In this document: positions 1 to 64,000 of the stretch, in pieces
Layout of the letters: each line of letters begins with the position of its first letter
Position numbering within the stretch: the first letter of the stretch is position 1
Assembly (NCBI GenBank): GCA_964291495.2
Contig: OZ219871.1
Coordinates: 128,001-192,000, forward strand
Direction of reading: 5' to 3'
From: Dehalococcoidia bacterium
GTDB lineage: Bacteria; Chloroflexota; Dehalococcoidia; UBA2979
Length of the DNA stretch: 64,000 nucleotides
Notes under the pieces: model-generated
Database searches by the model: none
What the model was told of the DNA's origin: nothing
Seen by the model: only the letters and a program-made list of their open reading frames with translations
Program-made: the position numbers and the translations under genes

Positions 1-677
1 AACTCGCGCAGCTCCGCGGCGGCGTCCGACCAGAAGACGCCGCTGCCGCTCAGCACCAGCGGGCGCTCGGCCTCCGACAGGATCTCAATTGCGCGCTCGA
101 TGGAGCCCTCGTCCGGCGCAGGGCGCGCCGGCCGCTGGCCGCCGGGCGGGAACCACACGCCCGAGTCGTCGACCCGCTCGTAGAGGGCATCACCGGGCAG
201 ATCGAGGTAGGTCGGGCCCGGCTTCGGGCCCTGCGCCTTGCGCATCGCCATATTGAAGTACTCGGCCATGCGGTCGGCGTGGTGGACGCGTGCGGCCCAG
301 CGCGTGACCGGCTTCGCCATCGTGAGCTGGTCGTACTCCTGGAAGGCGTCGCTGTCGAAGGCGCGCAGCGCCGCCGCGCCGCCGAGCGCGACCATCGGGA
401 CGCCATCGAGGTAGGCGTTGGCGACGCCCGTGAGCAGGTTCGTCGTCGCCGGCCCGGAGGCGGCGAGGCAGATACCGGGCGAGCGCTTCACGCGCGCGTA
501 GCCGTGGGCCGCCATCGCGGCGCCCTGCTCGTGGCGGCAGTCGATCGTGCGGATGCCGAAGTCGCCGGCGAACCCGGCGGTTTCGATGATGGGGCCGCCC
601 ATCAGGTAGAAGAGGTCCTCGACCCCCTCCTCGCGCATCTGACGCGCAAGCAGTTCCGATCCAGAGTTCTCGGCCAT
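1..677 (-). CDS. Thiamine pyrophosphate-binding enzyme (oxalyl-CoA decarboxylase / 2-hydroxyacyl-CoA lyase-like), runs off window start
   Basis: Manual translation from ATG at 677: MAENSGSELLARQMREEGVEDLFYLMGGPII...DCRHEQGAAMAAHGYARV...CLAASGPATTNLLTGVANA, the typical TPP N-terminal domain; GGAGG RBS upstream. Confidence 0.85.
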   Translation of the reverse strand, partial: MAENSGSELLARQMREEGVEDLFYLMGGPIIETAGFAGDFGIRTIDCRHEQGAAMAAHGYARVKRSPGICLAASGPATTNLLTGVANAYLDGVPMVALGGAAALRAFDSDAFQEYDQLTMAKPVTRWAARVHHADRMAEYFNMAMRKAQGPKPGPTYLDLPGDALYERVDDSGVWFPPGGQRPARPAPDEGSIERAIEILSEAERPLVLSGSGVFWSDAAAELRE

Positions 678-732
678 TCCGCACCTCCCTAGGCGAGCGC
701 CATCATATCGGAGCGCGGGACCGCCCTGCGGG

Positions 733-1578
733 CTACGCGCCGGGCGGATGCCAGGTGACCATCCCGATCTCCCGGAGTCCCAGCGGCAGCAGGACGCCGT
801 CCGGCCCTCCCCACCACCGATCGATGAGGTCGCACATCCGGCGGTCCTTGTCCGAACCGGGCTGCAGCCAGAGCAGCCGCCGCACGAACGACCGCGCGTG
901 CTCGGGCTCGATCGGTGTCGCGGGCGCGCCCGACCACACCCGCCGCACCTCGTAGGAGCGCCCGAGGGCGCCGAGCAGCGCGATGAACTCGTGCAGCGCG
1001 GGGAGCGGCTCGAACGGTTCCTCGTGGACCGCCTCGAACAGCCCGGCAAACTGGGCGCCACGGGGGAACCGCGCCAGCGACACTACGCAGAGGCGTCGTG
1101 CGTGCTGCTCCATCGCCTCGAGGAAAGGGAGCGGCTCGCGATTGTCGTAGAGGCAGTGCGCGGCCAGCGCCACGTCCGCCTGTTCCATCCAGCCCGCCAC
1201 CGGCCAGCGCGCATCGTGGACGGTGATGTTCGTCAGACCCGCCTCCTCCACGCCGTCGGCGAGCACGCGGCGCATCGCCGGCGACGGTTCGATGGCGATC
1301 ACCTCGCTCACCCGGCGAGCGAGCGGCAGCGCGAAGCGGCCTCCTCCCGCGCCGATGTCGAGCCAGCGATCCTCGGGCCGCGCGAGCGACGCGAGCACGC
1401 CGAACTCGGCAGCCGAGGACTCCGACGGCCGGAACGTCCCCGCGACCGGCGCATAGAAGTCGTGCGCGGGTTCGGGCTCGCGCACGCGCGCGACCTGTTC
1501 GGCGTCGGCATCAACCAGCCGCGTCCACGCCTCGCGCGCCTCGTCGAGCGACGGCCGTAGTGCGTGGGTCGGATCCAT
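733..1578 (-). CDS. Class I SAM-dependent methyltransferase
   Basis: WLDIGAGGGRF motif I and AIEPSPAM; start uncertain (1578 or 1602). Confidence 0.8.
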   Translation of the reverse strand: MDPTHALRPSLDEAREAWTRLVDADAEQVARVREPEPAHDFYAPVAGTFRPSESSAAEFGVLASLARPEDRWLDIGAGGGRFALPLARRVSEVIAIEPSPAMRRVLADGVEEAGLTNITVHDARWPVAGWMEQADVALAAHCLYDNREPLPFLEAMEQHARRLCVVSLARFPRGAQFAGLFEAVHEEPFEPLPALHEFIALLGALGRSYEVRRVWSGAPATPIEPEHARSFVRRLLWLQPGSDKDRRMCDLIDRWWGGPDGVLLPLGLREIGMVTWHPPGA

Positions 1579-1612
1579 CTTGCCCCTGTGGAGACCGGCC
1601 ATGCCGCCCGGG

Positions 1613-4149
1613 TTAGCCGAGGCGCACCTTCTCGAGGAAATCGGCGTCGAAGCGCAGGATCGAGCCAAGCTGGGCGTAGTCCGCGAACTCTTCGTCGCGG
1701 GCCGCGACCACGTCCGGGTCCCACCAGCCGGTCGAGGGCGCGACGAGGCCCTGCGATCCCGCGGCCTCCCGTGCCTCCGCCTCCGTCAGCCCGACTTCCA
1801 TCAACGCCTCGGCGGTGTGCTCACCGAAGGGGGGCACGGGGTTGCGCGTCGGGAAGCCCCGGCCGTCGAACTTCGGAGGGAAGTAGCGCTGCATCGGCAC
1901 CGGGCCGAGATCCGCGACATACACGGGGTCGAAGAAGTCGCGGGCGCGGAGGTGTGGATCGAGCAGGATCTCGTCCGCCTTCAGCACCCCGGCCGCGGGC
2001 ACGCCGGCGCCCTGCAACAGCTCCGCGACATCCGACTTCGAGCGCGCGCTCGTCCAGTCCGCGATCAGCGCGTCGATCTCGTCATGATGCCGAGTGCGCG
2101 CCCCGGCGCTCGCGAAGCGGTAATCGGAGAGCCAGCCGTCGTGGCCCGTGGCCCGGCAGAACGCCTCCCACTCCGGGTAGTTGCGCATCGAGATCGCGAC
2201 CCATTCGTCATCGCCCGCGCAGGGGTAGGCGCCACGCACCATGCCCGGGCGGCGGTTGCCGTCGCCGCCGTGCAGCCGCCCGTTGAGCAGATAGTCGCCG
2301 AGGTACGGCGCGAGCGTCGGCACCGTCGACTCCTGCATCGAGACGTCGATGCGCTGGCCGCGCCCCGTCACCTCGCGGCGCATCAGGGCCGCGATGATCG
2401 CGCCGACGCCGTTCAGGCCGGTGAAGGGGTCGACCCAGGTCTGGCCGGTCTTGAGCGGCGGCTCGCCTGGGTAGCCCGTGACGGCGGCGGGGCCGGAGGC
2501 GGCCTCCATCGTCATGCCCACCGCCGATCGCTCACCGTTGGGGCCGGACTGCCCGAACCCGGCGATCGAGCACATCACGAGGCGCGGGCAGCGGTCCACG
2601 ATCTCCGGGTAGGTCAGGTGCAGCCCGCGCGTCACGCGCGGTGGGAAGTTCTCGACGAAGACGTCCGCGCGCTCGAGCAGGCGCAGCATCAGCTCGCGCC
2701 CCTCGGGCGCCCGCAGGTTGAGCGCCGCCGACCGCTTGCTCGCCTGCCGCGCCGTGAAGTAGGCGGGGCCGATCGAGGAGTGCGGCGGGCGCGCGTACTC
2801 GACCTTCACCACGTCCGCACCCAGCTCCGAGAGCAGCCGCCCGGCGAGCGATCCCGTCCAGCCGCGCGAGAGGTCCACGACGCGGATGCCCTCGAAGTAG
2901 CGCAGGCGTCCCGAAGGAGCCTCGCGCCGGACCGCGGAGGCCGGCGCGGCAGGCTCGCTGCCCTCGCTCTCCTCGGACAGCAGCGCGTTCGCCTCGCCGA
3001 GGGCGGGCGCTTCCGGGCCGATCAGCAGCGGGCTCTCGGTGAACCTCCCCGCCGGACCGGGCAGCACGCCGCCCGTGGCCTCGCCGTTCGCGTCCACCTC
3101 GGCCCTCCAGTAGCCGCGGGCCTCGAGGTGCGGGTCGTCGAGCAGGTCGGGCACCGTCGCCACCTCGCCGAAGCCAAGGTCGAGCTCGCCGGTGCGCAGG
3201 AAGATCTCGCGCGAGGTGTGCGAGTCGAACCACGGCTGGACCAGCTCGTCGAACTCGCGCCAGTGCACCAGCCGCGCGGCCGCGTCGGCGAAGAGCGGAT
3301 GTGTCGCGAGCTCGGGCTGCTCGATCAGCTTCGAGATGTTGCCGGCGAAGTCCCGCCCGCCCGGCCCGGCGGTGACGAAGGCGATGTAGCCGTCCTTGCA
3401 GGCGAAGATGTCAGAGGGTAGCCCGGCAGGATTTGCGAGTAGAAGCGGCGGCGCACGCCGCCGGTACCGAGGTAGACCGAGAGGTTGTGGTCGTCCGTCA
3501 TCGTCAGCGTCTCGTGGATCGAGACATCCACGAACCCGGGGCACTCCCCGGCCCGCGCCTCCGCGACAGCGGCGAGCGCGCCGATCCAGCCGACGACGGC
3601 GCCAAAGTAGTCCGCAAGCTCGACGCCCGAGCTGAGCGGCTCGCGATCGGGATCGCCGCTCACGTAGGAGTTGCCGGCGAGCGCCTCGATGATGTGGCTG
3701 TCCGCCTGGTGTGAGGCGTAGGGGCCGTCTATCCCGAACTCGCTGATCGAGACGTACGTCGTCTCGGGAAAGCGCTCGCGCATCCGCTCGGGCTCGGCAA
3801 GCGGCAGCGCCGAGGGCGTGCGCCAGCTTCCGATCAGCAGCGCGCTGCCGCGCAACAGCGGCTCGAGGGCCTCCGCCCCCTCTGGCGTCGTGATGTCGAG
3901 CGCGATGCTGCGCTTGCCGGCGTTGAGCAGCCGGTGCCGGCCGCCGCCATCGAGGTCCGGGCGGTCGTCCGTGAACGGTCCGGCCCGGCGGATCGCGTCG
4001 CCTCCCGGCGGCTCGATGCGGATCACCTCGACGCCCGTCTGCGCCAGCAGCCGCCCGCAGTAGGCGACGGCCAGCCCCGAGGCGAGCTCGATCGCTCGCA
4101 CGCCCTCGAGGGGAGGTGGCGCACCGTCGGGCATCAGGGGCTTCACCAT
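1613..4149 (-). pseudogene. Two-domain CaiB/BaiF (family III) CoA transferase with a single-base frameshift at ~3417 (may be an assembly error)
   Basis: N-half LEGVRAIELASGLAVAYCGRLLA...NAGKRS in ORF 3325..4149; continues as SDIFACKDGY... and a second domain FEGIRVVDLSRGWTGSLAGRLL in ORF 1613..4207; one extra C in TACCCTCT joins the frames. Confidence 0.85.
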
Positions 4150-4246
4150 GTCGTGCTCCTTCGGCTGCGTCAGCGCTGGGCGCTAGGTTACAACGCGCGC
4201 AATGCACCGCGTCCGCACCGGCTCCACAGCTGCGCCGGGGCGGGGG

Positions 4247-5389
4247 TTACGTCGAGACACCCGCCGCCGTGGCGGCCGAGGGGTCGAGGGCGTGTAGCGC
4301 GGGCAGCGCGCCCTCCGCGAAGAGCCGCATGCTCCGCTCGGCGATTTCGTAGGGCATCGTGCCGTACTTGAAGACGATCACGAACTCGCGGGCGCCGGTC
4401 ATGCGCTGGATGAAGCGCAGCTTCTCGACGCACTGCCCGGGCGTGCCCCAGACTTGCGTGAGCGCGCTCTCGCGGGCGAGTTGCTCCGGCGTCGAGTTGA
4501 GCCGCCGCTCCGCCGCCTGGGCGTAGTGCTCGTAGCCGCTGGCCTCGAGGAAGTGCGTCGGCTCGTCCCACTCGTAGTGGCGGTTCGTGCCGTCCTTCAG
4601 CTCGCCGAAGTAGCGCAGCAGCCCCTCCCACGCCTCCGCCTCGGTCTCCGCGCAGACCGCGTTGACGACGACGGTGGGCTGCGCCGCAGGGAAGCCGTGC
4701 TGCGCGCGGACCGCGTTGTAGCGGCCCACCTCCTCGCCGTAGTCCTCCCACGGCTTGTGGTTGAGCAGCAGCAGCCCGAGCCGCTCGCGCCCGGCGATCT
4801 CGATCGTCTCCGCGCTGTTCCCGGCAACCATGAAGCGCTCGACGAGGTCCGCGCTCCGCGGCCGCGGACGCAGCGCGGTCTCGGCGACCGCGTAGTGCTC
4901 GCCTTCATAGGAGAAGCGCTCCTGCGTGAGCGCCCGGCGCAGGATCTCGAGGCCCTCGAGGAAGCGTGCGCGCGACTCCCCCATCGCGATCCGCCGCGGA
5001 TCGAACTCGCGCCGCGCCGCGCCCCGCCCGAGGCCGACGAAGAGGCGCCGGCCCTGCAACAGGTTGTCGACCATCGCGATCTCCTCGGCGACGCGCAGCG
5101 GGTCGTGCCACGGCAGCACGATCACCATCGTCCCGATGTCGACGCGGCGCGTGCGGCCGGCGAGGTTGGCGAGGAAGAGCAGCGGGCTCGGCGTGAGGTT
5201 GAGCGGCGAGAAGTGGTGCTCGACCGCCCAGATCGAGTCGAAGCCGAGCGGCTCGATCTGCTCGGCGAGGGCGAGCTCGGCGTCGTAGGTCGCCTCGTCG
5301 GTGGCGGGCGGGCGCTGCGAGCCCTCGCCGGCCTCGAGGCGATCCCAGTCGCCGTGGTTTTGCGTGAAGAGCGAGACGCCGACTCTCAA
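4247..5389 (-). CDS. LLM-class flavin-dependent oxidoreductase
   Basis: GFDSIWAVEHHF, PWHDPLRVAEEIAMVD, GLGRG motifs; TTG start with GGAGG RBS. Confidence 0.9.
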   Translation of the reverse strand: MRVGVSLFTQNHGDWDRLEAGEGSQRPPATDEATYDAELALAEQIEPLGFDSIWAVEHHFSPLNLTPSPLLFLANLAGRTRRVDIGTMVIVLPWHDPLRVAEEIAMVDNLLQGRRLFVGLGRGAARREFDPRRIAMGESRARFLEGLEILRRALTQERFSYEGEHYAVAETALRPRPRSADLVERFMVAGNSAETIEIAGRERLGLLLLNHKPWEDYGEEVGRYNAVRAQHGFPAAQPTVVVNAVCAETEAEAWEGLLRYFGELKDGTNRHYEWDEPTHFLEASGYEHYAQAAERRLNSTPEQLARESALTQVWGTPGQCVEKLRFIQRMTGAREFVIVFKYGTMPYEIAERSMRLFAEGALPALHALDPSAATAAGVST

Positions 5390-5464
5390 GCGGTGCTCCC
5401 TCCGGCTCGAGGTTGCCCGGAACGCGGGACGATCTCCGCATCCGGCGCGTGGTCCGTCAACCGC

Positions 5465-6691
5465 TCAGGCGGCCAGGCCCAGCATCTCCCCCGCCATCGA
5501 GGCGATGTGCTCGCCGATCAGCAGCGAGGAGGTCGCGCCCGGCGAGGGCGCGTTGAGCACGTGCAGGGCCGCCTCGGTGCGCTCGATCAGGAAGTCGTCG
5601 AGCAGCGCGCCGTCCGGCGCGACGGCCTGCGCACGCACGCCGGAGCCGCCCGTGGTGAGGTCCTCGCCGCGAACCTCCGGGATCAGCCGCTGGAGGTCGC
5701 GCACGAAGACGGACTTGCGCAGCGATCGGTGCACCTCGTTGAGCCCCGCCCGCCACTCGCGCAGCGCGACGCGCCAGAAGCCGCCGTAGCGCGCGATCTC
5801 CCACACATCGCCGAGGTTCACGTCGCGCTTGCGGTAGCCCTCGCGCGCGCTTGCGAGGACGGCGTTGGGGCCGGCCTCGACGTAGCCGCGCATGTTGCGC
5901 GTGAAGTGCACGCCGAGGAAGGGCAGCGCAGGGTCCGGCACGGGGTAGATCAATCCGCGCACGAGGTTGGCCCGCTCCGGCCGCAGCGTGTAGTACTCGC
6001 CCCGGAAGGGGATGATCCGCACCGGCGTGCGCGCCCCCAGCCGCCGGGCGACGCGATCGGCGTGCAGCCCCGCGCAGTTCACGAACAACCGCGCGGAACG
6101 CTCCACCTCGCCTGCTCGCACGTAGCGCACCCCGCCGGCGACATGCGAGGCCTCGACGGGTGCGCCGAGCAGCACCTCGCCCCCCGCCTCACGGACGATG
6201 CCGGCGTACGCCTCGGCCAGCAGCGTGAAGTCGACGATGCCCGTCGAGGGTACCCAGAGCGCGCGCAGGGCGCGCACGTGCGGCTCGATCTCGGCCACCC
6301 GCTCCGGCCCCACCAGCTCGTGCCCCCGCACCCCGTTCGCCGTCGCCCGCTCGGCGAGCGTCTCGAGGCGTGGCAGCTCTTCCTCGCGCGTGGCGACGAT
6401 CAGTTTGCCGCACAGCTCGTGGGGAATCTCGTGCTCCTCGCAGAAGCGCACGAGGGCGTCCCGGCCGCGCACGCAGAACTCGCTCTTGAGCGAGCCGGGC
6501 CGGTAGTAGATGCCGGAGTGGATCACGCCGCTGTTGTGCGAGGTCTGCTGCCCGGCGATCCGCGCGTCCTTCTCCAGCACGCAGACGCGCAGTTGCGGCC
6601 AGCGCTCCAACAGCGCCTTCGCCGTCGCGAGGCCGACGATGCCCGCGCCGATGACGGCAACGTCGTGCGTGGCCTCGTTCGCGGCGCTCAT
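5465..6691 (-). CDS. lhgO: L-2-hydroxyglutarate oxidase
   Basis: VIGAGIVG, QTSHNSGVIHSGIYY.PGSLK, IYPVPDP.LPFLGVHFT, NAPSPGATSS. Confidence 0.9.
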   Translation of the reverse strand: MSAANEATHDVAVIGAGIVGLATAKALLERWPQLRVCVLEKDARIAGQQTSHNSGVIHSGIYYRPGSLKSEFCVRGRDALVRFCEEHEIPHELCGKLIVATREEELPRLETLAERATANGVRGHELVGPERVAEIEPHVRALRALWVPSTGIVDFTLLAEAYAGIVREAGGEVLLGAPVEASHVAGGVRYVRAGEVERSARLFVNCAGLHADRVARRLGARTPVRIIPFRGEYYTLRPERANLVRGLIYPVPDPALPFLGVHFTRNMRGYVEAGPNAVLASAREGYRKRDVNLGDVWEIARYGGFWRVALREWRAGLNEVHRSLRKSVFVRDLQRLIPEVRGEDLTTGGSGVRAQAVAPDGALLDDFLIERTEAALHVLNAPSPGATSSLLIGEHIASMAGEMLGLAA

Positions 6692-7398
6692 GCGACCGTC
6701 GCCACGGTGCGCGCCACGGCGAGCAGCGCCTCCACGGTGGCCGCGCCGCCCGAGAGGTCTTGCAGTAGCAGGTCGGCGTCGGCCTCGCGCAGCTGCTCGG
6801 CGCCGTGCCAGCCGGTGGCGACGCCGATGGCCGCCGCTCCGATGGCGTGCGCCGCGCGGACGTCGTGCTCCGTATCGCCGACGTGCGCGAGCGGCGCGCC
6901 GGGCGTCCAGCCGATTGCGTGCGCTGCCTCGCGCGTGACGTCCACGCGGTCCGCGTGGCGGTCGCCGAAGCCGCCCGTGGCGAAGTAGCCGTCGATGCCG
7001 GCGCTGCGCAGCTTGGCGAACGCGCCGGCCCGCATGTTGCCGGTGCAGAGGCCCAGCGCGACGTCGTCACGCGCCGCGAGCCGCTCAAGCAGGTCCGTGA
7101 CTCCCGGCAGTGCGCGCGGGTTCCGCGCGTCCAGCTCCTCCTCGAGGATCTCGAGGTAACGCGGGACGTAGGCCTCGCGGTCGATCGGCACACCCGTCGT
7201 GCGCTCGACCTCGGAGATGATCCAGCAGTCGGTGCGGCCGGCGAAGATGACGCCGTCCAGCGCGCCGGACACTCCGGTCGCCTCGTCGTAGGCGCGCTCG
7301 AGGGCGGCGCGGCCCGCGCCCTCGGCCTCCATCAGCGTGCCGTCGATGTCGAACAGCAGGTAGCTGCGGGCCTCGGGGCCGGCGCGGTCGGTGGTCAT
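6688..7398 (-). CDS. HAD-superfamily hydrolase
   Basis: LFDIDGTL motif I, CTGN, VGDTEHD. Confidence 0.9.
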   Translation of the reverse strand: MTTDRAGPEARSYLLFDIDGTLMEAEGAGRAALERAYDEATGVSGALDGVIFAGRTDCWIISEVERTTGVPIDREAYVPRYLEILEEELDARNPRALPGVTDLLERLAARDDVALGLCTGNMRAGAFAKLRSAGIDGYFATGGFGDRHADRVDVTREAAHAIGWTPGAPLAHVGDTEHDVRAAHAIGAAAIGVATGWHGAEQLREADADLLLQDLSGGAATVEALLAVARTVATVA

Positions 7399-7423
7399 GC
7401 GCGTGCGGGCGGCGCGCCCGCCG

Positions 7424-7759
7424 CTACAGCTCCATCGGGTATCCGGCCTCGCGCCAGTCGTCGTGCCCGCCCTCGACGTTGTAGAGGTCGGTCAGGCCCA
7501 TGGTGGCGGCGAACTCGGCGGCGACGGCGGAGCGCTGGCCGGACTTGCAGATGAAGAGGATGGGGCGGTCGGTCGCGAGCTCCCCGGCGCGCGGCAGTGT
7601 CGCCATGTGCGGGATGTTGAGGGAGCCGGGCACGTGGCCCTCGGCGTGCTCGTACGGCTCGCGCGTGTCCACCACCTGCACGTCGCCTTGCTCGATCATC
7701 TCGTGCGCCTCGTGGACGTCGATGCGCGTGAAGGGTTCCAGCTCGTTCTTGACGGCCAT
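7424..7759 (-). CDS. Single-domain rhodanese
   Basis: DTREPYE..EGHVPGS, ICKSGQRS, NVEGG. Confidence 0.9.
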   Translation of the reverse strand: MAVKNELEPFTRIDVHEAHEMIEQGDVQVVDTREPYEHAEGHVPGSLNIPHMATLPRAGELATDRPILFICKSGQRSAVAAEFAATMGLTDLYNVEGGHDDWREAGYPMEL

Positions 7760-7855
7760 CGGTCGTTCCTCTCGGCGTGGGTCAGGCCTGGAATCGGTGT
7801 CCTGCAAGCGAGTGTAGCAGAGCCGCCGCGGAGCGCCGGTTCCGCGGGCTACCGG

Positions 7856-8548
7856 CTACTGGTCGAACTCGGAGCGCGGCTCGCCCTCGCGGTGCAAGTA
7901 GGCCATGGAGGCGCGGTAGTCGTCCGGGTCGATCCGCTCCTCGCCGTGCAGGAAGGTGAGCAGCACCTCCAGCGTGAGCGTCGGGTGCAGCCGCACGCCG
8001 AGCGCCTCGAGGCGGCGTGTAGCGCCCTGCTCGCGGTCGATCAGCACCGCGGCGTCGCGCACGCGCAGGCCCGCGCGCCGCAGGCTCTCCACCGCCTCGA
8101 CAAGCGAGCCCCCGCCAGTCGCGAGGTCGTCGACGATCAGCGCGGTCTGGCCGGGCCGGTAGCTGCCCTCGATCTGTGGCCGCTGGCCCGGCTCGTCGCC
8201 GGCCGCGCGAGGACGGGCGTAGATGAGGGGCATCCGCATCTGCAGCGAGAGCGCGGTCGCGATGTGCAGCCCGCCGATCGGGACGCCCGCGATCACGTCG
8301 AAGCGCTCCACGTGCGGGTTGCGCATCGACATCGCGAGCCGCAGCTCCTCGTCGATCAGCGTCCCGACGCGCGCGAGCGCCTCGGGCTGGGAGACGATCA
8401 GCTTGGGATTGATGTAGATCGGCGAGTTGCGGACAGTGCGGCCCAGCGAGAAGTCGCCGAACTGCACGCAGCCGATGCGCCAGAGCAGGTCGGCGAGCCA
8501 GAGGCGGCCACGCGGCTCGTCCGCACCCGCGTCCCGCGGCAGCGTCAC
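7856..8548 (-). CDS. pyrE: Orotate phosphoribosyltransferase-like protein
   Basis: FGDFSL...SPIYI, AGVPIGG, IVDDLATGGGS PRPP loop, VLIDREQG. Confidence 0.7.
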   Translation of the reverse strand: MTLPRDAGADEPRGRLWLADLLWRIGCVQFGDFSLGRTVRNSPIYINPKLIVSQPEALARVGTLIDEELRLAMSMRNPHVERFDVIAGVPIGGLHIATALSLQMRMPLIYARPRAAGDEPGQRPQIEGSYRPGQTALIVDDLATGGGSLVEAVESLRRAGLRVRDAAVLIDREQGATRRLEALGVRLHPTLTLEVLLTFLHGEERIDPDDYRASMAYLHREGEPRSEFDQ

Positions 8549-8578
8549 GCTCGGGCCTCCGGCGTCCTGGGGCGCGTC

Positions 8579-8794
8579 CTAGATCAGGCGGCGGAGCGGC
8601 TTGCGGCCGGGGCGCGGGTCGTAGTTGGCCTTGAACATCTCGAGCTTGTCGCGCTCGATCAGGTACTTGCCGGCGAAGAGCACCGCGGGCACGCGCTTCT
8701 GCTTGATCAGCCTGCGCAGGCTCTGGGGATGGATGCCCAGCTCGCGGGCGGCCTCCACGAGATCGAGGTAGTCGTCGAACGGGGAGTCGGGCAC
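8579..8794 (-). CDS. Small helix-turn-helix DNA-binding protein (excisionase/MerR-like)
   Basis: GTG start after AGGAGG; YLDLVEAARELGIHPQSLRRLIKQKRVPA; 71 aa. Confidence 0.85.
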   Translation of the reverse strand: MPDSPFDDYLDLVEAARELGIHPQSLRRLIKQKRVPAVLFAGKYLIERDKLEMFKANYDPRPGRKPLRRLI

Positions 8795-8828
8795 GCAGCT
8801 CCTCCTGTCGGCATGGAATTGTTGACGT

Positions 8829-8875
8829 GCATACGCAACCATAACTTGCCAACAGGCCAATTGTAAAGCGCATAC
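8829..8875 (-). promoter_or_regulatory. Probable sigma70-type promoter for the HTH-pyrE unit
   Basis: AT-rich island; minus strand reads TTTACA-N18-TATGGT. Confidence 0.45.
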
Positions 8876-8896
8876 ACATTTCCGGCGCGGCCGGAG

Positions 8897-8980
8897 CAGC
8901 GAGCGCATCCCTTCCGGTCCCCTCTCCCCGAGGGAGAGGGAGTCGGATCGGGCTTGTGGGAGTCTCGCAACGGTCTCCCG
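8897..8980. repeat. Short copy of the CCCTCTCCC..GGGAGAGGG palindromic/MITE-like repeat
   Basis: gcagcgagcgcatcccttccggtcccctctccccgagggagag is shared with 27477 and 40516; right part matches 40690-40733. Confidence 0.8.
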
Positions 8981-9012
8981 ATGGGACAGGACTGCGGTGA
9001 GGGTAGCGGCGG

Positions 9013-10221
9013 CTATGGCAGCGCGGGCGCGCCCGCCTCGCGCAGTCGCGCGACGAGCGCGGGGAGGCGCTCCACGACGTAGTCGACGTCGGCCTCGCTG
9101 AGTTCCGGCGACAGCGACATCCGCACTGAGCCGATCGCCAACTCCAGCGGCACACCCATCGCCAGCAGCACGTGCGAGGGCTCCCATGTCGCCGAGGTGC
9201 AGGCGGCTCCGGCCGAGCACTCGACGCCGATCTCGTCCAGCGCGCCGACGAGCGACTCGCCCTCGATGCCGTCGAAGCAGAGGTGAAGGTTGTGTGGCAG
9301 CCGCTGCGAGGGGTGGCCGTTGAGCCTCGCGCCGGGCAGCGCCGCGGCGAGGCCGTCGCGGAGCCGGTCGCGCAGCGCCGAGGTGCGCTCGCTGAAGGCC
9401 TCGCGCTCGGCCTGCGCGAGCCGCAGCGCGGTCGCGAAGCCAGCCGCGCCGGGCACGTTCTCCGTGCCGGAGCGGCGCTGCCGCTCCTGGCCGCCGCCGG
9501 AGGTCTGCTCCAGGAACGGCACGCCTCGGCGGATGTAGAGCAGCCCCACGCCCTTCGGCCCGCCGAACTTGTGCCCCGACAGCGAAAGCAGGTCCACTCC
9601 GAGCGCGTCCACGTCGAGCGGCAGCGACGCCGCTGCCTGCACCGCGTCCGTATGGAACGGGATCGCCCGGCCGATCGCGCGCTGGCGCTCGCGCACCGCC
9701 TCGACGATCGCGGGCAGCGGCTGGACCGTGCCCACCTCGTTGTTGGCGTACATCACCGAGACCAGCACCGTGTCGTCGCGCACCGCCGCCGCGATCGCCG
9801 CCGGGTCGGCGACGCCCTGCTCGTCGACCGGGACTATCTCGACCTCGAAGCCGAAGCGTTCGAGGTAGTGCATCGAGTGGAGGACAGCGTGGTGCTCGAC
9901 GGCGCTGGTGACGACGTGCGCGCCGGCCCCGGCCTCGCGCTGGGCGAAGGCGACGCCTTTGATCGCGGCGTTGATGCTCTCCGTCCCGCCCGAGGTGAAG
10001 ACGACCTCCTCGGCCCGCGCGCCGATCACCTCGGCGACAGTCTCGCGCGCCCCGGCGAGCGCCTCGGCCGAGGCGCGCCCGCCCGCGTGATGCGCCGAGG
10101 GGTTGCCGAAGTGCTGCGAGAACAGCGGCAGCATCACCTCGAGCGCCTCGGCGCGCACCGCCGTCGACGCGGCCGCGTCGAGGTAGATTCGGCGCTCGGG
10201 AGTGTTCGAGGAGTTGGTCAT
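9013..10221 (-). CDS. iscS: Cysteine desulfurase (IscS/NifS class)
   Basis: IYLDAAAST, GNPS, FTSGGTES, HTDAVQA, SLSGHKFGGPKG, CSAGAACTS. Confidence 0.85.
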   Translation of the reverse strand: MTNSSNTPERRIYLDAAASTAVRAEALEVMLPLFSQHFGNPSAHHAGGRASAEALAGARETVAEVIGARAEEVVFTSGGTESINAAIKGVAFAQREAGAGAHVVTSAVEHHAVLHSMHYLERFGFEVEIVPVDEQGVADPAAIAAAVRDDTVLVSVMYANNEVGTVQPLPAIVEAVRERQRAIGRAIPFHTDAVQAAASLPLDVDALGVDLLSLSGHKFGGPKGVGLLYIRRGVPFLEQTSGGGQERQRRSGTENVPGAAGFATALRLAQAEREAFSERTSALRDRLRDGLAAALPGARLNGHPSQRLPHNLHLCFDGIEGESLVGALDEIGVECSAGAACTSATWEPSHVLLAMGVPLELAIGSVRMSLSPELSEADVDYVVERLPALVARLREAGAPALP

Positions 10222-10270
10222 GCCGCGATGGTACCGCGTTGCGGGTGGCAACGGGTCCAGGGCCAGCCCC

Positions 10271-11698
10271 CTACAGCGCCGCCAGCCACTCGCGGTACGC
10301 AACCACACGCGAGAGGGCGAGGGCGGCTCGGTCGAAGGACTGGTAGACGGCAAAGCCGCGTCCGATCACGTCGTCGCGCAGCGGGATCACGTCCTCGTCC
10401 TTGTGGCCGGGGTGCATCACCGTCACGAGCGGCAGGCCGGTGCGCGTGCGGAAGTCATCGAGGGTGCCCATCATCTCGTCGAACAGCCCCGGCTCTTCCT
10501 TCCAGAAGCGCGCGAAGAAGTTCGCCGTGAACTCGTACACCATGCCGTCGATGTTCGGGTCCTCGGCGAGGATGTCCATGATCCGCCGCAGGTGGTCCGA
10601 GTCGCCCGCGCGCCCGATCGTGTTCGCCATGTCGAACGGGTTGCGGTAGGAGCCGCCGATCACGTTGAAGAACTCGCCCAGCTGCTCGTAGGAGTTGTCC
10701 GCCAGCTCCGGCACCTCGAGGCCGACGCGACCGAAGGCGTCCGAGATCGCGACCGACTGCCCGCCCGTCATCGCCATCAGCGCCAGGCGGCGGCCCTGCG
10801 GCGGCGCCGAGTGCACCAGCGCCTGGATGACGTCGATCACCTCGTCCCCGCTGTTGGCCGGGATCGCGCCGGTCTGCTTGATCAGCGCGTCCCAGGTCGC
10901 CGATGAGGTCGCGAGCGAGGCCGTGTGCGAGCGCGTCGCGCGCTGTCCGGCGCTGGTCTGCCCGCCCTTCCAGATCACCACCGGCTTGATGCGCGTGGTC
11001 TCGCGCAGCGCCTCGAAGAAGCGCCGCCCATCCTTCAATCCCTCGAGGTACATCCCGATCACCTCGGTGTCGGGGTCGTCCCGCAGGTACTCGAGGTAGT
11101 CCGCCTCGTTGACGACCACCGCGTTGCCGATCGAGATGCCGCGGCCGACGCCGATGCCGGCGCGCTGGGCGGCCGTGGTCATGTTGATCGTGTGCGTCCC
11201 GCTCTGGCCGACGATCGAGACGTTGCCGCTGTCGCCCTGGTCCACGTCGGAGTGGAACTTGACGCCTCGGCGGCGGTTGTAGACGCCCATGCAGTTCGGC
11301 CCGACGACGGGCATGCCGTCGGCGTTCGCCATCTCGACGATCGCTTCCTGCAGCTTGATGCCGTCCTCCTCGCCGGTCTCGGCGAAGCCGGCGGTGAACA
11401 TCGCCATCCCGGCGACGCCCTTCTTGATCGCGTCGCTAAGGATGAAGGGCGCGATGTTCCGGGGCACCGCGCAGATCACGAGGTCGATGTCCTCGGGGAC
11501 GTCTTCGAGCTTCAGGTAGTTGGTGAAGCCGCGCTTCTCGATCTCGACGATCTCGTTGGGGTCGAGCTGCACGGAGTAGAGCGGGCCCTGGAACTCGCGC
11601 TGGTTCTCGATCCAGCCGAAGTCCGGCCCCTTCGCGCCGACGACGGCGACGGTGCGCGGAGTGAGCGTGCGGTGCAGCCGATCGCGGTCGACGGCCAT
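10271..11698 (-). CDS. ADP-forming acyl-CoA synthetase, CoA-binding (alpha) subunit
   Basis: VVGPNCMG, GQSG, ISIGN, MYLEG, WKGG, SHTASLA phospho-His motif. Confidence 0.85.
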   Translation of the reverse strand: MAVDRDRLHRTLTPRTVAVVGAKGPDFGWIENQREFQGPLYSVQLDPNEIVEIEKRGFTNYLKLEDVPEDIDLVICAVPRNIAPFILSDAIKKGVAGMAMFTAGFAETGEEDGIKLQEAIVEMANADGMPVVGPNCMGVYNRRRGVKFHSDVDQGDSGNVSIVGQSGTHTINMTTAAQRAGIGVGRGISIGNAVVVNEADYLEYLRDDPDTEVIGMYLEGLKDGRRFFEALRETTRIKPVVIWKGGQTSAGQRATRSHTASLATSSATWDALIKQTGAIPANSGDEVIDVIQALVHSAPPQGRRLALMAMTGGQSVAISDAFGRVGLEVPELADNSYEQLGEFFNVIGGSYRNPFDMANTIGRAGDSDHLRRIMDILAEDPNIDGMVYEFTANFFARFWKEEPGLFDEMMGTLDDFRTRTGLPLVTVMHPGHKDEDVIPLRDDVIGRGFAVYQSFDRAALALSRVVAYREWLAAL

Positions 11699-11705
11699 CG
11701 AGGCG

Positions 11706-12410
11706 CTATGCCTCCGCGAGGACGACGCGCGCGTCCACCGCGATCGCGCCGTCCGGGCGCGCGAACACCGGGTTCAGGTCCAGCTCGGCGATCTCCGGGT
11801 GCGCCTCCGCGAAGGCGGAGACCTCGAGGATCATCGCCTCCAGCGCGTCGATGTCGGCGCCGGGCTGCCCGCGCACGCCCTCGAGGACCGGGTAGCCCTT
11901 GATCTCGCGCACGATCTGGCCGGCGTCGCGCGGCTCCAGGGGTACGATGCGGAAGGCCACGTCCTTGAGGACCTCGACCATGATGCCGCCGAGGCCGAAG
12001 GCGAGCACGGGCCCGAACTGCGGGTCCGTGGTCATGCCGATGATCACCTCGACGCCGGGGTCGGCCATCTGCTGCACGGAGACGCCGCCCACGTGGGCGT
12101 CCGGCTCGGCGGCCTTCACCGAGGCCATGATGCGGTCGTAGGCCGCGCGCACGGCGTCGCCGTCGCCAAGCCCGAGCTCGACGCCGCCGACATCGGACTT
12201 GTGGGCGATGTCGCCGGAGACGACCTTGAGGACGGCCGGGTAGCCGAACTCCTCGGCCGCTGCGACGGCCTCGTCGGCGCTCGTGGCGAGCCGCGCCTGG
12301 GTCACGTTGATGCCCGCGTCATGGAGCACCTGCTTGGACTCGACCTCGGTCAGTAGTGTGCGGCCGTCCGCGCGGGCGGCGGCGATCGGGTCGCTCAACT
12401 GGTGCTCCAA
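11706..12410 (-). CDS. ADP-forming acyl-CoA synthetase, ATP-grasp (beta) subunit
   Basis: GYPAVLKVVS.DIAHKSDVGGV, DPQFGPV, ELDLNPV, AVDAR. Confidence 0.9.
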   Translation of the reverse strand: MEHQLSDPIAAARADGRTLLTEVESKQVLHDAGINVTQARLATSADEAVAAAEEFGYPAVLKVVSGDIAHKSDVGGVELGLGDGDAVRAAYDRIMASVKAAEPDAHVGGVSVQQMADPGVEVIIGMTTDPQFGPVLAFGLGGIMVEVLKDVAFRIVPLEPRDAGQIVREIKGYPVLEGVRGQPGADIDALEAMILEVSAFAEAHPEIAELDLNPVFARPDGAIAVDARVVLAEA

Positions 12411-12490
12411 TCCTCGTTGCGGCGTAAGGCGCTGCGAGCATACGGACGCGCGTTCGTGAGCCGCAAGCGAGGCGGGCGGCGGAAGGAGCC

Positions 12491-13759
12491 TCAGGCGATG
12501 ACCCGGAACAGCCGGGAGCCCTCGATGCCGACCGGCCGGCGGAGCTGGTCGAGCGCGTGCCCGGCCAGTGCCGCCAGCGCGCGCCCGTCGTTCGGGTGGT
12601 GCACGGGCCCGGAGCGGACATCGCGGTAGCAGCGCTCAAGGGGAGAGCCGTCGCGGAGTGCTGCTCCGCCGACGACGCGCATCGCGGCGTCGACGACGCG
12701 GACCGCGGTCGAGGTGACGACCAGCTTCGCGGCCGCCTCGATTGGCTCGATCGCCTCGAAGCGGGGCGATTCGAGCAGTTCGAGTCCGGCTGCCGATGCG
12801 GCGACGAGGATCGTCGATTCGGCGGCCATCAGCTCGGCGTCCATCTGCCCGGTGAGCTCGCGGACGTGCGGGTCATCGGCGACGCGGGCCCCTCCGCCGG
12901 GCCGCCGGGTGCGGGCGTGCTCGACGGCGTGATTCCGCGCGGCGCGCGCGATACCGAGGTAGACCGCGGCGACCGGCAGCGCGAACCACGGAGTCATCGC
13001 CGGGCGCTTCGTGAGCACGCGGGAGGAGGAACGGTTGACGATGTCGTCCGCCTCGACGGGCGTGGCGTCGAAGATCACGTCGTGCGAGGCGGTCGCCCGC
13101 ATCCCGATCGCGTCCCAGGTCCGCTCGATCGAGATGCCGGGCGCCGACATCGGCAGCAGCACGAGGCAGACGTCGTCCGACCCGTCGTCCACCGAGGCGT
13201 AGACCACCGCGTGGCTCAGCCGCTCGGCGAACGTTGCGAACGACTTGCGTCCGCGCAGCAGCCAGCGGTCCGGGCCGTCCGGGGTGAGGGTCGTCGCGGG
13301 CCGCTCGAGGCGCTGCGGGGCCCCGAGCTCCGGCTCCGTGGCCAGGACGTTGAAGAGCGCGCCGGGCTGCCGGGCGTAGCCGAAGAGGCGTTCGCGGCGG
13401 CGCGGGTGCCAGCGCGTCCCCCACCCCTCGTTGCCGATGACCATCAGGTGCATCCCGACGCCGAGCGCGGTCGACGCGTCGTGCTCGGCGAGGGCAGCCT
13501 GCGCCAGCACGATCTCCCCGAGGCTGTGCCCGCCGCCGCCTGCCGGCCGTGGCATGACCGCATTCAGGTAGCCCGCGGCTCGCAGATCCTCGAGCAGTGC
13601 GGTGTTGATCTCGCCGCTGCGGTCGCACTCGGCCGCGGCGGCGGCGTGCGCGGCGCCGAGGTTGCGCGCGATGTCGATCAGCTCGCGGCACGGCGGCGCG
13701 ACCGTCGCCGGTCCGCCCAGTCCAACGAATCGTGTTGCTTCGGCGGGAGCGTGCGTCAC
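12491..13759 (-). CDS. Acyl-CoA dehydrogenase-family flavoprotein
   Basis: ATEPELG, LRGRKSFAT, WDAIGMRATASHDV, LERCYRDVR. Confidence 0.85.
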   Translation of the reverse strand: MTHAPAEATRFVGLGGPATVAPPCRELIDIARNLGAAHAAAAAECDRSGEINTALLEDLRAAGYLNAVMPRPAGGGGHSLGEIVLAQAALAEHDASTALGVGMHLMVIGNEGWGTRWHPRRRERLFGYARQPGALFNVLATEPELGAPQRLERPATTLTPDGPDRWLLRGRKSFATFAERLSHAVVYASVDDGSDDVCLVLLPMSAPGISIERTWDAIGMRATASHDVIFDATPVEADDIVNRSSSRVLTKRPAMTPWFALPVAAVYLGIARAARNHAVEHARTRRPGGGARVADDPHVRELTGQMDAELMAAESTILVAASAAGLELLESPRFEAIEPIEAAAKLVVTSTAVRVVDAAMRVVGGAALRDGSPLERCYRDVRSGPVHHPNDGRALAALAGHALDQLRRPVGIEGSRLFRVIA

Positions 13760-13794
13760 GGGTGACCTCCAGGCAGCGCTTCACGGAACCAGTA

Positions 13795-13811
13795 ATGATA
13801 CTCAGTATCAT
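13795..13811. promoter_or_regulatory. Perfect 17-bp palindrome, probable repressor operator
   Basis: ATGATACT-C-AGTATCAT in the AT-rich divergent intergenic region. Confidence 0.6.
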
Positions 13812-13891
13812 ACAACGGAGTCCAGACCCGACGGCTGGCCCGCCGGCACGCGCCCTTGCGCCTGTGCCGTGGGGGGCCAGACGATGGCTGC

Positions 13892-14593
13892 ATGGGCCTG
13901 CGCCGCCGCTTCGCTGCCTTCCGCGCCCGCCTCCGCGAGGCGCCCCGCCACGACGCCTCGCCCGACGAGGCCGAGGAGGCTCCGGCGGGCGAGGCGGTGC
14001 GCCCGAGGCTCGTCGTCGGCCTGGGCAACCCGGGCGCCGAGTACCGCGGTACGCGCCACAACGCCGGCGCCTCCTGCATCGAGCGGCTTGCCTCGCGCTA
14101 CGGCGCGCAGCTCTCGCGCGACCGCCGCGTGCTGCGCGCGACGATCGAGATCGAGGGGCACACGCTGCACCTCGCCACGCCGCGCAGCTACTACAACGAG
14201 AGCGGGCCGGCCGTCGCCTCGGAGCTGCGGCGGCTGCGCCTGCTGCGCGACGCCCTGCTCGTCGTCTACGACGAGATCGACCTGCCGCTCGCGCGCGTGC
14301 GGATGCGCCCGCAGGGCGGCCACGGCGGCAACAACGGGATGCGCTCGATCATCGGCTCGCTCGGCGGCGGCGACTTCCCGCGCATCCGCATCGGCATCGA
14401 CCGCCCCTACGACGACGGCAAGCCCGTGCGCGACCCCGACCGCGTGGCGGACTGGGTGCTCGGCAAGCCCGGCCGCGAGGAGCGTGAAGCCCTCGAGGCC
14501 GCCGTCGAGGCGGCAGCCGACGCGGTGGAGGTTGCCGTGCGCGAGAGCGTCGAGGCGGCGATGCGCAGCCTCCACGCCGGCGGCGAGGACTAG
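13892..14593 (+). CDS. pth: Peptidyl-tRNA hydrolase
   Basis: VVGLGNPG.EY..TRHNAG, YYNESG, GGHGGNNGMRSI, FPRIRIGI. Confidence 0.9.
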   Translation: MGLRRRFAAFRARLREAPRHDASPDEAEEAPAGEAVRPRLVVGLGNPGAEYRGTRHNAGASCIERLASRYGAQLSRDRRVLRATIEIEGHTLHLATPRSYYNESGPAVASELRRLRLLRDALLVVYDEIDLPLARVRMRPQGGHGGNNGMRSIIGSLGGGDFPRIRIGIDRPYDDGKPVRDPDRVADWVLGKPGREEREALEAAVEAAADAVEVAVRESVEAAMRSLHAGGED

Positions 14594-14714
14594 CCGCGCG
14601 GCGGGGCATAAACCCGCGCCGCGCTAGACTCGTTGTCACAACAGGCACACCTGACGAGGGGGCTCCGCCGGGAGCGCCCCGTCCTGGGGTGCGCGCCGCT
14701 GCAAGGAGGCCACA

Positions 14715-17700
14715 CTGGACGATCCGTCCCCCGGCTTCGCGGCGCCGCTCCAGGCGCTGCTCGACCCGCTCGGCGCGGTTCCGCCGCTTGCCGAGGCCTC
14801 AACGCGCCTCGGGAGGGGCGAGCGGCTGGCGCTCGGGGTGGCGGACGGCGCGAAGGCGGCGGTCGTGGCTGCGCTGCGGCACGGCCTGCGCCGACCGGCG
14901 CTGCTGCTGGTCCCGCGCGAGCGAGACGCCGAGGCCTACGCCGAAGCGCTCGCAGTCTGGGCCGGAGACGTGGCGTTGCACTTCCCCGCGCGGCCCGGGC
15001 TGCCCTACGCACGCGAACCTGCCCCGGCGGCGGTCACGCAGCGCCGTCTCGCGCTCCTCGCGAGGCTCGCGCTCGGCGACCGCGATCCAAACCCACCGCT
15101 CGTCATCGCCTCCGTGGCCGCGGCGACCGCCTTCACCGCACGCCGCGCCGACCTCGGAGCCGGGCCGGGGCGCGTCGTGGTTGGCGGGCGGATCGCCCTC
15201 GATGCCCTCGCGCTCGAGCTCGTCGAGGCGGGCTACACGCTCGGACCGCTTGTCGAGGCGCCGGGCGAGGCGGCGCGGCGCGGCGGCATCCTCGACGTCT
15301 TCCCACCGACCGAGGCGCTGCCCCTGCGTATCGAGCTGTTCGGCGACGCGGTCGAGTCGATCCGCCGCTTCGACCCGGAGACGCAGCGGACAGTCGAACG
15401 CCTCGAGGCGGCCGTGATCGGCCCGGCGCGCGAGTGGTTCCCGGACCGCCACGCGCTGCTCGAACTGGCGAGCCGCCTCGACGGCGCAACGCCGGCCGGC
15501 GGCGAGCTTGCCGAGGAGCTCGCGGCGCTGGGGCGCGGCGAGCTGACGGCGCCCGCGCGCTACGGGCCGCTCACCGGCGGAGCGACGCTGTTCGACCACC
15601 TCGGCGACGGCGCGCTGCTGATCGTCGACGAGGAGGACGCGGTGCTCGCCGCGGCGGCCGAGCAGGACGAGCTGACGGCGGAGCGCGCGCAGCTGCTCGC
15701 GCGCGAGGGCGAGCTGCCCGCGGAGACGCCGCGCCCGCACCTCGGCGAGCAGGCGCTGATCGAGCAGCTCGAGCGGCGGGCGCCGCGCGCGACGTTCTCG
15801 CGCTGGGCGACCGGGGCCGAGGCCGGCGCGATGCGTCTGCCGTTCGCGGCGCACGACGCCTACGCCGGGCGGTTGCAGGTCGCCGCACGCGAGCTGGAGC
15901 GACGGGTGCAGCGCGGTGATCGCATCGTCGTCGTCACCCAGCAGGCGCAGCGCTTCCGCGAACTGCTCGGCGAGGCGGGCGTGCCCGTCAGCGTCGAGAG
16001 CGGCCTCGAGGCGCCGCCAGCACCCGGCTCGCTCGCCCTCGTGCAGGGCTCGCTGCCGGGCGGCTGGCGCATCGCGACGCCCGAGGGCGAGCTGGCGCTG
16101 GCGACGGACCGCGAGCTGCTGGGCTTCATCCGCAAGCGGCGCGCGCTGCGCCGCGGCGCCTCGCACCGGGCACGCTTCCTCGCCGATGTCTCGCCGGGCG
16201 ACTTCGTCGTGCACGCCGACCACGGGATCGCGCGCTTCGCCGGCATCGTGCGCCGCGACGTGGGCGAGGAGCAGCGCGACTACCTGCAGCTGCGCTACGC
16301 GGGCGAGGACCGGCTCTACGTCCCGATCGAGCAGATCGATCGCGTTAGCCGCTACCTCGCGGACTCGGACCGGGCGCCGAGGCTCACCCGCCTCGGCACG
16401 CAGGAGTGGGCGCGGACGCGCGCCCGCGTGCGCGAGGCGGTCGGCGAGCTGGCGGCGGATCTGCTGCGCCTCTACGCCGCGCGCCAGCTGCTGCGCGGTC
16501 ACGCCTTCGCGGCCGACGGCGAGTGGCAGCACGAGCTGGAGTCCGCGTTCCCGTACGAGGAGACGCCGGACCAGGCGCGCGTGATTGCCGAGGTGAAGCG
16601 CGATATGGAGGCGCGCCAGCCGATGGACCGCATCGTGCTCGGCGATGTCGGCTTCGGGAAGACCGAGGTCGCCGTGCGCGCCGCCTTCAAGGCCGTCCAG
16701 GACGGCTACCAGGTCGCCATCCTCGTACCAACGACGGTGCTCGCCCAGCAGCACGAGCGCACTTTCCGTGAGCGCCTCGCGCCCTTCCCCGTCCGCATCG
16801 AGACGCTCTCGCGCTTCCGCACCGACGCCGAGGCGCGGGAGGTGCTCGCGGGCCTGCGCGAGGGCGCGATCGACATCGTGATCGGCACGCACCGGCTGCT
16901 CCAGCCGGGCGTCGAGTTCGCAAACCTCGGCCTCGTCGTAATCGACGAGGAGCAGCGCTTCGGCGTCGCGCACAAGGAGCGGCTGAAGCGGATGCGCCTC
17001 GAGGTGGACGTGCTCACGCTCTCGGCGACGCCGATTCCGCGCACGCTGCACATGACGCTGGCCGGCATTCGCGACATGTCGACGATGGAGTCGGCCCCGG
17101 AGGACCGCCTGCCCGTACAGACCTGGGTGGCCGAGTGGGACGGCGCGCTGGTGCGCGAGGCGATCCTCGGCGAGCTCGAACGCGGCGGACAGACCTACGT
17201 GGTCCACAACCGCGTGCACAGCATCGACCGGTTCGCCGAGCGGCTGCGCGCGCTCGTGCCGGAGGCGCGCATCGTGGTCGGGCACGGGCAGATGCACCGC
17301 GGGGTGCTGCGCAGCGTGATGGAGCGCTTCGCCGGCGGCGAAGCGGACGTGCTGGTCTGCACCACGATCATCGAGTCCGGCATCGACATCCCGAACGTGA
17401 ACACGCTGATTGTCGACCTCGCGGAACGCCTCGGGCTGGCGCAGCTCTACCAGCTGCGAGGGCGCGTCGGCCGCGGATCGCAGCAGGCGCGCGCCTACCT
17501 GCTGCATCGCCGTGGCGGCGTGCTCAACGAGGCTGCGCAGCAGCGCCTCGCCACCATCTTCGAGGCGACCGAGCTGGGCGCGGGCCTGCAGGTGGCGCTG
17601 CGCGACCTCGAGATCCGCGGCGCCGGCAACCTGCTGGGGGCGGAGCAGAGCGGCCAGATCGCCGCCGTCGGGTTCGACCTCTACACGCAGATGCTCGCGA

Positions 17701-18221
17701 GCGCCGTCGAGGGCCTGCGCGCGCGCCGCGACGGCGGCGAGGCGCCCGCGCCGCCGCCCGCCGTGGCGCTCGACCTGCCCGCCTCCGCCTTCATCCCCGA
17801 GCGCTACATCGAGGACCTCGAGGCGCGAATCGCGCTCTACCAGCGCATCGCCGGGCTGCGCGACCTGCGCGAGGAGACGGACCTGCGTTCCGAGGTGGTC
17901 GATCGCTTCGGCGAGATCCCGGAGCCGCTGAGCGAGCTGCTCGCCCTTGTGCGCATCCGCCTCGCCGCGGGCGAGGCGGGCGTCGCCGCGGTGCGTGCCG
18001 AGGGCGGCGAGATCGTCCTCGTCGCCCGCGAGGGCGCCCCGTTCGGCCGCCGCCGGCTCCCGCCGCTGCCGACCGGCGTGCGCATCGGGCAGATGCAGCT
18101 GCGGCTGCCTCGCGCAGCCCTCGGAGCGGACTGGCTCGACGCGATCGAGGCGCTGCTGCGCCTAATAGGTGAGCCGGACATGGCGACGCTCCATGCGCCT
18201 GTCGGGGCGGTGCGCGCATGA
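14715..18221 (+). CDS. mfd: Transcription-repair coupling factor (probable CTG start at 14715; ORF track starts at 14838)
   Basis: RGGILDVF, GDVGFGKTEVA, DEEQRFGV, LSATPIPRTL, QLRGRVGR, DLEIRGAGNLLG. Confidence 0.95.
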   Translation: MDDPSPGFAAPLQALLDPLGAVPPLAEASTRLGRGERLALGVADGAKAAVVAALRHGLRRPALLLVPRERDAEAYAEALAVWAGDVALHFPARPGLPYAREPAPAAVTQRRLALLARLALGDRDPNPPLVIASVAAATAFTARRADLGAGPGRVVVGGRIALDALALELVEAGYTLGPLVEAPGEAARRGGILDVFPPTEALPLRIELFGDAVESIRRFDPETQRTVERLEAAVIGPAREWFPDRHALLELASRLDGATPAGGELAEELAALGRGELTAPARYGPLTGGATLFDHLGDGALLIVDEEDAVLAAAAEQDELTAERAQLLAREGELPAETPRPHLGEQALIEQLERRAPRATFSRWATGAEAGAMRLPFAAHDAYAGRLQVAARELERRVQRGDRIVVVTQQAQRFRELLGEAGVPVSVESGLEAPPAPGSLALVQGSLPGGWRIATPEGELALATDRELLGFIRKRRALRRGASHRARFLADVSPGDFVVHADHGIARFAGIVRRDVGEEQRDYLQLRYAGEDRLYVPIEQIDRVSRYLADSDRAPRLTRLGTQEWARTRARVREAVGELAADLLRLYAARQLLRGHAFAADGEWQHELESAFPYEETPDQARVIAEVKRDMEARQPMDRIVLGDVGFGKTEVAVRAAFKAVQDGYQVAILVPTTVLAQQHERTFRERLAPFPVRIETLSRFRTDAEAREVLAGLREGAIDIVIGTHRLLQPGVEFANLGLVVIDEEQRFGVAHKERLKRMRLEVDVLTLSATPIPRTLHMTLAGIRDMSTMESAPEDRLPVQTWVAEWDGALVREAILGELERGGQTYVVHNRVHSIDRFAERLRALVPEARIVVGHGQMHRGVLRSVMERFAGGEADVLVCTTIIESGIDIPNVNTLIVDLAERLGLAQLYQLRGRVGRGSQQARAYLLHRRGGVLNEAAQQRLATIFEATELGAGLQVALRDLEIRGAGNLLGAEQSGQIAAVGFDLYTQMLASAVEGLRARRDGGEAPAPPPAVALDLPASAFIPERYIEDLEARIALYQRIAGLRDLREETDLRSEVVDRFGEIPEPLSELLALVRIRLAAGEAGVAAVRAEGGEIVLVAREGAPFGRRRLPPLPTGVRIGQMQLRLPRAALGADWLDAIEALLRLIGEPDMATLHAPVGAVRA

Positions 18222-18691
18222 CGGCCGGCCGGCGGGCGGTCGAGCTGCGCGCGGTCGCGCCGGGCGAGCGTGAGGCGTTCTTCGCGATGCTCGCGGACTA
18301 CCTCGCCGAACTCGACGCCTACGAGCTGTCGTGGGATCCCGCGCCACCCGTCGAGGCGTACCGGGACGCGCTCGACGCCGACCCGGACGGCCAGCAGGTC
18401 GAGTGGATGATCGCCGGGGGTCAGCGCGTGGGCTTCCTGATCACGCGCGTCGTCCCCGACTGGCCCGATGAGCAGCGCGAGATCGGCGAGGTGATCGAGT
18501 GCTACGTCGAGCCCGCGCAGCGCCTCGACGGCGTGGGACGCGCCGCCGTCGAGGTCTGGCTGGCGAGGATGCGCGCGCAGGGCGTCTCCGCGGTGGAGGC
18601 CTCGGTACTGTGGGCGAACACGCCGGCGCGGCGGTTCTGGGAGCGGCTCGGGTTCGAGAGGCGTTCGGTGCAGACGCTGCGCAGGCCATAG
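18218..18691 (+). CDS. GNAT-family N-acetyltransferase
   Basis: YVEPAQRLDGVGRA, N.PARRFWERLGF. Confidence 0.85.
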   Translation: MTAGRRAVELRAVAPGEREAFFAMLADYLAELDAYELSWDPAPPVEAYRDALDADPDGQQVEWMIAGGQRVGFLITRVVPDWPDEQREIGEVIECYVEPAQRLDGVGRAAVEVWLARMRAQGVSAVEASVLWANTPARRFWERLGFERRSVQTLRRP

Positions 18692-18718
18692 GCCCCGCGG
18701 CTCAGGAAGGAGCGGACC

Positions 18719-19627
18719 GTGATCTGGGACGTGCATTGCCATTTCCCTCGCGACTGGCGGAACCCCGAGGGCGAGGACCACGCGCAGCAGATCGACGCGC
18801 GCGCGGACGCCCTGCGCGCCGCCGGCGTCACGCACGCCTCGGTGCTCTGCGGGGGCCGCAACATCCCGGGGCCCTCGCACGACGAGGCGCTGCAGTACCT
18901 GGCGCGGCACGAGGACCTGATGGTCCCCGTTGCCTCGCTGCCGATGGAGGAGACGCCGGCCGGCGAGGTCGAGCGGCTCCACGACCTCGGCTACCGCGGC
19001 CTCAAGATCATCGGCTCGCCCCTGCCGATCGACGACCCGACCTACTTCCACGTCTACGCCGCCGCCGAGGAGCGGCGGATGCCGATCCTCTTCCACCTCG
19101 GCGTGATCGGCGGTGGCGTGGACTACGCGCGCACGCACCCGCGCCGCGACCCGGAGGCCGCCGCGGCGTTGCGCCGCTGGCAGGAGTTCCGCCGGCGCGG
19201 CGGACCGCGCAACGTCTCCGCGGCCCGGATGCGCCCCTTCCAGCTCGACACGATCGCGAACAACTTCCCGGACCTGCCGCTGATCGGCGCGCACCTCGGC
19301 GGCACGGGCAACTACGAGGAGGCCTCGTCGGTGGCGCGCTGGCGGCACAACGTGGTCTTCGACCTCTCCGGCGGCGAGACGATCGAGCGCCACGCGATGG
19401 AGCGCCGCCTGATCGGCCGCGAGATCGGCGTCGAGAAGCTGGTCTGGGGCTCGGACTGCGGCAACGAGGAGATCGGCCAGCACGTCGAGCGCTTCCGCTG
19501 GATGTTCGAGGCGCTTGGACTGAACGACGAGGAGCGCGAGCGCATTTGGTACCGTAACGCCGCGGAGTTGTTCGGGGAGGCGGAGCCGGTACTTGCCGAC
19601 GAGCAGCCAACCAACCGACCAGACTGA
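18719..19627 (+). CDS. Amidohydrolase family 2 protein
   Basis: DVHCH, RGLK, ILFHLG, IGAHLG, LVWGSD, NAAELF. Confidence 0.85.
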   Translation: MIWDVHCHFPRDWRNPEGEDHAQQIDARADALRAAGVTHASVLCGGRNIPGPSHDEALQYLARHEDLMVPVASLPMEETPAGEVERLHDLGYRGLKIIGSPLPIDDPTYFHVYAAAEERRMPILFHLGVIGGGVDYARTHPRRDPEAAAALRRWQEFRRRGGPRNVSAARMRPFQLDTIANNFPDLPLIGAHLGGTGNYEEASSVARWRHNVVFDLSGGETIERHAMERRLIGREIGVEKLVWGSDCGNEEIGQHVERFRWMFEALGLNDEERERIWYRNAAELFGEAEPVLADEQPTNRPD

Positions 19628-19667
19628 GGAACCGGACGGCGCGGCGGCCGAGGAGCCGGACGACGCC

Positions 19668-20996
19668 GTGACCGACCCCGAGCCGCCGAGCGACCTCGGG
19701 GGGCTCTGGGGTCAGGCGGGCGAGCAACTGAGCGACCTCGCCGTCCGGGCGCGCACGCGGCTGCGCGAGTTCGCCGCCGGGGCGCGCCCCCACCTGAGGG
19801 CGCTGCGGGACCGCGCCGCCCCGGCACTCGGGCAGGTGCGCGACCTCGCGGTGCGCGGGAACGCGCGGCTCCGCGAGTTCGCCGTCTGGGCGCGGCCCCG
19901 ACTGCAGGCGCTCCGCGACGGCGCCGACCCGGCACTCCGGCGAGTGCGCGAATTCAGGGCCTGGGCCCTCGTGTGGCTGCGCTACATCGCCGCGCAGGCG
20001 CTGCAGGCAGCACGCAGGATCGCCGACTGGGCGATCCCGTGGCTGCGCGTGCTCCGCGGCCTCGCTGCTCGGGGGCTCCGGCGGCTACGCGAGCTCAGCG
20101 CCTGGGCGCTCGTGTGTCTGCTCTACGTCACGATCCTGGGGCTGCGAACGTTACGCGGGCTCGCGATTCGGGTGATCGGGCGGCTGCGGGCGCTGGGCAG
20201 CCTCGTGGCTCGGGCGCTGCTGTGGCTGCGCGGATCGGTACCCGCCGCGGCCGTCGTGCTGGCGGCGATCGTCACGATGTCGTTCCTGATGTTCGTGCTC
20301 ACCGAGCCGTCGCAGCGCTGGTTGCTGCTCCTCGGCGTCCTCGCCGCAGCCCTCGGCACGCACGGCGTGCTGCGCAGCGAGCATCCCCGGACGTTCCAGC
20401 TGGGCGTGGACACGACCCCGCAGCTCCTGCTGCCCGCGCTCTACGCACTGGCGATCCCGCTCTTCATCGAGGAGAACGCGCGCGGGCTCTGGGCGCCGTT
20501 CTGCGCGATCGCCGCCGGACTCGGCTTCGCCGCGATCGTGGTCGCCGAGGTCCGCAGCGTCCGCGAGTTCGAGCGCGGGGCCGCCGAGGCTCGGCTCATC
20601 ACCGACGGAGGCGTCTACCTGACCGCCTTCGCACTGCTCTCGCTGCTCTACACGCGCGACCCCGCGCTTCCCGCCGCTGTCGCGACGGCGGCGCTCGTGG
20701 GCGGTCTGCTCTCGTTCGAGGTGCTGCGCAACTCCAGCCTCGGCCTGCTCGACATGCTGACCTTCGCGCTGGTCGGAGCGTTGGTCATCGGCGAGCTGCG
20801 CTGGGCGCTGCACTTCGTGCCGCTGGACGGCCACCTGGCGGCAGTCGCGTTGCTGCTCGCCTTCTTCTTCGTCAGCGGCGTGCTTGCCGCGCGGCTGCGC
20901 GGCCAGCTCACCCGCGAGGTGTTGATCCAGTACAGCGCGGTGGCGGCAGTCGGCGCCGTGGTCATCACCGCGGCCCGGGCGGCCGACCTCGCCTGA
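19668..20996 (+). CDS. Integral membrane protein with repetitive amphipathic N-terminus (start may be 19593)
   Basis: Many hydrophobic segments in the C-terminal half; tandem 36-aa repeat near the N-terminus. Confidence 0.7.
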
Positions 20997-21070
20997 CGTG
21001 TCCGCGCCGAGGCGTCCCGCGCCGTCTGGCCCCAGCAGGACGCCCTGTTAGAATCGAAACCGGCCTTCGT

Positions 21071-21147
21071 CGGGGAGTGGCGCAGCCTGGCAGCGCACTT
21101 GACTGGGGGTCAAGAGGTCGCCGGTTCAAATCCGGCCTCCCCGACCA
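21071..21147 (+). tRNA. tRNA-Pro(GGG)
   Basis: CGGGGAG/CTCCCCG acceptor stem, anticodon arm CTTGA-CTGGGGG-TCAAG, GGTTCAAATCC T-arm, encoded CCA; TAGAAT -10 upstream. Confidence 0.97.
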
Positions 21148-21206
21148 GCCTCCACCGCCCTCGCCATCTCAGCGGGTCGGCCGCGCCGGTCGCGCTGCCA
21201 GCCCGG

Positions 21207-21614
21207 CTACAGCCGCGCCGTGCAGCGGATCTCGACCATGAAGTCCGGATGCGCCAGCGCCACGACCTGCACGAGCGTGCTCGCCACCGCGATCGGCTCG
21301 CCCTCGGGCACGCCGTAGGCCTCGTGCCGCACCTCGCCCGCGACCCGCGAGGCGGCGGCGACGTCGGTGACGTACACCACTTCCTCGACGACGTTGCCGA
21401 GGTCGGCATCGAACGGGGCGAGCGCGCGGGCGATGTTGGCGTAGACGGCGCGCAGCTGAGCCGCCATGTCGCCGGCGCCGACCAGCGCGCCGTCCTCGTC
21501 GCGCGCGATCTGCCCGGAAACGTACACGGTGTCGCCGACGCGCACCGCCTGCGCGTAGCCGTAGCGCCCCTCCGCCTCGCCGCCGAAGTAGGCGACTTGC
21601 CGTTCGCTTGTCAT
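21207..21614 (-). CDS. RidA/YjgF family protein
   Basis: YAQAVRVGDTVYVSGQ, VEIRCTA. Confidence 0.9.
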   Translation of the reverse strand: MTSERQVAYFGGEAEGRYGYAQAVRVGDTVYVSGQIARDEDGALVGAGDMAAQLRAVYANIARALAPFDADLGNVVEEVVYVTDVAAASRVAGEVRHEAYGVPEGEPIAVASTLVQVVALAHPDFMVEIRCTARL

Positions 21615-22582
21615 GCGCCCTCGGCCGCCGAGGTCCAGGCGCGGATCAGCTGGTGCGAGATCGTGAACGGCGCGGGGACGCCGAAGTCGAGGCCGCTCTC
21701 GCCCTCGATCTCGCCCGCGGCGAAGGCGAGCGCGCGCGCCACGTCGGCGCGGTCGAACCAGCGGGCGTCCTTGATCTCCTCCGGGTCGATCGCGATCGAC
21801 TCGCTGGCTGCCTCGGCATGGCAGCCGAGCATCAGCGAGGCGGGGAACGGCCAGGGCTGCGAGGAGTGGTAGCGCACTGCGGCGACCTCCACGCCGGCCT
21901 CCTCGCGCACCTCGCGGCGCACGGCCTCCTCGACCGTCTCGCCGGGCTCCATGAACCCGGCGATGCAGGTGTAGTTCGAGCCCGGTCGGGCGCGGCCGCT
22001 GACGAGCAGGCAGCGATCGCCGTCGATGATCAGCACGATCACCACCGGGTCGACGCGCGGGAAGTGCTCCGCGCCGCAGCCCTCGCAGACGCGCATCAGG
22101 CCGCCGTTCCGCGAGGAGGTCGCGCCCCCGCAGACGGCGCAGAAGGGATGGCGCGCGTGCCAGTCGACCAGCGATCGCGCCTGCGCGAGGATCGCCGTGT
22201 CGTCCGTGGGCAGATCCGGCGCGACGCCGCGCACCTCGGCGAAGCGCCGCCCGTCCGCGAGCGGCCCGGCCAGCGCCGCCTCGTCGACGGCCGTGAGGTC
22301 GATCGCGAAGCGCGGCTCGCCGCTGTCGAGGCCGAGCAGGACCGCCTCGCCATCAAGCGAGCCAGCGGGCAGCTCGTCCGGCGCGAGCCAGGCGACGGTT
22401 GGCGCCGGGTCGCCCTCGACCAGCGCCTCGAGGTCGCGCAGCGCGAGGTAGCGGCGCGACGGATGCGCGTGCTGGCCCTCGATCCATGCGCGGTCGCGGC
22501 GCTCGTTCCCCGCCCGGTCGAGCGGGCTGCCCGTGAAGACGTGCCCGTGGTCGTGGGCCGAGCCGTAGCCTCCGCCGGGCAT
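21611..22582 (-). CDS. nudC: NAD(H) diphosphatase
   Basis: FC.VCG..C..CG zinc ribbon, FPRVDPVVI, AGFMEPGETVEEAVRREVREE, SQPWPFPASLM. Confidence 0.93.
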   Translation of the reverse strand: MPGGGYGSAHDHGHVFTGSPLDRAGNERRDRAWIEGQHAHPSRRYLALRDLEALVEGDPAPTVAWLAPDELPAGSLDGEAVLLGLDSGEPRFAIDLTAVDEAALAGPLADGRRFAEVRGVAPDLPTDDTAILAQARSLVDWHARHPFCAVCGGATSSRNGGLMRVCEGCGAEHFPRVDPVVIVLIIDGDRCLLVSGRARPGSNYTCIAGFMEPGETVEEAVRREVREEAGVEVAAVRYHSSQPWPFPASLMLGCHAEAASESIAIDPEEIKDARWFDRADVARALAFAAGEIEGESGLDFGVPAPFTISHQLIRAWTSAAEGA

Positions 22583-22700
22583 TGCGCCTCCCCAGTGCGG
22601 CGTCGCGCGCCGCCCGTGAGTCTGCGCCCTCGCGCGCGCCGCGTCGAGGGCGCAACGCGCGCGGTGCGGCTACCATCGCGCGGCGCGAGCGGAGGCGGAA

Positions 22701-23105
22701 ATGGTGCTGCAACTGGCGAAGGCGGGGATGGATGTCGCGATCGTGGTGACGGACGCGGAGCGGATGGTCGCCTTCTACCGCGACACGCTGGGGCTGACGT
22801 TCCAGCGATCGCGCCAGACCGGGCCCGGCGGGACGATGCACCTCCTCGAATGCGGCGACTCGCTGCTCAAGCTGCTCGACCCGCCCGAGCCGCCGCCGCA
22901 CCGCCACGCCCGAGGCGGCACGCGCGCGCAGACCGGCCTGCGCTACCTCACCATCCACGTCCACAACATCGACGAGCTGGTCGCGCGCTGCGAGGCGGCC
23001 GGCTGCCACTTCCCCGTGCCGCTGCGCGACTCGACCGGCGAGGGCCGCTACTGCCAGCTCGAGGATCCCGAGGGCAACGTCGTCCAGCTCCAGCAGTTGG
23101 ATTGA
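22701..23105 (+). CDS. VOC/glyoxalase family protein
   Basis: VAIVVTDAERMVAFYRDTLGL, DPEGNVVQL. Confidence 0.85.
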   Translation: MVLQLAKAGMDVAIVVTDAERMVAFYRDTLGLTFQRSRQTGPGGTMHLLECGDSLLKLLDPPEPPPHRHARGGTRAQTGLRYLTIHVHNIDELVARCEAAGCHFPVPLRDSTGEGRYCQLEDPEGNVVQLQQLD

Positions 23106-23167
23106 CGGCGTACTCCCGCGCTACACGTTATGATCAGTGATCACGGCTCGGACGTTGGGAGTATGTG

Positions 23168-23845
23168 ATGGCGGAACCGGGACTCGCGGATCTCGTAGCC
23201 AACCGCACGATGTCGCCGGAGATGGCGGCGACGCTGGCGGCGGCCGCGCGCGAGCGGCGCTCGCTGCTCTTCTTCGCGATCCCGCGGCTCGCCGGCAAGA
23301 CCACAACGATGCTCGCGACGCTCGACCATGCGCCCGAGGGCACGCCGATCCACGAACTCTCGACCGACACGGAGCCTGACCTCGGCATCCCCAACCCGCC
23401 GGACGGCGGCTACCTGGTGATGCACGAGATCGCGCAGACGGACTTCCCGCACTACCTCTGGGGCGAGCCGGTGCGGCGCGTCTTCGAGGCGCTGCGCGGA
23501 GGAGGCCTCTCGCTCGCGACGGTGCTCCACGCCGGTGGGTACGAGGAGGCGTTCTCGATCATCCTCGAAGGGAACGAGGTGCCGGACGCGGACGCGGCCC
23601 TGATCGACTACGCCGTGCACATCCGCAGCCTCGGCCCGGACTGGCGCGAGCCGACACGCCGCGTCGTCGTCGAGCTGCACGAGGTCACGGACATCCGCGA
23701 CGGCGTCGTCGAGGCGACGCTGCTGCACCGCTGGGACGAGGAGCGCGACCGCTTCGAGGTCGTCGGTGAGCCCTCGCTGCTTACGGATGCTGGCGAGGAG
23801 CGCACGCGGCTGGCTGAGGAGTTTCGCCGCCAGCTGGAGGAGTAG
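23168..23845 (+). CDS. Stand-alone P-loop NTPase resembling the VirB11/CpaF ATPase core
   Basis: AIPRLAGKTT Walker A-like, YLVMHEI Walker B-like, ATVLHA His-box-like, RRVVVELHEV. Confidence 0.6.
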   Translation: MAEPGLADLVANRTMSPEMAATLAAAARERRSLLFFAIPRLAGKTTTMLATLDHAPEGTPIHELSTDTEPDLGIPNPPDGGYLVMHEIAQTDFPHYLWGEPVRRVFEALRGGGLSLATVLHAGGYEEAFSIILEGNEVPDADAALIDYAVHIRSLGPDWREPTRRVVVELHEVTDIRDGVVEATLLHRWDEERDRFEVVGEPSLLTDAGEERTRLAEEFRRQLEE

Positions 23846-23929
23846 CGCAGGCCCTCGCGGTTCACATCGCCGCGTGATTCGCGTACCGTGCTGCGGCCAC
23901 TGCTGTACGCGAGCTGAGAGGGTTCCGCC

Positions 23930-24694
23930 ATGTGCTTCAAGTTCGACTCCCTGCCGCCCGTGCCGGCCATCGCCGGCGCGGCCGTCCAACACGAGGATCT
24001 GACGCTCACGGCCTCGGACGGCAATCAGCTCTCCGCGTTCAGCGCGCTGGCGGACGATCCGCTCGGCCCGGCCGTGGTCGTGATGCCGGACGTGCGCGGG
24101 CTCTACCGCTTCTACGAGGAGCTGGCGCTGCGCTTCGCCGAGCGCGGCTTCGACTCGGTCGCGATCGACTACTTCGGCCGCACGGCAGGCCTCGGCAAGC
24201 GGGGCGAGGACTTCGACTTCTGGCCGGAGGTGCAGGCCACGACCGCCGCCGGCATCGCCGCCGACGTGCGCGCCGCCAGCGACCAGCTACGCAGCCGCGA
24301 GGGCCAGGCCGACCGCGCCGTCTTCACGATCGGCTTCTGCTTCGGCGGCTCCTCCTCGTGGCAGCAGGCCGCAGAGGGCCACGGGCTGGCCGGCGTGATC
24401 GGCTTCTACGGCGGCCCGACCCGCAAGTGGTTCGAGGACTCCGCGCCGGTCATCGACCGCGTCGGCGAGTTCGAGTGCCCGGTGCTCGCGCTGCAGGCGG
24501 GTGGCGACGAGAACATCACGAAGGACCACAACGACCGCTTCGAGGCGGCGATGAGCGAGGCCGGTGTCGAGCACCTCGTGCTCTCCTACCACGGCTCCCC
24601 GCACTCCTTCTTCGACCGCACCGCCCACGAGCACCAGACCGCCTCGGCGGACGCCTGGGAGCGCGTGCTCGCCTTCATCGCGAACCACTCGTAG
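23930..24694 (+). CDS. Dienelactone hydrolase family protein
   Basis: IGFCFGG nucleophile elbow, PHSFFD. Confidence 0.9.
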   Translation: MCFKFDSLPPVPAIAGAAVQHEDLTLTASDGNQLSAFSALADDPLGPAVVVMPDVRGLYRFYEELALRFAERGFDSVAIDYFGRTAGLGKRGEDFDFWPEVQATTAAGIAADVRAASDQLRSREGQADRAVFTIGFCFGGSSSWQQAAEGHGLAGVIGFYGGPTRKWFEDSAPVIDRVGEFECPVLALQAGGDENITKDHNDRFEAAMSEAGVEHLVLSYHGSPHSFFDRTAHEHQTASADAWERVLAFIANHS

Positions 24695-24922
24695 GCGGCG
24701 GCCACGAGGGCAACGAGGGCGGACGGGCGCGTGCTCACGCGCCTCGAAGGCCGCGTCGCCCGTTGTGACCGGGGCCGGGCGCTGCATCGGCTGGGCGCTG
24801 GTAGCGTGGATGCACCACCCCTATCGCTTCGACCGTAGGGTCGAGACCGCCCTCGTGGCGGTCTCTGTCTTTGCCCACCGCTCCGTCTGGCCCGTTACCA
24901 CCGCTGCGCCGATAGTCGATCG

Positions 24923-26152
24923 ATGGCCATCACCTACCGTCGGCTGACCGAGGAAGACTGGGACGAGTGGGTCGTCGGCAACGCCCGCGGTTTCCTCGAA
25001 GACACCGAGGCCGCCTCCACCGAGGCCGACCCGATCCGCCCCCACTTCGACTTCGACCGCAGCCTCGCTGCCTTCGACGGCGGCGAGATGGTGGGCAAGA
25101 CGCACGCCATCCCCTTCTCCATGAGCGTTCCCGGCGGCGATCTGCCCACCGCCGGCGTCACCGCCGTCACCGTGTCGCCGACCCACCGGCGCCGCGGCAT
25201 CCTCACCGAGCTCACGCGCCGGCAGCTCGCCGACATCCACGCCCGTGGCGAGGCGCTCGCCGCCCTCTGGGCCTCGGAGAGCCTCATCTATGGCCGCTTC
25301 GGCTACGGGATGGCCGCGCAGTCGGACCGCATCAGCATCGACCGCCGCCACACTGGATTCCTCGCCGGAGTCCCCGACGCGCCCGGCGAGGTCCGCTTCG
25401 CCGCGCCGGAGGACGCCCTCGAGCGCTGGCCGGCGCTCTACGACCGCCTGCGCGAATCGCGCCCCGGCATGATGACGCGCTTCCCGTACCTCTGGCGTGG
25501 CTTCGTCATTCCCCGCACGGAGAAGCCCGAGGGCGGCTTCACCAGGCGCCTCTACGTCGAGTACGCGGGTTCCGAAGGCCCCGAGGGCTATGCCATCTAC
25601 GCCGTCAAGCCAGGCTGGCGCGACGACGTCCCTCGCGGAACGCTCCGCGTCCACGAACTGGTCGCCCTGAACCCCGTTGCCGAGGCGGCCCTCTGGCGCT
25701 ACCTCTTCGGCGTCGACCTCATTGGGACGATCGAGGCCGACAACCGCCCGCCCGACGATCCGCTCGTCTGGATGCTGGCCGACCCCCGCCAGCTCGGCCG
25801 CATCCCCCGTGACTCGCTGTGGGTGCGCATTCTCGACGTCGCGAAGGCCCTCGAAGGCCGCGACTACCTCGCCGATGGCCGTCTCGTGCTTGAAGTCACC
25901 GACGACTTCGGTCCCTGGGCTGCCGGCTGCTTCGATCTCACTATCGAGAGCGGCAAGGCCGCCTGCTGCCCCAGCGACGCCTCACCCGACCTCACGCTCG
26001 GCGCCGACGCCCTCGCCGCCGTCTACCTCGGAGGCGCCTCGCCGTCCGTCCTCGCCCGCGCGGGTCGGGTCGAAGGCTCTCCCGATGCCCTGCGCCTCGC
26101 CGACGCCCTGTTCCGCTGGCACACCGCCCCCTGGTGCATCGCCGAGTTTTAG
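24923..26152 (+). CDS. Eis-type GNAT acetyltransferase with SCP2-like C-terminus
   Basis: VTAVTVSPTHRRRG, LWASESLIYGRFGYG, LWVRILDV. Confidence 0.9.
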   Translation: MAITYRRLTEEDWDEWVVGNARGFLEDTEAASTEADPIRPHFDFDRSLAAFDGGEMVGKTHAIPFSMSVPGGDLPTAGVTAVTVSPTHRRRGILTELTRRQLADIHARGEALAALWASESLIYGRFGYGMAAQSDRISIDRRHTGFLAGVPDAPGEVRFAAPEDALERWPALYDRLRESRPGMMTRFPYLWRGFVIPRTEKPEGGFTRRLYVEYAGSEGPEGYAIYAVKPGWRDDVPRGTLRVHELVALNPVAEAALWRYLFGVDLIGTIEADNRPPDDPLVWMLADPRQLGRIPRDSLWVRILDVAKALEGRDYLADGRLVLEVTDDFGPWAAGCFDLTIESGKAACCPSDASPDLTLGADALAAVYLGGASPSVLARAGRVEGSPDALRLADALFRWHTAPWCIAEF

Positions 26153-26239
26153 TGTCCCGCTCGCCACGCGGCTGGTAGCCACCGCCCCCACGCCAACCCC
26201 GCCGCTCCGCTATCCTCACGACGCGCGCGAGGAGGCAGC

Positions 26240-27421
26240 GTGAGCGTTCGGAACCGGGCCGCGATCGTAGGGGTGGGCGAGACGGAGTTCTCGCGCAACG
26301 CCGGGCGCTCCAACCTGCAACTCGCCCTCGAGGCGATCACCGCCGCGCTCGAGGACGCCGGGCTCACGACCGACGACGTCGACGCGATCGTGAAGATGCA
26401 CGCCAACACCGACCTCTTCGAGATCGACATCATGCGCAGCCTCGGCATCCAGAACCTGCGCTTCTTCAGCGAGATCCCGCACGGCGGCGGCGGCTCCGTC
26501 GGCACCGTCGTGCATGCGGCGGCGGCGATCGCCGCCGGGCAGGCCGACGTCGTGGTCTGCTTCCGCTCGATCCGCCGCTCGCTGATGCCGGCCAGCCGCT
26601 CGCGGGCCGGCCGCTACGTCCCGGACGGGATGCAGTACCGCATCCCCGTCGGCCTCGTCACCCCCGTGCAGTGGGTGGCGATGTTCGGGCGGCGCTACCT
26701 GCACGACTACGACCTCACCACCGAGGCGTTCGGCCTCTGCGCCGTGCAGATCCGCAACAACGGCGCGATCAACCCGCACGCGATGCAGTACGGGCGCACC
26801 GTCACCCTCGAGGACCACCACAACTCACGCTGGATCTCGGAGCCGCTGCGGCTGCTCGACTGCTGCCTCGAGACGGACGGGGGCAGCGCCGTCGTGGTCG
26901 TCTCGGCGGAGAAGGCGCGGGAGCTGGCGGCGAGCGGTCGCTCGAAGCGGCCGCCGGTCTACATCACCGGCGCCGCGCAGGGCACCGGCAGCCGCACCGA
27001 GTCGATGACCAGCTACCAGCGCGACAGCATGTCCGTGCTCGAGGAGGCCGAGGAGACGGCGCGCGAGGTCTATCGCGTGGCGGAGATGGAGCCGCGCGAC
27101 ATGGAGACGCTGCAGCTCTACGACCACTTCACGCCGATGGTGCTGATGTCGCTCGAGGCCTACGGCTTCGCCGCGCCGGGCGCGTCCCACGAGCTGTTCC
27201 GCGAGGGCCGCACCACCCTCGAGGGCGACATCCCGCTCAACACGCACGGCGGCCAGCTCGCCGACGGCTACCTGCACGGCTTCAGCATGATCACCGAGGC
27301 GGCGCGCCAGATCCGCGGCGACGCGGTGAACCAGCTGGAGCGCCGCCCGCGGACTGCCCTCGCGACCGCCGGCACCGGCGTCCCGACGAGCGCGCTGATC
27401 CTCTCCGCCGACGGCGCGTAG
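26240..27421 (+). CDS. Thiolase-superfamily (Ltp2/lipid-transfer-like) protein
   Basis: AAIVGVGETEF, LRLLDCC.ETDGG, QLYDHFT, NTHGGQL.DGYLHG. Confidence 0.88.
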   Translation: MSVRNRAAIVGVGETEFSRNAGRSNLQLALEAITAALEDAGLTTDDVDAIVKMHANTDLFEIDIMRSLGIQNLRFFSEIPHGGGGSVGTVVHAAAAIAAGQADVVVCFRSIRRSLMPASRSRAGRYVPDGMQYRIPVGLVTPVQWVAMFGRRYLHDYDLTTEAFGLCAVQIRNNGAINPHAMQYGRTVTLEDHHNSRWISEPLRLLDCCLETDGGSAVVVVSAEKARELAASGRSKRPPVYITGAAQGTGSRTESMTSYQRDSMSVLEEAEETAREVYRVAEMEPRDMETLQLYDHFTPMVLMSLEAYGFAAPGASHELFREGRTTLEGDIPLNTHGGQLADGYLHGFSMITEAARQIRGDAVNQLERRPRTALATAGTGVPTSALILSADGA

Positions 27422-27424
27422 CGC

Positions 27425-27985
27425 TCACCTCCAGCCCCCTCCTTGGGGGAGAGGGTTTCGCAACCCTCTCCTCAGGGCAGCGAGCGCATCCCTTCCGGTC
27501 CCCTCTCCCCGAGGGAGAGGGTGAGGGTGAGGGAGGGTCCGCCCTCCGGGATTGCGTTGCGCCATCGGGACTCTCGGAGGCGCGCGGGAGGCTTCCCCTC
27601 ACCCGACCATCTCTGACCGCGGCCGATGGTTGGCGTACCTGGATTCCGGCATTCGCCGGAATGACGGAGGGGTCGGGGTTGGAAGCGACAGCGGGGTGGA
27701 GGGTGGGGTGGAGAGGGAGCCCGACGGCGCTCGTGGGACGAGTGAGCCGGGCCTCCGATCCCCTCTCCCCTGGAGGGAGAGGGTGAGGGTGAGGGGGGAG
27801 GAAGCAGAGCGTGGGGGCTTCGCCCCCACTCCGCGTTCCGGCCCTCCCAAGCCTCGCGCGCCCTCGGAACTCTCGCTGCGCTCGCGCCGCGCCGACGGCG
27901 CGGCGTCCCCCGCACCCCCCGCCCTCGCCCGCCAGGGGCGAGGGAGCCGGATCCGCCCTCGGGGCTTCCGGGGCGGGCAAGCGGG
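27425..27985. repeat. Cluster of palindromic repeats (CCCTCTCCC/GGGAGAGGG type plus one CGTC-type GTCATTCCGGCG..GCCGGAATCCAG)
   Basis: Several hairpins between convergent genes; shares ~140 bp with the 40500 and 48500 regions. Confidence 0.8.
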
Positions 27986-27987
27986 GC

Positions 27988-28530
27988 TCAGTCGCGCTGG
28001 AGGGGCGGCTCCTGCTGGCCGGGGGCGTATTGCGGTTCGTAGTCGGAGACCTCGCCGAGCATCTGGGCGTGGTGCATGCGGTCGTGGCGGTAGTAGGAAC
28101 GCAGCCACTGCAGCACCGTCAACTCGCCGAAGATCTGCGTGCGTGCGGTGCGGTCGAACTGCTCGGGCGTGAAGGTATGCGCCAGCTCCAGCGTCTCCTC
28201 GCGCTCACCCTGCATCTGCGCCACGAGGCTCGCGAGGTCCGCCTCGTGCGCCTGCTCGAAGGGGATGTCGAGCGGAATGTTGGGCGTGCGGCCGTCGGAG
28301 ACGTTGGGGCTGTCCTCGGCGATCGCGCGGCGTACCCAGCCGCGATAGCTGCGGTCCATCCCGGCGAGGTGCACGACCTGCTCCTTGACGGACCAGCCCG
28401 CCTCGCCCTCGCCCTCGGGCGGGCGCTGCTCCGCCTGCTCGTCGGACATGCCGTCGAGCGTGACGAGCATCGCCGAGCGCTCGATCTCGAGCTTCTCGAA
28501 GAGTTCCGCTATCTGCTCACTGGTCGCCAT
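27988..28530 (-). CDS. DinB family protein
   Basis: WSVKEQVVHL, RHDRMH. Confidence 0.85.
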   Translation of the reverse strand: MATSEQIAELFEKLEIERSAMLVTLDGMSDEQAEQRPPEGEGEAGWSVKEQVVHLAGMDRSYRGWVRRAIAEDSPNVSDGRTPNIPLDIPFEQAHEADLASLVAQMQGEREETLELAHTFTPEQFDRTARTQIFGELTVLQWLRSYYRHDRMHHAQMLGEVSDYEPQYAPGQQEPPLQRD

Positions 28531-28580
28531 GCGCGCATCATAGCCGTGTAGGCTGCCCGTGCGGCACGAGGGGGCGCGAG

Positions 28581-29507
28581 ATGACCGAAGATCCTCTGGA
28601 ACTGATGGCGGCCGCCGCCGAAGCTGCGGGCGTCGAACCCTCCCGGTTCGTGCTGCCCGAGGACCACGACGTCGAGCTCAACGGCCTGCGCTTCCACTAC
28701 GTCGACTGGGGCAACAGGCACTTGCCGCACGTGGTGCTGCTGCACGGCGGCTCGCTGACCGCACGCACCTGGGACATGGCCGCGCTGCTGCTGCGCGACT
28801 CCTACCACCTGGTCGCCCTCGACCAGCGCGGCCACGGCGACACCGACTGGACCCCGGACGTCGAGGACGACACGAGCGCGCTGATGGTCGAGGACACGCG
28901 CGCCTTCCTCGACCACCTCGGCTACGAGCACTTCACGCTCGTCGGCATGTCGATGGGCGGGATCAACTCCTTCCAGCACGCGGCCGCCCACCCGGAGCGC
29001 CTCGACGCGCTCGTGATCGTCGATGTCGCGCCGGAGACGATGCGGGCGGGCATCGTCGAGATGGAGCAGTTCGCGCAGGCCACGGAGACGCTCGACCGCT
29101 TCGAGGACTTCCTGGACCGCGCGACGAAATTCAACCCCGACCGCTCGGTCGGCCACCTGCGCTACAGCCTGATGCACGCGCTGCGCGAGACGGACGAGGG
29201 CTGGACCTGGAAGAACGACCGCCGCCCGCGCCCGAAGCTGGACGAGGAGGCGCGCAAGCGGCAGGCCGACGAGCGCGCCTCGCTGCTCTGGGACTGCGTG
29301 CGTGCGATCCCGACGCCGACGCTGCTGGTGCGCGGGACGGAGAGCAAGATCCTCTCCGCCGAGCACGCCCGCGAGGTGGTCGACGCGATGCGGCACGCCG
29401 AGCTCGTCGAGATCGAGGGTGCGCGCCACACCGTGCAGGGTGACAAGCCGGTCGAGTTCGCGCACGAGCTGGACGCCTTCCTGCAGCGCACCCTGCCGCC
29501 GCGCTGA
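28581..29507 (+). CDS. Alpha/beta hydrolase
   Basis: LLHGG, DQRGHG, VGMSMGG, ARHTV. Confidence 0.9.
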   Translation: MTEDPLELMAAAAEAAGVEPSRFVLPEDHDVELNGLRFHYVDWGNRHLPHVVLLHGGSLTARTWDMAALLLRDSYHLVALDQRGHGDTDWTPDVEDDTSALMVEDTRAFLDHLGYEHFTLVGMSMGGINSFQHAAAHPERLDALVIVDVAPETMRAGIVEMEQFAQATETLDRFEDFLDRATKFNPDRSVGHLRYSLMHALRETDEGWTWKNDRRPRPKLDEEARKRQADERASLLWDCVRAIPTPTLLVRGTESKILSAEHAREVVDAMRHAELVEIEGARHTVQGDKPVEFAHELDAFLQRTLPPR

Positions 29508-29626
29508 GGCCGCAACGAGCCGGATTCGCGGCGCGCTTTGACAGCGCCGCGCCCTCGCCTCTACCGTCCGCCTGCGCGCGTCGCACCGCGACGCGGAGAT
29601 GGCTCGAAGCCGATGGGAGCAGCAGC

Positions 29627-30004
29627 ATGGTCGAGGTGATCAAGTCGTCCGATGGCGAGACCTCGGAAAGCACGCCCGCCGAGATCTTCACGGGCGGGCA
29701 GGTCTGGGCCCGGCGCCTCTCCGGCCCCGGCACCGGACGTGGCCAGCACATGAGCTTCGGCATCGTGCAGTTCGGCGCGGGCGCGCGCACGCGCATGCAC
29801 CGCCACAGCAGCGACCAGATGCTCTACGTCGTCGCCGGCATCGGCAAGGTCGGCACTGCGGACAGCGAGGAAGTGATCAGCGCGGGCGACTTCGCCCTCG
29901 TGCCGGCGGGCGAGGATCACTGGCACGGCGCCGCCGACACCGGCTCGCCGATGTCCCACATCACCGTCACCGCCGCCGACAGCGTGACGGAGGTCACCGG
30001 GTAG
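29627..30004 (+). CDS. Cupin domain protein
   Basis: TRMHRHSSDQ, PAGEDHWHGA. Confidence 0.85.
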   Translation: MVEVIKSSDGETSESTPAEIFTGGQVWARRLSGPGTGRGQHMSFGIVQFGAGARTRMHRHSSDQMLYVVAGIGKVGTADSEEVISAGDFALVPAGEDHWHGAADTGSPMSHITVTAADSVTEVTG

Positions 30005-30029
30005 CGCGACCTGACAGGGTGAACGGCCG

Positions 30030-30455
30030 ATGAGCACGAGCGAGCAGGCAATCCGCCGCCTGATGTTCCGCTACGCGGAGCTGCAGGACGCCGCCGACTT
30101 CGACGCCGTCGCCGAGCTGTTCTCGCACGGCGTCTTCCAGCGCGGCGACGGCAAGTCGTTCCGTGGTCCGGAGGTGTCCGCGCACCGCAAGCGCTCCAAC
30201 ATCCTGCACGACGGCAACCTCGCCACGAAGCACGTCACGACGAACATCACCATCGAGGTGGACGAGGAGAGCAACGCCGCCTCGGCGGACTCGTACTACA
30301 CGGTCTTCCAGGGCACGGACGAGCTTCCGCTTGAACCGATCGTCGCCGGCCGCTACCACGATCGCTTCGAGCGCATCGACGGCGAGTGGCGCTTCCTCTT
30401 CCGCCGCTCCTACGTGGACCTCGTGGGCCGCATCGAAACGCACCGCGCCTTCTAG
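30030..30455 (+). CDS. SnoaL/NTF2-like protein
   Basis: YAELQDAADF, TKHVTTN, AGRYHDRF...GEWRF. Confidence 0.85.
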   Translation: MSTSEQAIRRLMFRYAELQDAADFDAVAELFSHGVFQRGDGKSFRGPEVSAHRKRSNILHDGNLATKHVTTNITIEVDEESNAASADSYYTVFQGTDELPLEPIVAGRYHDRFERIDGEWRFLFRRSYVDLVGRIETHRAF

Positions 30456-30489
30456 CGACGCTGCCCCAGCGGCGCTGCGCGCGGCTCCC

Positions 30490-31063
30490 TTGCCCTCCGC
30501 CCTCTCTGGCCGGGGGAGAGGGGACCGGATCCCCCCTTCCCGTCATTCCGGCGAAAGCCGGAATCCAGTCCGGAGCAGCGATCGGTTGATGCGCCCTCGG
30601 TAGGTTTGTGCGCCCTCGGAGTTCCGGCGTGCGCCTCCCTCACCCTCCGCCCTCTCCCGCGGGGAGAGGGGACCGGAGCCGGGCTCGACAGGGTCGTGCG
30701 CCGATCCGGCTCCCTCTCCTGGGGGAGAGGGTTGGGGTGAGGGGGCTCGCCGGCCGAGCTGCCGCCTCGATGGGGTGTTTGCCCCCGGAGCGCCTTGCCG
30801 GGCGGGGACGGCGGACTTCGCCCGCCCGCCCTCACCCTCCGCCCTCTCCCGCGGGGAGAGGGGACCGGAGCCGGGCTCGATAGGGCCGGTGCGCCGATCC
30901 GGCTCCCTCTCCTGGGGGAGAGGGTTGGGGTGAGGGGCTCGCCGGCCGAGCTGCCGCCTCGATGGGTGTTTGCCCCCGGAGCGCCTTGCCGGGCGGGGAC
31001 GGCGGACTTCGCCCGCCCGCCCTCACCCTCCGCCCTCTCCCTCGCGGAGAGGGGACCGGAGCC
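30490..31063. repeat. Palindromic repeat cluster including a ~192-bp tandem repeat (2.2 copies) and a CGTC-type palindrome at ~30541
   Basis: ccctcaccctccgccctctccc recurs at 30637, 30829 and 31020 with near-identical intervening sequence. Confidence 0.9.
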
Positions 31064-31533
31064 TACGGGGCGTCCTCCGGCGGCTCGTAGTCGTGGCGGA
31101 AGGCGTCGAAGCGGTTGAGCAGGTCGAGGGCGCTGCGCCGGTAGCTGAAGCGCCAGGCGCCGTCGACGTACTCGAAGCGGTCGATATAGCGCCCCGCCGC
31201 GATCGGCTGGAGCGGCAGCGCGGGCGGGCCTTGCAGGATCGTGTAGCAGGACTCGGCGCTCGCCTCGCCACGGTCGAGGTCGACCTCGATCATGAGGTTC
31301 GTCGTGACGTGGCGGGTGCGCGGCGTGCCGTCGAAGTAGGCGCGCACGTTGGCCGTGCGGCGCTCGGCGATCTCCTTGCCGCGCCAGCCCACGCCCGAGT
31401 CCGCCACGAAGTCGCCGTGCTCGAACAGCTCCGCGATGGCGTCCCAGTCCGCGGCGTCCTGCAGCTCGGCGTAGTAGTAGACGAGGTGCTCGATCTCGCG
31501 GCGCGCGGCGGCGACCGGGTCGGCGGCGCTCAC
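31063..31533 (-). CDS. SnoaL/NTF2-like protein (paralog of 30030)
   Basis: YAELQDAADW, TRHVTTN, AGRYIDRF. Confidence 0.85.
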   Translation of the reverse strand: MSAADPVAAARREIEHLVYYYAELQDAADWDAIAELFEHGDFVADSGVGWRGKEIAERRTANVRAYFDGTPRTRHVTTNLMIEVDLDRGEASAESCYTILQGPPALPLQPIAAGRYIDRFEYVDGAWRFSYRRSALDLLNRFDAFRHDYEPPEDAP

Positions 31534-32339
31534 GCTCGCTCCAGCGCCCAGGCGAAGTCGGCGAGGATCTCCTCGTAGCGCTCGTCCACGCGCTCGCGCT
31601 CACGCGGGTGCGTGATCACCCAGAAGCGGCCGGCCCGCACGGCGTCGAGCACGCGCCTGCCGACGAGCGCCGGCGACATGCGGCCGCGGCCCTCGGTGCG
31701 CAGCGCGGGCGTGACCTTGTCGGCGAGGTCCTCTGGCACGTGGCGATGCCCCTCGAACAGCCGGCTGGCGACGCCGCCCGGGCAGAGCACGGAGACGCCG
31801 ATACCGTCGTCGGCGACCTCGTGGCGGAGGCGGTCGGTGAGCGCGACGAGCGCGTGTTTGCTGGCCGCGTAGACGGCGACGTTGACGGGCGGGACGGTGA
31901 GCCCGGCCATCGACGAGGTGTTGACGATGTGCGCATCGCCAGCCTGCTCGCGCATGCGCGGAACGAACGCCTGGGCACCGTGCACCGCGCCCATCACGTT
32001 GACGCGGAACAGCCACTCCCAGTCCGCGTCAGTGCTGTCCACGATCGAGGTCTCGACGATCACGCCCGCGTTGCAGCAGAGCAGGTTGACCTCGCCGAAC
32101 TCCCCGTAGGCGCGCTCCGCGAGCGCATCCACGGCTGCCCGGTCGGAGACATCCACCTGCACGGCGATCGCCTCGACGCCGCTCGCGCGGGCCGCAGAGG
32201 CGACGCGCTCCGCGCTGTCGAGGTCGATGTCGGCGACGACGACGCGCATCCCCGCCTCGACGCAGGCGCCGACGATGCCCTGGCCGATGCCGCTGCCACC
32301 GCCGGTGACGACGGCCACCTTGCCCTCGAGTTGCTCCAT
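31530..32339 (-). CDS. SDR oxidoreductase (tandem copy 3)
   Basis: TGGGSGIG, CNAGV, NTSS, YAASK. Confidence 0.92.
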   Translation of the reverse strand: MEQLEGKVAVVTGGGSGIGQGIVGACVEAGMRVVVADIDLDSAERVASAARASGVEAIAVQVDVSDRAAVDALAERAYGEFGEVNLLCCNAGVIVETSIVDSTDADWEWLFRVNVMGAVHGAQAFVPRMREQAGDAHIVNTSSMAGLTVPPVNVAVYAASKHALVALTDRLRHEVADDGIGVSVLCPGGVASRLFEGHRHVPEDLADKVTPALRTEGRGRMSPALVGRRVLDAVRAGRFWVITHPRERERVDERYEEILADFAWALERA

Positions 32340-32349
32340 CGCCGCCGCC

Positions 32350-33162
32350 TTAGCGCTCGCTGGCCCACTCGTAGGCGGCTCGCAGAGCCTCGTAGCGCTC
32401 GTCGATCACCGCGCGGTCGTCGTCCCGCGCGTGCGTGATGATCCAGAAGCGGTCCGCCCGCACGGCGTCGAGCACGCGCCTGCCGACCTCCGCGGGCGCC
32501 ATGCCGCCCGCGCCGTCTGTGCGCGTCGCGGGCGTGACCTGGTCCGCGAGGTCCGCCGGCACGTTCCGGTGCCCCTCGAACAGCCGGGTCGTGACCCCGC
32601 CCGGGCAGAGCACGGAGACGCCGATACCGGCGTCGGCCACCTCGTGGCGAAGGCGGTCGGTGAGGGCGATAACCGCGTGCTTGCTCGCCGCGTAGGTGCC
32701 GACGTCCAGCGGCGGCACGAAGAGGCCCGCGATCGAGCCGGTGTTGACGATGTGCGCCTCGCCCTCCTGCTCGCGCATGCGCGGGGCGAACGCCTGCGCG
32801 CCGTGCACCACGCCCATCACGTTCACGCGGAACAGCCACTCCCAGTCGGCGTCAGTGCTGTCCTCGATCGTGGCCTCGATGATCACACCGGCGTTGCAGC
32901 AGAGCAGGTTGACCTCGCCGAACTCCTCGTAGGCGCGCTCGGCGAGCGCGTCCATCGCGATCCGGTCGGAGACGTCCACCTCCACGGCGATCGCCTCGGC
33001 GCCGCGCTCGCGGGCCGCCTCGGCGACGCGCTCGGCGCCCTCGAGGTCGATGTCGGCGACGACAACGCGCATCCCGGCCCCCACGCAGGCGTCAATCATC
33101 CCCTCGCCGACGCCGCTGCCGGCGCCCGTGACGACCGCCACCTTGCCCTCGAGCTGCTCCAT
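32350..33162 (-). CDS. SDR oxidoreductase (tandem copy 2)
   Basis: TGAGSGVG, CNAGV, YAASK. Confidence 0.92.
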   Translation of the reverse strand: MEQLEGKVAVVTGAGSGVGEGMIDACVGAGMRVVVADIDLEGAERVAEAARERGAEAIAVEVDVSDRIAMDALAERAYEEFGEVNLLCCNAGVIIEATIEDSTDADWEWLFRVNVMGVVHGAQAFAPRMREQEGEAHIVNTGSIAGLFVPPLDVGTYAASKHAVIALTDRLRHEVADAGIGVSVLCPGGVTTRLFEGHRNVPADLADQVTPATRTDGAGGMAPAEVGRRVLDAVRADRFWIITHARDDDRAVIDERYEALRAAYEWASER

Positions 33163-33195
33163 CCCGATCTCCTTCCGTCGGTCCCTGCGCGCCGG

Positions 33196-34014
33196 CTACC
33201 CGGCGCTCGCGGCTGCCTCGTCGAATGCGGCGAGCAGGCGCTGTGCGCGCCGCTCGATCGTGCCGCGGCGCTCCGGGTGCGTGATGATCCAGAAGCGATT
33301 CTCGCGCACGGCCTGCACCACCAGCTCTCCCACCTCGCGCGGTTGCATCCGCTCCACCTCGCGGCGCTCCTGGACCGGCGGCGTGACGCGGCCGCGCAGC
33401 TCCTCGGGCAGGTTGCGATCGGCGGCGAACAGCTGCGTCGCCACCCCGCCGGGGCAGAGGATCGAGACGCCGATGCCGTCGGCCTCGAGCTCGTTGCGCA
33501 GCGTCTCGGAGAGGCCGAGGACGGCGTGCTTCGTCGCGCAGTAGACGCCGACCTCGACCGCGCGGGTGGCCGAGATGCTGGACATCGAGCCGGTGTTGAC
33601 GATGTGCGCCTCGCCGCCCTGCTGGCGCATCCGCGGCACGAACGCCTGGATGCCGTGCACCACGCCGAAGAGGTTGACGCCGAACAGCCACTGCCAGTCG
33701 CCCGGCGTGGTCGAGGCGATCTCGCCCACCGAGATCACGCCGGCGTTGTTGCACAGCAGGTGGACGGCGCCGAAGGCCTCGTACGCGTCGGCGGCGAGCG
33801 CGTCGAGGGCGTCCGGGTCCGTCACGTCCGTCTGCACGGCGATCGCCTCGGCGCCCGTCTCGCGCAGCGCGTTCGCGACGCGCTCGGCCTGGTCTGCCTC
33901 GATGTCCGCGATCACGACGCGCATCCCGGCGTCCGCGCAGGCGGTGGCGATGCCCTCGCCGATGCCGCTGCCGCCGCCGGTGACGACGGCCACCTTGCCT
34001 TCGAGTTGCTCCAC
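33196..34014 (-). CDS. SDR oxidoreductase (tandem copy 1)
   Basis: GTG start (MEQLEGKVAVV); TGGGSGIG, NNAGV, YCATK. Confidence 0.9.
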   Translation of the reverse strand: MEQLEGKVAVVTGGGSGIGEGIATACADAGMRVVIADIEADQAERVANALRETGAEAIAVQTDVTDPDALDALAADAYEAFGAVHLLCNNAGVISVGEIASTTPGDWQWLFGVNLFGVVHGIQAFVPRMRQQGGEAHIVNTGSMSSISATRAVEVGVYCATKHAVLGLSETLRNELEADGIGVSILCPGGVATQLFAADRNLPEELRGRVTPPVQERREVERMQPREVGELVVQAVRENRFWIITHPERRGTIERRAQRLLAAFDEAAASAG

Positions 34015-34103
34015 GAGCGCCTCCCTGCTCCGCGCGCGATGCGCGCCGGGCGGATTGTACGCGGCCATCCTCGATGGAACCCGTGAGGGGGCCGGAGCGG
34101 GAG

Positions 34104-35744
34104 TCAGTTCGCGCCGTAGACCTCGGTGTCGGGGTAGAAGGCGTACCAGCCGAACCAGTAGGCGAGGTGCCCGTTGATGCGCTCGAGGCGTTCGCCGCCG
34201 GGGCCGACGAGCGCCTCCTCGGTCACTCGCCACGCCCCGCCCTCGGCGTCGAGCAGCGCGTCGGGGCCGTCACCGGGCGTGAAGAAGCGGTCGCGCTCGA
34301 AGGCCCGCACCTCGCCGCCGGAGTCGTAGACGACCGGGCCGATGCGCTCGTTGGTGCCCTCGGTCTGGACCTCGCCCCGCGCGGCGACGAGGACGACGGG
34401 TTGATCGCCGACGGCGTCGTTGACGACGCGCTCCTTCGCGATCGCGGTCAGCCGGTAGGCCTTGCGATCGCCCCCGATGCGGAGGCCGTAGACGAAGTTC
34501 TTGAGGGACAGCTCGTTGCTCTCGATCCAGACCGGGAACATCGTGGTGCTCTCGGCGAAGTACTCGCCGTAGGCCGCGCCGGCCTCGTAGGGGCGGTAGT
34601 AGCCGGTGTTGATGTCGATCACGTCGGTCTCGGGATGCTGGGCGAGCCAGTCCTCCCAGGTGGTGAGCACGACCGGGAGCAGGTTGAGCTGGAGCGGATT
34701 TCCGTCGGTGTCCGTGGCGCCGACGAGCTCGCCGAGCACGGGCTTTCCGGTGAACTGGTTCCAGAGCGTGGCCGTGAGGCGATCGTACATCAGCTTGTTG
34801 CTGCGGTAGAGGAAGCCCGAGGTGCCGAACGTGTACATCTCGCCGTTCGGCGCGCGGCCGTCGTAGGCGATGCCCGCGCCGCAGAGCGTGCAGTAGGCGA
34901 GCGAGAAGGGCACGCCTCCGACGATGTCGTTCGTCATCTCGTGCCAGTCCATGATGCGTAGCGGGTAGGCGCGCGCCTCGCCGTTGATGAAGATCCCGAA
35001 CACCGCCTCCTGCGGACCGAGCCAGTCCGCCTCCGCGGGCGCGATCGTGCGCGGCAGGTCGAGCGGCGGGATGCCGTCGACGCGCACTCCGCCCCAGACG
35101 ATTTCCTCGACGCGGATCGCCGAGGCGTGCTGATCGTCCAGGAAGTCCCGGAAGCGCTCGTCGATGTTCGCGTACAGACGGCCCTTCCAGCCCAGATAGC
35201 CCGGCGGCGGAGCCAGCTCGGTCGCGCCGTACCACCTCAGCCAGCTGAAGTAGTCGTAACCGATCGTCTCGCCGGTGAGCAGGTCGAGGGCGTCTCCGTA
35301 CTCGAAGCGATCGGGCCCCACCGAGATCAGGCGGGCGAGGCGCGCGAACAGCATGTCGACCAGCACGGCGACGAAGCGCTGGTCCTCGGCGGCCACGATG
35401 CGCCACAGCGCCTCGCGGGGCGGCCCGTCCACCGGTGAGTGAATGAAGGCGTTCATCAGGTTGGCCGCCTCGCTGTCGGAGATCGGCCCGGCGTCGACGC
35501 CGGGAGGCACCTCGAAGGCGGGCCTGGGCGTGGGCGTCGGCCTGGGTGTGCGCGTGGGCGTCGCGACCTCCGCGGTCGGCGTTGCCGTCGCGACCGACGG
35601 GCCGGCGGTGGGCGTCGCCGCCGGCGTTCCCGGCGCTGCGGTCGCCGTCGCGGGTGCGCCGTCGTCGCGCTCGTCGCCACAGGCAACGAGGCAGGCCGCG
35701 GCGAAGAGGGCGAGCGCGGAGAGCAGAGCCTGACGACGCTGCAT
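34104..35744 (-). CDS. DUF3179-family lipoprotein (Cys form, CxxC)
   Basis: Lipobox LVAC, Pro/Thr linker, [38 protein letters not shown]. Confidence 0.8.
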
Positions 35745-35824
35745 CGGGTGCACCTCGATCGCGTGAACGTTGCCCAACCAGCGTATGAGCGCGCGCAGGC
35801 GGCGCGCCAGCGCGGCCGCGGCTG

Positions 35825-36685
35825 CTACGCGCCGTCGAGGACCTCAAGCGCCTCGCGCACCATCGCCTCCACCCACTCGGGGCGCTCCAGCGGCGCGAAG
35901 TGCCCGCTGCCCTCGGCCACCCACTCGTAGGCGCGCCGCGGCTGCGAGGCGGCCTCGGGGTCCGTCGTCGAGTGGAGGCCACGCGAGCCGGCGCCGCGGC
36001 CGATCCAGACGGGGCAGTCGAGCTCCGGCAGGGCTGACCACAGCTCGGCCGTGCCGCCTCCGGTGAACACGGCCGCCTCGGTCTCGCGTGCGCAGGCGAG
36101 CTGCACCGTCCCGTCGTTGCCGACCGCACGCAGGCCGGAGTCGACGAACCCCGCGAAGACCTCGGGGTGCCAGGCGTCGTAGGGGGAGCGGGCGCGCAGA
36201 TGCTCGGCGGCGGCCGTGCGGCTGGGCCATTCGTAGCGGCGGCGCAGCGCGACCTCGACCATCTGGTTCGCGTTCCCGCCGCTCGGCCCGCTCGGCGGCT
36301 TCAACGGCGCCTCGATCAGCAGGAGCGCGTCGACGAGGTCCGGACGCTCCAGCGCGAGCAGGGCGCCGACGCCCCCGCCGAGCGAGTGCCCGGCGATCAC
36401 GAGCCCGGACCAGCCCTCGAGGCCCGCGAGCCGCTCGACGTCGTCCGCCATCTCGGCCCAGCGCGCGACCGGGAGGTCGCAGCGCGAGGCGCCGTGGCCG
36501 CGCAGGTCGAGCGCGATCGGGCGGCAGGCATCGGTCAGGGCGGCGGCGGTGGGCCGCCAGACGCCGCGCGTGAAGCCGGTGGCGTGCAGGAACAGCACCG
36601 GACGCAGGCGCTCGCCCTCCCACTCGTCGAGGACGAGCACGGCCTCGCCGAGGTCCACCTCGCGCGTGCGATAGGTCGCGCTCAC
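35825..36685 (-). CDS. Alpha/beta hydrolase
   Basis: FLHATGF, DLRGHG, GHSLGG, GHFAPLE. Confidence 0.88.
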
Positions 36686-36700
36686 GACGTCACCGGCGGC

Positions 36701-36922
36701 TCATCCGGACCGCGCGGCGGGGCGGCCGATTCGCAGCGAGTGAAGCAGCTGGTGCGTCGCGGCGGCGACCTGGTCGACGGCGGTGTCGAAGGCCTCGGCG
36801 TTGTGCGCGGCGGGCTGGCGGAAGCCACTCACCTTGCGCACGAACTGCAGTGCGGCGGCTTCGATCTCCTCGTCGCCGGCGAGTTGGGCGCCCTCGCGAA
36901 GGGTCTTGATGCTCCTGCACAT
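36701..36922 (-). CDS. DUF2277 family protein
   Basis: MCRSIKTL...AAALQFVRKVSG. Confidence 0.85.
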   Translation of the reverse strand: MCRSIKTLREGAQLAGDEEIEAAALQFVRKVSGFRQPAAHNAEAFDTAVDQVAAATHQLLHSLRIGRPAARSG

Positions 36923-36959
36923 GCGCGGAGGGTAGCAGGCGCGGGGCGACCGTCCAGCC

Positions 36960-38186
36960 TCAGGCGGCGGCGTCCTCGGGGGGCGCGAGCTCGCGGTCGC
37001 CGGCGCGGCGCCAGAGCAGCCAGGAGACGACGGCGACGGCGAGCAGCAAGGTGCTGGCTCCGGCGAGCGCGTGGCCGAGGGCGATGCGGGAGACGAGGGC
37101 GCTGAGCGAGAGCATGAGGAAGATCGTCGTGAACTGCGCTGCGAACTGCTGGAGCGAGAGCGCCGTGGCCCGCTCGCTGTCCGGCACGCGCCGCGAGATG
37201 TAGACGGTGCTGATGGGGTGCAGCGCGTTCTGCGCGAAGGGCGCGAGCCCGAACAGCGGCACGAACCAGAGCATGCCCCCGCTGCCGCCGAGCAGGGAGA
37301 GCGCCCCGACGACGGGCAGCACCAGCAACGCCCACCCGACCCCGAGCTGCCGCGAGAACCAGTTCGCGCTCCACCCGCCGGTCGCCGCGACCAGCATCAT
37401 CGCCGCCGCTACCCAGCCGAACGCGCCCACCGGCACCTCGTAGCCGATCAGCACCGGCTGCCACACGGTGAACGCGGCGAATCCGGCCACCCAGGGGAGC
37501 GCGCCCAGCGTCGCCGCCCAGCGCAGCGAGGGCGCGCGCAGCACGCGGCGCGCGGCGGAGAGTCCAGTGCCGAGGAAGGACGCGGCCGGGCCGCCCGGCT
37601 CCCGCGGAGGCTCATCGAGGCGCCACGCGAGGCCGGCGGCCGTAAGCGAGAGGACGCCGCTGGCGGCGATCGGCCAGGACAGCGGCGTGACCGTCGCCAT
37701 CAGGCCTCCGATGATCGTGAAGCCCGCAACCGCGAGCGTCATCATCGCGTTGAGCCGGCCGGCCACCGCCGGGAACTCGCGCACGCGGCCTACCGCGCGC
37801 AGCGCGTCGAACAGGTAGGCGTCGTCCGCGCCGCTCATCAGCGCGGCGCCGATGCCGAAGAGCACGTAGGCGGCAAGCAGGACCGGTAGCCAATCGGCAA
37901 GGGCGAAGACGATGAACCCGGCCGAGATCAGGAATGACCCCGAGAGCATGCTGATCCGCCGACCGTAGCGATCGGCGACGACGCCCGTGGGCACCTCGGA
38001 CAGCAGCAGGCTCGTGAAGAAGACGGCGTCGAAGAGCAGTGCGTGCGCGACCGTCAGGCCGCGCGTCTCGACCAGGTAGACGAACCAGATCGCCTCGCCG
38101 AGCCAGGCCCAGCGCAACACCCACCAGTACGGCAGCAGCCGCAGGCTGCGCTCCATGCGCGCGTCGGTGGGTGGAGACTCCTGCAT
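36960..38186 (-). CDS. MFS transporter
   Basis: EVPTGVVADRYGRR, SGADDA, RATALS; many TM segments. Confidence 0.88.
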   Translation of the reverse strand: MQESPPTDARMERSLRLLPYWWVLRWAWLGEAIWFVYLVETRGLTVAHALLFDAVFFTSLLLSEVPTGVVADRYGRRISMLSGSFLISAGFIVFALADWLPVLLAAYVLFGIGAALMSGADDAYLFDALRAVGRVREFPAVAGRLNAMMTLAVAGFTIIGGLMATVTPLSWPIAASGVLSLTAAGLAWRLDEPPREPGGPAASFLGTGLSAARRVLRAPSLRWAATLGALPWVAGFAAFTVWQPVLIGYEVPVGAFGWVAAAMMLVAATGGWSANWFSRQLGVGWALLVLPVVGALSLLGGSGGMLWFVPLFGLAPFAQNALHPISTVYISRRVPDSERATALSLQQFAAQFTTIFLMLSLSALVSRIALGHALAGASTLLLAVAVVSWLLWRRAGDRELAPPEDAAA

Positions 38187-38210
38187 CGGGCGACCGCGCG
38201 CCCGGGCGCG

Positions 38211-38678
38211 CTACTCGCAGCAGGCCGGGTCGTCGCAGACCCCGGGCACGCCGGAGGTCGGGACGATCTCGATCATCGCCGGCTCGTCGTCGGTCACGGT
38301 GTAGACCTCCCAGGCGAGGCCGTCCGGGTCGCTGACCCAGACCTTGTCCTGCTCGGCGTGGCAGCAGACGACGCCGTCCTCGACGCGCGTCTCGAGGCCG
38401 GCCGCGCCGAGCCGTCGCGTCTCCGCGATGACGCGCTCCGTGCTGAACACCTCGACGCCGATGTGGTTGAGGGCCTCGCCGCCCGCCTGCTCGATCAGCA
38501 CCAGCTTGAGCGGCGGATCGGCGACCTCGAAGTTCGCGTAGCCGGGCCGCAGCTTGTGCGGCTCGGTGCGGAACAGCTCCGCGTAGAACGCGACCGCGGC
38601 GTCGAGGTCGGAGACGTTGAGCGCCAGCTGTACGCGGGATTCCGGGGCGACGGAGCTGGTCTCGTGGGTGGTCGTCAT
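38211..38678 (-). CDS. ArsI/CadI-family VOC metalloenzyme
   Basis: RVQLALNVSDL, PGYANF, LNHIGVEV, CCHAEQDKVWV.DPDG..WEVY. Confidence 0.88.
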   Translation of the reverse strand: MTTTHETSSVAPESRVQLALNVSDLDAAVAFYAELFRTEPHKLRPGYANFEVADPPLKLVLIEQAGGEALNHIGVEVFSTERVIAETRRLGAAGLETRVEDGVVCCHAEQDKVWVSDPDGLAWEVYTVTDDEPAMIEIVPTSGVPGVCDDPACCE

Positions 38679-38770
38679 GATCGCCTCCCTTGGTGGCGGG
38701 TGCGCGCGATGTCTCGATCGATGATCGCCCAATCGCCGCCGGGATGCGAGCGCCTTGCAGCGGGAGACGG

Positions 38771-39928
38771 CTACGGCGCCTCGCGGCCGAGCAGGACCAC
38801 GTCGGTGAAGAGCGCGCCCGCGCCGCCGTTGGTGCACATTGCGACCTCGGCGCCCTCGACCTGGCGGTTGCCCGCCTCGCCGCGCAGTTGCTTGGTGCCG
38901 GAGATCACTTTCTGCAGCAGCTGGGCCGTGCCGGGGTGGGCGAACGACATCGTGCCGCCGTCGGTGCAGACCGGGAACTCGCCGCCGACGCGGATGCGGC
39001 CGTCCATCACGAACGGGCCGCCCTCGCCGGGACCGCAGAAGCCATAGGTCTCGAACTGGCGGATGATCTCGAACGAGAACGGGTCGTAGAACTCGCACAC
39101 GTCGATGTCGGACGGCCCGAGGCCGCAGGCCTCGAACGCCTGCCTCGATGAGTACGACCCGACATCGCCCGTGACGTGCCAGAGCGGCCCGGCCACGTAG
39201 GCCTGCCCGCGCGAGTCGAGCCCGCCGCCGAGGATGTGGATCGGCGTGACGTCGAGGTCGCGCGCGCGCTCGGCGGTGGTGAGCACCATCGCGGCGCCGC
39301 CCTCGCTGGTCATCGCGCAGTCGAGCAGGTGGAACGGGTCGGCGATCATCGCCGAGTTGAGCACGTCGTCGGGCGTGATCACGCGTCCCGTGTAGACCGC
39401 GTCCGGGTTCATCCCGCCGTGCGTGCGGATCGCCGAGGCGACCTCGGCGAGGTGTTCGGGCTTCGTGTCGTACATGTGCATGTGGCGCTGGGCGATCAGC
39501 GCGAACTCGGCGGCGGTGTAGAGGCCGAAGCACTCGACGAACTCGTTCGATGGCCGCGTCCAGGGCGCGGTCGAAGCGCGCTCCGTGTAGGCGCCGGCCT
39601 GGCCGTTGCCGACGACGACGGTGTTGGCGTACCCGGCGGCGATGGCGGCGGCCGCCTGCAGTACCGCGGGGATGCCCATGTTCGCGACGCCCACCCACGT
39701 CGCCCGCCCGCCGAGCTGGTGCACCCACTGGCGCTGCCCGCCGCCACCGCCGGTGCCGGTGCTGACGTTGACGCCGTCGATGTCGGAGACCTGGAGGCCG
39801 GCGTCGGCGATCGCGCCCTTCACCGCGTCGAGGGTGATCGAGAAGGAGCTGTGCTCGTTGAGGTAACGCGACTGCACCGTGTTGTACGCGCCGACGATCA
39901 CGACGTCATGCAGATCCTTGCGCGGCAT
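38771..39928 (-). CDS. Thiolase-superfamily protein
   Basis: PFHLLDC...EGGAA, FYDPFS, TDGGTMSFAH, C-terminal CTNGGAGALF. Confidence 0.88.
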   Translation of the reverse strand: MPRKDLHDVVIVGAYNTVQSRYLNEHSSFSITLDAVKGAIADAGLQVSDIDGVNVSTGTGGGGGQRQWVHQLGGRATWVGVANMGIPAVLQAAAAIAAGYANTVVVGNGQAGAYTERASTAPWTRPSNEFVECFGLYTAAEFALIAQRHMHMYDTKPEHLAEVASAIRTHGGMNPDAVYTGRVITPDDVLNSAMIADPFHLLDCAMTSEGGAAMVLTTAERARDLDVTPIHILGGGLDSRGQAYVAGPLWHVTGDVGSYSSRQAFEACGLGPSDIDVCEFYDPFSFEIIRQFETYGFCGPGEGGPFVMDGRIRVGGEFPVCTDGGTMSFAHPGTAQLLQKVISGTKQLRGEAGNRQVEGAEVAMCTNGGAGALFTDVVLLGREAP

Positions 39929-40055
39929 AGCGGCTCCGTCATCAACTCGGCGGCGGGTTCGTGGCCGTCATGCTAGCCGTACCAGCGCGCAGCATCGAGC
40001 CGGGCGCGCTGGCGGCATGCACGCACCAGCGGGACAATGACCCGCGGGAGGCGAG

Positions 40056-40487
40056 ATGAGCGACCGCGACACCGACCTGCAACGCAACGCCGAGGCGACC
40101 GCACGCCTGCGCAACCTCGTCGAGCGCCTCGATGCTGCCGACCTCGATCGGTCGCTGGGTGGGGGCTGGACGGTGGCGTTCGCCCTCGTGCACCTCGCCT
40201 TCTGGGACGCCCGCCATGACGCCGCGCTGCAGGTCTACGTGGGCGGCGAGGCGTTCCCGGGTGACGACGAGGCAACCAACGCGACACTGGAATCGATCGT
40301 TGGCCTGTTCGACCCCAACGCCGCCGGCCCCACCGCCGTCGAGGCAGCCGAGCGACTCGACGCGACCTCGAGGGGCCTCTCGGTCGAGCAGCGCTCCGCG
40401 CTGCGCGATGCGGGACAGGAGTACGCGTTCCGCCGCTGGCCCCACCGCGAGGAGCACGTCGCCCAAATCGAGGCGGTGCTCCCGTAG
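40056..40487 (+). CDS. DinB/MDMPI-like protein
   Basis: WTVAFALVHLAFWD, HREEH. Confidence 0.75.
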   Translation: MSDRDTDLQRNAEATARLRNLVERLDAADLDRSLGGGWTVAFALVHLAFWDARHDAALQVYVGGEAFPGDDEATNATLESIVGLFDPNAAGPTAVEAAERLDATSRGLSVEQRSALRDAGQEYAFRRWPHREEHVAQIEAVLP

Positions 40488-40733
40488 GAGACCTTTCGAA
40501 ACCCTCTCCTCAAGGCAGCGAGCGCATCCCTTCCGGTCCCCTCTCCCCGAGGGAGAGCCAGTGCTTTGTGGGGGGAGTCCCCCCACGCCCCCCTGGGTGA
40601 GGGGGGGTCCGCCCTCCGGAATTGCGTTGCACCATCGGGGCTCGGAGGCGCGCGGGAGTCCTCCCCTCACCCCCGCCCTCTCCCCAGGGAGAGGGAGCCG
40701 GATCGGGCTTGTGGAAGTTTCGCAACGGTCTCC
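40487..40733. mobile_element. MITE-like element with imperfect terminal inverted repeats
   Basis: Ends GGAGACCTTTCGAAAC / GTTTCGCAACGGTCTCC; GTA flanks both sides; internal palindromes are shared with other intergenic copies. Confidence 0.6.
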
Positions 40734-40755
40734 GTAGGGAGCCGCACGGCGCGGA

Positions 40756-41103
40756 TCAGGCCGGTGCGAGCGAGAGCCGGTAGCCGACCTGGCGGACCGT
40801 CTGCAGGTAGCGCGCAGCCGGGCCGATCTTCGAGCGGATGCGCGAGACGAGGACCGCGAGGCGGGCCCGGTGGTCGTCCTCGGCGGCGCCCCACAGCGCC
40901 TCGGCGATCTGGTCGTAGGCGACCACGCGGCCACCGCCCTCGGCGATGACGTAGAGCGTCTCGAACTCCATGTAGGTGAGTGGGGCGGGATCGTCGGCGA
41001 CGGTGACCCGGAAGCGCTCACGGTCCACGACCAGGTCACCGACCGTGATCCGCGCCTCGGGAGCGCCGTCTGCTGGTGGACTGCCGATGAGATTGCTGGT
41101 CAT
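40756..41103 (-). CDS. Orphan OmpR/PhoB-type winged-helix DNA-binding domain (no receiver domain)
   Basis: GDLVVD...LTYMEFETL...GRVV...LWG...VSRIRSKIG...TVRQVGY. Confidence 0.8.
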   Translation of the reverse strand: MTSNLIGSPPADGAPEARITVGDLVVDRERFRVTVADDPAPLTYMEFETLYVIAEGGGRVVAYDQIAEALWGAAEDDHRARLAVLVSRIRSKIGPAARYLQTVRQVGYRLSLAPA

Positions 41104-41214
41104 CGTCTCGCCTGGGTCCGTTGCCGCCGGGCCCCGGAGGCGCCTCCCGCGAGGGGAGGACGCCTCCAGGGCCGGCGTCAGACCGCTGCGCTCCACGCCA
41201 GGAACAGGAGGTTC

Positions 41215-41553
41215 CTAGAGCGCAGCCTCGTCCGCTTCTCCGGTACGGATCCGCACCGCCCTGGCGACCGGGCTGACGAAGATCTTGCCGTCCCCGACCT
41301 GCCCGGTGCGGGCCGCGTCCACGATGCGCTCGACGATCGCATCCACGTCCTCATCCTTGACGACGAGCTCGATCTTCACCTTCGTCAGGTACTCGACCGC
41401 GAAAGTGCGGCCTCGCCACTGCTCGGTCACGCCGCGCTGGGTGCCGTGGCCGCGCACTTCCGTCAGCGTCATGCCGGCGTGGTCGAGGTCCTCGAGCGCC
41501 GTCTTGACCACGTCCAGCTTCTCGGGGCGAATGATCGCCTCAACTCTCTGCAT
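41215..41553 (-). CDS. glnK: P-II nitrogen regulatory protein
   Basis: EAIIRPEKLD.VK.AL, RGHGTQRG, TGQVGDGKIFV, RIRTGE; follows amtB. Confidence 0.92.
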   Translation of the reverse strand: MQRVEAIIRPEKLDVVKTALEDLDHAGMTLTEVRGHGTQRGVTEQWRGRTFAVEYLTKVKIELVVKDEDVDAIVERIVDAARTGQVGDGKIFVSPVARAVRIRTGEADEAAL

Positions 41554-43039
41554 GAGTCGCCTCCTCGTCTGCCTCGGGCGCGCCGCCCGCGATCGGAGCG
41601 CCGGAGCTGCTGGACAGGGCCGCAGCGCCGAAGTGCGGTCCGAACGGGTCCCTGCCGCCGGTGAACTCGGGGTAGGCCTCCATCGCGTGCTCGGCGACGT
41701 CCAGGCCGCTCTCCTCCTCGGCCTCGGAAACGCGCAGGCCGACGGTGTACTTGATGGCCGTGAACAGGATCACCGAGGTCACCACGGTCCAGACGCCCAC
41801 GGCGAGGACGCCGAGTGCCTGGATCAGGAGCTGCTCGATGCCTCCACCGACCAGCAGCCCGTAGCTGCTCGAATCACCATAGTTCGGCGCGAGATTCGCC
41901 TGCGTGGTGAAGAGACCGACCGCCAGCGTGCCCCAGATGCCGTTGAAGAGGTGCACCGGCACCGCTCCCACCGGGTCGTCGATCTTCAGGTTGTCGAGCA
42001 GCTCGACGCCGAAGACGATCACCGCGCCGGCGACGATGCCGATCACGACCGCAGCCCACGGCTCGACCGTGGCGCAGCCGGCCGTGATGCCGACCAGACC
42101 GCCCAGCACGCCGTTGAGCGTCAGCGAGAGGTCCGACTTGCCGGTGCGGAGCCTCGAGATGACCATCGCCGTCACGGCCCCGGCCCCGGCGGCCAGCGTC
42201 GTCGTCACGGCGACCCGCGCGGCGAGGTCGGCGAAGCCGCCGCTCAGCCCGAGGGTGGAACCGGCATTGAAGCCGTACCAGCCGATCCAGAGGATCATCA
42301 CGCCGAGGAAGCCGAGCGGCATCGAGTGACCGGGCAGCGGATTGACGCTGCCGTCGGCGTTGTACTTGCCGCGGCGCGCTCCGACCATGATCGCGCCCAC
42401 CAGCGCCGCCCAGCCGCCGACCGAGTGGACGACGGTTGAGCCGGCGAAGTCGATCATCCCGTTGTCGCCGAACTGGATGTCCGAGGCGTACGCGCTCAGG
42501 AAGCCGTCACCCCACGCCCAGTGCGTGACCACGGGGTAGATCACGGCCGTGATCACCACCGTGTAGACCAGGTACGCCGCGAACTTGGTGCGCTCGGCGA
42601 CGGCGCCCGACACGATCGTCGCGGCCGTGGCCGCGAAGGCGAACTGGAAGAAGAATCCGGCGTAGTCGGCATCTTCTCCACCGTAGAAGAAGCTGCCGCC
42701 GCCAAAGAACTTGATGTCGATGAACTCGGTGGTGCCGTACGCGAGGCCCCAGCCGACCGCCCAGTAGGCGATCGCGCCGAACGAGAGGTCGAGCGCGTTC
42801 TTCATCAGGATGTTGGTGACGTTCTTCGAGCGGATGAACCCCGACTCGACCAGGCCGAAGCCGGCCTGCATGAACAGCACCAGGATGCCGGCGATCAGCA
42901 GCCACGCGATGTCAATCGCGGACGTCAGATCGTCGATCGCGTCCCCTACCTCCTGGGCATTCGCGAACCCGGTTCCGGCGGCAAACGCCGCTATTGCTCC
43001 GACCGCCGCGGCGACGACCGTTCGATGGCGCATCCTCAT
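41540..43039 (-). CDS. amtB: Ammonium transporter
   Basis: FMQAGF, IVSGAVAER, DFAGSTVVH, GWYGFN, IDDPVGAVPVH. Confidence 0.95.
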   Translation of the reverse strand: MRMRHRTVVAAAVGAIAAFAAGTGFANAQEVGDAIDDLTSAIDIAWLLIAGILVLFMQAGFGLVESGFIRSKNVTNILMKNALDLSFGAIAYWAVGWGLAYGTTEFIDIKFFGGGSFFYGGEDADYAGFFFQFAFAATAATIVSGAVAERTKFAAYLVYTVVITAVIYPVVTHWAWGDGFLSAYASDIQFGDNGMIDFAGSTVVHSVGGWAALVGAIMVGARRGKYNADGSVNPLPGHSMPLGFLGVMILWIGWYGFNAGSTLGLSGGFADLAARVAVTTTLAAGAGAVTAMVISRLRTGKSDLSLTLNGVLGGLVGITAGCATVEPWAAVVIGIVAGAVIVFGVELLDNLKIDDPVGAVPVHLFNGIWGTLAVGLFTTQANLAPNYGDSSSYGLLVGGGIEQLLIQALGVLAVGVWTVVTSVILFTAIKYTVGLRVSEAEEESGLDVAEHAMEAYPEFTGGRDPFGPHFGAAALSSSSGAPIAGGAPEADEEATHAES

Positions 43040-43089
43040 AGACGCCCCCCTTCCCTCCGAGGAAGGTAGGAGGGCGCCGTTTCGTGGCA

Positions 43090-43149
43090 GTGTCACCACT
43101 GTGAAATGTGGATAACGGGATGGTTTCTCGCGGGTTACGGACCGGTTAC
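43090..43149 (-). promoter_or_regulatory. GlnR-box-like direct repeat array (11-bp period)
   Basis: Minus strand: GTAAC-n6-GTAAC-n6-GAAAC-n6-GTTAT-n6-TTCAC-n6-GACAC upstream of amtB. Confidence 0.65.
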
Positions 43150-43184
43150 GCGCCGGAGCCGGCCTCGCCCCGCGTCGGACCTCG

Positions 43185-44399
43185 CTACGCCGGGTGCGCC
43201 GCCTCGAGCATGTGGCCGTGGCGGCCGAGGTACTCGCGCACCGCAAGCAGCGCCGCGATGCCGTCGCCGGTCGCCGATCCGAGCTGCTTGGTCGAGCCGG
43301 CCCGCACGTCGCCGGCGACGTAGACGCCCTCGAGCGAGGTCGCGAAGCCCTCGCTGGCGACGAAGCCCCACTCGTCCAGTTCCACCGCCCCTCGCAGGAA
43401 CTCCGTGTTCGGCGTCAGCCCGATGAAGACGAAGACCCCTGCCGGGCTCCATGAGAGGTCCTCGCCGCTCTCGCTGTCGTGCGCGCGGACCTCCTGCAGG
43501 CGACCGCCCCGCCCGAGGAGCTCGACCACCTCGGTGCTCGTGTGGACCTCGATCGCCGGATGGCCGCGCACCTTGTCCCGCAGCAGCTGCGAGCCCTTGA
43601 GCTCCGGGTTGCGCTCCAGGATGCGCACGCGCTCGGCGAAGTTCGTGAGGAACAGCCCTTCCTCGAGGCCGGAGTTGCCGCCGCCGATCACCAGCAGTTC
43701 CTCCGAGCCGCGGTAGAACGGCCCGTCGCAGGTCGCGCAGAAGTGCACGCCCGCGCCGATCAGCCCGTCCTCGCCGGGAACCTCCAGGCGCCGGTAGGAG
43801 GAGCCCGTGGCGATCAAGGCCGCGTGGGCGCTGATCTCCTGCCCGGAGCTGAGCGTCAGCGAGACGTCGCCCTCCTGTTCGTCGGCGCGCAGTGCGGTGA
43901 CGGACACCGCCTCCAGCATCTCGACGCCGTAGCGCCGGGCCTGCCGCACGAAGCGGTCGGCCAGCTCGCCGCCCTCGATGCCGTCAGGGAAGCCCGGGTA
44001 GTTGTCGACGCGCTCGGTCACGCCGGCCTGCCCGCCGAGCGAGCCGCCGTCGACGATGATCGCGTCGATGCCCTCGCGCGCCGCGTAGATGCCGGCCGCG
44101 AGTCCGGCCGGACCGCCCCCGATGATCGCGAGGTCGTAGAAGGCGCGCTCGGCCTCGATGTTGAGGCCGAGCTTGCGCGCCAGCTCCTCGTTCGAGGGCT
44201 CCAGCAGGGAGCTGCCGTCCGGGAAGATGATCGTCGGGATCGTGCGGCCGCCGTTCTGCAGCTCCTCGACGAAGCGCAAGCCCTCGGCGTCCGTGTCGAT
44301 GTCGATCCAGTCGTACTCGACGCGGTGCTCGCCGAGGAACTTCTTGGAGCGCCGGCAATCCGGGCACCACGGGGCTCCGTAGACCTGTATCTCCGCCAT
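43185..44399 (-). CDS. Glutaredoxin-like domain fused to thioredoxin-disulfide reductase
   Basis: N-terminal WCPDC...TIPTI; then IIGGGPAG, NYPGF, HFCATCDG, IGGGNS, VAGDV. Confidence 0.9.
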   Translation of the reverse strand: MAEIQVYGAPWCPDCRRSKKFLGEHRVEYDWIDIDTDAEGLRFVEELQNGGRTIPTIIFPDGSSLLEPSNEELARKLGLNIEAERAFYDLAIIGGGPAGLAAGIYAAREGIDAIIVDGGSLGGQAGVTERVDNYPGFPDGIEGGELADRFVRQARRYGVEMLEAVSVTALRADEQEGDVSLTLSSGQEISAHAALIATGSSYRRLEVPGEDGLIGAGVHFCATCDGPFYRGSEELLVIGGGNSGLEEGLFLTNFAERVRILERNPELKGSQLLRDKVRGHPAIEVHTSTEVVELLGRGGRLQEVRAHDSESGEDLSWSPAGVFVFIGLTPNTEFLRGAVELDEWGFVASEGFATSLEGVYVAGDVRAGSTKQLGSATGDGIAALLAVREYLGRHGHMLEAAHPA

Positions 44400-44522
44400 G
44401 GCGCTCTCCTTTCGGACATCGTCCGCACCGGCCGCGAAGGCCTCGATAGAATGATCCCAGAAGCGCGGCGCTCGCGCCCCCGCATCGGGGAGCCTGTCGC
44501 AGCAGCGCGTGCGGGAGGTCGC

Positions 44523-45122
44523 ATGGCGCAGCCCCAGCGCAGCGAGGGAACAGCGCGGCTCCTCGCGCTCTGCGGCGCGCTGCTGGCGCTGCTGCTCCTC
44601 GCCTGCACCACCCCGACCGAGGAGCCGGCCGAGGCGACCGCGACGCCGTCGGACGCCGGCTCCGGCGTCACGACCGCCACGCCGCCACGGACCGCCTCCC
44701 CAACCCCCGACGAGCTGACCGCCGAGGAGGCGGTGGCGGCGTGGGGCCGCCAGGTCTGCGCCGCAGCCAGCGCCTTCACCGTCGACTTCCTTCGCAGCGG
44801 CGACTCGCAGGATCCGAGCGAGCTGGGTCTGGAGGCGCGCAAGGAGCGCGCTGCGGCGATGTTCCCCGTGCAGTACGACGCCGTGCGCAGGGCCGCGAAC
44901 ATCCTCGAGGCAATCGATCCGCCGCAGCGCACATCCGAGCTGCACCGCCTGCTGCTGACGACCTACCGCGATCTTGAGGCGGCGCTGCGGGAGCAGGAAG
45001 AGATCATCGCCGAGGCGACCACCGGCGAGGAGATCGCCGACAGCAACCTTCCGGTAGACGAGCTGATCAGCCTCGCCTTCCGCCAGGCCTCGCTGCTCGC
45101 CGACGGCGGCTACTGCGAGTAG
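44523..45122 (+). CDS. Hypothetical lipoprotein
   Basis: Hydrophobic signal ending LLAC, Pro/Thr linker, helical body; GGAGG RBS. Confidence 0.7.
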   Translation: MAQPQRSEGTARLLALCGALLALLLLACTTPTEEPAEATATPSDAGSGVTTATPPRTASPTPDELTAEEAVAAWGRQVCAAASAFTVDFLRSGDSQDPSELGLEARKERAAAMFPVQYDAVRRAANILEAIDPPQRTSELHRLLLTTYRDLEAALREQEEIIAEATTGEEIADSNLPVDELISLAFRQASLLADGGYCE

Positions 45123-45187
45123 CGCGCGCCTGACCGCCAGCACCCGGCCCGCAACGCATTGCATCGGCAGGGCGACGCGTGTACCAT

Positions 45188-45216
45188 ACTTTGCATTACA
45201 AACTAGTTTGCACAGC
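45188..45216. promoter_or_regulatory. Probable operator for the downstream winged-helix regulator
   Basis: ACTTTGCATTACAAACT-AGTTTGCA with a perfect CAAACTAGTTTG palindrome in an AT-rich patch. Confidence 0.5.
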
Positions 45217-45239
45217 AGTAGCGAGGTGGGGGCACCAAC

Positions 45240-45872
45240 ATGGAGCGAACGGGCGACGAGGCACGACTCAGCCCCGAGGACGGCTGGCGCGCGATCCAGA
45301 AGACGGTGGACGAGACGCACAGTGCGATGTACGTCGCCGGCACGGCGACGATCCTGCTGCTCTGGGGCGTGATCGTCTCGCTCGGCTACCTCGCGGAGTA
45401 CGCGCTCGACACCGCAGCCACCGACTTCCGCGACGACAACCCCTGGATCAGCGCGCCGCTCTGGTTCGGCCTCGTGGGGGCGGGGATGGCGGGAAGCGCG
45501 ATCGTCGGGAGCCGTGCGGGAAGGGTGCACGCCGCCGGTGATGCGATGCGCAGCGCCGGCATCCGCGTCTTCCTCTTCTGGCTCGCGGTGGCGCTTGCCG
45601 CGTTCCTCGTCCCGGCGGCAGCAGGCCTGTGGACCGCCGACGAAGACCCGGCGAACATCGTGCGCGCCGCGATCGGCATCGTGGCGCTCGGTCACGTGCT
45701 GTTCGGCATCATGCACCGCCCGCTGATCGCGGCGGTGGGCGTGGGCATCGCCACCGCGTTCTACGTCCCGAGCTACCTCGCGGGCGACGCCGCGCTGGCG
45801 GTGGCGGCAGCGTCCACGCTCCTCGTCGTCGCGGGCGCCTACGCGTGGATCCGCCGCAGCGGGGTGCTGTGA
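45240..45872 (+). CDS. Hypothetical membrane protein
   Basis: About 6 TM segments; stop overlaps the start of the regulator gene. Confidence 0.75.
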   Translation: MERTGDEARLSPEDGWRAIQKTVDETHSAMYVAGTATILLLWGVIVSLGYLAEYALDTAATDFRDDNPWISAPLWFGLVGAGMAGSAIVGSRAGRVHAAGDAMRSAGIRVFLFWLAVALAAFLVPAAAGLWTADEDPANIVRAAIGIVALGHVLFGIMHRPLIAAVGVGIATAFYVPSYLAGDAALAVAAASTLLVVAGAYAWIRRSGVL

Positions 45873-46192
45873 CCAACGAGGCGGTCGAGGACGCGATCGT
45901 CCTCGACGAGACGATCCATCAGTCGACGCGACTGCGGATCATGACCATGCTGGTCTCCGTGCCCGAAGCGGATCGCCTCGTCTACGGGTTCATCCAGCAG
46001 ACGCTCGCCCTCACGGGCGGCAACCTCACCACCCACCTGCGACGACTCGAGGAGGCGGGGTACCTGGAGACCTCGAAGGAGTTCGTCGACGCGAAGCCGC
46101 GCACTTGGGTGCACGCCACGCCCGAGGGCCGCCGCGCGTTCGCCGACTACCTCGCCAACCTGCAGCGCGCCCTCAACTGGCAGCCCGCCTGA
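45869..46192 (+). CDS. Winged-helix transcriptional regulator (ArsR/MarR-like)
   Basis: LDETIHQSTRLRIM, LTGGNLTTHLRRLEEAGY, KPRTW..T..GR.AF..Y. Confidence 0.88.
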   Translation: MTNEAVEDAIVLDETIHQSTRLRIMTMLVSVPEADRLVYGFIQQTLALTGGNLTTHLRRLEEAGYLETSKEFVDAKPRTWVHATPEGRRAFADYLANLQRALNWQPA

Positions 46193-46202
46193 GCGCCCAC
46201 TC

Positions 46203-47078
46203 CTACCCGAGCAGGTCGGCGGGGTTCTCCCGCACCATCCGCCCCACGTCCGAGGCGGGGTAGCCGGCGTCGAGGAAGTGCTCGATCCAGCGGCCGAAGC
46301 CGACGGGCGGCTCGGGGTTCCGGGCTTGGCCGAAGTCGGTCGAGAGGATGACGCGCTCCGGGCCGACGGCGCGGACCTGCGACTCGATCAGCTCCCACTG
46401 CACCTGGCCGTCCTCGTGGCTCGTCGCCGTCGCCACCTGCTCCACGTAGGCCCCGAGGCCTGCCAGCTCCTGTTGCACCTCGAGCTCGATGTAGAAGGAG
46501 CCATGCGTCACGACCGTGCGGATCCCGCGGCGGCGTGACTCGCGCCCGAGGACGGCGGTCTCGGGCGACGAGAGGTGGCCGGTCGCGAGCACCGCGTCGT
46601 ACTCGCCGATCAGGTCGAGGATCGCCATCACCTCGTGACGGAGGTCGCCCATCTCGTCGAGGATGGTGATGCCGGGGCCGGGGCTGTGGCGGCCGCCGGG
46701 GCGCTCGTCGCGCCAGGCCTGCGCGTCGAAGGTGGGCATCCACACCACCGTCGTGCCGATGCGCATCGCAACGCTGACGGCCTCCATGTTGAGCCCGCCG
46801 ACGCAGTGGTCGAGCGCGATGCCGCCGTAGACGCGGATGCTCTCGTTCTGCCGGTCGAGCAGCCAGGCGAGCGGCTGGGTGTTGTACTCGTGGCTCTTGA
46901 GCACGATGCCGCCCATGCCCGCCTCGACGGCGCGTTCGACGAGCGCGGCGGCGTCCATCCGCCGGTCCGCGTACGGATCGGGCGAGGCATGCACGTGCAC
47001 GTCGATCGCGCCTCGCAGCAGCTCGCGCGCGTCGTCGCGTACATCGGCGAGCGTGGCGTCGGGGTTGAACATCGCCAT
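46203..47078 (-). CDS. Amidohydrolase-fold protein (DUF6282-like)
   Basis: GAIDVHVHASPD, VLKSH, WMPT, LATGH, LSTDFGQ. Confidence 0.8.
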   Translation of the reverse strand: MAMFNPDATLADVRDDARELLRGAIDVHVHASPDPYADRRMDAAALVERAVEAGMGGIVLKSHEYNTQPLAWLLDRQNESIRVYGGIALDHCVGGLNMEAVSVAMRIGTTVVWMPTFDAQAWRDERPGGRHSPGPGITILDEMGDLRHEVMAILDLIGEYDAVLATGHLSSPETAVLGRESRRRGIRTVVTHGSFYIELEVQQELAGLGAYVEQVATATSHEDGQVQWELIESQVRAVGPERVILSTDFGQARNPEPPVGFGRWIEHFLDAGYPASDVGRMVRENPADLLG

Positions 47079-47110
47079 GCGGCCGCTCCTTCCCTCCGTG
47101 GAGAGTCCGG

Positions 47111-47596
47111 CTAGTCCGCGAGCAGCTTGGTGTGGTCCCAGGAGGAGACCTTGCCCGGCCGGATGCGCACGGCGATGCGCTTCGGCACGGCGCGGCGGCG
47201 GTCGGGGCTCGCCTGCGCGCCCGCGCGTGCGGTGTCGCCGCCCGGTCCCTCGTTGTAGTACTTCGCTCCGATCAGCCGCATCACGCTGCGCGTCACCTCG
47301 ACATCGTCGAGGAGCTCCGCCTCGCCCTCGATCATCACGCCGCGCAGCTCGTCGTAGACGGTGCCGTCCTCGATCAGCATCGTGACGCGCGGGTCGCGCT
47401 CGAGGTTGCGGACCTTCTGCGAGGAGCGGTAGGTCGTGAAGACGACGCAGCCCTCTTCGTCGACGCAGAACCACATCGGCACCAGGTGCGGGCGGCCGTC
47501 CGGGCCGACGCTCGCGACCTGCAGCGTGTGGGCCGTCTCGAGGAACTCGTGCAGCTCCCCATCGCTCATGCGGATGCGATCGCGCAGGTTCGGCAC
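47111..47596 (-). CDS. PPOX-class (probably F420-dependent) oxidoreductase
   Basis: DGRPHLVPMWF, SQKVRNLERDPRV, SWDH.KL. Confidence 0.85.
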   Translation of the reverse strand: MPNLRDRIRMSDGELHEFLETAHTLQVASVGPDGRPHLVPMWFCVDEEGCVVFTTYRSSQKVRNLERDPRVTMLIEDGTVYDELRGVMIEGEAELLDDVEVTRSVMRLIGAKYYNEGPGGDTARAGAQASPDRRRAVPKRIAVRIRPGKVSSWDHTKLLAD

Positions 47597-47721
47597 CGGC
47601 GCCTCCCTTCGACGTGCGGGAGCCGCATCATAGCGCCTCGCCCGGGCCGGGCTCCGCCATGCGAACTCCGGCGCGCCGCTCCTGCGGTAGGCTTGTGACG
47701 CGAGGTCGGAGGAGGCCGCGC

Positions 47722-48375
47722 ATGGAGTTGCGCCTGTTCCCGCTGCACACAGTGCTCTTCCCGGGCATGCCGCTCCCGCTCAACGTCTTCGAGCCGCGCT
47801 ACCTGCAACTGGTGCAGGAGTGCCTGGAGCAGGAGGAGCCGTTCGGGGTCGCGCTGATCCGCGAAGGCCCCGAGGTCGGCGGCTTCGCGGACCCGTTCAT
47901 GGTCGGTGCGACGGCACGCATCGAGCAGGTCGCACAGGGCGTGCTGAACGCGATCCAGTTGCTCGCCCGCGGCGAGCGCCGCGTGCGCATCCTGGAGCTG
48001 CACCACGACCGCCCCTACCTCTGGGCCGATGTCGAGGAGATCGAGGACCAACCGGGCGAGGCGCCGCAGGAGCTGCTGGAGCGCGGGCAGGAGCTGCTCG
48101 ACGAGTTCGAGCGGCTGCGCTTCAGCTCGCAGGGCGGCTACGTGCGTCCGCGCTCCTCGGAGCCCGTCTCGAAGCCGCCCGGCGTGCTCGCCGACGCGAT
48201 CGGAGCGACCGGGGCGGGCAGCCCCGCGGAGCGGCAGGAGTTGCTGGAGTTGCTCGACCCCGGCGTCCGGCTGGAGCGCGCGGTGGCGATGTTCGCGCCG
48301 CTGATCGAGCAGATGAGCCAGCGCTCGGAGGACAGCGTGCTGCGCCGCTGGAGCGAACCGGGCGCGCTCAACTAA
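47722..48375 (+). CDS. LON peptidase substrate-binding domain protein
   Basis: LFPLHTVLFPGMPLPLNVFEPRY, FGVALI. Confidence 0.9.
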   Translation: MELRLFPLHTVLFPGMPLPLNVFEPRYLQLVQECLEQEEPFGVALIREGPEVGGFADPFMVGATARIEQVAQGVLNAIQLLARGERRVRILELHHDRPYLWADVEEIEDQPGEAPQELLERGQELLDEFERLRFSSQGGYVRPRSSEPVSKPPGVLADAIGATGAGSPAERQELLELLDPGVRLERAVAMFAPLIEQMSQRSEDSVLRRWSEPGALN

Positions 48376-48429
48376 CCCCGCAAGCCACATCCACCTCGCA
48401 GGGCTCGCGCGCCGTGGGCGGGCTGCGCC

Positions 48430-48640
48430 CGCCTCCCCCTCACCCCCACCCTCTCCCGCCAGGGGAGAGGGAGCCGGAGGCGGAGGCGTCGAGGGCGAGT
48501 CCGGTCCCCTCTCCCCGAGGGAGAGGGTCAGGGTGAGGGAGGGTCCGACCTCTGGAGTTTCGTTGCGCCATCGGGGCTTTCGGAGGTGAGCGGGAGTCCT
48601 CCCCTCACCCCCGCCCTCTCCCCAGGGAGAGGGTGCCGGA
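48430..48640. repeat. Palindromic repeat cluster of the same family as 27460 and 40500
   Basis: ccggtcccctctccccgagggagaggg...gagtcctcccctcacccccgccctctccccagggagaggg. Confidence 0.8.
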
Positions 48641-48658
48641 GGCAGGCTTCGAGGGCGA

Positions 48659-49780
48659 TCAGCCGCGGAGATCCTCGACGCTGCCGACGGGGCGGCCGAA
48701 GCGATCGGCGATCACTGTCGTGACCGGCTGCGTCCGCTGCCCGAAGGTCGGCAGCCACGAGGAGTGCTTGCCGGGCCCACCGGCGACGAACAAGTGCAGC
48801 CGCTCCGGCTCGTTGACGATCGGCAGCAGTGCGTCCGGCGGGAACGGCTCAATCCCCGTCTCCGGCTCGATGCGCACGTTGACGGACTCGAGGAACTCGG
48901 GCGAGAGCTTCGCCGCGGGGTAACGGGCGTGCTCGAAGACGTACTGCTGGACGCCCTCGCGGGTCCAGCCCTCGTCGGCGATCGTCGCGGCGTGCTCGGG
49001 GCCGAGCGCTAGCAGCGGCTCGCCGCGGCTGAGGATATTGTTGCTTCCCGCCTGCCCGAGGGCGCCGGCGACGGTCTGGAGGACGCCGAGCGCGGTGTTG
49101 CTGCCGTGCTCCTGGATGTTGTGCGGGCCCTCGCTGGCCGCGACGGTGACCGCGCTGTCTTCCGGCTCGAAGCCGCGCGTGGTGTGGAACGGCGGCCAGG
49201 GGCTGGCCTCCTCGTTCTCGGCGAGGCAGAGCGCGAACTTTGCCGGCGTGCCCTGCGTGGCGCGGTCGCCGTGGCCGGGCGAGGCGCCGGCGATGTTGAG
49301 CAGCAGCAGCCGGATCGCGCGCCCGATCGTCGCGTTCGCGCGGAAGCCCGGGCCGTAGCAGCCCGGCCCGCCGTGCACCCCCAGCTCACGGCCGATCGGC
49401 CCGTTCACGAGCACCAGCACCGCGCAGGGGTGCGTGGTCGCGTTGATGCCGCTGAGGTTGAACTGCGGCTGCGCGATGCCCTGCACCGCCGCGAGCAGCA
49501 CGGGCAGCGCGCGCGGCTCGCAGCCCGCGAGGACGGCGTTGATCGCGACCGCCTCGACGGTCGCCACGCCACGCCGCGGCGGCAGCACGCCCAGCACTTC
49601 GCGCCGGTCGCGGTCGGTGTAGGCGAGCATCGCCTCGACGCGCTCCTCGGTGGGCGGGATGACGGGCAGGCCGTCCGACCAGCCGCGTTCGGCGAACGCG
49701 TCGTGCAGCTCGCCGGGATCGGCGGGCAGATCGACCAGCGCCGCGGCGTCGCCGAAGCGGGCGGAGCCGCCCGACGTCAT
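48659..49780 (-). CDS. Conserved hypothetical protein coupled to the UGSC protein
   Basis: GWSDGLPVIPPTEERV, AINAVLAGC, NATTH, RANATIGRA, ENEEASPW; ATGA overlap with the UGSC gene. Confidence 0.85.
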   Translation of the reverse strand: MTSGGSARFGDAAALVDLPADPGELHDAFAERGWSDGLPVIPPTEERVEAMLAYTDRDRREVLGVLPPRRGVATVEAVAINAVLAGCEPRALPVLLAAVQGIAQPQFNLSGINATTHPCAVLVLVNGPIGRELGVHGGPGCYGPGFRANATIGRAIRLLLLNIAGASPGHGDRATQGTPAKFALCLAENEEASPWPPFHTTRGFEPEDSAVTVAASEGPHNIQEHGSNTALGVLQTVAGALGQAGSNNILSRGEPLLALGPEHAATIADEGWTREGVQQYVFEHARYPAAKLSPEFLESVNVRIEPETGIEPFPPDALLPIVNEPERLHLFVAGGPGKHSSWLPTFGQRTQPVTTVIADRFGRPVGSVEDLRG

Positions 49781-50334
49781 CGGTCGCCGCCGGCGATCGG
49801 CACGGGCTCGGCCGCGAGCGACGCCAGCAGGTCCGGGATGGAGTCGCGGGCCTTCTCGGCGACGGCGTCTTCCCGGATGCCGCCGATCGGGTGCGGGACC
49901 ACGATGTAGCGCAGGTCCGGCATGCCGCGCTGCTCGGCCTCGAGCTTGAACAGGCTGACGAATGCCTCGGTGGTGATGTTGACGGTGGGGATGCCCTGCC
50001 GCTCGAAGAGGATGGAGGCGTGGACACTCCACGCCGTGCAGGAGCCTCAGTCGCTCGATCCGACCAGGGCGAAGTCGGCTCCCTCCACGAGCTTGCGCTC
50101 GTTGCTCTTCGTCGGCGGGCCGGCGCTCGGCTTGCCGATCGTCGTCAGCTCGCCGAGCTCGAAGTGCTCGCGCAAGCCCTCGATCATCTGCCGCATCAGC
50201 AGCCCGGCGTTGGCCTTGCGGTTCTCGACGATGCCGGGCCGCATGCCGTCGAGCGAGGCGGGCAGCGGCGCGAGCGGGTACTGCTCGACGGGCGCGTGGC
50301 CGGTGGGGTCGTAGACCCGGATGGTGTCGCTCAT
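49777..50334 (-). CDS. UGSC-family selenoprotein (Sec at UGA 50049-50047, residue 96 of 185)
   Basis: Read-through gives ...ALVGSSD-U-GSCTAWSVHASILFERQGIPTV...GMPDLRYIVVPHPIGG; SECIS-like hairpin follows the UGA. Confidence 0.88.
50017..50035 (-). other. Bacterial SECIS-like hairpin of the UGSC gene
   Basis: 11 nt after UGA: GGCGUGGA-GUG-UCCACGCC, a perfect 8-bp stem with a G-starting loop. Confidence 0.7.
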
Positions 50335-50363
50335 GGCGGTCCTCCGTAGGCGCGCGTTCGGGA

Positions 50364-50615
50364 TCAGACGCGCGAGTAGATCAGCTCCTTGAGTTCCTCG
50401 ATCTCCGGGAAGCGCCCGCTCTGCATCTTGCTGAAGACCAGTTCGCCGTTCACGGACCACTCGAAGCAGCCGCCGTCGCCGGTGCGCATCTCCAGCTTTC
50501 GGACATCGTCCTGGATGTCGTACATGATCTCGCCGATCATCCACTGCGCGCGGGCGAGGTAGCTGCAGGGCACGCAGTACTCGACCGTGATCTCGACTCC
50601 CTGCTCATCGCTCAT
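50364..50615 (-). CDS. Rdx (SelW/SelT/SelH) family protein, Cys form
   Basis: ITVEYCVPCSY..RA, GDGGCFE..VNGELVFSK...GRFPE. Confidence 0.9.
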   Translation of the reverse strand: MSDEQGVEITVEYCVPCSYLARAQWMIGEIMYDIQDDVRKLEMRTGDGGCFEWSVNGELVFSKMQSGRFPEIEELKELIYSRV

Positions 50616-50842
50616 TGGGCCGCCTCCCTCGGTTCCCGATTCTAGCGCCGCCACCCCGCCGGATCGCACCCGCGCCAGCCGATTCCAGCGTCGGCCCGGT
50701 TTTTTGGCCGTTATGTAGCGTTGGAGTGAAGTCAAGGGTTCGCTCGCCTGCTCGCGGACTGCTAGATTCGTTGAAGACGCGCGTCACGATGCCCATACGT
50801 CGTGTTCGCGAGCCTGCCACACCCGAGCGGGAGGAGTTGCCG

Positions 50843-52009
50843 ATGAGCCTGCGCGGAGCGGCCTCAATCATCGGAATCGGCGAATTGAAGCCGGAACGGC
50901 GCAAGCCCGGACGCACCGGCCCCGGCCTGGCGCAGGAGGCGGCTCGCCTCTGCATCGAGGACTCCGGCCTGCTCAAGGAGCAGGTGGACGGGCTGATCAC
51001 GGAGATCCCGTTCCTCAATACCTGTGAGTTCGCCGAGACACTCGGCATCCAGCCGACCTGGGCGCACGGAGTGAACATGATGGGCTCGTCCGGCCCCACG
51101 TCGGTCGCCATCGCGGCGATGGCGGTCAGAGCCGGGCTCGCCAACAACATCCTCTGCCTGGTCACCTCCGGCGAGGTCGGGGGCTTCGGAGGCGGCGGTG
51201 GCGGCGCCATCGGCGGCCAGTTCCCGCAGTTCGCCGGCCCGTTCGGGCCGGGCCCCGGCGCGAACTTCTGGTACGCGCTGGTCGCCAACCGCTACAAGCA
51301 CGAGTTCGGACTCACCGACGAGGAGCGCGTCGCGATCGCGGTGCAGCAGCGCGAGAACGCGCAGGCCAACCCGGATGCGGCTTTCTACGGCACCCCGGCG
51401 ACCACCGACGACGTGCTGAACTCGCGCATGGTCGCGAACCCGCTGACCCTGCTTGAGTGCGTGATGCCCACGCTCGGCGCGGCGGCCCTGATGGTGAGCC
51501 GCCCCGAGGCCGTCGAGTCCTCCCCGCACGACCCGGTCTACATCCTCGGCGTCGGTCACTCGATGGACCGCGGTGTGCCGGGCATCACCTACGTGGACCG
51601 CATGACGAAGTCCCCGGTCGAGGTCTCCGCCCGCGCGGCCTACAAGATGGCCGGCGTCGGTCCGCAGGACATGGACATGGCCTCGCTCTACGACTGCTAC
51701 ACGATCACGGTGATCATCGAGTTCGAGGACGCCGGCTTCGCCCCGAAGGGCGAGGGCGGCACCTACTTCGCGAACGAGGACGTCACCTACAAGAGCAAGG
51801 GCATTGCCGTGAACACGCACGGCGGCCAGCTCTCCTTCGGCCAGCCCGGCACCGCCGGCGGCATGTCGCACGCCACCGAGGCGGTGCGCCAGCTGATGGG
51901 CCGCGGCGAGGCGCGCCAGAAGGAGCAGATGGACTACTGCTTCGTCAACGGCTGAGGCGGCGGACTGAGCGTGATGTGCTCACTGGTCCTCGGGAAGGAC
52001 CAAGGCTAG
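50843..52009 (+). CDS. Thiolase-superfamily protein with an in-frame UGA (51953-51955), candidate selenoprotein
   Basis: IIGIGE, PLTLLEC, YDCYT, NTHGGQLSFG, EAVRQL.G; read-through adds U-GGGLSVMCSLVLGKDQG, completing the last beta-strand. Confidence 0.8.
51962..51989 (+). other. Candidate SECIS hairpin of the thiolase gene
   Basis: GGAC-UGAGCG-UGAUG-UGCUCA-CUG-GUCC; apical loop starts 16 nt after the UGA with G at position 2. Confidence 0.55.
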
Positions 52010-52085
52010 CCACCTCGAACCGAAGCACCGGAGCCCGCTGCCTCGCGGCAGTGGGCGACGGGAGCAGCAGAGGGGGATGGGAACG

Positions 52086-52508
52086 ATGGCCGACGAAGGC
52101 CCAAAGCGGCCCGTACCGCAGGCGAACGCACTGACCGAGCCCTTCTGGGAGGCGACGAGGGAGGAGCGGCTCACGGTCCAGCGCTGCAACGCCTGCAGCC
52201 GGCTGTTCTGGTACCCGCGCGAGTTCTGCCCGCTCCCGCACTGCTTCTCCAACGACTACGAGTGGGTGGAGGTGAGCGGCAAGGGACGGCTGCACACCTT
52301 CACGATCATCGCCCAGGCCCAGGACGCCTGGTTCCAGGAGCGCGTGCCCTACATCTTCGGCGTGATCCAGCTCGACGAGGGCCTGCGCATGATGGGCAAC
52401 GTCGACATCCCGGTCGAAGAGGCCGTCTGCGACCTGCCCGTCGAGGTCTACTTCGAGAAGATCGACGACGAGTGGACGCTGCCGCAGTGGAGGCCGATCG
52501 CCTCGTAG
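52086..52508 (+). CDS. Zn-ribbon/OB-fold (DUF35) acyl-CoA-binding thiolase partner
   Basis: PFWEA, QRCNAC...YPREFCP..HC, SGKGRLHTFT, QLDEG.RM. Confidence 0.9.
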   Translation: MADEGPKRPVPQANALTEPFWEATREERLTVQRCNACSRLFWYPREFCPLPHCFSNDYEWVEVSGKGRLHTFTIIAQAQDAWFQERVPYIFGVIQLDEGLRMMGNVDIPVEEAVCDLPVEVYFEKIDDEWTLPQWRPIAS

Positions 52509-52644
52509 CCCCGGCGACAGCGCGGCACAGCCAGCGGGCGCGCTTCGGGCGCGCCCGCTTCGCGTCCGGCGCCCGCCGCGCCAGCGAGCGCCGTGCGCGG
52601 TACCCTGACCAACGCGCAAGAGCGACTGCGGACGGAGCGGCAGC

Positions 52645-53688
52645 GTGGCGATCACCCTCGGCGTCCTCGACCAGTCGCCTATCCGCCAGGGCGGCACCCC
52701 CGCCGAGGCGATCGAGGAGACGCTGCAGCTCGCCCAGGCGACCGAGCGGCTCGGCTACACGCGCTACTGGCTGGCGGAGCACCACAACAGCAGCGGACTC
52801 GCCTGCGCCGCCCCGGAGATCCTGATCCCGCGCGTCGCCTCGGTGACCTCGCGCATCCGCGTCGGCTCCGGCGGCGTGATGCTGCCGCACTACTCGTCAC
52901 TCAAGGTGGCCGAGCAGTTTCGCATGCTCGAGACGATGTTCCCGGGCCGCATCGACCTCGGGCTGGGCCGCGCGCCGGGGACGGACGGCCGCACCTCGGC
53001 GGCGCTCGCGCAGGGGCCGGGCATGCGCAACGTCGAGCACTACCCGCGCCAGGTCGCCGACCTGATGCGGCTGCTCCGCGACGAGCTGCCCGAGGGCCAC
53101 CCGCTGACCGGCATCCACGCCCAGCCGCGAGGCGAGAGCGTGCCGACCCCGTGGCTGCTGGGCTCCTCGCTGGACAGCGCCAGCACGGCGGCGGAGCAGG
53201 GGCTGCCCTTCTCCTTCGCGCACTTCATCCACGCCGAGTGGGCCGGCGAGGCGATCACGCTCTACCGGCGCCTCTTCCGCCCCTCGCAGTGGCTCGACGA
53301 GCCGCTCGTCAATGCCGGCGTCTCCGCGCTCTGCGCCGAGACGGACGAGGAGGCCGAGCGGCTGGCGATGAGCCGCTGGCTGTGGCGCCTCCGCAACCGC
53401 CAGGGCCTGCGCATCGGCGTGCCACCCCCCGACGACCCCGAGGCCGAGCGCCTCTCCCAGCCGGAACGCGACTTCATCGAGTACCAGAAGCAGACCAGCC
53501 TCGTCGGCGGACCGCAGCGCCTGCGCGATCGCCTCGAGGCGCTCGCCCTGGAGCTCGAGGTCGACGAGTTCGTGGTCGTGACGATCACCTACAGCTACAA
53601 GGACCGGCTGCGCTCCTACGAGCTGCTGGCCGAGGAGTTCGGACTGAGCGGAACGAACGGCGCGGGAAAGGACGATGGCGATGCGTGA
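52645..53688 (+). CDS. LLM-class flavin-dependent oxidoreductase
   Basis: LDQSP, YWLAEHH, RVGSGGVMLPHYS.LKVAE, GRIDLGLGRAPG. Confidence 0.9.
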   Translation: MAITLGVLDQSPIRQGGTPAEAIEETLQLAQATERLGYTRYWLAEHHNSSGLACAAPEILIPRVASVTSRIRVGSGGVMLPHYSSLKVAEQFRMLETMFPGRIDLGLGRAPGTDGRTSAALAQGPGMRNVEHYPRQVADLMRLLRDELPEGHPLTGIHAQPRGESVPTPWLLGSSLDSASTAAEQGLPFSFAHFIHAEWAGEAITLYRRLFRPSQWLDEPLVNAGVSALCAETDEEAERLAMSRWLWRLRNRQGLRIGVPPPDDPEAERLSQPERDFIEYQKQTSLVGGPQRLRDRLEALALELEVDEFVVVTITYSYKDRLRSYELLAEEFGLSGTNGAGKDDGDA

Positions 53689-54550
53689 CCTCGGAGGCCG
53701 CGTGGCGGTGGTGACGGGTGGCGGCAGCGGGATCGGGCGCGGCATCTGCCTCGCCGCGGCGGAGCAGGGCATGCACGTCGTCGTTACGGACATCGAGGGC
53801 GACGCCGCCGAGGAGACGGCGGCGCTCGTGCGGGACCACGGCGTGCAGAGCCTCGGCGTCGCCGCCGACGTCTCCAACCCCGCCTCGGTCGAGGCGCTGG
53901 CCGACGCGGCCTACGGCGAGTTCGGGGCCGTCGACGTGCTGTTCAACAACGCCGGCGTGCTCGTCTTCGGGCCGACCGCGGAGATGCCGGCGAGCGACCT
54001 CGACTGGATGCTCGCCGTGAACCTCTACGGCGTGCTCAACGGCATCCAGGTGTTCGTGCCGCGCATGCGGGAGCAGGAGCCGGACGAGGACGGCACGCGC
54101 GCCCAGATCGTCAACACCTCCTCGATGTCCGGGCTCGTGGCGGGGCGCGGCGGCGGCAACCTCGGCGGCTACGTCGCCTCCAAGTTCGCCGTCGTCGGCA
54201 TGACCGAATCGCTGCGGCTGGAGCTGGCGCCCGAGGGAATCGACGTGACGCTGTTCTGCCCCGGCGCGACGCACACGCGCATCGGCGAGGCGCAGCGCAA
54301 CCGCCAGGAGGCGTATGGCCCGGCTCGCGAGATTCCCGAGCCGATCATCGCGCAGCGCGCGGCCCCGCGCGATCCGAGCCGATCGCCGGACGCGCGGCGC
54401 GACCCGCTGGTCGTCGGCCGCGCGGTCCTCGAGGGCGTGCGCGAGCGTCGTGCCTACATCCTGACCCACACGGAGACGCGACCCGTCGTCGCGAGGCGCT
54501 TCGAGCACATCGCCGAGGGCTACGACCAGGCCGAGCGCTCCGCCGGGTAG
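53681..54550 (+). CDS. SDR oxidoreductase
   Basis: TGGGSGIG, NNAGV, NTSS, YVASK. Confidence 0.9.
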   Translation: MRDLGGRVAVVTGGGSGIGRGICLAAAEQGMHVVVTDIEGDAAEETAALVRDHGVQSLGVAADVSNPASVEALADAAYGEFGAVDVLFNNAGVLVFGPTAEMPASDLDWMLAVNLYGVLNGIQVFVPRMREQEPDEDGTRAQIVNTSSMSGLVAGRGGGNLGGYVASKFAVVGMTESLRLELAPEGIDVTLFCPGATHTRIGEAQRNRQEAYGPAREIPEPIIAQRAAPRDPSRSPDARRDPLVVGRAVLEGVRERRAYILTHTETRPVVARRFEHIAEGYDQAERSAG

Positions 54551-54575
54551 CCCCGCGCCGCCCTCGCGGAGCGGG

Positions 54576-55511
54576 CTAGAGCACCGCGATCGGGTTGACC
54601 GGCGAGCCGGTGCCGCGCGGCACGACAAGCGGTGCGACCACCAGCATGAACTCCCAGCGCCCCGCCTCCGCGCAGGCCTCGGCGATGTCCTCGAGCTGCG
54701 CGTTGTCCAGCAGCGGCATGCCGAGGTAGGGGATCGTGAGGCGGTGCAGCGGCGCGCCCATCAGCACCGAGCCGTCCTCGTTATGCATCGGCGCGTCCAT
54801 CAGGTCCCAGACCAGCAGCGAGGCGTCCGTGGCGTGGAAGAACTCGAGGCACGAGGCGTGCACACCCGGGCGCGAGGGGTCGTCGTAGCCCGTCGGGAAG
54901 CCGGGGTGGGCAGCGTAGAACGGGCCCGCGCCGGAGCGGATGACGACGGCGTCCCCTGCTCGCGGCTCGATGCCCGCAGCCGCGGCGGCGTCGGCCAGCT
55001 CCCAGCCCTGCACCGGCTCCTTGCGCGTCACGAAGTCGACGCCGCGCAGGCGAGGGATGTCGTAGAGCACCCCGCGCGTCACGATGCCCTCGCGCCAGTG
55101 GTCGACGGAGAGCGTGGTCGCGCCCTCGGGGGTGATGTGCTCGGCGGACGAGTGGCCGCCGAACAGCTCGCCGCCGGCGCGCGTGTAGACGTGGCAGAGC
55201 GCGTCGAGGTGGGTGTTCGCGCGCCCGTGGTAGGCGATGCCGATGAAGTCCGAGCAGTGGTCGGCGTCGAGCCGCATCTCGTGCTGGACCGGCTCGGGAT
55301 TCTCCGGCCCGGCCTCCATCGCCAGCGGATAGGAGAGCGAGACCGAGCGCCCCTCACGCACGGTGGCGGCGGCCGCCGCGCGCGCCTCGGGGGTGATCAG
55401 GTTGAGCGCGCCGAACTGGTCGTCCTCGCCCCAGCGGCCCCAGTTGCTGAAGCGCTCGCGGTAGGCGCGAAACTCGTCGGCTGTCGGCGGCGTCCGGTCT
55501 GCGAGGGACAT
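54576..55511 (-). CDS. Cyclase (kynurenine formamidase-like) metal hydrolase
   Basis: NWGRWGEDDQ.G.LN, HGRANTHLDALCH, GTGSPVNPIA. Confidence 0.88.
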   Translation of the reverse strand: MSLADRTPPTADEFRAYRERFSNWGRWGEDDQFGALNLITPEARAAAAATVREGRSVSLSYPLAMEAGPENPEPVQHEMRLDADHCSDFIGIAYHGRANTHLDALCHVYTRAGGELFGGHSSAEHITPEGATTLSVDHWREGIVTRGVLYDIPRLRGVDFVTRKEPVQGWELADAAAAAGIEPRAGDAVVIRSGAGPFYAAHPGFPTGYDDPSRPGVHASCLEFFHATDASLLVWDLMDAPMHNEDGSVLMGAPLHRLTIPYLGMPLLDNAQLEDIAEACAEAGRWEFMLVVAPLVVPRGTGSPVNPIAVL

Positions 55512-55555
55512 CGAGGGCTCCTCTCCGCTCGGCGCGGGCTGGTCGCGCGGGGAGC

Positions 55556-56437
55556 TTAGCCGACCTCGAGCGGCAGCGACGGATCGGCGGCGTATTCGGA
55601 CATCGAGGCGTCGTAGACCGCGACGTTCTCGTAGCCGAGCAGCGCGAGCACGAAGGCGTCGTTGGAGGCGGCGATGCCGCCGCCGCAGTACGTGACCACG
55701 CGCTGCGTCCGGTCCGCACCCGCCTGCTCGAAGAGCGACGCCAGCTCCTCGGCCGGCCGGTAGCGGCCGGTCTCGGGATCGAGCAGCTGCCCCGCCGGCA
55801 CGTTGGTCGCGCCGGGGATGTGCCCGGGACGCCCGTAGACCCCTCCGCCGTCGGCGCCGGAGTGCTGGTCCGGCCCCAGCGCGTTGATCAGGCAGCTCCC
55901 GCCCGCGCCGCCCGCATCGAGGAACGCCCGGACCTCGGCGAGGTCGGCGAAGCGCGCCGGATCGGTGGTCGGCGTGAACGTCGAGGGCTCGTACGTCGCC
56001 GGCTCCGTGGAGACGGCGCGGCCCTCGGCGGTCCAGCGGCGCCAGCCGCCGTCCAGCACCGCCGCGCCCTCGCAGCCCATCGAGCGGAACATCCACCACA
56101 GCCGCGCCGCCCACGCCGACCCCGCGCGGTCGTAGAGGACCAGCCTCGACGACTCCGAGATGCCGTGCCGCCCGGCCGCCTCGGCGAACGCCTCGGCCGA
56201 GGGCATCATGAAGCGCAGCTGCTGATCGTTGTCGGAGAAGTCCGCTTGCAGGTCGAGGAAGCCCGCGCCGGGTATGTGCCCCGACTCGTACTCGCCCCGG
56301 CCAGACTCGACGTGGTACCCACCGCCCTCGCGGAGCCGCAGGAAGACGGTCGCCTCGAAGACGCGCACATCGTCATCGTCGCGGTGCTCCGCCAACCAAT
56401 CGGTCGTCACGAGGAACTCCGGATGCGCGAACGCCAT
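55556..56437 (-). CDS. Two-domain sulfurtransferase (SseA/MST-like)
   Basis: GHIPGA twice, AARLWW, LDGG, YCGGGIAA, YDASMSEY. Confidence 0.9.
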   Translation of the reverse strand: MAFAHPEFLVTTDWLAEHRDDDDVRVFEATVFLRLREGGGYHVESGRGEYESGHIPGAGFLDLQADFSDNDQQLRFMMPSAEAFAEAAGRHGISESSRLVLYDRAGSAWAARLWWMFRSMGCEGAAVLDGGWRRWTAEGRAVSTEPATYEPSTFTPTTDPARFADLAEVRAFLDAGGAGGSCLINALGPDQHSGADGGGVYGRPGHIPGATNVPAGQLLDPETGRYRPAEELASLFEQAGADRTQRVVTYCGGGIAASNDAFVLALLGYENVAVYDASMSEYAADPSLPLEVG

Positions 56438-56469
56438 GACCAACCCCCAAACACGGCCCCGACGGGCCG

Positions 56470-56898
56470 CTACCCGTCGCCCGTCTCTCCTGCCTCCTCG
56501 GCCTCGCCGGCGATTTCGGCGAGCCGCTGGCCGATAGCGACGCTCGCGGTGTCGACAGCGGTGAGCTGGATCCAGCGCTCGAACGCCTCGCGCACGCGCG
56601 TGTAGGCCGCCTCGACACGCTCGCCGAGCTCCGTGTCGGCCCCGCTCTCGACCGCCCCGCGCGCCATCGCGAGGTCGTTGAGCAGCGTCTCAAGGCGTGG
56701 CTCGAGCGACTCCTGGAGATCGTGCAGCTCCTCGTCGCCCTCGGCGTGGCCGCGGTCGCGCATGATCGCGAGCGCGCCCATCACCCAGGCGATCGCGCCG
56801 AGCAGCGTGCCCACGCCCTCCGCGTGCAGCTGCAGCGCGTACTGCCGCTCGGGCGGCGGTTCCGAGGGCAGGCCGGGCGGCGGAGGCTGCTGGGTCAT
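56470..56898 (-). CDS. Hypothetical protein
   Basis: ATG overlaps the ROK stop; host-like codon use, helical sequence. Confidence 0.6.
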   Translation of the reverse strand: MTQQPPPPGLPSEPPPERQYALQLHAEGVGTLLGAIAWVMGALAIMRDRGHAEGDEELHDLQESLEPRLETLLNDLAMARGAVESGADTELGERVEAAYTRVREAFERWIQLTAVDTASVAIGQRLAEIAGEAEEAGETGDG

Positions 56899-57710
56899 GG
56901 CTTGCGTTCTCCCTCGTAGGCCAGCGTCGTCGCCATGCGCAGCGCGCCGGCCAGCGCCGCGCCCTCGCCAAGCCCCGAGGCGACGACGCGCGGGCCGGGC
57001 GCCACCTCGTCGAGGACGCGCTGCAGCAGCGGAATCAGGCGGCTGCGATGGTGCTCCTCGCCCTCGATCAGCACCGCGTCGGGGTCGAGCAGCGCGCTCG
57101 CGTCGGCGAGCAGGCCGGATGCGGTCTCGAGCTCCTCGTCGCTGATCGGCTGTCCCGGCGTGAGCTCGGGCATCGCCGGCAGCTGGCCGGCAGCGAAGCG
57201 CGTGCCGCGCACGGGCCGCCCGCCGGCGACCGCCGCGGCGGCGGGCACGCCGCGCAGCGAGACGTAGAGCACGTCGTCGAGGGCCTGCGCGGCGCCGTGC
57301 CAGCGCTCGCCCTGCAGCGCGGCCAGCGTGCGGCCCTCGCACGCGATCGGCGCGTCGAAGTGCCGCCGCAGCGCCTCGACGATCGAGAGGCCTACCCACC
57401 CCGGCTGCCCCGCCGAGTCCACGAGGCGCCCGCTCAGGGGGTCGACGACGCCTGGCGCGGCGACGGCGATCGCGAGCGCGGAGCGGCGCTCGCCATTGGC
57501 GGCGAACAGGGTCGCGATGCGCCCGCCCACCTCCCACGACCAGGCCTGCTCGTCGGCGAGCGGCGGCAGCGGCCAATCGCCGCGCTCGACGGGTGTGCCC
57601 TGCAGGTCGCTGAACAGCACGCGCAGTTCGTTGGCGGTGAAGTCCACTGCCACCAGCACCGGATCGCCCTCGGGAGCGGGCGCGCCGTCGTCTGTCGTTT
57701 CGTCAGCCAT
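56895..57710 (-). CDS. ROK family protein (degenerate)
   Basis: VAVDF...DLQG, AVAAPGVVDP, GERWHGAA, AGQL, LDPDAVLI, AALAGA. Confidence 0.75.
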   Translation of the reverse strand: MADETTDDGAPAPEGDPVLVAVDFTANELRVLFSDLQGTPVERGDWPLPPLADEQAWSWEVGGRIATLFAANGERRSALAIAVAAPGVVDPLSGRLVDSAGQPGWVGLSIVEALRRHFDAPIACEGRTLAALQGERWHGAAQALDDVLYVSLRGVPAAAAVAGGRPVRGTRFAAGQLPAMPELTPGQPISDEELETASGLLADASALLDPDAVLIEGEEHHRSRLIPLLQRVLDEVAPGPRVVASGLGEGAALAGALRMATTLAYEGERKP

Positions 57711-57827
57711 CCCGGCGACTCTACGACGCAGCGAGGCGCTGCGACAGCCCGCGGCGCCCCGTAGCCGGGGCCGCGCGTAGACTCGCAGCGCAGCGGGAGA
57801 AACGTCCCGCACCGGGGAGGATGCCGC

Positions 57828-58667
57828 GTGCTGCTCCAGCTCGGCGAGCACCGCATCGACACGAGCGAGCGCGCCGCGATCATGGCGATCCTCAACGTCT
57901 CCCGCGACTCGCCAATCGCCGCCTCCGTCGTCGACCCCTCGAAGGCGCTCGCACGGGCGCTGGAGCTGCGCGAGCAGGGCGCCGCGATCATCGACGTCGG
58001 CGCGCACTCGACCTCATCCAGAGCCGCGGAGATCGCGGCGCAGGAGGAGATCGAGCGCCTCGCGCCGGTGATCGAGGCACTGAGCGGCGAGGGCGTCCCC
58101 GTCTCGGTCGACACCTGGACGCCCTCGGTCGCCCGCGCCGCCGCCGAGGCAGGCGCGCACCTGCTCAACGACGTCACGGGCTTCCGCGACCCGGAGATGG
58201 TCGCCGTGGCCGCCGAGCACGGCCTGCCGGGCGTCGTCATGCACATGCGCGGCCGTCCGCACGGCCACTACGAGGTGGACCAGACCTACGACGACATCGC
58301 CGGCGAGGTGCGCGGCTTCCTGCTGGAGCGCGCGAGCGCCCTCGAGGCCGCCGGCGCGCCGCGCCCGTGGCTCGACCCCGGCTTCGAGTTCGCGAAGTCG
58401 CTCGACGACAACTTGCGGCTGCTCGGCGACCTGCCGGCGCTCGCCGCGGAGGGCTACCCGCTGCTCGTCTCCGCCTCGCGCAAGGGGTTCCTCGCGGAGG
58501 CGCTGGGGCACACCAAGCGTCAGGACGCGCCCGGCCTGCTGGAGGCCACGCTCGCCTTCCACACGCTGGCCGCCGCCCTCGGCGCCCACGTCATCCGCGC
58601 CCACGACGTCGAGGCACACGCCCACGCCCTGCGGCTCGTGGGTGCCGCGCGGCCGTTTCTTGGGTGA
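57828..58667 (+). CDS. folP: Dihydropteroate synthase
   Basis: IMAILNVSRDS, IIDVGAHST, SVDT, LNDVTG, DPGFEFAK, SRKGF, IRAHDV. Confidence 0.88.
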   Translation: MLLQLGEHRIDTSERAAIMAILNVSRDSPIAASVVDPSKALARALELREQGAAIIDVGAHSTSSRAAEIAAQEEIERLAPVIEALSGEGVPVSVDTWTPSVARAAAEAGAHLLNDVTGFRDPEMVAVAAEHGLPGVVMHMRGRPHGHYEVDQTYDDIAGEVRGFLLERASALEAAGAPRPWLDPGFEFAKSLDDNLRLLGDLPALAAEGYPLLVSASRKGFLAEALGHTKRQDAPGLLEATLAFHTLAAALGAHVIRAHDVEAHAHALRLVGAARPFLG

Positions 58668-58687
58668 GGCGGGGCGGTAGGGCTGCG
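58663..58687 (+). repeat. 25-bp direct repeat, left copy (folP stop region)
   Basis: ggtgaggcggggcggtagggctgcg is identical at 59526-59550. Confidence 0.9.
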
Positions 58688-58790
58688 GTTGCGGAAGGTC
58701 GCGTGATTCGATCCCCGGGAGGCCGCCTCCTCCAGATCGAGTCTCGGCTATGCTCGGAACCAACTCTGGCTGAGCGCTCTAGGGGGCCAC

Positions 58791-59492
58791 ATGGCACTAG
58801 GCAGCTTCTCCTCAGGTGAAGTCATTACCTACTTGGAAATGTGCACGGAGGAGAACACAAGCCTTCAGCGTGGGATGAACTTCCGGCTGCATCCCCAATA
58901 CAGCGTCGTCCTAATGAGCCAGCGGCCCGGGGCTCCGTACGCTGACCGGGTGGAAGACGGCGGAGCCACGCTGATTTACGAAGGACACGACGCCCCTCAA
59001 TCACGGGACGGTGCGGACCCGAAACGCATTGATCAGCCCTTAGGCACTGCCTCCGGGAGACCGACTCAGAACGCGCACTTCAGGAGCGCCGCTCGTGCAT
59101 TTCAGGACGGGCGCGGCGAACCTGAGCTGGTGAAGGTGTACGAGAAGGTGCGCCAAGGCATCTGGGTCTTCAACGGCTTCTTCCGTCTGACTGACTCTTG
59201 GGAAGAGGACAGTGGCGGGCGCTCGGTCTTCAAATTCCGTTTGGAGCTTACGCGGGACTCTGCGTCACCCGGCCCTCAGTTAGAGCAGAACCGCACGCGG
59301 ATCATTCCGTCGGCGGTCAAGCAAGAAGTGTGGAAGCGCGATGCGGGGCAATGTGTCGAGTGTGGAGCGACCGACGAACTCCACTTCGACCACGTCATCC
59401 CGTATTCCGCCGGAGGATCCTCCACAACGACAGAGAACGTGCAACTGCTGTGTGCGCGACACAACCTAGCGAAGCGCGACCGGATTCAGTAA
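58791..59492 (+). CDS. SRA-like + HNH endonuclease (probable modification-dependent restriction enzyme)
   Basis: C-terminal WKRDAGQCVECG..LHFDHVIPYS.GG...NVQLLC..HN; N-terminal SVVLMS..YAD...LIYEG..DQ..N..VYEK..NGFF..W..VFKFRL resembles SRA/YDG; visibly lower GC. Confidence 0.8.
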   Translation: MALGSFSSGEVITYLEMCTEENTSLQRGMNFRLHPQYSVVLMSQRPGAPYADRVEDGGATLIYEGHDAPQSRDGADPKRIDQPLGTASGRPTQNAHFRSAARAFQDGRGEPELVKVYEKVRQGIWVFNGFFRLTDSWEEDSGGRSVFKFRLELTRDSASPGPQLEQNRTRIIPSAVKQEVWKRDAGQCVECGATDELHFDHVIPYSAGGSSTTTENVQLLCARHNLAKRDRIQ

Positions 59493-59525
59493 CTCAGTCT
59501 GCGAGTAGCCGTGCGGCCGCATCTC

Positions 59526-59550
59526 GGTGAGGCGGGGCGGTAGGGCTGCG
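59526..59550 (+). repeat. 25-bp direct repeat, right copy
   Basis: Identical to 58663-58687. Confidence 0.9.
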
Positions 59551-59617
59551 CGCGGGGGCGCGGGATTGGGTAGCATGGGGGCGGGCCGTGGCGCGGCCCC
59601 ACGCGGGAGGACGAAGC

Positions 59618-60897
59618 ATGTTCATCGGCTACTTCACGGAGCGCCCCTATCAGGACCGCGAGTCCGGCTTCTTCGGCATCACGGGCCGCTCCAACACCGA
59701 CCTCAACATCTCCAACGGCGCCTACAACCCGAAGCTCGGCGCCGAGCTCTACAACCGCTACCTCGATGAGAAGGTCTACGCCGAGGAGATGGGCTTCGAC
59801 GGCGTGATGCTCAACGAGCACCACTCCACCCCGTTCTGCATGGGCAGCGTGCTCAACGTCGAGGCCGCCATCCTCGCGAGGATCACGAAGAAGGTGAAGA
59901 TCGTCCTCGCCGGCAACGTCCTGCCACTCTGGGACGACCCGCTCTTCCTCGCCGAGAGCCTTTCCGAGATCGACATGATCTCGCGAGGGCGTCTGGTCAC
60001 CGGCTGGGTCCGCGGCGGCGGCCGCGAGAGCGTCTCGCACAACGCCCAGCCGCCCTTCAACTGGGAGCGCTTCCAGGAGGCGCACGACTTCGTGGTGGCG
60101 GCGTGGACGCGGCCGGCCCCTTCCGCTGGGAGGGCGAGCACTTCAACTACCGCTACGTGAACCCGTTCGTCCGCCCCTACCAGAAGCCGCACCCGCAGAT
60201 GTGGATCCCCGGCGTCGTCAGCCGCAACACCGTCGAGTGGGCCGCGCGGCACCGCTACCCCTACATCATGCTCGCAACCCAGTTGGAGCCGACCAAGCAG
60301 TCCTTCGCCTACTACCACGAGGTTGCCGAGCGCGAGGGCTACGAGTCCGGCACGCAGAACATCGGCTACCTCTTCAAGGTCCACGTCGACGAGACCGAGG
60401 AGCTGGCCTACGAGACGGCCCGCAAGTTCATCGAGGGTCCGCCCAACCCGTTCCTCGAGGGCAACACGGGGAACGTGAACCCCTACATCCAGAACCTGCC
60501 CGGCCTCACCTCGCGCACGAACCTGCTGCCCACGGGCGGCGCGCAGCCGGCCGGCAGGCAGGTCGCGGGCGCGGTCGCGCCGCGCGTGCGCGGCAACCAG
60601 GGCCGCAGCTACGAGGACCAGGTCGAGACGAAGACGATCATCACGGGCACACCGAAGTCGGTCATCCCGAAGATCCGCGAGGTCCTCCAGGAGCTGCGGC
60701 CGGGCTCGATCTTCCTCTGGGACGGCGACGGCGCGATGACGCACGAGGATGCGATGCGCAGCCTGACACTGATGGGCGAGGAGGTGATCCCGGCGATCCG
60801 CGAGATGGGCGAGGAGCTGGAGCTGTTCAGCCCCTTCGAGCGCGACACCGCCACGGGCGAGCCGATCGGCGAGGCCGCAGCGGCTTCAGCGGGGTAG
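59618..60897 (+). pseudogene. LLM-class flavin-dependent oxidoreductase with a single-base frameshift at ~60114 (may be an assembly error)
   Basis: GFDGVMLNEHHSTP, IDMISRGRL in one frame; GPFRWEG...PYQKPHP in the next; one added base gives WTRPGPFRW. Confidence 0.85.
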
Positions 60898-60999
60898 CTC
60901 CCCGCCGCAACGGGCAACGAGGCGAGGGCGGCCGTGGGGCCGCCCTCGTTGCGTGTCCGGTGCCTCGCGGATGTCGGATGAGCGCGCTGCGCCCGGCTC

Positions 61000-61385
61000 A
61001 GCCCACCCACCCGCCCCCGGAGTTTCATTCTGCGGGGGGCTGCGCCCCGCACGCCCCCTCGTGGGGGCGCCACCCCCACACCCCCGTCGGATCGCGGCGG
61101 CGCAACGAACCTTCCGAGGGCGGTCCGGTCCCTCTCCCCGCGGGAGAGGGCGGAGGGTGAGGGAGGCGCACTCCCCCCGAGGCTCAGAGGGCGCATCGCA
61201 GCCATCGGAGGGCAGCTGGTCACGCGGGCCAACGGGCGTGGCACGCGTCCTCGGAAGTCTGGCGTGCCCCCTTCACCCAACCCTCTCCCCCAGGAGAGGG
61301 GGCCGGACTCAGGGCGCCTCGGGACTGTCGGAGGGTGCCCCCTCCGATCCCCTCGCCCCCGGCGGGAGAGGGGGCCGGAGCGGCG
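61000..61385. repeat. Palindromic repeat cluster
   Basis: ccggtccctctccccgcgggagagggcggagggtgaggg, cccaaccctctcccccaggagaggg and related hairpins between convergent genes. Confidence 0.75.
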
Positions 61386-61440
61386 CAACGGACCTTCGAT
61401 GCTGGAGCGACGACTGACGTGAGCTGTGGGCAGGCGGTGG

Positions 61441-63156
61441 TCAGTGGCCTCGGTACCTCGAGGCGAGGGGGTAGCGGCGGTCGCGGCCGAAGGCGCGGGG
61501 GGTGATCTTGATGCCGGGTGGGGACTGGCGGCGCTTGTATTCGTTGCGGTTGATCAGGTCGATCACGCGGCGCACCGTCGCCTCCTCGTAGCCGCGCGAG
61601 ACGATCGTCTCGAACGAGTCGTCGGCCTCCACGTAGGCCTCGATGATCGGGTCGAGCACCTCGTAGGGCGGGAGTGAGTCGGTGTCGAGCTGGTCCGGAC
61701 GCAGCTCGGCGGAGGGCGGCTTGTCGATCACGGCCTGCGGGATCACCTCGCTCACGCTGTTGCGGTAGCGCGCCAGGGCATAGACGAGGGTCTTCGGCAC
61801 GTCCTTGATCACCGCGTAGCCGCCCGCCATGTCGCCGTAGAGCGTGGCGTAGCCGCAGGCGTACTCGGACTTGTTGCCCGTGGTGAGCACGATCGCGCCC
61901 GTCTTGTTGGAGAGCGCCATCACGAGAAGCCCGCGCAGCCGCGACTGCACGTTCTCCTCGGCCGCGCCCGCCTCGCTGCCCTCGAACTCGCGGGCGAGCG
62001 CGTCGATCGCGGCCTGGTGCAGCGGCTCGATCGGGATCGCCGCGAGCTGGATGCCGAGCCGCTCGGCGAGGTCCTGCGCGTCCGCGATCGAGCCTTCCGA
62101 GGAGTAGCGAGATGGCAGCGAGATGCCGCGCACGTGCTCCGGCCCCAGCGCGTCGACGGCGATCGCCGCCACCAGCGAGGAGTCGATGCCGCCCGAGAGC
62201 GCGATGATCGCGTCCTCGAAGCCGGTCTTGCGCAGGTAGTCGCGCGTGCCCGTGACCAGCGCGCGGTACGTCTCTTCGAGGTCGTCCGGCGGCTCCGGCA
62301 GCGCGGCCTCGAGCGGCGCTCGATCGCCCTCGCGGGCGGGCGTAACGGCGAGGGCCGGCGGCGCGGCGGCGGGCCGCTCGCGGCGCAGCCGCGACTCGTG
62401 CATGCGCGCCTGCACGATCTCGTCGACGGGGATGTCCACGACGACGAGGTCCTCGAGGAAGGAAGCGCCGCGCGCGAGCACGGCGCCGTCCGCGCCGATG
62501 ACGATCGAGTTGCCGTCGAGGACGATCTCGTCCTGCCCGCCCACCTGGTTCACGTAGGCGATCGCGACGTGATTGTCGACGGCGCGCGTGGACAGCATCC
62601 GCTCGCGCTCGCGGCGCTTGCCGGCGTGGAAGGGCGAGTGGTTGATGTTGACTACGACCAGCGCCCCGGCGAGGGCGGCCTCGCGGGCGGGGCCGTCCGG
62701 ATACCAGACGTCCTCGCAGACGCTCGCCGCCACCTCGACGCCGCCGATGACGAAGCGCGGCGTCTCGACGCCGGGCTGGAAGTAGCGCTCGTCGTCGAAG
62801 ACGCCATAGTTGGGCAGGTGCTGCTTGCGGTGCCCGCCGACGATTTGCCCGTCGTGCAGCACGAACGCGGTGTTGTAGAGCGCGACATCGAACTCAGGCG
62901 CGCCGACGATCAGCGGCGGCAGCCCCCGCGACTCCTCGAGCAGCCGCGCGAGCGAGCGCCCGGCCTCGTCGATGAACGGCGCGCGCAGGAGCAGGTCCTC
63001 CGGCGGGAAGCCGGTGATGGCGAGCTCCGGAAAGGCGACGAGGTCGGCGTCGAGCGCGGCGGCCTCGCGCGCGGCCTCGAGGATGCGCGCGCGGTTGCCG
63101 TCGAAGTCGCCGACGGTGGTGTTGATCTGCGCCAGCGCCACTCGCAGCGGTCGCAT
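61441..63156 (-). CDS. nadE: Glutamine-dependent NAD+ synthetase
   Basis: ALAQIN..VGD, FPEL, LPNYGVFDD.RYF, CEDVW, LSGGIDS, TGNKSE, YATLYGD, PSAELRPDQ.D, NEYKRRQ. Confidence 0.95.
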   Translation of the reverse strand: MRPLRVALAQINTTVGDFDGNRARILEAAREAAALDADLVAFPELAITGFPPEDLLLRAPFIDEAGRSLARLLEESRGLPPLIVGAPEFDVALYNTAFVLHDGQIVGGHRKQHLPNYGVFDDERYFQPGVETPRFVIGGVEVAASVCEDVWYPDGPAREAALAGALVVVNINHSPFHAGKRRERERMLSTRAVDNHVAIAYVNQVGGQDEIVLDGNSIVIGADGAVLARGASFLEDLVVVDIPVDEIVQARMHESRLRRERPAAAPPALAVTPAREGDRAPLEAALPEPPDDLEETYRALVTGTRDYLRKTGFEDAIIALSGGIDSSLVAAIAVDALGPEHVRGISLPSRYSSEGSIADAQDLAERLGIQLAAIPIEPLHQAAIDALAREFEGSEAGAAEENVQSRLRGLLVMALSNKTGAIVLTTGNKSEYACGYATLYGDMAGGYAVIKDVPKTLVYALARYRNSVSEVIPQAVIDKPPSAELRPDQLDTDSLPPYEVLDPIIEAYVEADDSFETIVSRGYEEATVRRVIDLINRNEYKRRQSPPGIKITPRAFGRDRRYPLASRYRGH

Positions 63157-63269
63157 TCGGCTTCCTCGTCCCTCCGGATGGCTGTTCGTGTATCCGGTAC
63201 ACGAACTCGCCGGCTCCGATCGTACGAGCGCGACGGGAGCACGGTCAATCGCGGGCCGGGATGGCGCGG

Positions 63270-63298
63270 CTGGATTCCGGCTTTCGCCGGAATGACGG
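63270..63298. repeat. CGTC-type palindrome
   Basis: ctggattccggctttcgccggaatgacg, also at ~27640 and (reverse) ~30541. Confidence 0.75.
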
Positions 63299-63382
63299 GG
63301 GAGGGGTTGCTGCGCCCTGCCGCGCGGCGGGGCACACTGTCGGGGAGGCGAGCCGCCTGTGCGGCGTCGGCGGAGGGCTCCG

Positions 63383-64000
63383 GTGCAGGTCGATCTGATC
63401 ACGCGGCTCGGACAGGCGGCGGGCGCGGCGCACGAGGGCGTACACGCCGGCCAGCAGTGGTGGGAGCGCTGGAACTTCGACCCGGAGCTGATCATCCCGG
63501 TCGCCCTCGTGACGGGGCTGTACCTGCGGGGCCTCTACGTCTGGCGCAATCGCAGCCGCCCGCATCCGCGCTGGCGCACCGCCTGCTACCTGCTCGGGGT
63601 CGCTCTCCTCGTGGCGGCGATCGAGACGCCGCTCGACGCGGTGGCCGAGCACCACTTCTTCGTGCACATGATTCAGCACGACCTCCTGATGATGTACGCG
63701 GCGCCGCTGATCCTGCTCGGCGCGCCGACCACGCCGGTGCTGCGCGGGATGCCTCGCAGGGTGCGCCGCGTGCTGGTGCGGCCGGTGCTGCGCCGCCCGG
63801 AGGCGCGCTCGCTCTACCGCCTTGTGACGCACCCGCTGATGGCGATCGTGGTGCACACCGGGGTGCTCTGGGCCTGGCACCTCGCGCCCGGCTGGTACGA
63901 CGCCGCCGTCACGGACGACGTCGTGCACGACCTGCAGCACTTCAGCATGACGGCGGCCGGGATGCTGGTCTGGTGGAACGTGATCGACCCCGCCCCGCTG
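63383..64000 (+). CDS. ctaG: Cytochrome c oxidase assembly factor (caa3 CtaG-like), runs off window end
   Basis: Manual translation: WWERWNFDP...PLDAVAEHHFFVHMIQHDLLMMYAAPLILLGAP...WAWH.APGWYD...HDLQH. Confidence 0.8.
   Translation, partial: MQVDLITRLGQAAGAAHEGVHAGQQWWERWNFDPELIIPVALVTGLYLRGLYVWRNRSRPHPRWRTACYLLGVALLVAAIETPLDAVAEHHFFVHMIQHDLLMMYAAPLILLGAPTTPVLRGMPRRVRRVLVRPVLRRPEARSLYRLVTHPLMAIVVHTGVLWAWHLAPGWYDAAVTDDVVHDLQHFSMTAAGMLVWWNVIDPAPL

What the first reader, a model, noticed from the sequence alone, without database searches (positions are those of the whole stretch)
50843..52009. Candidate selenocysteine-containing thiolase-fold enzyme
Seen: the thiolase ORF stops at TGA (51953) just before the last conserved loop and strand. 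Read-through gives YCFVNG-U-GGGLSVMCSLVLGKDQG*, matching how the two paralogs in this window end (CTNGGAGALFTDVVLLG; ATAGTGVPTSALILS). A hairpin (UGAGCG-UGAUG-UGCUCA, extended by GGAC/GUCC) begins about 10 nt after the UGA, with G early in the loop. The codons there are atypical for this genome (GGA, TCA, CAA), as if constrained by RNA structure. Known: the UGA falls in the final catalytic loop, where classical thiolases carry C-x-G-G-G. This protein lacks the N-domain nucleophile Cys (MMGSSG) and has GQP instead of GHP. Inference: Sec may be its catalytic residue. I do not know thiolases as an established bacterial selenoprotein family, and a second UGA+SECIS gene lies about 0.5 kb upstream, implying the host decodes Sec.
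Basis: partly seen in the sequence, partly recalled or inferred. Interest (0 to 1): 0.9.

Follow-up and report, generated by a model that had tools for sequence, protein, structure and literature searches.

The report
Selenocysteine in a thiolase-fold aldolase-like enzyme
The stop codon inside this thiolase-like gene almost certainly encodes selenocysteine in the enzyme's catalytic loop, which marks a selenoprotein family I did not find described and which databases list as truncated "thiolases".

Summary
The ORF at 50843 stops at TGA 51953-51955. Reading through gives 17 more in-frame codons that complete the Thiolase_C_1 domain and the last beta-strand.

Evidence that the TGA is real and translated:
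- It sits in the same column in 65 of 77 homologous genes taken from Dehalococcoidia genomes.
- The tail evolves like coding sequence (pN/pS 0.44, against 0.49 just upstream).
- A hairpin 10-12 nt downstream shows compensatory changes.
- The genome has selA, selB, selD and tRNA-Sec.

The protein is not a classical thiolase. Its nearest solved relative is the steroid aldolase CtSal. It keeps CtSal's catalytic Tyr/Cys (YDCY), has no nucleophile Cys, and is followed by a DUF35 partner gene. Sec371 lies two residues before the oxyanion-hole glycine, at the classical thiolase "CxG" cysteine position.

Two results were unexpected. Non-Sec homologs carry Asn (also Ser or Thr), never Cys. Some paralogs carry a second Sec in place of the catalytic Cys.

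I read it as a new selenoenzyme family. The Sec probably acts as a nucleophile or redox partner of Cys285 on an acyl-CoA; that part is inference. A 2026 review table of prokaryotic selenoproteins lists no such family.

The parts
50843..52009 (+). Sec-containing thiolase-fold (Sal/SLP-like) gene, 388 aa including U371, stop TAG 52007-52009
   Evidence: AF2 model pTM 0.88. Best solved relative is CtSal, 9myr.
51953..51955 (+). In-frame UGA read as selenocysteine (U371), at the C of the thiolase CxG loop
   Evidence: Same column holds TGA in 65 of 77 homologous genes. G373, two residues on, is invariant in 77/77 and aligns with the CtSal oxyanion-hole Gly391 (PMC12329534).
51966..51982 (+). Hairpin 1, the candidate SECIS: stem UGAGCG/UGCUCA, loop UGAUG. 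Can be extended by 51962-65 with 51986-89.
   Evidence: fold. The family-wide helix one register over is 83% paired, with 3 of 6 pairs changed on both sides. The window's own register was counted.
51984..52002 (+). Hairpin 2, still inside the coding tail: stem UGGUCCU/AGGACCA, loop CGGGA
   Evidence: Related clades keep a hairpin here through paired synonymous changes, e.g. L036 against L037.
51689..51700 (+). YDCY motif: Tyr283 and Cys285, equivalent to the catalytic Tyr302/Cys304 of CtSal
   Evidence: alignment; PMC12329534 section 9. Y283 in 77/77. Position 285 is C in 66, U in 5, S in 5 and P in 1 of 77.
51074..51091 (+). MMGSSG: Gly81 where thiolases carry the nucleophile Cys (CxS loop)
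   Evidence: The column is G in 61, a gap in 16 and Cys in 0 of 77. The genome's own classical thiolases have CGSG here.
52077..52508 (+). DUF35 partner gene (zinc ribbon plus OB fold)
   Evidence: Pfam zf-ChsH2 1.2e-12 and OB_ChsH2_C 1.8e-18. Sits next to the homologous gene in 28 of 30 loci L013-L042.
52645..53688 (+). Luciferase-like monooxygenase family gene, same strand, downstream
   Evidence: Pfam Bac_luciferase 3.3e-35. Adjacent only within the genus.
53675..54550 (+). Short-chain dehydrogenase gene, same strand
   Evidence: Pfam adh_short 4.7e-49. Adjacent only within the genus.
49780..50334 (-). UGSC-family selenoprotein (U96; TGA at 50047-50049 on the minus strand), transcribed divergently
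   Evidence: Pfam UGSC 8.1e-45; NCBIfam NF041046 at 122.7 bits against a cut-off of 125.
50364..50618 (-). Rdx (SelW-like) family protein, Cys form
   Evidence: Pfam Rdx 9.6e-20.

Best explanation
The gene encodes a genuine selenoprotein.

Shown or well supported:
- UGA 51953-55 is decoded as Sec by the genome's SelA/SelB/SelD/tRNA-Sec system, helped by a hairpin that starts 10 nt downstream.
- The product is a 388-aa thiolase-fold protein of the Sal/SLP aldolase-like branch, which works with the DUF35 protein encoded next to it.
- It lacks the thiolase nucleophile Cys (Gly81) and the GHP His (Gln334). It keeps the CtSal catalytic dyad Tyr283/Cys285, both Gln residues and the oxyanion-hole Gly373.
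- Sec371 sits two residues before that Gly, at the position of the acid/base Cys of the classical thiolase CxG loop. It should therefore lie at the alpha-carbon/thioester of the bound acyl-CoA, close to Cys285.

Inferred, at about even odds:
- Sec371 is a catalytic selenolate. It attacks the substrate at the C-alpha/C-beta centre or cycles through a Se-S bond with Cys285 (Se-Se in the two-Sec paralogs).
- This would turn an acid-base aldolase scaffold into a covalent or redox C-C or C-X cleaving enzyme for an unknown acyl-CoA.
- The Asn371 paralogs in the same genome would remain ordinary Sal-type aldolases.
For: Decoding:
- selA at 523.6 bits, selB at 301.7 bits, and selD at 368.3 bits with its own in-frame TGA. 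tRNA-Sec (tca) found by aragorn.
- The TGA is in the same column in 22 of 30 first loci and in 65 of 77 genes overall, at identities down to 44%.
- In 401 Dehalococcoidia genomes, 99 have a match at <=1e-70. Of the 150 listed matches, 68 carry one TGA, 36 carry two, 45 carry none and 1 carries a TAG (hand count).
- 43 of the 45 genomes with listed TGA forms have selA at <=1e-60, against 300 of 401 overall.

Tail is translated:
- pN/pS is 0.444 over 13 codons after the UGA (38 unique sequences) and 0.486 over the 13 codons before it.
- Frame +1 holds stops in 31 of 38 tails.
- The tail forms strand 377-384, paired with strand 365-372, with block-mean pLDDT of 86-92 for residues 371-388.

SECIS:
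- Helix 1 is 83% paired, with 3 of 6 pairs changed on both sides. The covariation score is 0.212 against 0.116 in shuffles (0 of 500 reach it). Slid controls are 34-51% paired.
- Mean hairpin energy is -9.3 kcal/mol in 29 Sec genes and -6.1 in 11 non-Sec genes.

Family and position:
- phmmer against PDB gives 9myr (CtSal) at 5.9e-76. Foldseek gives TM 0.89.
- CtSal's Tyr302/Cys304 are essential, and Gly391 forms the oxyanion hole (PMC12329534, sections 9 and 11). These align to Y283, C285 and G373.

Sec is catalytic:
- A second TGA replaces Cys285 in 5 of 77 genes, in several families. That is a classical Cys/Sec pair at a proven catalytic residue.
- No Cys occurs at column 371: 0 of 77, 0 of 120, and 2 of 150 distant representatives.
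Against: - There is no direct evidence of selenium incorporation, expression or activity.
- The window's own hairpin is no more stable than shuffled sequence (z -0.04), and no Rfam SECIS model matches.
- The sequences are related, so the covariation and co-occurrence counts overstate independent support.
- Column 371 is variable in the wider family (N 27, T 15, A 11, S 10, L 10, Q 9 ... of 151). Asn replaced Sec at least twice inside Sec clades. A non-catalytic or tuning role therefore cannot be excluded.
- The closeness of residues 285 and 371 is inferred from homology. I could not measure it, because model coordinates are not returned.
- hhalign against the genome's classical thiolases stopped at residue 355, so U371 = CxG Cys rests on motif spacing and on the CtSal Gly391 mapping.
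- The redox neighbours (UGSC, Rdx) are conserved only within the genus.
Confidence: 0.75

Rival explanations
1. Sec371 is real but works only as a general acid/base or polar tuning residue in an ordinary Sal-type retro-aldol cleavage of a beta-hydroxyacyl-CoA. There is no covalent or redox step.
For: All the CtSal aldolase residues are kept: Y283 in 77/77, Q329 and Q334 in 74/77 each, G373 in 77/77. The ancestral and replacement residue at 371 is Asn, a non-nucleophile. In classical thiolases the CxG Cys is an acid/base, not a nucleophile (PMC6790690, passages).
Against: From my own knowledge, not a call: I know of no selenoenzyme that uses Sec purely as an acid/base, and a selenol is mostly deprotonated at neutral pH. 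Cys never substitutes at 371 although it is one base change away. Two-Sec paralogs exist. Sec and Asn paralogs coexist in one genome, which suggests different functions.
Confidence: 0.2
2. The UGA is a true stop. A 370-aa truncated protein is made, and the downstream conservation reflects an RNA element, for example coupling or attenuation for the DUF35 gene.
For: Two hairpins lie between the UGA and the DUF35 start. Public gene calls end at this codon in 47 of 120 nearest clusters.
Against: The tail's pN/pS of 0.44 equals that of the coding region upstream. The tail stays in frame and ends where non-TGA homologs end. It supplies the last strand of the core sheet. TGA carriers have selA in 43 of 45 genomes. 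Met378 is kept in 65 of 65 Sec forms.
Confidence: 0.04
3. The UGA is read through as a standard amino acid (Trp, Cys or Gly) by near-cognate suppression or a local recoding signal, not as Sec.
For: The tail is translated, but no chemistry has been tested.
Against: The full Sec machinery is present, and other selenoprotein genes occur in the genome and window (UGSC, SelD). TGA ends ordinary genes here, such as the UGSC gene itself. If Cys or Trp were acceptable, TGC or TGG variants would be expected, and none were seen among 77, 120 and 150 sequences except 2 distant Cys. A second TGA replaces a catalytic Cys.
Confidence: 0.03
4. It is a pseudogene or an assembly error.
For: None beyond the stop codon itself.
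Against: The same TGA occurs in independent assemblies of dozens of genomes and in several paralogs per genome. There are no other disruptions, and selection on both sides is purifying.
Confidence: 0.01

Closest known systems
CtSal, steroid side-chain aldolase of Comamonas testosteroni with the Shy DUF35 domain (PDB 9MYR; PMC12329534)
   Same: Best sequence hit (5.9e-76) and best fold hit (TM 0.89). Shares the YDCY dyad, Gly in place of the nucleophile Cys, both Gln residues, the oxyanion-hole Gly and a DUF35 partner.
   Different: CtSal has Thr389 where this protein has Sec371, and Gln396 where it has Met378. CtSal's Gln161 is Ala here (position 140, Ala in 66 of 77). In CtSal the DUF35 is a domain of a hydratase; here it is a separate small gene. 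The substrate is unknown, and I saw no steroid genes in the 22 ORFs I scanned between about 41.5 and 63.5 kb.
Classical (CxS/NEAF/GHP/CxG) and SCP2-type (HDCF) thiolases
   Same: Same fold. Sec occupies the C of CxG, two residues before the oxyanion Gly. YDCY corresponds to the HDCF loop, whose Cys is the SCP2-thiolase acid/base (passages of PMC6790690 and PMC7682436). The genome's own thiolases show CIGGGQG.
   Different: No nucleophile Cys and no GHP His. All NCBIfam thiolase models score below their cut-offs (best 254.1 against 421).
TcLtp2-ChsH2(DUF35) aldolase (PDB 6OK1)
   Same: Thiolase-fold aldolase with a DUF35 partner (at 2.2e-42).
   Different: Ltp2 uses YDHF plus Tyr344. Here the motif is YDCY, and Gln stands at the Tyr344 position. 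An Ltp2-like paralog lies elsewhere in the window (tail at 27362-27406).
Trypanosoma brucei SCP2-thiolase-like protein (TbSLP, PDB 5AB4-7)
   Same: YDCF motif, no nucleophile Cys, unknown substrate. The CtSal authors propose that it is an aldolase.
   Different: Much more distant (4.2e-19). No Sec.
Known bacterial selenoprotein families (e.g. the UGSC family, GrdA/GrdB of glycine reductase)
   Same: UGA plus a downstream hairpin in a Sec-using genome, and Sec near a partner Cys. From my own knowledge: glycine reductase offers a precedent for a selenolate attacking an alpha-carbon and being resolved by Cys.
   Different: No listed family has a thiolase fold (PMC13188914, term searches). Here the non-Sec counterpart is Asn, not Cys.

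Membership tests
Bacterial selenoprotein (SelB/SECIS-decoded UGA) | In-frame UGA conserved at one column across orthologs and paralogs | tested here: met
   65 of 77 genes. 104 of 150 listed matches in the class carry one or two TGA (hand count).
Bacterial selenoprotein (SelB/SECIS-decoded UGA) | Sequence after the UGA evolves as coding sequence and is homologous to full-length relatives | tested here: met
   pN/pS of 0.444 against 0.486 upstream. Pfam match reaches 144/144. Alignment to Asn-type homologs.
Bacterial selenoprotein (SelB/SECIS-decoded UGA) | Stem-loop starting about 10-12 nt after the UGA, with G in the apical loop | tested here: met
   Hairpin at 51966-51982. Family helix 83% paired with compensatory changes. 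Stability alone is not significant (z -0.04). No bSECISearch program was available.
Bacterial selenoprotein (SelB/SECIS-decoded UGA) | selA, selB, selD and tRNA-Sec in the genome | tested here: met
Bacterial selenoprotein (SelB/SECIS-decoded UGA) | Cys-containing homologs at the Sec column | tested here: not met
   Column 371 holds 0 Cys in 77, 0 in 120 and 2 in 150 distant representatives. The usual counterpart is Asn. The feature is met at the second Sec site, where position 285 is C in 66 and U in 5 of 77.
Bacterial selenoprotein (SelB/SECIS-decoded UGA) | Selenium shown in the protein | not testable with these tools
   Needs 75Se labelling or mass spectrometry.
Sal/SLP-type thiolase-fold aldolases | Y-D-C-[YF] motif with the catalytic Tyr and Cys | tested here: met
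   Y283-D284-C285-Y286. PMC12329534 section 9.
Sal/SLP-type thiolase-fold aldolases | Gly in place of the thiolase nucleophile Cys | tested here: met
   Gly81. Cys in 0 of 77.
Sal/SLP-type thiolase-fold aldolases | Complex with a DUF35 domain or protein | tested here: inconclusive
   The DUF35 gene lies directly downstream, in 28 of 30 loci L013-L042 and 8 of 8 among L073-L079 and L088. It was found in 0 of 16 loci of the NTURG clade. Binding itself was not tested.
Sal/SLP-type thiolase-fold aldolases | Gln161 side chain in the oxyanion hole (CtSal) | tested here: not met
   The aligned position 140 is Ala here, and Ala in 66 and Gln in 5 of 77.
Sal/SLP-type thiolase-fold aldolases | Retro-aldol activity on a beta-hydroxyacyl-CoA | not testable with these tools
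   Needs an enzyme assay.
Thiolase (classical or SCP2 type) | Nucleophile Cys in the CxS loop | tested here: not met
   MMGSSG. The genome's own thiolases have CGSG.
Thiolase (classical or SCP2 type) | His of the GHP loop | tested here: not met
   GQP, with Gln334.
Thiolase (classical or SCP2 type) | Score over the curated family cut-off | tested here: not met
   The best NCBIfam hit, PRK06158, scores 254.1 bits against a cut-off of 421. TIGR01930 scores 21.3 against 240.55.
Ltp2-type aldolase | YDHF motif and a second catalytic Tyr (Tyr344) | tested here: not met
   The motif is YDCY, and Gln stands at the Tyr344 position (PMC12329534).

The most novel reading that the evidence does not exclude
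These are the first selenoenzymes of CoA-thioester carbon chemistry. An aldolase scaffold of the thiolase superfamily would have gained a selenolate at the old CxG site. Together with Cys285 (or a second Sec), it would form a Se-S or Se-Se catalytic pair. That pair would cleave a C-C or C-X bond at the alpha/beta carbon of an acyl-CoA by covalent or reductive catalysis. One version is a thiolase rebuilt with a Sec nucleophile that needs no activating His. Another is a glycine-reductase-like reductive cleavage recycled by thioredoxin-type partners. Because the non-Sec counterpart is Asn, the family would be invisible to searches based on Cys/Sec pairs. It would be a large, multi-copy part of the Dehalococcoidia selenoproteome.
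Probability: 0.35. Interest if true: 0.9.

Novelty: new variant of a known kind. Interest (0 to 1): 0.78.

Why it matters
- It adds a selenoprotein family in a superfamily (thiolase fold) and an area of metabolism (acyl-CoA C-C chemistry) where I found none described.
- Sec aligns with Asn rather than Cys. This exposes a blind spot of discovery methods that look for Cys/Sec pairs, which is the stated basis of such methods in PMC12013277 (passages).
- Public databases hold these genes as truncated "thiolase family protein" or "acetyl-CoA acetyltransferase": 47 of the 120 nearest clusters end at residue 370. Annotation and metabolic models of Dehalococcoidia are therefore wrong at this gene.
- Genomes carry up to four or more copies, some with two Sec. 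That implies a real selenium demand tied to an unknown catabolic reaction.
- The natural Sec/Asn and Cys/Sec paralog series is a ready-made experiment on what selenium adds to a well-understood active site.

Tried and rejected
- Hairpin stability as evidence: rejected. The window's 54-nt tail folds no better than shuffles (z -0.04).
- Rfam scan of 49500-52600 at E <= 5: no SECIS family, only three weak chance hits.
The register two columns (2 nt) downstream, with the same 5-nt loop length, fits the family better (83%).
- Profile-profile alignment to the genome's three classical thiolases (A2 against A3): 97.3% probability, but the alignment ended at residue 355, before the CxG loop. The U371 = CxG Cys equivalence therefore rests on ungapped motif spacing and the CtSal Gly391 mapping.
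- Search for Cys homologs at column 371 in three sets: none close, and two distant (e.g. P0023 at 38% identity).
- NCBIfam: no selenoprotein-specific model hits the protein.
- Literature: searches returned no paper on a thiolase-fold or DUF35-linked selenoprotein, and 'selenoprotein' with 'SAR202' returned none. In the 2026 review PMC13188914 I used term searches only. The terms thiolase, lipid-transfer, acetyltransferase, aldolase, SCP2, PF22691, PF02803, PF00108 and COG0183 occur 0 times, while UGSC is in its table. For deep-Sep (PMC12013277) I saw passages. For BSepDB (PMC13326102) I read section 11 and passages. BSepDB's list of 111 families is not in its main text and supplements are closed, so I cannot exclude that the family is listed there.
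- Conserved redox neighbours as support for a redox role: weakened. UGSC, Rdx, the luciferase-like gene and the SDR gene are adjacent only within the genus.
- Complex prediction with the DUF35 protein: not run.
- Phylum-wide and metagenome scans: not run.
- Model coordinates are not returned, so the 285-371 distance was not measured.
- includes one genome flagged unpublished (G271). It enters only the tally of 300 of 401, and no specific claim rests on it.
Full report
**What is in the sequence**

The window has 72% G+C and is G000:C5:128001-192000 of a 3.08-Mb, 8-contig genome. An ORF starts at ATG 50843, behind a GGGAGGAG ribosome-binding site, and stops at TGA 51953-51955. With TGA read as U the frame continues for 17 codons to TAG 52007-52009. 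The product is 388 aa and ends ...DYCFVNG-U-GGGLSVMCSLVLGKDQG.

Only this read-through product matches Pfam Thiolase_C_1 to its last position (12-144 of 144, 2.1e-40). It also matches NCBIfam PRK06158 to 382 of 384, although every NCBIfam thiolase model stays below its curated cut-off (best 254.1 bits against 421).
- The hairpin UGAGCG/UGAUG/UGCUCA at 51966-51982 and its GGAC/GUCC extension.
- The rare codons GGA, TCA and CAA: 9.0%, 3.6% and 2.9% of their families in 11 window genes.
- MMGSSG and GQP.
- The two paralog tails, at 27362-27406 and 38786-38836.
- The upstream UGA gene, which is a UGSC-family selenoprotein at 49780-50334 on the minus strand (Pfam 8.1e-45).

**Is the UGA decoded?**

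The genome has the machinery: selA (523.6 bits), selB (301.7 bits), selD (368.3 bits, itself with one in-frame TGA) and a tRNA-Sec with anticodon tca.

The TGA is conserved. A six-frame search of 61 related genomes found many homologs with exactly one in-frame TGA. In the 30 loci fetched, 22 have TGA in the same column (VNG-U-GG), at identities down to 44%. After I added 20 further regions, five own-genome paralogs and 23 loci from a class-wide search, 65 of 77 genes have U at column 371. These rows are related: 41 remain after removing rows more than 93% identical, of which 29 are Sec forms and 12 are not.

In 401 genomes of the class, 99 have a match at <=1e-70. Of the 150 matches listed (48 more were not listed), I counted by hand 68 with one TGA, 36 with two, 45 with none and 1 with a TAG. 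One family of about 2-Mb genomes carries at least four matches at E <= 1e-70 per genome (only four candidates per genome were scored), and most of the listed ones hold one or two in-frame TGA. Record titles of the nearest genomes read 'MAG: Dehalococcoidia bacterium' or 'Chloroflexi bacterium'.

selA was found at <=1e-60 in 300 of the 401 genomes. It was found in 43 of the 45 genomes that carry listed TGA forms. The exceptions are G052 (71% complete) and G124. Several genomes without selA (G020, G035, G051, G406) have only non-TGA forms. The tally of 300 includes one genome flagged unpublished (G271).

**Is the tail translated?**

Over the 13 codons after the UGA, pairwise pN/pS among 38 unique sequences is 0.444. 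Over the 13 codons before it, the value is 0.486. Frame +1 of the tail holds stops in 31 of 38 sequences. The tail ends where full-length non-TGA homologs end. In an AlphaFold2 model built from a 23-sequence alignment (mean pLDDT 83.5, pTM 0.88), residues 365-372 and 377-384 form the last beta-hairpin, with pLDDT block means of 86-92. A protein ending at Gly370 would lack that strand.

**SECIS**

The window's own tail folds into two hairpins, but no better than dinucleotide shuffles (z -0.04), and Rfam has no match. The support is comparative. On a gap-free alignment of 23 distinct sequences (A1), a 6-bp helix at columns 22-27 with 33-38 starts 12 nt after the UGA and has the loop AUGNN. It is paired in 83% of cells, and three of its six pairs change on both sides (CG 14/UA 2; UA 10/AU 6; GC 11/CG 7/AU 1). 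For both helices together, the covariation score is 0.212 against 0.116 in shuffles (0 of 500 reach it), and sliding the partners drops pairing to 34-51%.

As a family-wide structure that register is weaker (65%). A second hairpin follows, still within the coding tail. In one clade it is kept by paired synonymous changes (L036 against L037). Mean folding energies of the two regions are -9.3 and -10.7 kcal/mol in 29 unique Sec genes, against -6.1 and -5.7 in 11 non-Sec homologs. These sequences are not independent.

The codon in the loop, AUG (Met378), is invariant in 65 of 65 Sec forms and absent from all 12 non-Sec forms, which have Gln 8, Ala 2, Glu 1 and Thr 1. This may reflect the SECIS loop, or a side chain next to Sec across the hairpin. 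I cannot tell which.

**What the protein is**

The best solved relative, by sequence (5.9e-76) and by fold (TM 0.89), is 9MYR. After it come a structural-genomics 'thiolase' (4U4E) and the Ltp2-ChsH2(DUF35) aldolase 6OK1. 9MYR is CtSal, the bile-acid side-chain aldolase of Comamonas testosteroni bound to a DUF35 domain (PMC12329534; I read the abstract, sections 9 and 11 part 1, and passages). In CtSal, Tyr302 and Cys304 of a YDCY motif are essential. Gln347 and Gln352 are proposed to activate the Cys. The oxyanion hole is the backbone NH of Gly391 plus Gln161. A Gly sits where thiolases have the nucleophile Cys.

The HMMER alignment, with chain numbering minus 24, maps these to Tyr283, Cys285, Gln329, Gln334, Gly373 and Gly81 of the window protein. 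Across the 77 genes, Tyr283 and Gly373 are invariant, Gln329 and Gln334 occur in 74 each, and the nucleophile column never holds Cys. Gln161 is not kept; the aligned residue is Ala.

A DUF35 gene (zinc ribbon plus OB fold) follows at 52077-52508. A DUF35 gene lies next to the homolog in 28 of 30 loci L013-L042 and in 8 of 8 among L073-L079 and L088. It was not found in the 16 loci of one divergent Sec clade (NT-U-RG) with this query. The luciferase-like and SDR genes downstream, and the UGSC and Rdx genes upstream, are adjacent only within the genus. The protein is therefore a member of the nucleophile-less, DUF35-partnered, aldolase-like branch of the thiolase superfamily, not a thiolase.

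**Where Sec sits**

U371-G372-G373 aligns with CtSal T389-G390-G391, so Sec lies two residues before the oxyanion-hole glycine. In classical thiolases the acid/base Cys and the oxyanion-hole NH come from the CxG loop between C-beta-4 and C-beta-5 (PMC6790690, passages). The genome's own three classical thiolases read ...YGLVTL-C-IGGGQG. This lines up without gaps with ...YCFVNG-U-GGGLSV, at the same distance from the C-terminus.

hhalign between the two families (97.3% probability) stopped at residue 355 and did not reach the loop. The equivalence U371 = CxG Cys is therefore an inference from motif spacing, secondary structure and the CtSal mapping. In SCP2-type thiolases the acid/base Cys has moved to the HDCF loop (PMC7682436, passages), which is the YDCY loop here. 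The Sec forms thus carry reactive residues at both historical acid/base positions around the acyl-CoA alpha-carbon.

**Two unexpected facts**

First, the non-Sec counterpart is not Cys.
- In the 120 nearest 90%-identity clusters of a 5.8-billion-protein collection, 47 end exactly at residue 370. These are truncated gene calls, named 'thiolase family protein' or 'acetyl-CoA acetyltransferase' where named. A further 69 have Asn, 2 Ser, 1 Lys and none Cys.
- Among 150 representatives at 50% identity, the column is variable (N 27, T 15, A 11, S 10, L 10, Q 9 ...), with 2 Cys besides the query's stand-in.
- On a maximum-likelihood tree of 41 rows, the Sec label needs at least three changes. Two Asn paralogs of the window's own genome are nested inside Sec clades with 100/99 and 100/100 support. 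Sec was therefore replaced by Asn at least twice, which takes three base changes, and never by Cys, which takes one.
- The genome keeps three Sec copies (the window's, C5:687274 and C5:1035229) and three Asn copies.

Second, where the fetched loci show the second TGA of the 'two TGA' genes, it replaces the catalytic Cys285 (YD-U-YT). This holds in five genes from four taxonomic families and in several branches of the tree (L032, L050, L078, L079, L088). Each has a small hairpin about 15 nt downstream. That is a textbook Cys/Sec pair at a residue proven essential in CtSal.

**Mechanism**

Shown or strongly supported: a Sec-containing, Sal-like, DUF35-partnered acyl-CoA enzyme with Sec in the catalytic loop.

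Inferred: Sec371 is catalytic and works with residue 285. The arguments are:
- It is never replaced by Cys.
- Sec and Asn paralogs coexist, which suggests different reactions.
- The catalytic Cys itself becomes Sec in some copies.
- From my own knowledge: known selenoenzymes use Sec as a nucleophile, redox centre or metal ligand, not as a plain acid/base.

I therefore favour, at about even odds, a selenolate that either attacks the beta-keto or beta-substituted carbon or cycles through a Se-S (Se-Se) bond with residue 285. In the first version the enzyme is a thiolase rebuilt with a Sec nucleophile that needs no activating His, with Cys285 protonating the leaving enolate as the HDCF Cys does. 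In the second it performs a reductive cleavage at the alpha-carbon.

The main rival, at about 0.2, is an ordinary Sal-type retro-aldol reaction in which Sec only tunes or shuttles protons. The kept aldolase residues and the Asn alternation support that rival. Redox neighbours give only local, genus-level context: UGSC, Rdx, and a glutaredoxin-plus-pyridine-nucleotide-disulphide-oxidoreductase ORF at 43185-45716. The substrate is unknown.

**Novelty**

Four full-text searches found no paper on a thiolase-fold or DUF35-linked selenoprotein. The table of prokaryotic selenoprotein families in a May 2026 review (PMC13188914) lists UGSC. It has no occurrence of thiolase, acetyltransferase, lipid-transfer, aldolase, SCP2 or the relevant Pfam/COG numbers (term searches only). 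BSepDB reports 111 families and names Dehalococcoidia among the most selenoprotein-rich genomes (section 11). Its family list is not in the main text and supplements are closed, so prior listing cannot be excluded. Methods that depend on Cys/Sec pairs (PMC12013277, passages) would tend to miss a family whose counterpart is Asn.

I rate it a new variant of a known kind: a new selenoprotein family inside a known fold.

Noticed in passing
window 49780-50334 (-) and 50364-50618 (-): A UGSC-family selenoprotein (U96, TGA at 50047-50049) and an Rdx/SelW-like protein in its Cys form lie divergently upstream of the thiolase-like gene. The UGSC protein weakly matches the Sec region of glycine reductase GrdB (5e-05).
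   Followed up: partly
G000:C5:1608812-1609747 (L010): The genome's selD has one in-frame TGA, so the selenophosphate synthetase is itself a likely selenoprotein.
   Followed up: no
L017/L045, L020/L044, L021/L046, L022/L043, L019/L047, L023/L048: Six genomes of the genus carry a second Sec-containing copy (72-74% identical), about 0.7 kb from the ortholog, with its own DUF35 gene. The window's genome shows no such tandem copy.
   Followed up: partly
G000:C5:712051-713175 against C5:687274-688404: An Asn371 paralog nested inside a Sec clade still has Cys366 and a strong second hairpin (-14.4 kcal/mol). It looks like a recent Sec-to-Asn replacement that left remnants of the RNA structure.
   Followed up: partly
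window 51938-51940 (Cys366) and 51974-51976 (Met378): Cys366 occurs in 53 of 65 Sec forms but 2 of 12 non-Sec forms. Met378 occurs in 65 of 65 Sec forms and 0 of 12 non-Sec forms. Whether these reflect protein function or the SECIS is unexplained.
   Followed up: partly
window 43185-45716 (-): An 843-aa ORF whose C-terminal 400 residues combine a glutaredoxin domain with a thioredoxin-reductase-like flavoprotein. The N-terminal half has no Pfam match and may be an over-long ORF call.
   Followed up: no
window 48400-49780: About 1.4 kb downstream of the UGSC gene has no ORF with a Pfam match among those tried. A gene interrupted by an in-frame TGA could be hidden here.
   Followed up: no
window 27362-27406 (+) and 38771-39967 (-): Two further thiolase-fold paralogs lie in the window. 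The first has an Ltp2-like tail (AGTGVP). The second ends CTNGGAGALFTDVVLLG.
   Followed up: no
L029, L080-L095 (family f6): A divergent Sec clade reads VNT-U-RG, has a three-residue deletion at the nucleophile loop, and shows no detectable DUF35 gene within 1.5 kb. These roughly 2-Mb genomes carry four or more family copies, including two-Sec forms.
   Followed up: partly
window 52481-52520 (-): A weak Rfam hit to CRISPR-DR20 (24.5 bits, E 0.048, below the gathering score) at the end of the DUF35 gene. Most likely chance.
   Followed up: no
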